DNA of 23,539 bases from an uncultured delta proteobacterium (GTDB lineage Bacteria; Desulfobacterota; Syntrophobacteria; BM002), in assembly GCA_963712115.1 (NCBI GenBank), contig CAVQGX010000023.1, positions 1 through 23,539 of the forward strand. The letters run 5' to 3'. Position 1 is the stretch's first letter, and each line of letters opens with the position of its first letter. The position numbers were made by a program, and so were the translations under genes. Of this stretch, positions 1-23,539 are shown one piece after another. Under the pieces are notes generated by a model. The model did no database searches, was not told where the DNA came from, and worked only from the letters and a program-made list of their open reading frames with translations.

Positions 1-46
1 AAAGGATTAATAGGCCAAAGGTAGACTGGCAGAAAGGAGCAGGAAA

Positions 47-838
47 GTGGACATAGTAGTCTTGCTAAAGCAGGTGCCGGACACCGAGACGAAGATCAGG
101 ATCGGCGGTGACGGCAAATCCATAGATACCAGCGACATCAAGTGGATCATGAACCCTTACGACGAATATGCCGTGGAAGCCGCTCTTCGTCTCCAGGACA
201 GTGCTGGGGCGAAGGTCACTATTCTCAGCATGGGGCCGGGGCGAGCGGTGGAGTCCATCCGTACTGCTTTGGCCATGGGAGCAGACCAAGGGGTACTGGT
301 GGATGACCCAGGAACAGAAGGCAGTGATGCCTTGGGCAAGGCGAAGGTTCTGGCAGCAGCACTCAGGAGCCTGGATTTCGACTTGGTTTTCTGTGGCCAC
401 AGGGCGGTGGACGATGATGAAAATCAGGTGGGTATCATGGTTGCCGAGCTTATGGGACTACCACATCTGGGCCTGGCCGTCTCAATAGAGGCTGAGGAGG
501 GCAAGGTAAAAATACAACGGCCCGTTGAGGGGGCCCGGGTGACCTTGGAGGGAACGCTGCCAGCACTGGTGACCTTTGGTGGTGCTCACGCAGTGTGGAA
601 TCCGAGGTATGCTTCTTTGCCGGGAATCATGAAAGCCAAGAAGAAGCCCCTAGAGACAAAGAGCATTGCCGATTTGGGATTATCCCCCGACGATGTGGGG
701 ACTCAGGCAGCCAAGGTGAAGGTGACTGCCATGGAGTTGCCGGCAGAGAGGCAACCGGGTCGTTTGATCGAGGGAGAAACTGCTGAGAAAGCCAAAGAGT
801 TGGTCCGGTTGCTCCACGAGGAGGCCAAAGTAATTTAA
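47..838 (+). CDS. etfB: Electron transfer flavoprotein subunit beta
   Basis: 263 aa; N-terminal IVVLLKQVPDT, MNPYDEYAVEAAL, ALAMGAD, recognition loop PRYASLPGIMKAKKKP; GTG start after AAGGAG. Confidence 0.97.
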   Translation: MDIVVLLKQVPDTETKIRIGGDGKSIDTSDIKWIMNPYDEYAVEAALRLQDSAGAKVTILSMGPGRAVESIRTALAMGADQGVLVDDPGTEGSDALGKAKVLAAALRSLDFDLVFCGHRAVDDDENQVGIMVAELMGLPHLGLAVSIEAEEGKVKIQRPVEGARVTLEGTLPALVTFGGAHAVWNPRYASLPGIMKAKKKPLETKSIADLGLSPDDVGTQAAKVKVTAMELPAERQPGRLIEGETAEKAKELVRLLHEEAKVI

Positions 839-901
839 TCGGAGTTATAGATTGCGGGTTGGAATTCATCAAGTCTTCGTATGCAAAAACGAAAGTGGAG
901 T

Positions 902-1092
902 AAATCCTAAATCCGAAGCACGAAGCACTAAACAAATTCAAATGACCAAAGCACGAAATACAAAACAAGTGAATAGTTCGTGGACAAGGGTGTACGATTG
1001 CCAGATTAATAGCTTGACGACTTCAAGATTTTGAACATTTGATATTTGAATTTCGGATTTATTTCGGATTTCGATATTAGGATTTAGGATTT
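902..1092. repeat. Bipartite heptamer palindrome, copy 1 (MITE/REP-like)
   Basis: Arms 902-966 and 1028-1092; 13-bp perfect terminal IR AAATCCTAAATCC/GGATTTAGGATTT; same architecture as copies at 11167, 12867 and 20570. Confidence 0.9.
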
Positions 1093-1175
1093 CAACGACC
1101 TTAGCAAGAGGTTAGAGACTTATAAAATAGGTGGAGATGTTGTTAGGCGAAGACATAGTATAAGGGAGTGAAAAG

Positions 1176-2168
1176 ATGGCACAGGGAGTGTGTGTAATAC
1201 CGGAGTTTAGGGAAGGCGCATTTCGCCGGGTATCTTTCGAAATTGCCAGTGAGGGAAGAAGGCTTGCCGATGAGCTGGGGGAGCCTCTCTTGGCTCTGGC
1301 CCTGGGTGAGGGCTTTGATAATTTGGCAGGCGATCTAGGTAACTACGGGGTAGAGAAAGTATACGTGGTGGACAACCCTAATTTAAAGGATTACAGGGCT
1401 GAGACCTACGTGCCGGTGGCAGCTGAAATCCTGCGCAACCTCGATCCAAAGGTAATCCTCATCCCCGCCTCAGTGGACGGAAAGGATTTCAGTGCCCGGC
1501 TGGCAGCTAGACTTGAGGCAGGATTGGCCACGGACTGTACCGAGCTAAAGGTGGAGGGAGGTTCTCTCAAGGCCAAGAGGCCCATGTACGCTGGTAAGGC
1601 TTTTGCTTGGTATGAGTGGTCAGATGGATCCTGGCCCCAGATGGCCTCCTGCCGGCCCAATGTAATGGACTGTCTCGCCCCTGAAACTTCGAAGAAGGCT
1701 GTGGTGGAAAAAGCCGAGGTGGAAGTGGCTGAGGGGAATCAGACCCAAGTTGTGAACATTGAAAAGGATGCCGGCGGCAAACTGGACCTCACCGAGGCAG
1801 AGATCATTGTTTCGGGTGGCCGAGGCATGAAGGGACCGGAGAACTTCGCCATGTTGGAGGAACTGGCAAAGCTCTTAACCGCTGCTGTGGGTGCCTCGCG
1901 CTCGGCAGTTGATTCGGGTTGGCGTCCCCATGCAGATCAAGTGGGACAAACCGGCAAGGTGGTCACCCCGAACCTATACATTGCCTGCGGCATATCTGGA
2001 GCAATTCAGCACCTCGCGGGCATGAGTTCGAGCAAATACATTGTGGCAGTAAACAAGGACCCCGAGGCCCCAATCTTCAGCAAGGCAGATTACGGAGTGG
2101 TAGAAGATCTCTTCAAGTTTATGCCGGCCTTTATCGAGGAAGTTAAGACGCTGAAGTCAACGTGTTAA
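1176..2168 (+). CDS. etfA: Electron transfer flavoprotein subunit alpha
   Basis: 330 aa; LTEAEIIVSGGRG, VGASRSAVD, QVGQTGKVV, YIACGISGAIQHLAGM, AVNKDPEAPIF FAD-binding motifs; RBS AAGGGAG. Confidence 0.97.
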   Translation: MAQGVCVIPEFREGAFRRVSFEIASEGRRLADELGEPLLALALGEGFDNLAGDLGNYGVEKVYVVDNPNLKDYRAETYVPVAAEILRNLDPKVILIPASVDGKDFSARLAARLEAGLATDCTELKVEGGSLKAKRPMYAGKAFAWYEWSDGSWPQMASCRPNVMDCLAPETSKKAVVEKAEVEVAEGNQTQVVNIEKDAGGKLDLTEAEIIVSGGRGMKGPENFAMLEELAKLLTAAVGASRSAVDSGWRPHADQVGQTGKVVTPNLYIACGISGAIQHLAGMSSSKYIVAVNKDPEAPIFSKADYGVVEDLFKFMPAFIEEVKTLKSTC

Positions 2169-2170
2169 TC

Positions 2171-2480
2171 GCAAAGCGCATAGCGCCTGGCGCAGAGCGT
2201 TGACGCTTAGCGCTATGCGCGTGCGCAAAGCCGGAGGCCGCTAACAGCAGTCAGCATGCAGCGGGCAGCAGCAGAGCTTACTAGGCACTAGGAACTATGC
2301 ACTAGGCACCGCAGGGCGATGCGGGGAAACGGCGAGACGGAGACGCGGAGTAGAAGCCAGAAAATGAGAGGAACTCGATCCTAATTACTTTTCTCCTGAA
2401 TTCTGGCTTCTGACTCCTGGCTCCATGCTCTATGCTCTATGCCTTCTTAAATCCGCAATCCGCAATCCGCATTCCGAAAT
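2171..2480. repeat. Mosaic of short tandem heptamer repeat families
   Basis: GCAAAGC-GCATAGC-GCCTGGC-GCAGAGC with inverted GCTTAGC-GCTATGC; GCAGNCA-type units; CTAGGCA-type x4 (2281-2308); TTCTGGC/TTCTGAC; CYATGCY x3; AATCCGC x3 (2450-2470). Confidence 0.85.
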
Positions 2481-2492
2481 AGGAGTATTACC

Positions 2493-4547
2493 ATGCCGGG
2501 TCACTTTCCCGCGAATATTCTGTTTTTTCTGATTTTCCTTGCCGCTAACGGGTTTTTCCTATTCACCGTCTACAAGCTCTACCGGATATTGAGGTTAGGC
2601 CAACCGGAGGACCGATTTCACCATATTGGGGAGCGACTCAAAGGTGTGGCAACCTATGTTTTGGGACAGCGACGGGTGATAAACGAGCCAGCCGGCTGGG
2701 GTCACTTTTTTATCTTTTGGGGCTTTGTAATCATTACAGTTGGTAGCATAGAGACTTTTGGAGTTGGTATCTACCACGGTTTTGCTTACTGGAAATTCCT
2801 GGGCAAAGGTCTCACCAGCTTACTTTATTCACTTCAAGACCTGTTTTGCGCTGCCGTTGTGGTTGCCTTGTGTGTTGCACTCTATAGACGCTTTGTGGTT
2901 AAACCCGAACGTCTCAGATACGAGGACCAGAAGGCAGCCAACCAAGATGCCTGTATCATCATTGGTCTCATCCTTCTTTTAATCGTACTGCTTTTTGGGG
3001 CGCGGGCAGCGGAATATCTCCTGGCCCAAGGAGAGGCAAATCGATACTTTCCCAGGTTGGCATTCGTCTCGGTTGCCTTCTCTCGTCTCTTTGCAGGGCT
3101 CACTAAAGAGGGTTTGCAGGCGTGGTACAGTTTCTGCTGGTGGGGTCATACCGTGGTTATCCTGGGATTCCTCATCTATATCCCCTTCTCCAAACATTTA
3201 CATCTGCTTGGGGCGATTCCCAATGTATTTTTCCGTCGACTCAGCTCAGTCGGCGAACTCAGCAAGATGGATCTGGAGGACGAAACAGCAGAAACGTACG
3301 GGGTTTCAAGAATCGAGGAATTCACCTGGAAGCAGCTCTTGGATCTCTATGCCTGCACAGAATGCGGCCGTTGCTCGGATAACTGCCCTGCCACTCTTAC
3401 CGGTAAACCTTTGAGTCCCAAATTGACCATCCACCATCTCAAAGAACATCTGCAAGCAAAGGGCAAAATGCTGCTTACGCAGCAAGGGGCGGTGGAAGCT
3501 GCTACAGCCAACCCTGAAGGTGAATTAGCCAAAGCTCTCATAGGAGACATCTGTCAGCACGATGAACTCTGGTCTTGCACCACCTGCGGCAATTGCATGG
3601 AAAACTGTCCGGTTTTTATTGAGCACATAGACAAATACGTGGATATGCGTCGTTACTTGGTTCTGATGGAGAGCAGTTTCCCTGCTGAGGTGCAAAACGT
3701 CATGCGGAATTGGGAAACCAACTCCAATCCTTGGGGTCTGGGTTTTGCTACCCGCGGAGATTGGGCCAAAGGGTTGCCAGTGAAAACCCTGGCTGAGGAT
3801 TCTCAGGTTGAGTATCTTTTTTATGTTGGATGTGCCGGGAGTTTTGACGAGCGAGCCAAAAAGATCAGTTCCGCAATGGTGACACTCCTGAATGAGGCGG
3901 GTGTCAGTTTTGCTATCCTCGGGGCTGAGGAGAAGTGCTGTGGAGAGACGGCACGAAGAATTGGCAACGAATATCTCTTCCAGATCATGGCAGCGGAGTT
4001 AGTGGAAACAATCAACTCCTACGGGGTAAAGAAAATCATCACCACCTGCCCACACGGATATAATTGTTTAAAGAACGAATATCCCCAGTTTGGCGGCGAG
4101 TGGGAGGTCTACCACCACAGTGAGGTCCTGGTCAAATTGCTGCAAGATGGCCGCTTACAAACAAAACTTCCTATGGACAAGCATTTGGTTTTCCACGACT
4201 CATGCTACCTGGGGCGCTACAACTCCATTTACGACCAACCGCGAACCCTGATCAAGTCAATTTCTGGGCTGCGCTTCTCTGAAATGGATCGAAGTCGTAA
4301 CAAGTCTTTTTGTTGCGGCGCAGGTGGCGGCAGGATGTGGATGGAAGAAACTCTCGGGGATCGGAAGATCAACGATGCCCGCACCGAGCAAGCCCTGGCG
4401 CTGGAGCCGGACATCATAACCGTATCCTGCCCCTTCTGCACCACTATGTTTGAAGATGGGCTAAAAGATCGAAATATGGAAGAAGAGGTCAGGGTTTATG
4501 ACCTAGCCGAACTTCTTGTCCAGACAATCGACTCGGGGAAAAAGTAG
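2493..4547 (+). CDS. Membrane-bound Fe-S oxidoreductase, FadF / ETF:(methyl)menaquinone oxidoreductase (EMO) type
   Basis: 684 aa; N-terminal multi-TM domain with His in WGHFFIFWGF, WWGHT, FSKHLH (probable heme b ligands); two ferredoxin motifs CTECGRCSDNCP and CTTCGNCMENCP; two CCG domains (EKCCGE, FCCGAGGG); directly downstream of etfBA; RBS AGGAG. Confidence 0.92.
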   Translation: MPGHFPANILFFLIFLAANGFFLFTVYKLYRILRLGQPEDRFHHIGERLKGVATYVLGQRRVINEPAGWGHFFIFWGFVIITVGSIETFGVGIYHGFAYWKFLGKGLTSLLYSLQDLFCAAVVVALCVALYRRFVVKPERLRYEDQKAANQDACIIIGLILLLIVLLFGARAAEYLLAQGEANRYFPRLAFVSVAFSRLFAGLTKEGLQAWYSFCWWGHTVVILGFLIYIPFSKHLHLLGAIPNVFFRRLSSVGELSKMDLEDETAETYGVSRIEEFTWKQLLDLYACTECGRCSDNCPATLTGKPLSPKLTIHHLKEHLQAKGKMLLTQQGAVEAATANPEGELAKALIGDICQHDELWSCTTCGNCMENCPVFIEHIDKYVDMRRYLVLMESSFPAEVQNVMRNWETNSNPWGLGFATRGDWAKGLPVKTLAEDSQVEYLFYVGCAGSFDERAKKISSAMVTLLNEAGVSFAILGAEEKCCGETARRIGNEYLFQIMAAELVETINSYGVKKIITTCPHGYNCLKNEYPQFGGEWEVYHHSEVLVKLLQDGRLQTKLPMDKHLVFHDSCYLGRYNSIYDQPRTLIKSISGLRFSEMDRSRNKSFCCGAGGGRMWMEETLGDRKINDARTEQALALEPDIITVSCPFCTTMFEDGLKDRNMEEEVRVYDLAELLVQTIDSGKK

Positions 4548-4670
4548 GGTGCACACCTCCCGTCACAGTGACCTCAAGTAACAGCAGTTTCCCCAAAAAT
4601 AAGTGAATCATTCCTCTAAGCTGTGTTCAAGAGCCAGTTAACCTTGATGTGCAAATGAAAATACCTTTTA

Positions 4671-4838
4671 TGATGTCTCTTCTGTCGTTCCAGGGCTAAC
4701 GGTCTGGTCACTTCTAGCCCTGCTGTGCCCAGGGGAAGGCGCCCCCTCCCTGTTTCCGCCTTCGGCGGACCAGGGGCTCCCGCAACCACAGCCGGGGAAG
4801 TGGCACAGACCTTCCGCAGTCACTCAGAAGAGACATCA
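4671..4838. ncRNA. Candidate structured RNA / long imperfect hairpin element of unknown class
   Basis: 14-bp perfect closing IR TGATGTCTCTTCTG/CAGAAGAGACATCA plus nested pairings 4701-4714 with 4797-4811, 4722-4727 with 4787-4792, 4748-4752 with 4771-4775, apical TCCGCC-TTC-GGCGGA; no family recognised. Confidence 0.4.
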
Positions 4839-5166
4839 GCAAAGGCCAAAAGGGGAGGCTGCGAAACAACGAGCATCTGAGCAACCGGTTTTTACGAATC
4901 TCAGCCTCGAGAGGGCCTGCATGAAGATGTGGTGGTTCCTCAATAGGGATCCTGCCAATAAATGGCGCGAATATGATCGTTGTGGAGTAGCCTTCCCGTG
5001 GCCTATGTCATAAGAATATTTTTGGGGAAACTTCGCCCTCAAGAAACTCTCGACCTTTCCCATAGATATATGGTAATTTGTCGGATAGTTTGAATCCATA
5101 TTATCTCAAAATAATCTCTACCCTTTCTGCCATCTCTAAGGTGAAAAAGTACACGGAGGTAGACTG

Positions 5167-6852
5167 ATGGAAAAGACCTGGCACCGGTTTTATGACGAGG
5201 GTGTTCCGCTTGAGGTTGATCCACCCAAGGATCCTTTGCCCGTGCAGCTGGAGAGAGCTGCTCGGGACTTTCCTCAGACGACCGCCACCGAGTTCGTAGG
5301 GGCGCGACTCACCTACAGGCAATTGGCTGATGATGTCAGCAGGTTTGCCGCCTCCCTAAGCCAATTGGGCGTCAAACCCGGCGACCGGGTCGCCATCATG
5401 TTGCCCAATTGTCCACAAACCATCATCACCTATTATGCTGTTCTAAGTATTGGTGGCGTGGCGGTAATGACCAATCCTATGTACGTGGAAAGAGAGATGA
5501 TCCATCAATTCAACGATGCTGGGGTCAAAGTGCTGGTGGGTCTGGATCATCTGTTTCCACGGATCGACAAGGTTTGGAAAGAGACACAGGTGGAACACCT
5601 GGTTATCACCAGTATCAGGGATTACCTCCCCTTTCCTCTCAATCTGCTTTACCCCCTCAAGGCTAAGAAGCAGAACCTCAATATGCAGGTTCCCTACTCC
5701 GCTTCCATCCACTCGTTCAAAGGACTGGTGAAGAACAGCCCTGGCAACCAACCCCGACCAGAATTGGGTATGTCTGAAGTGGCCCTGCTCCAGTATACCG
5801 GCGGCACCACCGGGGTTGCAAAGGGGGTGATGCTCACTCACAGCAATCTGGCGGTTAACGTGGCCCAGATTACCAGTTGGCTGCCAGATATAAGACGCGG
5901 CCACGAGCGTTTTCTCTGTGTGGTCCCCATATTCCACGTCCTTGGGATGACTGCGGTCATGAACTGGCCTATCTGCCTTGGCTGCACCATGACCCTGGTA
6001 CCGCGTTTCGAAATCAAAGATTTTCTCAAGACCATCACGAAGGCCAGACCGACCGTTGCCATTCTAGTCCCAACCATACTCACCGCTATGGTCAATTACC
6101 CCGAAATCTCTAAATACGATCTCTCCTCCATCAACTACGTGGTCAGCGGCTCTGCTCCCCTACCGGTGGAGATAATGAACCGATTTGAACAACTGACCGG
6201 CAGCGTAATCCTGGAGGGCTACGGCCTCACCGAGTCGTCGCCCGTGACCCACGTGAATCCGGTTAAGAGTAAACGCAAGGCGGGCAGCATCGGTATTGCC
6301 CTACCATCCACAGACTGCCGAATCACGGACCTCGAGACTGGGACAGAAGAGCAGCAGGTTGGGCAAACTGGAGAACTGGTAATCAAGGGGCCTCAGGTGA
6401 TGAAGGGCTACTGGAATATGCCCGATGAAACCGCCCAGACCATCAAAGACGGTTGGCTCTACACCGGAGACATTGCCCACATGGATGAAGACGGCTATGT
6501 CTTTATCGTGGATCGCAAAAAAGACATGATCATTGCCGGTGGCTTCAACATCTACCCGCGGGACATTGATGAGGTCCTCTACGAACATCCCAAGATTTCC
6601 GATGCTGTAACCATTGGTGTTCCAGATGAGTACCGGGGTGAAACTGTCAAGGTTTTCGTGGTGGTGAAACCAGGAGAGACGTTGACTGAAGAAGAGGTGA
6701 TCGCTCATTGCAAAGAAAAGCTTGCCGCTTACAAGGTACCACGGCTGGTGGAGTTTCGTGACGAGCTACCCAAAACCATGGTAGGTAAGGTGCTGCGCAA
6801 AGAGCTGCGGGCAGAGGAGCTTCGCAAGCTAAAAGGGAAGAAAGGGTCATAA
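5167..6852 (+). CDS. fadD: Long-chain-fatty-acid--CoA ligase
   Basis: 561 aa; ANL motifs LQYTGGTTGVAKG, EGYGLTE, GWLYTGD, DRKKDMII, LPKTMVGK; RBS GGAGG. Confidence 0.93.
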   Translation: MEKTWHRFYDEGVPLEVDPPKDPLPVQLERAARDFPQTTATEFVGARLTYRQLADDVSRFAASLSQLGVKPGDRVAIMLPNCPQTIITYYAVLSIGGVAVMTNPMYVEREMIHQFNDAGVKVLVGLDHLFPRIDKVWKETQVEHLVITSIRDYLPFPLNLLYPLKAKKQNLNMQVPYSASIHSFKGLVKNSPGNQPRPELGMSEVALLQYTGGTTGVAKGVMLTHSNLAVNVAQITSWLPDIRRGHERFLCVVPIFHVLGMTAVMNWPICLGCTMTLVPRFEIKDFLKTITKARPTVAILVPTILTAMVNYPEISKYDLSSINYVVSGSAPLPVEIMNRFEQLTGSVILEGYGLTESSPVTHVNPVKSKRKAGSIGIALPSTDCRITDLETGTEEQQVGQTGELVIKGPQVMKGYWNMPDETAQTIKDGWLYTGDIAHMDEDGYVFIVDRKKDMIIAGGFNIYPRDIDEVLYEHPKISDAVTIGVPDEYRGETVKVFVVVKPGETLTEEEVIAHCKEKLAAYKVPRLVEFRDELPKTMVGKVLRKELRAEELRKLKGKKGS

Positions 6853-7037
6853 CTACCCCGGTCGAAGGTTCTGAGGACTACAAGTGTCGACCGCAGGATC
6901 AAGGCGGCAGCAGGCAACGGGCAGCCCGCAGCAATTGGGCGTATAAGGTCTTAGTGGCCAGCTGTTTGCTGAAAGCTGCTTGCTGAGTACAAGGGCCGGT
7001 CAGAAAAGGGATAGAAAACAAGAAGCAACATACTTCT

Positions 7038-7085
7038 GCATAGCGCATAGCGCGAGCGCATAGCACAAACGCTTTGCGCTATGCT
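7038..7085. repeat. GCATAGC heptamer repeats with inverted copies
   Basis: GCATAGCGCATAGCGCGAGCGCATAGC...GCTTTGCGCTATGC; same family as 2171-2220 and 12063-12090. Confidence 0.75.
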
Positions 7086-7100
7086 TTTTTTGGGCTAAAC

Positions 7101-7871
7101 ATGCCAACTGTAGAGGTCGACGGCAGACCCATTCATTTCCTCACCGGAGTCAACGGGATCGCCCCAGGCAGGCGGAACATAATTTTCGTTCACGGAGCCG
7201 GAGGCAACGCATTTGCCTGGCAGAACCAGCGAAGGGGTCTGGACCGGGGAGTAAACACCATCTGTGTGGATCTACCCGGCCATGGCCAAAGCTCGGGTCC
7301 AAGCTGCACGAGCATTGCGGCATACAGCCACTGGCTGATGCGCTTCATTGATAGCCTGGGATTAACCGGTGTGATTGCTGCTGGCCATTCCATGGGAGGT
7401 GCAGTGATTCTTGAGGCAGCCCTTGAGTATCGGGAAATGTTGGAGGCCCTGATACTTGTCGGCAGTGGAGCACGGCTCAGGGTGAGTTCCGAAATATTGC
7501 AAAGTTTAGAGACCAATTTTGAGACCACGGCAGAACAGCTGATCCGTAACTCTTATGGTCCGGGAAGCTCCAAAAAGCTGCTCAACTGGGGGCTGGAACA
7601 CCTGCTAAAGGAGCTTCCGGAAGTGGTTTTGGCTGACTTCCGGGCGTGTGATGACTTCGATCGAATGGATGACATTTCTGAGATTAAAAAGCCTGCCCTG
7701 GTACTCTGCGGCAATGAAGACAGTATGACGCCAGCCAAATACTCCCAATACCTTGCCGAGAAGCTGCAGCGAGCTACCTTAAGGATAGTTGACAAGGCTG
7801 GCCACATGGCAATGGTGGAAAAGCCTTTCGAGGTAAATGCTTCGATACTAAAGTTCCTGGCCACTCTTTAG
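7101..7871 (+). CDS. Alpha/beta fold hydrolase
   Basis: FVHGAGG oxyanion region, GHSMGG nucleophile elbow, GNEDSMTP Asp, AGHM His. Start moved from TTG 7074 (inside a repeat) to ATG 7101. Confidence 0.9.
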   Translation: MPTVEVDGRPIHFLTGVNGIAPGRRNIIFVHGAGGNAFAWQNQRRGLDRGVNTICVDLPGHGQSSGPSCTSIAAYSHWLMRFIDSLGLTGVIAAGHSMGGAVILEAALEYREMLEALILVGSGARLRVSSEILQSLETNFETTAEQLIRNSYGPGSSKKLLNWGLEHLLKELPEVVLADFRACDDFDRMDDISEIKKPALVLCGNEDSMTPAKYSQYLAEKLQRATLRIVDKAGHMAMVEKPFEVNASILKFLATL

Positions 7872-8048
7872 CTTCGCTGTCATTTGGCTAAAGCCGTCAG
7901 TCGGCTTCGCCGTCATTACGCTTCGCTGTCATTTGTTTTAACAAGGGTTCTAGAATGATTGACTATGAATGGGGCAAATGACCACAGATGACGATAAATG
8001 ACGGGCGATTAGCCCAAGTGACGCCGTAGGCAAATGACTACAAATGAC
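7870..8048. repeat. TGAC plus mini-hairpin bipartite array, copy A
   Basis: Left half: 4x (mini-hairpin + GTCA); right half: 7x TGAC with hairpins GGGC-GATTA-GCCC and GCC-GTA-GGC; homologous to 15720-15923. Confidence 0.85.
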
Positions 8049-8123
8049 AAAGTGTTGCCCTTGCGCAGGGCTAGCCGCTTTACCGCCGATTAGGATTTAT
8101 TGAGGAGTGAGGGAAAGCCCCGG

Positions 8124-8837
8124 TTAGTCGCCTTTCTGAGGGGGCTTCATTTTGAAACCAAAGATCAGGACAAGAACAAGAGCTATCATTAAAAATGGTG
8201 CTATGCTCCTCAGCTCTTCAGGACTGGCGGAATTGAGAAAGTACCTCCACCAACGAGGGACTCTGGGGTCTATCTGCCAGGAAGATTTTACATCGGCAGC
8301 GGCAAGTTCGTTACGTCCTATCTTCCAGTAAAGCTTGGCCCTGGTTCTGTAAGCATCCGATTTGGCTCGTAGGTCTCCTCTGAGTTCGATTGCCTTGTTG
8401 GCATCAAGGAAAGCTTTCTCATCTTTGCCGGTCAACCGATAAGCTTCTGCCCGGTAGGCGTAGGATTTAAGATTCTCCGGCTCCATGTGGATTGCACGGC
8501 TGAAATTATTAATTGCCGGTTCATAGTTTTCACTCTTGAGATAGCCCATACCCAGCATCCAGTAGGCCTCAGGTTTTGCTGGCTCAAAGTCAAGATATTT
8601 ATTGTAATCTTGAATCACCCTGTCATATTCTCCTTGAAAATAATAAAGCAGTCCTCTTTTTTCATAAGCGGCCGCCAGGTTTGGGTTCAATTGCAATGCC
8701 TTGGTAAAGTAAGCTATTTTCTTGCGAGTATTAGAACCCTTAACTCCAAGGTCATAGTAGTCCATGGCATTTTCGCCATGAACGGCGGGCACACAAAGCA
8801 AGAGGAGTGCAAGAAGAAATATGGCCGTTTTGTTCAT
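8124..8837 (-). CDS. Tetratricopeptide repeat protein with signal peptide and C-terminal TM helix
   Basis: TPR patterns (AYFTKALQLNPNLAAAYEKRG, AYWMLGMGY, AINNFSRAIHMEP); MNKTAIFLLALLLLCVPAVHG signal peptide supports start 8837; hydrophobic C-terminus. Confidence 0.85.
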   Translation of the reverse strand: MNKTAIFLLALLLLCVPAVHGENAMDYYDLGVKGSNTRKKIAYFTKALQLNPNLAAAYEKRGLLYYFQGEYDRVIQDYNKYLDFEPAKPEAYWMLGMGYLKSENYEPAINNFSRAIHMEPENLKSYAYRAEAYRLTGKDEKAFLDANKAIELRGDLRAKSDAYRTRAKLYWKIGRNELAAADVKSSWQIDPRVPRWWRYFLNSASPEELRSIAPFLMIALVLVLIFGFKMKPPQKGD

Positions 8838-9045
8838 TGGTAGATTAGTAACCTGTGTTTGAGGAACTCCTGGTTTTGTCAAACTCTGCCATGCTCTACT
8901 TCTCAGGCAAGACAACGAGGGTAGGGAATGATTATATCAAGTTGGTTGAGAAGAGTACTATTTTTTTTATAGCAAGAAGTGGTAATGGTAGCAACATCAG
9001 GGTTAATATTACAGAAACATTTCACTTCCTGCCCTTATAAACTCC

Positions 9046-9984
9046 ATGAGATCTTTACTCCAAGAAGGTTTATTTGCCGGCATCCGTAAAGGATGGAATG
9101 GCTTTGTTTGGATGATCAAGATTCTGGTTCCCATATCTCTTCTAACCGCCTTGCTGGCATGGAGCGGTTGGATAGAGAAAGGTCAGTTCATCATCCAACC
9201 TGTCATGGACTGGCTCAGCCTGCCGGCTGTTGCTGCCCTGCCTCTGATGATTGGGATGCTGACAGGAATCTACGGGGGAATAGCCGCAATGGTAGTTCTT
9301 CCCTTAACCACAGAGCAGATGACCCTCATAGCCATTTTCCTCCTCATGGCCCACAACTTGATCCAGGAAGGGGTCATTCAGGGCAAATCTGGGCTAAATC
9401 CCGCCAAGGCGACGGTTTTTCGTCTGATATGCGCCACATTGACCGTGATGGTTGTGGCTGCCTTCTTGGATATAAACGCTAACGTACCAGAAGCCCCAGT
9501 GGCCTCCGAAGTGATTAGGCAGACATTCTCACTTATGTTGTGGAAGTGGGCAATGGCTAGTTCAAAACTGTGCCTAAAGATTTTTTTCATCATAATGACT
9601 ATCTTAATAACCTTAGAAGTGTTTAAGAGAGTCGGCTGGATAGAACATATAGTCAGGGTGTGCAGACCTGTACTCAAAGCTTTGGGTCTGAGCGAAAAAG
9701 CGGGAATTCTCTGGATGACCGCTGCCCTGTTTGGTTTGGCCTACGGTGCGGCGGTAATTGTTGAAGAGGCAAATGAAGGGCATCTGGGCAAGGAAGAACT
9801 GGAGGCATTACACCTTTCCATCGGCATCAATCATTCCCTGATTGAAGATCCAGCTCTGTTCTTGGCCCTTGGATTAAGTGCTTTCTGGCTTTGGATTCCA
9901 AGGCTTATAACCGCTGTTATCGCTGTTCGCCTTTTCAGTGTCTACCACCTCCTGTTCACCAAGGGTCAATCCGTGGAACTTTAA
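9046..9984 (+). CDS. Nucleoside-recognition (Gate) domain membrane protein
   Basis: 312 aa polytopic membrane protein with two similar halves; motifs AHNLIQEG, GLAYGAAVI, NHSLIED typical of this family. Confidence 0.75.
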   Translation: MRSLLQEGLFAGIRKGWNGFVWMIKILVPISLLTALLAWSGWIEKGQFIIQPVMDWLSLPAVAALPLMIGMLTGIYGGIAAMVVLPLTTEQMTLIAIFLLMAHNLIQEGVIQGKSGLNPAKATVFRLICATLTVMVVAAFLDINANVPEAPVASEVIRQTFSLMLWKWAMASSKLCLKIFFIIMTILITLEVFKRVGWIEHIVRVCRPVLKALGLSEKAGILWMTAALFGLAYGAAVIVEEANEGHLGKEELEALHLSIGINHSLIEDPALFLALGLSAFWLWIPRLITAVIAVRLFSVYHLLFTKGQSVEL

Positions 9985-10198
9985 AATCCACAGCAACTTT
10001 TCAGAAAGTCAACTAGCTGCTGGCTGCCAGCTGATTAATGATGCTATTGCCAACAGGGACAAACCCTTGGTATTGTGCTAAAATATTATTTGCTCAAAGG
10101 AAAGGGTAGAGCTAGAGGGCGAGCGCGATCAGAAGATGGGTCATCAAAGATGCCATCTGATCTCAATTGTCCCAACGAGTGAGAAATAGGTATTTGAT

Positions 10199-11137
10199 AT
10201 GGCAGGGAAAGACTATTACAAAACCCTTGGTGTGAATAAGAATGCCAGCAAAGAGGAGATAAAAAAATCCTATCGAAAGCTGGCGATGAAATACCATCCT
10301 GACCAAAACAAGGGTGACAAAGCTTCGGAAGAACGCTTTAAAGAAGTAAACGAGGCCTACGCTGTGCTCAGCGACGAGGAAAAGCGCAAGCAGTACGACA
10401 TGTTCGGCGCTGAGGGCTTCCAGCAGCGGTTTAGCCAGGAAGACATTTTTAGAAACTTCGATTTCGGCCAAGTTTTCAGGGAGTTTGGCTTCGGCTCAGA
10501 AGATGTTTTCGGACGCATTTTCGGCGGAATGGGTGGAGGCCGTCGAACTTTCGGTAGAGGTAGGGGTGGCTTCCATTCCGGTGGTCCCTTTGGTCGCACC
10601 GCCCAGCAGCCCCAAAAGGGTGCTGATCTGGTTATGGACATGCAAGTGAGCTTGAAGGAGGCGGTTTTTGGCGTTTCCAAAATAGCAGGTTTCAATCGAG
10701 GCACCGGGGTGGAGCGTGTTACAGTAAAAGTTCCGCCTGGAATTTCCTCCGGCAAGAAACTTCGTATTGCTGGAAAAGGACAGGAAGGTCTATGGGGAGG
10801 TCCGGCAGGTGATTTATTAATCAAAACTCTAGTGGCACCCCACCCGGTCTTCGAACGCAGTGGCGACAATCTTATCATCAGCAGAGAGATCAGTCTCACC
10901 CAGGCAGTTTTGGGTACTCAGATAGATGTCCCAACCCTAGATGAAAAGACACTCAGTCTCAAGGTGCCCCCAGGCACCCAAAGCCACACACAGATGAGGA
11001 TAAAGGGGCACGGAGTACCTCATTTCAATAAAACAGGCAGGGGTGATCTTTACGTCAAGATTATGGTGCGTCTACCGAAATCCCTTACACCAGAGCAGGA
11101 AGAGCTGTTTAAACAACTCGCTGACCAGGATCTATAG
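10199..11137 (+). CDS. Class B DnaJ/CbpA-type co-chaperone
   Basis: J-domain KDYYKTLGV...KYHPD, G/F-rich linker, C-terminal domain; no CxxCxGxG zinc-finger repeats. Confidence 0.93.
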
Positions 11138-11166
11138 CGAAGTAAGTTGAGGGATTAACCTCCATT

Positions 11167-11319
11167 AAATCCGAATATCTAAATTCGAAATCCGAAACAA
11201 ATCTTAATGTCCAAAATCCCAATGACCAAAATTTGACTTTAATTTAGTCTACTGTTTTGAGCATTTGTAAATTTGAATTTTGAATTTGTTTCGTGCTTCG
11301 TGCTTAGGATTTCGGATTT
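11167..11319. repeat. Bipartite heptamer palindrome, copy 2
   Basis: 66-bp arms 11167-11232 and 11254-11319; ends AAATCCGAA/TTCGGATTT. Confidence 0.9.
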
Positions 11320-11343
11320 GCTGCACTTTCCCACGCTACTTAG

Positions 11344-12039
11344 ATGAGCACGACAAACTCGAAAATATCCGAGTTGAACCAAGAGACACTCAGAGTTGCA
11401 GCGGCGGACTTCCTCTATCTCCTGGACCGAGGCTACCCTCGCAGAGCTGGCCTTCAACTGGTTGGCAATCGGTACAACCTCGATGCGCTGCACCGGGAAG
11501 TCTTACACCGAGGTGTTTTTGCTCGCAAGGAAGCTGGAGAGCGACGTGACCGTCTTGTGGAAGTTGAACGGCTAGTTGACTTCAAGCTCTTGGTGGATGG
11601 TCACAATGTTTTGATAACCGTGGAGAGTGGCCTAGCAGGTCGATTACTAATCGCTGCCAATGACGGGGTGATTCGAGATGTGGCTGGAGTTTCCCACCGT
11701 TACCGAATCTCAACCCTGACACATGCGGCGATAGACACAATTTTTCAAGTCCTGCAAAAATATCCCCCCAAAGAAACTCTGTTCTTCTTGGATGCACCTA
11801 TTCGCCAAAGCGGTGAACTAGCGACTGCACTCCGTTCTGCCTTGAAAAGTTGGAATCTGTCGGGGGATGCGCAAGCCCTCAAAGTACCAGAAAGCAGGCT
11901 CATAGGAGGTGAGGGCGTTATAGCTAGCAGCGATTCTGCCGTGCTTGATGGGGTGCAGCGAGGGTTTGATCTTGCGGCCACCGCCATTAGATGCCTACCT
12001 CGGGAAGCAGATCTTATTGACTTTACATTCTTGGGTTAA
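11344..12039 (+). CDS. DUF434-like protein
   Basis: 231 aa; YLLDRGYP...LVGNRYNL, VDGHNVLITVES, DGVIRDVAG, ASSDS motifs resemble the DUF434/DUF5616 family (from recall). Confidence 0.75.
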   Translation: MSTTNSKISELNQETLRVAAADFLYLLDRGYPRRAGLQLVGNRYNLDALHREVLHRGVFARKEAGERRDRLVEVERLVDFKLLVDGHNVLITVESGLAGRLLIAANDGVIRDVAGVSHRYRISTLTHAAIDTIFQVLQKYPPKETLFFLDAPIRQSGELATALRSALKSWNLSGDAQALKVPESRLIGGEGVIASSDSAVLDGVQRGFDLAATAIRCLPREADLIDFTFLG

Positions 12040-12062
12040 TTATCCATCTTGTCTCTTTCCAC

Positions 12063-12090
12063 GCTATGCGCTATGCGCTATGCTCTATGC
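12063..12090. repeat. GCTATGC heptamer tandem
   Basis: GCTATGC GCTATGC GCTATGC TCTATGC. Confidence 0.8.
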
Positions 12091-12124
12091 GGCTGAGAGA
12101 ACTGCAAAGGTGTAAAGAAACAGC

Positions 12125-12805
12125 ATGATAAAACTGGAATCTGTGACAAAGACATACACCCTGGGCCAACAGCGGATAGTTGCAGTTAATGATGTATCCC
12201 TGACCATTGAGCCGGGAGAATTTGTGGCAATTATGGGTAAAAGTGGCTGTGGGAAGACCACTCTGCTTGGCTTAATCGGTGGGCTCGACCGTCCGGACAG
12301 GGGCCACATTTGGGTCGAGGGAGAGGATATTACCCAATTGCCTGACCTCAAACTTACCCGTTATCGCCGAGACCAGGTGGGCATCGTTTTCCAGTTCTTC
12401 AACCTGATTCCAATTTTGACCGTTTCCGAGAATGTGGCTCTGCCCTATACGCTCCAGGGGAGACCAGAAAGGGAGGTTCAGGCTCGGGTCGAAGAGTTGC
12501 TGGAGGACGTCGATCTCTGGGAGAGGCGCGATCACTATCCCCACGAAATTTCCGGCGGTGAGATGCAAAGAGTTGCCATAGCCAGGGCTCTGATCAATCG
12601 GCCAGGTCTTGTCTTGGCAGATGAACCCACAGGCAATTTGGATTCCCGTACAGGGCGTCAGGTCATGGAGGTGATGGCCGAACTCAGTCAGCGACACAAC
12701 ACTACCTTTGTGCTAGCCACTCATAGTAACGAGGCGGCCTCCTTCGCCAGCAGGAAGATGCATATGCGGGACGGCACACTGACATCACCAGAAAAAACTG
12801 TTTAG
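12125..12805 (+). CDS. ABC transporter ATP-binding protein, LolD/MacB (AttE-like) family
   Basis: Walker [10 protein letters not shown]-loop VFQFFNL, signature ISGGEMQR, Walker [12 protein letters not shown]-loop LATH. Confidence 0.95.
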
Positions 12806-12866
12806 AGTACATAACCGTTCATCAAAGATAAGAGCACTATAGAGAGGCCTTACACTGGATGTCAGG

Positions 12867-13023
12867 AAATCCGAAATCCTAAATCCGAAGCACAAAACAA
12901 ATCCAAAATCCTAATGTTCCAATGTTCAAAACAGGCTGTTAATGGCGGTCCAAATACGTTTTGGTCATTTGGATTTTGAAAATTTGAATTTGTTTCGGAT
13001 TTCGATATTCGAATTTAGGATTT
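12867..13023. repeat. Bipartite heptamer palindrome, copy 3
   Basis: 66-bp arms 12867-12932 and 12958-13023, located between the ABC ATPase and permease genes. Confidence 0.9.
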
Positions 13024-13088
13024 GCCAGGCGCGGTTAGCACTTCGAATCTCGTATCTGTACCCAGCTGTGATGTTGTCGGGAGGTTAA

Positions 13089-15650
13089 ATGCTTAAACTC
13101 TGGCGTTGGTTTTGTCTCAGACATCTGAGAAGCTATAAAGGCCGTGCTTTTCTATGCCTCCTTGGTGTGGCCTTGGGGGTGGCGGTTTTTGTGGGGATAA
13201 AAACAGCAGCCTCCAGCGCTTTAGTCTCCTTCCAGGATACGGTAACTTCGCTGACCGGTAAGGCACAACTTCAGGTAACGGGTCAGGGGAACGGCTTCCC
13301 TGAGGAAATCTATGCCAGGGTGACTTCTTTAGAAGAAGTACATGCAGCCACGCCGGTTTTGGAATTCAATGTCATAGCAACAGCCCCGGTGGATGAGCCC
13401 CTGCTTATGCTGGGGATCGATGTCTTCAGTGACCAAGAATTTCGGCAGTACCATTTTGTAGATTCGCAAGAAAAAAATGGAGCCGTCCTATCTTTTCTCA
13501 CCGAACCTGGCGCAATTGCCCTCACTGAGAAGTTCGCAGAGCGCCACGGGCTCAAGGTGGGTGACGAACTGGAAATCCTCTCCGGCTCCCGACGACTGTC
13601 ATTCACTGTGCGGGCGCTACTCAAACTCAGAGGTCCGGCTCGCGCTTTGGAGGGCAACTTGGCCCTGGTAGATATTGCCACTGCCCAGGAGGTCTTCGAA
13701 CAGCTAGGGCGACTTCATCGCATAGATCTGATCCTGGCTGAAGATGTATCGCCCGAGGAGGTGAAGGAAAAACTGCAGAACCTCCTACCGGCTGATCTGA
13801 CGGTGGAGCCACCGCAAAAACGTCTCGGGCGAATAAGCGATATGATAAAGGCCTACCGCTTGAACCTCCTTGCCCTGAGTCTTATCGCTTTATTCGTTGG
13901 GATTTTTCTCGTTTACAACGCTGTAGCCTTTGCGGTTCACAAGAGGCGTTATGAAATCGCCATGCTCCGTGTACTAGGAACCCAGAGGTGGCAGATACTT
14001 GGACTTTTCCTGGGCGAGGCTCTCCTCGTAGGATTACTTGGCGCATTAATTGGAGTGGGTCTGGGTCTGGTGATGGCGAAGATTGCCCTTCGGGCGATGG
14101 CAGGGACGATAAGTGAGCTCTACCTCTTAGTAAGGGCTGAGACCCTCAGCCTTTCTCCCCTAGTAATTCTTCTGGGTGCAGGAGCAGCCTTGGGCGTGGC
14201 CTTGCTGGGTGGGCTCTTTCCCTCCCTTGAGGCCAGCCGTACTCTACCAAGGGAAGCTCTCTATCGAAGCGCACAGGAGAGGCGGCTGAAGATGAATCTC
14301 GGTAGAATCTCTCTGGTGGGAGTCATAGTGTTGGGGGCGGGCTATCTGTGTAGCCAACTGCAACCAGTAAACGGACTGCCTCTTTTTGGTTTTGTTGCGG
14401 CCTTTTTGATTCTGGCAGGATTTTCCTTTCTCACACCGGCTAGCGTCCTCCTGGTGAACCGAGCTCTGGCGCCGGGGCTGGCTGGTATATTCAAAATAGA
14501 AGGCAAAATGGCAAGTCGCTATCTTGGCCGATCTCTGAATCGCTCGGCGGTTGCTATTGCCTCTTTGATGACAGCCCTTGCCATGCTCATTAGCATCTCC
14601 ATAATGATCCTCAGTTTCCGGCAGACAGTGAAGGTCTGGACAGAGCAGATTATTTCCGCAGATCTTTTCATCTCACCAGCGGGGCGGCTAACCGGCCAAA
14701 GAGGCAATTTACCTCCTGAGTTGGTCGAGTCACTGCCGAAACTTCCCGGACTTGTCGCCATGGAGCGTTTGACTGAGATTCCAATGAGTATAGATAACGC
14801 GCCGGCACTCTTGTTTGTCACGGATCTGGAGGTCAAAGCGAAGTTGAGCAGGATAATGTTGAGAAAGGGCTCCTCCAAAGAGATTCTTCGTCGCTGCAGG
14901 GAGCAGGGGCAGATCACAATCTCTGAGGTTCTAGCAAATCGGTTGAATCTCGCTGAAGGAGATTACCTCCAAATGCCTACCCCTAGAGGGCTGGAAAGTT
15001 TCCTGATCGCGGGTGTTTTTTACGACTACCGCACAGAGGGCGGAATGGTAATCATGGACCGGTCAACCTATGTGAAATATTGGCCGGAGGAGCGGCGGTA
15101 CACCTCTGTGGGAATATATCTTGAACCTGGATCCAGTCTGGCTGAAGTGCGAAACCTCATTCGAGGTCGGCTCAAGAGAAGTGAGGAGGTGTTCATCACG
15201 AGCAACAAGGAACTGCGGCAGGAGATACTGCGCATTTTTGATCAGACTTTTTCCATTACCTATGCACTGCAAATAGTTGCAATTGTGGTGGCGATTTTCG
15301 GTATCGTAAACACCCTGGTACTTCTGGTCATGGAGCGGGAGCGGGATATCGGTGTCCTCAAGGCCGTGGGAGCTACAAACTGGCAAGTTCAGAAAATGAC
15401 TCTGCTGGAAGCCGGACTAATGGGCCTGATAAGTTTTGTCTTAGGAGCGGTAAACGGTATACTTCTTTCATTGCTTCTTATCTTCGTCATAAACAAACAA
15501 TCCTTTGGCTGGACTATTCAATTCAGTGTTCCAGGGACGATGCTTGGCAAGACCCTGATCCTAGTTCTGGCTTGTGCTGTGATTGCAGGCATCTTTCCGG
15601 CTCGAGCCGCAGTTAGTAAGCGAATAAGTGAAGTGATGAGACTGGAGTAA
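13089..15650 (+). CDS. ABC transporter permease, duplicated FtsX/MacB type (AttF/G-like)
   Basis: 853 aa; two MacB-periplasmic + FtsX halves (RRYEIAMLRVLG; ERERDIGVLKAVGA); INKQSFGW motif; RBS GGAGG. Confidence 0.92.
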   Translation: MLKLWRWFCLRHLRSYKGRAFLCLLGVALGVAVFVGIKTAASSALVSFQDTVTSLTGKAQLQVTGQGNGFPEEIYARVTSLEEVHAATPVLEFNVIATAPVDEPLLMLGIDVFSDQEFRQYHFVDSQEKNGAVLSFLTEPGAIALTEKFAERHGLKVGDELEILSGSRRLSFTVRALLKLRGPARALEGNLALVDIATAQEVFEQLGRLHRIDLILAEDVSPEEVKEKLQNLLPADLTVEPPQKRLGRISDMIKAYRLNLLALSLIALFVGIFLVYNAVAFAVHKRRYEIAMLRVLGTQRWQILGLFLGEALLVGLLGALIGVGLGLVMAKIALRAMAGTISELYLLVRAETLSLSPLVILLGAGAALGVALLGGLFPSLEASRTLPREALYRSAQERRLKMNLGRISLVGVIVLGAGYLCSQLQPVNGLPLFGFVAAFLILAGFSFLTPASVLLVNRALAPGLAGIFKIEGKMASRYLGRSLNRSAVAIASLMTALAMLISISIMILSFRQTVKVWTEQIISADLFISPAGRLTGQRGNLPPELVESLPKLPGLVAMERLTEIPMSIDNAPALLFVTDLEVKAKLSRIMLRKGSSKEILRRCREQGQITISEVLANRLNLAEGDYLQMPTPRGLESFLIAGVFYDYRTEGGMVIMDRSTYVKYWPEERRYTSVGIYLEPGSSLAEVRNLIRGRLKRSEEVFITSNKELRQEILRIFDQTFSITYALQIVAIVVAIFGIVNTLVLLVMERERDIGVLKAVGATNWQVQKMTLLEAGLMGLISFVLGAVNGILLSLLLIFVINKQSFGWTIQFSVPGTMLGKTLILVLACAVIAGIFPARAAVSKRISEVMRLE

Positions 15651-15659
15651 AACCAGCTT

Positions 15660-15717
15660 GCAGCAAGCGGCTAGCAGCGGGAAGCAGGTGACTAGGCACT
15701 AAACACTATGCACCAGG
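15660..15717. repeat. GCAG-type then ACTAGGC-type heptamer tracts
   Basis: GCAGCAAGCGGCTAGCAGCGGGAAGCAGG followed by ACTAGGC ACTAAAC ACTATGC ACCAGG; same order as 2248-2308. Confidence 0.65.
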
Positions 15718-15719
15718 AG

Positions 15720-15923
15720 GTCACTACGCTTCGCGCCATTGCGCTTCACTGTCATTAAGCCACTAAAGTGGCCGTCATTAAGCTTCGCTGTCATTTGTTG
15801 TCACTAAACAATGAGAGACCATGAATGACGCCGAAGGCAAATGACCATAAGTGACAGCCGTAAGGCCTAATGACGGGCGCAAGCCCTATTGACGGCGAAG
15901 CCAAATGACCTAATGACAGTGAC
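15720..15923. repeat. TGAC plus mini-hairpin bipartite array, copy B
   Basis: Left: GTCA units with CGCTTCGCG, GCCACTAAAGTGGC, AGCTTCGCT; right: TGAC units with GCC-GAA-GGC, GCC-GTAA-GGC, GGGC-GCAA-GCCC, GGC-GAA-GCC. Confidence 0.88.
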
Positions 15924-15926
15924 AAT

Positions 15927-16505
15927 ATGGACTTTATAGAAAAGAAAAGACAGGTATTCCAGCTATATGACGAGTATGAGATGTTTGTACAGCCTTATAA
16001 AATTCAGGCGGTCTGTGAAAAAGGTTGTGCCTCCTGTTGTATAGACGTTGGGAATGTTGGGGCAACGACGCTTGAGGGCTTGATTGTCCTCGAATACCTG
16101 CAAGGGTGGGATCACCAGGCAATTGAGGAGATTAACCGTAGCCTAAGAGAGAATAGGAGTGAGAAGCTGAACAGTGTCCTAGTACGCTGCCCTTTCTTGG
16201 ATGAAGAGGCGAGCTGTCGCATCTATGCTGTGCGCCCATTTAGCTGCAGAAGACTCTATTCAGTCAAAAAATGTGATGGCCAGGGGGCGGTGGTTCATAG
16301 ACTGTCCGTTGTATTAGGGCAGAAGATGGAGAAGGAGTTACAGGATTTAGACCCAGAGGGATGTTCGGGACACCTGAGCTTCATTCTTCACCTGCTGAAG
16401 AAGGAACCATTTCGCTGGGGCTATCTGAAAGGAAGTTGGAATTTGGAGGAATTCAGGGACATTATCGAGCGCTATGAGCTAGTGGTGCACAAAGGGGCCC
16501 CATAG
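15927..16505 (+). CDS. YkgJ-family cysteine-cluster protein (CxxxCxxCC, putative Zn/Fe-S binding)
   Basis: CEKGCASCC, CPFLDEEASCRIYAVRPFSCR motifs. Confidence 0.85.
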   Translation: MDFIEKKRQVFQLYDEYEMFVQPYKIQAVCEKGCASCCIDVGNVGATTLEGLIVLEYLQGWDHQAIEEINRSLRENRSEKLNSVLVRCPFLDEEASCRIYAVRPFSCRRLYSVKKCDGQGAVVHRLSVVLGQKMEKELQDLDPEGCSGHLSFILHLLKKEPFRWGYLKGSWNLEEFRDIIERYELVVHKGAP

Positions 16506-16552
16506 GGGCCAAGCCCCTTTGTGCAGCAGGCAGATAGGAGCGGACAGCAAGG

Positions 16553-16616
16553 TCGCAACGAGGACGTTGCTCCTACAATTATGACAATTCCTGTAGGAGC
16601 GACCTCCTGGTCGCGA
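16553..16616. repeat. GTAG-family REP doublet (REPIN-like)
   Basis: Minus copy 16553-16576 reads GTAGGAGC-AACG-TCCT-CGTT-GCGA; plus copy 16593-16616 reads GTAGGAGC-GACC-TCCT-GGTC-GCGA. Confidence 0.85.
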
Positions 16617-16631
16617 TCAAAAATCATTCTG

Positions 16632-17795
16632 ATGAATCCGATGGCCTTTGAAACTGAAAAACATCTGTTGAACGCCCGTAGACTGCGAAGACGATTTCTC
16701 CCAATGTTCTTTGTAGCTCTTCTATTGCATACCTCTACAGCAATCCAGGTTGAAACGGCAGAACCAAGGTTCCGACGGGCGCTACCAGGATATGTCTACC
16801 GCTTTCCCGCGGACCATGCAGCCCATCCAGAGTTCCGCACCGAATGGTGGTACTACACCGGACATCTCAGCACGGTAAAAGGGCGTAACTTCGGGTTTCA
16901 ACTAACTTTTTTTCGACACGCTCTCAAACCGGCAGCAAAACAATCCCAGTCGCGCTGGGCTCTCCACACCCTCTATTTCGTTCATTTCGCTGTAACAGAT
17001 GAGCAAGAGGACAGTTACCGCTTTCAAGAGAAAGTGAGCAGGGGGGCTCTGGATGTGGCCGGGGCTGATCCTAAGGTCTATCGTGTGTGGGTGGAGGACT
17101 GGGAGGTCAGCTTGCAAGGAAGCGAGCATAGACTCAAAGCTGGGAAGGAGGACATGGGCATCGATCTAGCTCTGGTGCCTATCAAGTCCGCAGTTATTCA
17201 TGGTGAAAACGGAGTGAGCCATAAGGCGGCAGGTGAGGGATACGCTTCGCACTACTATTCGCTGACGCGGATGGAAGCAAAAGGTAAGCTTTACTGGCAA
17301 GGCCGGTCCTACGAGGTCAAAGGACTAGCCTGGATGGACCACGAATTCGGGTCCAATCAGTTGCGCGACTACCAGGTTGGCTGGGATTGGTTCAGCGTGC
17401 AATTGGACAACCAGATCGAACTGATGCTCTACATCATCCGCCATAAAGACGGCAAACCTGATCCAACCTCAAGCGGCACCTTTGTGTATCCTGACGGTCG
17501 GAAAGAACACCTCCCTTTGCAGACTTTTGGCATAGAAGTGCTGGGGTCTTGGAAAAGCAGGAAGAGCGCTACCACTTATCCGTCGGGTTGGCTGATCAGA
17601 GTCCCCAGCAAAAAACTTGAACTGAGATTGATACCTACAGTGGAAGATCAGGAATTAACCACAAACAAAAGCACTCTGGTCAACTATTGGGAAGGCAGTG
17701 TCCGGGTCCAGGGAAGGCTCGGAGGCAAGGATGTCGAGGGGCAAGGTTATGTTGAACTAACTGGATATGATGCCAAGTTTCGCCCAGACATTTAG
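16632..17795 (+). CDS. AttH/CrtC-like lipocalin-fold secreted protein
   Basis: FPADHAAHPEFRTEWWYYTG, FGFQLTFFR, YYSLTR, AWMDHEF, GWDWFSVQL, YWEG, GYVELTGY; RRRFL + hydrophobic signal. ORF-track start 16521 reads through a REP; real start uncertain (16632, 16641, 16668 or 16704). Confidence 0.85.
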   Translation: MNPMAFETEKHLLNARRLRRRFLPMFFVALLLHTSTAIQVETAEPRFRRALPGYVYRFPADHAAHPEFRTEWWYYTGHLSTVKGRNFGFQLTFFRHALKPAAKQSQSRWALHTLYFVHFAVTDEQEDSYRFQEKVSRGALDVAGADPKVYRVWVEDWEVSLQGSEHRLKAGKEDMGIDLALVPIKSAVIHGENGVSHKAAGEGYASHYYSLTRMEAKGKLYWQGRSYEVKGLAWMDHEFGSNQLRDYQVGWDWFSVQLDNQIELMLYIIRHKDGKPDPTSSGTFVYPDGRKEHLPLQTFGIEVLGSWKSRKSATTYPSGWLIRVPSKKLELRLIPTVEDQELTTNKSTLVNYWEGSVRVQGRLGGKDVEGQGYVELTGYDAKFRPDI

Positions 17796-17825
17796 GGTTC
17801 GGGGATCAGCATAGAGCATTACGCA

Positions 17826-17866
17826 ATTTTAGGCATTTTAGCTCACTTTAGCACATTTTAGACATT
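17826..17866. repeat. Short 9-10 bp tandem repeat
   Basis: ATTTTAGGC ATTTTAGCTC ACTTTAGCAC ATTTTAGAC. Confidence 0.7.
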
Positions 17867-17884
17867 GAGATCGGAGGTCTAAAT

Positions 17885-18202
17885 ATGACGGAATACGTAG
17901 TAGTATTTGTTACAGCCCCGGCGGAGGAGGCTCCTCAGCTGGCCAAAACCCTGGTGGAGGAAAGGTTGGTAGCTTGCGTCAACATAGTGCCGGGACTGAG
18001 ATCCATATACTGGTGGCAAGGTAAAGTAGAGGATGAGCCCGAGGTGCTCTGCATTATGAAGACTCAAAGCAACCTGTTTGAGTCTTTAAGAGATCGGGTA
18101 CGGGAACTGCACTCTTACGAGGTGGAGGAAATTATAGCTCTGCCCATTCTGGCGGGCAACCTACCATACTTGGATTGGATTAAAGAGAATACACAACAAT
18201 AA
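17885..18202 (+). CDS. cutA: Divalent-cation tolerance protein CutA
   Basis: LVEERLVACVNIVP, SIYWWQG, HSYEVEEI, YLDWI; RBS GGAGG. Confidence 0.95.
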   Translation: MTEYVVVFVTAPAEEAPQLAKTLVEERLVACVNIVPGLRSIYWWQGKVEDEPEVLCIMKTQSNLFESLRDRVRELHSYEVEEIIALPILAGNLPYLDWIKENTQQ

Positions 18203-18319
18203 TCGAGTTCGACGTATGGAGTTGCCTTTGATGGCGGAGTCATATGGCGAACCCAAATCCACCGTCTAATTTAGTTATCAGGACTGAAATCAGCGGTTTA
18301 TGGAGCATTCCTGATCACC

Positions 18320-18338
18320 GGCAAGGGTCTTGCCTTTT
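18320..18338 (+). terminator. Possible intrinsic terminator
   Basis: GGCAAG-GGT-CTTGCC followed by TTTT, downstream of cutA in a convergent spacer; short stem and short U-tract. Confidence 0.35.
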
Positions 18339-18350
18339 AGGACTGTACGA

Positions 18351-18378
18351 GGAGTGTTGGAGTAATGGAGTATTGGAG
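18351..18378. repeat. Octamer tandem GGAGTRWT
   Basis: GGAGTGTT GGAGTAAT GGAGTATT GGAG. Confidence 0.7.
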
Positions 18379-18417
18379 CTTCGGAAAAACCTTAGATGCC
18401 TGAATATTAGACCCCGC

Positions 18418-18915
18418 TTACTGCTTACTGCTTACTGTCTCTCCAGATTTCGGTAATTCCAGTCTCATAATATAGAAAGTTTCTTCATCACCGGGAGTGT
18501 CACTGGGAAATACGATAATATTCGCTATTTTAAAACCAAATTTCTCGTATAAGCCTATTGCTTCCCGTTGTATGAGTTCAACATCTAACTCAACAATGCT
18601 GATCTTCCTTTCCATAAGTACATCTAGACACCTTCTGAGGAGTTCTTTGGCAATTCCCTCTCCCCGGTGATCGGGGTGTACTGCCAATCTTAATATGACT
18701 GCCTTCTCAAGATCATGGCACACACAGGCTATGAGATAACCTGCGATTTCACTTTTTATTTCGAGGACCAAGAATATATTTTTCAACGCCGACTTAAAAA
18801 AATTGTAAATCCAAGGAGCTGAAAATGAATGTCGATCAATATCTAGAACTCTATCAAAATCCTCCTCCGTGGCCGACCTGATGCTCTTTCCATGGTCTAG
18901 TAAATTAACACTCAT
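18418..18915 (-). CDS. GNAT acetyltransferase, RimI-like
   Basis: SFSAPW, LAVHPDHRGEGIAKELL (acetyl-CoA motif A), AIGLYEKFGF; start uncertain (18915 or 18945). Confidence 0.85.
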   Translation of the reverse strand: MSVNLLDHGKSIRSATEEDFDRVLDIDRHSFSAPWIYNFFKSALKNIFLVLEIKSEIAGYLIACVCHDLEKAVILRLAVHPDHRGEGIAKELLRRCLDVLMERKISIVELDVELIQREAIGLYEKFGFKIANIIVFPSDTPGDEETFYIMRLELPKSGETVSSKQ

Positions 18916-19081
18916 GATCCGACCTGTGAGTTTATTTCCCTGCATATTGCTAGTATGAGAAGGCTTGATCGGCTGTAGGCAGGGCAAAGCAGGTGTCGGG
19001 GTTCAGATCTTTTTGCTGCGGAGAAGGTGAGATTGAAGATGAACTCGAATTGCTTTGAATAGTGAAGAAATGCAATAGATT

Positions 19082-19246
19082 TTAGAGATCTTCTTCCGGA
19101 TTGAGCTCTACATGACACTTATCACACTCCTTTGCGTTTATCATCCTCCTGGGAGGGATTTCTTCCCTACCCGATAGGTATTCTATCTCTTCCCAATAAC
19201 ACTTGTCGCACAATACCTTTCTTTTAAGCAAAAATGCGTTTCCCAT
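19082..19246 (-). CDS. Small hypothetical protein with two CxxC pairs (54 aa)
   Basis: MGNAF start after GGAGG RBS; CDKC twice. Confidence 0.7.
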   Translation of the reverse strand: MGNAFLLKRKVLCDKCYWEEIEYLSGREEIPPRRMINAKECDKCHVELNPEEDL

Positions 19247-19295
19247 CGCCTTTCTCCTCCTAGTAGACAATGTTATCGTTGCCAAGGGCAGGGAC

Positions 19296-19583
19296 TTACT
19301 GATTAAATACGGGCAACTCATCCACCGCGGTGAACTCGGCGTAGGCCTCCGCTGCCCACTTGAACACGACTTCCTTCAAAGCTTTTTCCAGACCTGGAGG
19401 GCATCCTCGAGTGCTGCGGGCGATATATTGTATGGTTTCGAATCCGTCCAAGCTGGGCTCTCTGAACGCAATGATAAAGGATATCGGCAAGGCGCCCTTG
19501 TCAACGATTTCCATAACATCTCCCCTGAATACTCTGAGAAATGCTTCTAAAGCCTTTTCAAATGCGGCTAGGTCTTCATTCAT
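19296..19583 (-). CDS. Hypothetical protein (95 aa)
   Basis: AGGAGG RBS before ATG; collinear with neighbouring minus-strand genes. Confidence 0.65.
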   Translation of the reverse strand: MNEDLAAFEKALEAFLRVFRGDVMEIVDKGALPISFIIAFREPSLDGFETIQYIARSTRGCPPGLEKALKEVVFKWAAEAYAEFTAVDELPVFNQ

Positions 19584-19678
19584 TTCAATAACCTCCTTTA
19601 GCCTGCATATTTCATGAATAGCGTCAATTCATAAAATGTCCGGGCTCGCGCGAGAACTACCCTTCATATCCCTTGATT

Positions 19679-20086
19679 TTAGCGGGACTTTTTTGCCCGT
19701 TTTTTTTTCTTTCCAGTGAGAATGTTCCTCATCATGGTCAACACTTCCCACTCCTCGTAGGGTGCCAGGATGGAGGCGTAAGCACCGAGTTCCATGGCCT
19801 CTTTTATGAGTTCACGATTGGCTTGATCACATAAAAGGATGACGCTACACTCGGGACAAGCAACATTGATCCTTGAATATATCCTGGCGCCATAAGTGTT
19901 AACCATCTCGTAATCCAGGAGCACTATCACACTCCGTGGCCTTTTTGTTTTTCTCACAAGCTCTTCGAGATCAGTTGCTAAAGCCGGGTGATAATTATTT
20001 TTCTCACAAATTTCTACAACGTGATTACGGATGTCCTCATTTGCCGCCAAGATGAAAATATTCGGTTTTTTCTCTTGAGCACTCAA
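19679..20086 (-). CDS. Stand-alone atypical receiver (REC) domain protein
   Basis: REC pattern IVLLD...VILL...EAMELGAY..LAPY; TTG start. Confidence 0.75.
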   Translation of the reverse strand: MSAQEKKPNIFILAANEDIRNHVVEICEKNNYHPALATDLEELVRKTKRPRSVIVLLDYEMVNTYGARIYSRINVACPECSVILLCDQANRELIKEAMELGAYASILAPYEEWEVLTMMRNILTGKKKKRAKKSR

Positions 20087-20505
20087 GGTACCGAAGCTTT
20101 TTGAACTGCGACCCGGTGTTATGCTTGGTTCCCACGGTCGACTGGTTTGCCAACTAAAAGAAGAGTCTCAGGCCACACATCGCCACTTTCCACCCAAGAA
20201 ATACCTAGGCGGCGTTAATCAGGATGAAACAGCCATTAGGTAGATTCAGAAACAAATTCCTTGCCAAAATGTTGTATAATTTTGTTTGCTCCTTCATCAA
20301 GTCTAAAAGTCTTTTGATAACAGGTGGTTAGTCGCAACTTATCATGCAGATTCGCCTGGCTGCTCTCACACTGAAAAATTTTCTTGCTGGTATAACCGTT
20401 TGATATAGGACCCGTTGTCGATGTTACAGGCCTCGATGCCTACGGATTAAAGGTTAAGAGGTTGCACAGAATTGGACTTTTGGGGTCAACAATCGGACGG
20501 TCTCT

Positions 20506-20564
20506 GGATTGCAGATTGCGGATTTCGGAAGGCGGATTTGGAAGGGCATAGGGCATAGTGTATG
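20506..20564. repeat. GGATTGC and GGGCATA heptamer tracts
   Basis: GGATTGC AGATTGC GGATTTC GGAAGGC GGATTTG gaa GGGCATA GGGCATA; inverted homologue of 2423-2480. Confidence 0.8.
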
Positions 20565-20569
20565 AAGGT

Positions 20570-20732
20570 AAATTCGAAATCCGAATATCGAAATCCTAAA
20601 CAAATTCAAAATACAAATTCTCCAATGTCCCAAACGAGAACTTGAGAACGAATTTAAGTCTGCCCTGTTTTGGTCATTTAAATTTTGATCATTCGGATTT
20701 GTTTCGTGCTTCGAGCTTAGGATTTAGAATTT
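20570..20732. repeat. Bipartite heptamer palindrome, copy 4
   Basis: 66-bp arms 20570-20635 and 20667-20732. Confidence 0.9.
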
Positions 20733-20741
20733 GATATTAAA

Positions 20742-20857
20742 TCTGTCATCTGACCTCCGACTTCCGACCTCTGACTTCTCAACACCTTCGTGCCTAGTCC
20801 CTAGTGCTTAATGCCTAGTTTGCATTTCTGAGGGCTGAAGGCTGACCGCTGATTGCT
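20742..20857. repeat. Three heptamer tracts (TCYGACY-type x5, GTGCCTA-type x4, CTGANNG x4)
   Basis: 20742-20776, 20790-20817, 20828-20855; the GTGCCTA tract is the reverse complement of the CTAGGCA family at 2281 and 15691. Confidence 0.8.
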
Positions 20858-20858
20858 T

Positions 20859-20902
20859 AAATAAATAAGCGGCGGGGGTAGCAGGCCAAACCCCCCGCCG
20901 CT
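20859..20902 (-). terminator. Rho-independent terminator of the minus-strand operon
   Basis: 11-bp stem AGCGGCGGGGG/CCCCCGCCGCT (20868-20902) followed on the minus strand by a U-rich tract (TATTTATTT); a second hairpin AGGAGGGG/CCCCTCCT at 20916-20936. Confidence 0.8.
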
Positions 20903-20948
20903 CGGTGGGTTTTGTAGGAGGGGAATAGCCCCTCCTGGGTGGTGAATC

Positions 20949-21374
20949 TTATGGAGCAATGAAATCAAGGACGAAGCTTAGCTTCATCTTGTCCTCAGGC
21001 CACATCTTGGTGCTAATCTGGTCTTTGCCGGGCCAGACATCCTTGTCATTGATCTTCTCAACGATCAGCTCCAGAAAATGAAACTCCGTGAGCTGGTACT
21101 TGACTATGGCCTCAGGCGGAAGCAGCACCGCAAGCCCCGATTCCATGGACAGTTTCCACTCAAAGGGTTCATTGGGCTCATGGGTCATCTCCCCAGTTTT
21201 GCCGGTAAATACCTTGAGCAGCTTACCAGAGATCTTGTCATTGGGCTTGACTCCGTACTCTTCATAGATCTCGTCTGATATGTGCCACCACAGACCGCGA
21301 AAGCCTGTCTTCACATACCCTTTGACGAGCATGGGATCGAACCCGCAAACACCCACGCGGCATTTCTCAGGCAT
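20949..21374 (-). CDS. Hypothetical protein (141 aa), possible duplicated AbrB/MraZ-like beta-alpha-beta fold
   Basis: AGGAGG RBS; last gene before terminator; fold assignment is pattern-based only. Confidence 0.8.
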   Translation of the reverse strand: MPEKCRVGVCGFDPMLVKGYVKTGFRGLWWHISDEIYEEYGVKPNDKISGKLLKVFTGKTGEMTHEPNEPFEWKLSMESGLAVLLPPEAIVKYQLTEFHFLELIVEKINDKDVWPGKDQISTKMWPEDKMKLSFVLDFIAP

Positions 21375-21416
21375 GCTCTACCTCCTTTTGGTTCTATTTG
21401 CAGCATAAGCTCAAGT

Positions 21417-21749
21417 TCATTTCCGCCAACTGTAACTGGAGTATTCCACAGGCTTATGCTCGGATGCTTTTTCAAGTTGTTTGCTGTTAGCTTCTTCCAC
21501 TGCCTGGCGTACTTCCTCAACCTGGCTGTAGCAATAGTTGAGAAACTCTTGCGCCTCAGGCCAGGTGAGATGGTCGTTTTGGAACAACCTCTGGACGAAG
21601 GGGGAGACGTGGGTAGAGATCTCATCCCTAAAATCCTCCAGCAGATATTCACCCTGCCCATCGTCCGGCACCCAGCCGAGATAGCTCCTCTTCCATCTGA
21701 GCACCATGGTCTTGAGGGTCTCGAGTTCTTTTACAACGTTCTCTTCCAT
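21417..21749 (-). CDS. Hypothetical helical protein (110 aa)
   Basis: Starts 1 nt after the upstream stop; acidic, helical composition. Confidence 0.75.
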   Translation of the reverse strand: MEENVVKELETLKTMVLRWKRSYLGWVPDDGQGEYLLEDFRDEISTHVSPFVQRLFQNDHLTWPEAQEFLNYCYSQVEEVRQAVEEANSKQLEKASEHKPVEYSSYSWRK

Positions 21750-21750
21750 G

Positions 21751-21987
21751 CTACTTTGCCACCTTCTTTGACTCGAAGGCGTAACACTTCTTGACCACGT
21801 TGAAGTCAGCCACGCCCCAGTAAAACGGCCAGTGAATCTTCATGCAATAGCCAATAAGGTCCGCCGGAGGAAACTTGGAGCCCTCGATCACAGGCTTGAG
21901 GTACCTGCAATCCCAACATACATGATCAGACTCCTTCTCCGGCTTCAATACCTTGTCAAGGAATTCTTGCGGCGTTAACTCTGCCAT
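21751..21987 (-). CDS. Small 4-Cys protein (78 aa), putative Fe-S binding
   Basis: AAGGAG RBS; C-x2-C-x20-C-x19-C spacing. Confidence 0.8.
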   Translation of the reverse strand: MAELTPQEFLDKVLKPEKESDHVCWDCRYLKPVIEGSKFPPADLIGYCMKIHWPFYWGVADFNVVKKCYAFESKKVAK

Positions 21988-22005
21988 GCGCTACTCCTTT
22001 CTCTA

Positions 22006-22491
22006 TTACCAGTCCTTCACTTCGCCCTTTTTCTTCTTCTGCTGATACTCCTCCCATACCTCAGGCGACAGCCTCTGGATATCCCAGTTGAATGGGTAGC
22101 TTCCGGCTATGCCGCCGTCGGGCGGCTGCGGCCGCCAGCCCCTTACCGGCCTGCCCCGTATGCTGAACTTCACCATGTCCGGCACACCCAGGTAAATGTC
22201 CCTGGGCAGACACTGGAAGGGCCTGGTCCTGCCCTCTACACCCGGACTATAGTTGGAGTAGCCGTCCAAGGGCTTGTCCGCATAAAGCGGGCTGGTGTCA
22301 GGCTTCTCGCCGGGCCTGTCCTCCGGGCCCTTGTACATGTGGCCCTGGATCATGTGGATGTAGTAGACTGCACCGCATTCGGCACAGTTGATTTTACCTT
22401 CCCAGTTCCAGAAACAGTAAGGATCCAGGTAGTTAACCGTGTTACAGGGTTTTCCACCCACATCTTTTTTGCACCAGATTATGTCACACAC
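22006..22491 (-). CDS. Hypothetical Cys-rich (zinc-ribbon-like) protein (161 aa)
   Basis: GTG start 8 nt after AGGAGG; CDIIWC...C...C...CAEC N-terminal domain. Confidence 0.82.
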   Translation of the reverse strand: MCDIIWCKKDVGGKPCNTVNYLDPYCFWNWEGKINCAECGAVYYIHMIQGHMYKGPEDRPGEKPDTSPLYADKPLDGYSNYSPGVEGRTRPFQCLPRDIYLGVPDMVKFSIRGRPVRGWRPQPPDGGIAGSYPFNWDIQRLSPEVWEEYQQKKKKGEVKDW

Positions 22492-22505
22492 AGTTCATCC
22501 CTCCT

Positions 22506-23539
22506 TTATATCCAGGCTTTCTCATACCACTCTTCGATGGTCTTGGTTGGATAGCCGAGCAGCTCGTGGTAGATCTTGACGTTGTCAGCACCAACCGGCC
22601 GCCAGATCCAGTAAAGTCTCCTCGGGGTTTTCTCCATCAGGCCGGCACCGTAGGTACCCATCACACCTACATCTCCAAAGATGGGATCCTCCTGCCACCT
22701 GACGGTCCCCCTGGTCCTCCAGTGCTCGGACTCGTAGACCTCCTTGTCGTTCATCACCGGTTCGGCCAAAAGCCCGGCATCCTGGCAGACCTTTACCACC
22801 TGGGACCTGGACTTGTCCTTAGCCCACTGTTCCAGAGCCGCGTAGATTTCCACCTGAGCCTCGGCCCTGACCCTCTGATCGTGAGCCTTGTATTTGTCGA
22901 GAAGGCCTTTGTTGCCGGTGATCTTGCAGAGCTCTGCGAAGTCCTCATCCTGGAAGGCACTGATCATGGCATACCTGGCGCAAAACTTTTCCTGCGGGTT
23001 CTTGGCATCCGGAAAGTCGGACTTGCCGCAGAGAATGATGCCGTGGGCGCAAAGCTGGGTGTCCCAGTTGCCCCACCTCTGGCGCACAATGCCGAACCTG
23101 CCGTAGAGCGGCGCCGCAAAGCCCAGACACCTGGTGGCCGCCTGCACCTGGGAGAACTCGATCATGGTGCCCAGCCCGGTCTTCCGCCGCCAGTGGATGG
23201 CTGCCAGAATCCCGAAGGTGATCTGGGTGCCGGAGTACCAGTCGATGCACCAGTTGGAGTGCTTGGCAGCGTGGCCGCCAAAGCTTTCGTGGAAGCCGGT
23301 TACCGAGGCGAGCCCGGCGTGGGCCTGCCCCAGAATGTCGTAGGAGCCGCCGAATACCTTGGGCCCATAGCCGAAACCTCCACCCCACACATAGATGAAC
23401 CGGGGGTTCATCTCGAGCAGGTAGCGGTAGCTCTGTCTCCACCTGTCAAAAGTGCCAGGGCGGTAGCATTCGGTAAGACCATCGGACATCTTCACCAGGG
23501 AGTAGAAGGCCTCCTTCATCTCGTCCAGGTGATAGTCCA
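22506..23539 (-). CDS. Family III CoA-transferase (CaiB/BaiF/Frc), 5'-truncated by the window edge
   Basis: ECYRPG (ENFRPG), NPRFIY...[22 protein letters not shown], probable catalytic Asp in CIDWYSG, RRKTGLG; frame stays open to the window end (DYHLDE-MKE). Confidence 0.9.

Follow-up and report, generated by a model that had tools for sequence, protein, structure and literature searches.

Short words repeated between genes, as in the STRR type, and stand-alone four-helix-bundle proteins annotated as '23S rRNA intervening-sequence' proteins are both widespread and both unexplained. STRR, the short tandem heptamer repeats of heterocystous cyanobacteria, were reportedly described by Mazel et al. 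in 1990. The four-helix-bundle family PF05635/TIGR02436 (Avd-like, '23S rRNA intervening-sequence protein') has, to our knowledge, no catalytic motif or activity; the intervening sequence (IVS) in the 23S rRNA of Leptospira encodes an S23p/PF05635 protein, and Avd is pentameric and binds nucleic acids. The 23S rRNA IVS of Coxiella burnetii holds an ORF for an S23p/PF05635 protein (PMC4990558), Avd of diversity-generating retroelements is a PF05635 member (PMC10053308), TAACTGA repeats occur in Beggiatoaceae (MacGregor 2015, PMC4679880), and Ssn nucleases are associated with NTS/SRM repeats, which start with CGTCAT, continue with a hairpin and are cut as single-stranded DNA (ssDNA) only (Chenal et al. 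2025, PMC11893778). REP/REPIN-RAYT systems (PMC3116915, PMC3337134 and PMC6006769) form a further basis of comparison.

We analysed a window, meaning the whole stretch of 23,539 nt of contig CAVQGX010000023.1 (GCA_963712115.1) from an uncultured delta proteobacterium (GTDB Desulfobacterota; Syntrophobacteria; BM002), which contains two arrays of short words and mini-hairpins, copies A and B. In the literature searched, Table S1 parts 1-5 and 7 of PMC6006769 and the supplements of PMC11893778 aside, we found no description of such arrays or of their link to a gene, and the covered sections of PMC4679880 mention neither helix-bundle genes nor AATGAC.

Arrays in the window and across the genome

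Both copies are bipartite: the left arm is built of GTCAtt words and the right arm of aaTGAC words, and GC mini-hairpins separate the words (Table 1). Most units span 16-19 nt with their hairpins, each reading GTCATT-N-hairpin on the GTCA strand, and the centres are without a PF05635 ORF. The first-pass annotation had noted both arrays and their design, which we recovered, together with the two junctions it pointed out: copy A begins inside the hydrolase stop codon, and copy B ends 3 nt ahead of a start codon. Folding was strong, with z = -3.5 for copy A as ssDNA and z = -6.3 (DNA) and -7.4 (RNA) for copy B, in whose predicted fold the two arms pair and local mini-hairpins also form. No Rfam family reached its gathering score anywhere in the window, and at E values up to 5 the two array regions gave chance-level matches only; promoter and terminator scans returned nothing relevant to the arrays above shuffled sequence. 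Short-word arrays like the simple-repeat flank of copy B border many members of the family described below and are the arms of other four-helix-bundle cassettes.

Table 1. Coordinates of the two arrays, their parts and the adjoining genes in the window
Feature	Positions	Strand	Description
Alpha/beta-hydrolase gene	7074..7871	+	host gene outside the element; stop TAG 7869-7871 overlaps first hairpin of copy A
Copy A	7870..8051	.	complete gene-less bipartite element between hydrolase stop and convergent TPR gene
Copy A left arm	7870..7932	.	four GTCA(T/G)T words interleaved with mini-hairpins; family D2
Copy A left-arm GTCA word starts	7879, 7896, 7912, 7928		
Copy A left-arm mini-hairpins			gcttcgc, ggctaaagcc, ggcttcgcc, gcttcgc
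Copy A first mini-hairpin	7870-7878		AGC-TTC-GCT
Copy A centre	7933..7959	.	small palindrome TTGT-TTTA-ACAA, then spacer
Copy A right arm	7960..8051	.	seven TGAC words, two mini-hairpins, short hairpin-less spacers; family D1
Copy A right-arm TGAC word starts	7960, 7979, 7989, 7999, 8019, 8035, 8045		
Copy A right-arm mini-hairpins	8003-8015; 8023-8031		GGGC-GATTA-GCCC; GCC-GTA-GGC
MacB/FtsX-type permease gene	13089..15650	+	host gene, upstream of copy B
Copy B simple-repeat flank	15655..15715	.	cagcaag/cagcggg-type and cactaaa/cactatg-type words
Copy B	15720..15926	.	complete gene-less bipartite element; fills spacer between co-directional MacB-like permease and CxxCxxCC genes
Copy B left arm	15720..15805	.	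five GTCA words and hairpins
Copy B left-arm GTCA word starts	15720, 15751, 15774, 15790, 15800		
Copy B left-arm hairpins	15733-15744; 15759-15772; 15781-15789		GCGC-CATT-GCGC; GCCAC-TAAA-GTGGC; AGC-TTC-GCT
Copy B right arm	15824..15926	.	eight TGAC words and four mini-hairpins, loops GAA, GTAA, GCAA, GAA
Copy B right-arm TGAC word starts	15826, 15842, 15852, 15871, 15890, 15906, 15914, 15920		
Copy B right-arm mini-hairpins 1-2	15830-15838; 15857-15866		GCC-GAA-GGC; GCC-GTAA-GGC
Copy B right-arm mini-hairpins 3-4	15875-15886; 15894-15902		GGGC-GCAA-GCCC; GGC-GAA-GCC
CxxCxxCC-domain gene	15927..16505	+	host gene; ATG at 15927, 3 nt past last TGAC word of copy B

The copies belong to a dispersed family. 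A genome-wide pattern search identified 153 merged clusters with at least four tagged words, compared with 17 in a mononucleotide-shuffled genome; 136 of the 153 are intergenic, and all gene-orientation contexts are represented. The earlier expectation of a REP/REPIN-like family of structured extragenic repeats with more than two copies was thereby borne out, as was that of a fixed word (AATGAC/GTCATT) adjoining covarying mini-hairpins. The proposed strand bias of GNA loops also held in larger sets: triloops on the TGAC strand were GNA in 334 cases and TNC in 10 (n = 428) in this genome, and GNA in 126 and TNC in 4 (n = 191) in an independent cross-phylum set. Stems are short, with 2 bp in 275, 3 bp in 223, 4 bp in 100 and 5-7 bp in 42 of 640 hairpin units. 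The AATGAC word is conserved in sequence, and the spacers are either free or GC mini-hairpins that keep their pairing and the G..A loop frame. The same design was found in Bacteroidota, Nitrospinota, Calditrichota and others. As first supposed, it matched no catalogued REP class in part 6 of 7 of Table S1 of PMC6006769 or in the main text of PMC3733652, and neither paper has the string 'TGAC' in its main text.

In this genome, the 1,366 ORFs located up to 2.5 kb from arrays clustered into ordinary paralogue families only (ABC ATPases, PilZ proteins, sigma-54 activators and kinases), with no recurrent mobile gene. The arrays were not read as CRISPR, integron attC sites or iterons: they have no unique spacers of constant length, neither a cas nor an integrase gene recurs beside them, and their family numbers about 150 dispersed loci.

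A four-helix-bundle gene cassette with the same arms

The search for genes flanked by such arrays, which the first-pass annotation had suggested, did yield a partner, a gene for a PF05635 four-helix-bundle protein. The genome has one intact gene of 122 codons (contig C52, 9149-9517), enclosed by four GTCAttNN words and four NNaaTGAC words, and one pseudogene (contig C3), enclosed by GTCA-plus-hairpin and TGAC-plus-hairpin arms. In five array-bearing genomes from other phyla, TGAC arms were present at exactly 3 of 30 PF05635 loci, and these three genes and the one on C52 form a single clade (99/99 support) in a tree of 37 proteins.

A profile of this armed clade recovered 242 relatives, from which we kept the best 80, selected via the PF05635 gene; 70 of these had at least 200 nt on both sides. 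Loci from cultured organisms include those of Fibrella aquatica GW2-5 (L079/L189) and Roseimarinus sediminis DSM 28824 (L286). At 63 of the 70 loci, drawn from the best 80 of 242, at least two GTCAww words lie upstream and at least two wwTGAC words downstream, oriented as in copies A and B. At least three words on each side were counted at 47 of the same 70; two loci have neither arm and one has the opposite orientation. Arms most commonly contain 3-5 words. AATGAC arms and the armed PF05635 clade go together across phyla, and the word is linked to the clade in at least nine phylum-level groups.

The cassettes are very compact and follow one order: an arm of GTCATT words, a ribosome-binding site, an ORF of about 120 codons and an arm of AATGAC words, with the stop codon often being the TGA of the first TGAC word. 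Among 797 words at cassette loci, the two positions preceding TGAC are A in 93% and 86%, and hairpin-less units of 7, 8, 10 and 11 nt predominate. Because the stop codon and the ribosome-binding-site leader are fused directly to the arms at 63 of 70 loci, gene and arms look like one unit. The cassette encodes no recognised transposase or mobility enzyme.

Hairpin units are unevenly divided between the arms, accounting for 68 of 264 3'-arm units and 14 of 244 5'-arm units; by locus, the 3' arm is richer in 27, the 5' arm in 3, and 38 are equal. This 3' excess hints at a role in RNA and fits a constraint at that level at least as well as the possible substrate for an ssDNA-acting protein that the first-pass annotation had envisaged.

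Since copies A and B have no PF05635 ORF in their centres, we filed them as gene-less derivatives or partners and not as full cassettes. Such copies are the rule in this genome, where about 150 array loci compare with the two that hold a PF05635 ORF, and no gene remnant was found in about 64 bipartite gene-less copies. Their centres are small palindromes made from the start of the 5' leader and are not simple leader-plus-trailer deletion products. Besides C52 and C3, other split arrays with centres of 170-2,500 bp turned out to be chance runs of GTCAAT type or a large inverted duplication.

The window arrays are probably gene-less members, among about 150 loci, of a family whose arms enclose genes of the PF05635 clade, and would be its non-autonomous or decayed cassettes, related to the gene-bearing form as REPINs are to a RAYT gene. 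The arrays may enlarge and reshuffle through replication slippage and unequal exchange among words. The cassette's own protein may read AATGAC words on a single strand, with the transcript as the favoured form; there the 3' arm would present AAUGAC plus GNA hairpins, and the mini-hairpins could act as self-folding spacers or 3' protectors. That the four-helix-bundle protein recognises single-stranded AATGAC words by their sequence, likeliest on the 3' arm of its own RNA with one word per ring subunit, and so drives the spread of gene-less arrays, is a proposal we make with considerable reserve and would sooner expect to fail than to hold. The idea of a pentamer comes from the five chains of PDB 2gsc and the pentameric Avd. 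If correct, the family would be a REPIN-like replicator with a non-enzymatic, Avd-like nucleic-acid chaperone as its partner, possibly using host polymerases or reverse transcriptases, and it would account for STRR-type repeats and for the function of the stand-alone PF05635 family.

Turnover, gene presence and competing readings

Orthologous sites show that the arrays turn over quickly among congeners. The site of copy A is empty in one congener (G007), has a different palindrome in a second (G011) and a decayed orthologous array in a third (G012), with point mutations within the words. At the site of copy B, L005, L013 and L017 carry differing sets of units and L009 a relic; the site is empty in L006, L007, L008, L012 and L016. 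For both copies, the sequences beside filled and empty sites have diverged too far for a target-site duplication to be read.

Genomes with an intact clade gene tend to hold more arrays. Searches of 13 genomes of the genus found the gene in three, which have 162, 136 and 60 sixteen-base units, compared with 11-41 in the remaining ten. Counts are only 0-2 in the 8 genomes that represent other families of the class. Among 61 genomes of the order of a Bacteroidales assembly (G002), a gene match scoring 100 bits or more was present in 6 of 13 with at least five arrays and in 3 of 48 without (Fisher P = 0.002, relatedness ignored, which overstates the case because related genomes are not independent). 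The link between arrays and gene clade is partial. No gene was detected in the array-rich G002 (214 pattern matches), G036 (39) and G067 (20), or in the ten congeners with arrays, which include the single-contig assemblies G007 and G016; array persistence therefore does not need the gene. In one genome (G030), the gene search gave a match of 156 bits but the pattern search gave none. Because arrays break assemblies, absence of the gene from metagenome bins is weak evidence. Logan contigs of RNA and DNA libraries were seen to end inside arrays, carrying loose ends from paralogous copies, and no sequencing run searched through these contigs contained half of the sampled words.

These gene-less genomes bear on the possibility that descent ran the other way, with bipartite AATGAC arrays as independent, self-propagating repeats of STRR or simple-sequence type and the gene clade homing into their centres. 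The palindromic centres of gene-less copies, not being deletion scars, speak for it as well, and blocks of several units have plainly been duplicated in tandem as arrays grew (for example, at loci L063 and L302). However, the three highest unit counts belong to the three congeners that hold the gene, the stop codon and leader are joined directly to the arms at nearly all cassette loci examined, and no homing enzyme is encoded by the cassette. We regard reversed descent as unlikely.

The arrays could instead be targets of Ssn-type single-domain GIY-YIG ssDNA nucleases, their units being miniaturised SRMs with a GTCAT tag and a hairpin. The word on the opposite strand, (C)GTCATT, resembles the CGTCAT start of NTS/SRM motifs in the covered part of PMC11893778, and this genome has two small GIY-YIG ORFs and about 20 canonical NTS-like motifs (CGTCATTCCCGCGAAAGCGGGAATC) arranged as inverted doublets. 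Yet the 38 genomic matches to the published SRM search sequence, for which shuffled genomes yield 21-38 matches, include none in the TGAC arrays. Small GIY-YIG genes, representing the small nuclease that had been named as a candidate partner, were flanked by TGAC arrays in neither of the 2 cases in this genome nor in any of 10 in five other array-bearing genomes; they have long-stem GTCAT hairpins of their own, and the G-first loop lies on the GTCAT strand in the canonical motifs here and on the TGAC strand in the arrays. An Ssn system is an improbable explanation.

Slightly less credible still is an RNA element that benefits the host, has no mobile partner and is selected at gene ends (for example, as an intergenic processing site for RNase III, to stabilise mRNA 3' ends or to attenuate transcription in both directions). 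It would suit the contact of arrays with stop and start codons, the strong folding (z from -3.5 to -7.4) and the polarity of hairpins relative to the cassette gene. Against it, presence at orthologous sites differs among congeners, words decay by point mutation (the copy A site in G012), arrays occur in all gene-orientation contexts, and there is neither a terminator-like excess nor an Rfam match.

A REP/BIME-like substrate of a Y1 HUH enzyme (RAYT/TnpA) with TGAC as guide tetranucleotide, the partner first suggested, is very improbable and largely refuted by gene neighbourhood. In its favour are the extragenic, high-copy, BIME-like mosaics with a fixed tetranucleotide beside hairpins, the Y1 proteins encoded in 6 of 6 array-bearing genomes examined and an IS200-type gene (C56) at a distance of 140 nt from an array. 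Against it, arrays were absent from the 1.5 kb around all 20 Y1 loci of five other array-bearing genomes; of four Y1 genes in this genome, only the one on C56 lies beside an array, on one side only and with its own hairpin ends; the resident RAYT (C20) is flanked by GTAG-tagged REPs; and stems of 2-4 bp fall far below any REP in part 6 of 7 of Table S1 of PMC6006769.

Comparison with known systems

The gene-bearing cassette of our preferred reading resembles the 23S rRNA IVS in having a four-helix-bundle ORF of about 120 codons within inverted repeats, as a small selfish insert with no recognisable transposase. Unlike the IVS, it has protein-coding genes as neighbours, and its arms consist of AATGAC words with mini-hairpins and not of simple stems; in most copies (about 150 versus 2 in this genome) the ORF has been lost or was never there. 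Avd acts on RNA whose start lies at the 3' end of the Avd gene, a parallel to the cassette's 3' arm, rich in structured units; unlike Avd, the AATGAC cassettes have no reverse transcriptase, template repeat or variable repeat beside them. As with MITEs, terminal inverted repeats are common to the multi-copy arrays and the gene-bearing parent, but a MITE parent encodes a transposase and the cassette parent is without a known one.

With STRR and TAACTGA repeats, the arrays share a patchy occurrence among phyla and may share intergenic tandem words of 7-11 nt, often directly before start codons, and STRR2 (TTGGTCA) is presumably the array word in another register (GTCATTG). They differ in being bipartite and inverted, with interleaved GNA mini-hairpins, and in being tied to a gene clade. 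Ssn NTS/SRM repeats likewise combine a GTCAT tag with a hairpin, flank their own partner gene and number in the hundreds, and they act single-stranded, as the arrays may; the arrays fail the SRM search sequence, do not flank Ssn-like genes and have the reverse loop polarity to the tag.

Our results also explain why assemblies of metagenomes break at the arrays and why gene order changes there. Like REP/REPIN-RAYT systems, they are extragenic inverted doublets in high copy and mosaic clusters, with a low-copy partner gene flanked by the repeats, which tend to be more numerous where the gene is present. Their partner is not an HUH enzyme, however; their tag is (AA)TGAC/GTCA(TT) and not GT[AG]G or CGTC, their stems have 2-4 bp compared with about 5-17 bp (the REP class being imperfect palindromes of about 20-40 nt with at least 5 pairs), and their units are tandemly iterated words and not single palindromes. 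AATGAC words with GNA mini-hairpins are now joined to one PF05635 clade, and repeat numbers are related to the presence of its gene much as those of REPINs are to RAYT.

Word arrays in the window and its genome

Copies A and B of the window share the bipartite design described in the first-pass annotation, with word arms and mini-hairpins present in both. GTCAtt words make up the left arm and aaTGAC words the right, and successive words are separated by 2-6 free bases or by one of several GC-rich mini-hairpins (gcttcgc, GCC-GAA-GGC, GGC-GAA-GCC, GCC-GTA-GGC, GCC-GTAA-GGC, GGGC-GCAA-GCCC, GGGC-GATTA-GCCC and GCCAC-TAAA-GTGGC). The gene boundaries given in that annotation also hold: the TAG stop of a hydrolase ORF (7074-7871) contains the start of copy A, and the ATG of a CxxCxxCC gene (15927) lies 3 nt past the end of copy B. 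Compared with shuffles, the single strands of both copies are much more strongly folded: DNA parameters give z = -6.3 for copy B and -3.5 for copy A, and RNA parameters give -7.4 for copy B; the predicted folds pair GTCATT with AATGAC between the arms and keep the mini-hairpins local.

A total of only two copies, which the first-pass annotation gave as grounds against its reading, is not what the genome shows. Using a criterion of at least four tagged words, each within 40 nt of another, we identified 175 clusters in the 4.9-Mb, 70-contig assembly, which merged into 153 loci totalling 15.6 kb, 64 of them bipartite, 49 with words of the left type only and 40 with words of the right type only; the same scan of a mononucleotide-shuffled genome returned 17. 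Rough gene calls made for this analysis (80% coding) place 136 of the 153 loci between genes, in ++ (51), -- (34), convergent (30) or divergent (21) gene contexts, with 14 others within ORFs, mostly short and doubtful, and 3 at contig ends. Runs of at least four words contain 760 units, 280 of them 16 nt long and consisting of TGAC, a 9-nt hairpin and AAA, TAA or TAG. A near-uniform 46-nt subfamily, with four GTCA words and tttgttgtaagaggtagagg at its end, accounts for 54 one-armed loci.

Other repeats accompany the arrays in this genome. Other heptamer arrays always occur at the borders of the 46-nt subfamily, and a second repeat of ~45 nt (aactgggaacccgcttgcggg..gagcggagcgcagcgagcgcga) is nested in the right half of several TGAC arrays. 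A ~4.7-kb segment between two TGAC arrays, including a glutamate-1-semialdehyde aminomutase-like gene, is present in two near-identical copies, which may reflect either a genuine duplication or an artefact of assembly or binning (bin contamination is given as 5.99%).

Coordinates of arrays, genes and accompanying repeats in the window and its genome
Feature	Coordinates	GTCA words (left)	TGAC words (right)
Copy A	window 7870-8051	4	7
Copy B	window 15720-15926	5	8
46-nt one-armed subfamily, example	C14:33781-33826	4	
Nested ~45-nt repeat	C2:45116-45365, C26:75970-76225, C3:38253-38454, C6:41621-41848		
~4.7-kb segment, two copies	C29:611-5284, C52:36703-41376		
Four-helix-bundle ORF between arms	C52:9149-9517		
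TGAC array at contig end (L001)	C56:8165-8362		
RAYT-like Y1 gene (L004)	C20:238078-238593		
Ssn NTS-like motif sites	C21:25782-25860, C22:11501-11580, C39:53468-53550, and ~8 more		
Single-domain GIY-YIG ORF	C14:38616-38870		
Four-helix-bundle gene split by it	L201:1344-1929 = C14:38459-39044		

The strand bias towards GNA loops claimed in the first-pass annotation is real. A hairpin is present in 640 of the 990 word-to-word units read along the TGAC strand. Triloops of the window's genome are GNA in 334 of 428 cases and TNC in 10, with the middle base of GNA free (A 180, C 60, T 58, G 36), and tetraloops are GNRA in 41 of 150 and TYNC in none. At 80 independent loci, selected via a protein and not via hairpin sequence, GNA accounts for 126 of 191 triloops and TNC for 4. 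Stems vary yet stay paired (GC, GGC, GCC, GGCC, GGGC, GCGC, GGCCAC); the word is conserved in sequence, the spacers in structure only.

A four-helix-bundle gene between the arms

A search for genes between a left and a right arm, in line with the check for array-flanked genes suggested at first pass, yielded an ORF of 122 codons on contig C52, with four GTCAttNN words on one side and four NNaaTGAC words on the other. Its product is a four-helix-bundle protein of the TIGR02436/PF05635 family (Avd-like, 23S rRNA intervening-sequence, IVS). Each of the 14 PF05635 matches in the window's genome lies between inverted arrays of some short word, the arms being of TGAC type in two (C52 and a pseudogene on C3). 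PF05635 matches number 7-15 per genome in five other array-bearing genomes and are present in only 1 of 14 control genomes; TGAC arms flank 3 of 30 PF05635 loci fetched from those five genomes. The three foreign TGAC-armed proteins form one clade with C52 on a long stem (99/99 support) in a 37-protein tree that omits four fragments of <100 residues, the C3 pseudogene among them. Identities to C52 within this four-member clade are 51-64%.

From a search of the genome collection with a profile of this clade, the best 80 of 242 relatives were kept; these come from Ignavibacteria, Bacteroidota, Desulfobacterota, Marinimicrobia, Verrucomicrobia, Lentisphaerae, Cloacimonadota, Nitrospinia and Calditrichaceae. 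Ten loci in which one flank was shorter than 200 nt were excluded, leaving 70 of the best 80. Of these, 63 have at least two GTCAww words upstream and at least two wwTGAC words downstream, 47 have at least three words on each side, 2 have neither arm and 1 has words in the opposite orientation. The arm-gene partnership extends across phyla. The word in cassette loci is AATGAC, with A at 93% and 86% of the two preceding positions (797 words). The cassette is compact: the TGA of the first TGAC word is the stop codon in 21 of 40 rows inspected, and the last GTCA word usually lies 15-60 nt upstream of the ATG, with a ribosome-binding site between. At their centres, gene-less copies have small palindromes made of sequence from the start of the 5' leader, rather than the scar of a simple deletion. 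Four-helix-bundle genes of different clades in Desulfobacterota have a common leader, GAAAGGGG(C/G)CRCC, a few bases before the ATG (loci L157-L170 and L221-L250), longer than a ribosome-binding site needs.

The arms are alike on either strand, so only the gene gives direction. Across 68 gene-bearing cassettes, GC-stem hairpins with GNA or GNNA loops occupy 14 of 244 units in the 5' arm versus 68 of 264 in the 3' arm, the 3' arm having more in 27 loci, the 5' arm in 3 and neither in 38 (binomial p = 8e-6, overstated because many loci are related). As the 3' arm in mRNA is the TGAC strand, GNA loops would be in the transcript downstream of the ORF. This polarity fits selection on RNA, whether against hairpins in the 5' leader or for them in the 3' tail. 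The mini-hairpins may also act at the DNA level; the extraordinary stability of the GCGNAGC type is known from DNA work (PMC13037366).

Candidate nuclease partners

The opposite strand of the array word reads (C)GTCATT, a tag therefore common to the arrays and to the published motifs of Ssn, the single-domain GIY-YIG ssDNA nucleases. These motifs start with CGTCAT, have a hairpin after it and are cleaved as ssDNA only (PMC11893778). The reading of the arrays as Ssn targets does not fit beyond this tag. The published Ssn search sequence has 38 matches in the genome, versus 21-38 in shuffles, and none within arrays; ~20 of the matches are canonical hairpins resembling the Neisseria NTS repeat motif (CGTCATTCCCGCGAAAGCGGGAATC and CGTCATCCCCGCGTAGGCGGGGATC), elsewhere in the genome and mostly in inverted doublets ~15 nt apart, with no GIY-YIG gene adjoining them in this assembly. 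Small GIY-YIG ORFs are without flanking arrays in 2 of 2 cases in the window's genome and in 10 of 10 in five other genomes, and the ten foreign genes bear long-stem GTCAT hairpins of their own. Moreover, the G-first loop is on the GTCAT strand in canonical Ssn copies but on the TGAC strand in the arrays. Separately, an 84-codon GIY-YIG ORF splits a four-helix-bundle gene on C14 at its conserved S-x-N-I-x-E-G region, and resembles a free-standing nuclease gene, of homing type or Ssn-like, that sits within another small selfish gene.

An HUH enzyme (RAYT/Y1), the partner proposed at first pass, was not borne out, since no array lies within 1.5 kb of any of the 20 Y1 loci fetched from five array-bearing genomes in other phyla, and only one of four Y1 (PF01797) matches in the window's genome is next to an array, on one side only. 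That gene, on C56, is of IS200 type with its own terminal hairpins, 140 nt from the array; two others are identical IS200-type copies, and the fourth, on C20, is RAYT-like and flanked by GTAG-tagged REPs (GGGCGGGGTTTATCCCCGCCC). The same GTAG-tagged REP fills the copy B site in two relatives (L006, L008), so the lineage also has an ordinary REP/RAYT system. The unit matched no catalogued REP class, a possibility raised at first pass, in the literature covered: neither PMC3733652 nor PMC6006769 contains 'TGAC' in its main text, and in Table S1 (part 6 of 7) of the latter, the 'atypical' REPs of subclass 2.6 have stems of ~8-17 bp and tags other than TGAC.

Distribution, turnover and reading

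One 20-base unit of copy B has exact matches in more than 106 stretches among species-representative genomes (a lower bound), with ~1 expected by chance. Among the matches listed are Syntrophobacterales-type Desulfobacterota, Bacteroidales, Flavobacteriaceae, Fibrella, Rhodothermales, Melioribacteraceae, Calditrichaceae and Nitrospinia, and the bipartite design is common to the loci inspected. In the sampled genomes of the class, the array family occurs only in the window's genus (12 of 12 congeners; 0 of 8 genomes of four other families).

Gene presence and array number are linked positively but incompletely. The clade gene was found in the window's genome and in congeners G010 (two intact copies) and G012 (one intact copy), and not in the other ten genomes of the genus. 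A 16-base unit pattern has 162, 136 and 60 matches in the three gene-holding genomes and 11-41 in the other ten (Mann-Whitney p = 0.007, with related genomes not independent), versus 0-2 in other families of the class and 0-2 in reversed-pattern controls. In the order of the Bacteroidales assembly G002, 13 of 61 genomes have at least five three-word hits, and gene matches of at least 100 bits occur in 6 of these 13 versus 3 of the 48 others (Fisher p = 0.002). Counter to the link, the gene was not seen in array-bearing G002 (214 hits), G036 (39) and G067 (20), and G030 has a 156-bit gene match and zero array hits. Failure to find the gene in a metagenome bin carries little weight, since contigs end in arrays, C56 and several loci of other assemblies among them; arrays break short-read assemblies and so bias such results. 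Two single-contig congeners also bear arrays, with no gene found in either genome, and arrays clearly persist without it.

Relatives differ by rapid turnover of the arrays. The copy A site is empty in congener G007; G012 has a point-mutated orthologous array and G011 has another palindrome, near-perfect with a 33-bp stem (gtacaggggacgttggtaggttttgaaggttttc...; L147 on contig C323, ortholog of window 7872-8100); unrelated hairpin elements seem to have landed at this gene end repeatedly. The copy B site has different unit sets in three relatives and a relic in one, and is empty in five. Orthologous sites differ between congeners; over the time in which species diverge, arrays are therefore gained and lost, have their units reshuffled, and decay. 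Multi-unit blocks are tandemly duplicated, for example at L063 and L302.

Copies A and B are gene-less members of a repeat population belonging to one four-helix-bundle cassette clade. Such copies are probably non-autonomous or decayed derivatives of the cassette, whose own protein would read the words on the single strand, and the arrays would grow by slippage. In the literature searched, neither the arrays nor their link to the PF05635 gene family is described, and the TAACTGA-repeat paper does not mention either. With respect to known systems, the array-gene cassettes are the same kind of element as IVS-type four-helix-bundle cassettes, their repeats resemble short tandem heptamer repeats (STRR), and the population structure of the arrays is REPIN-like.
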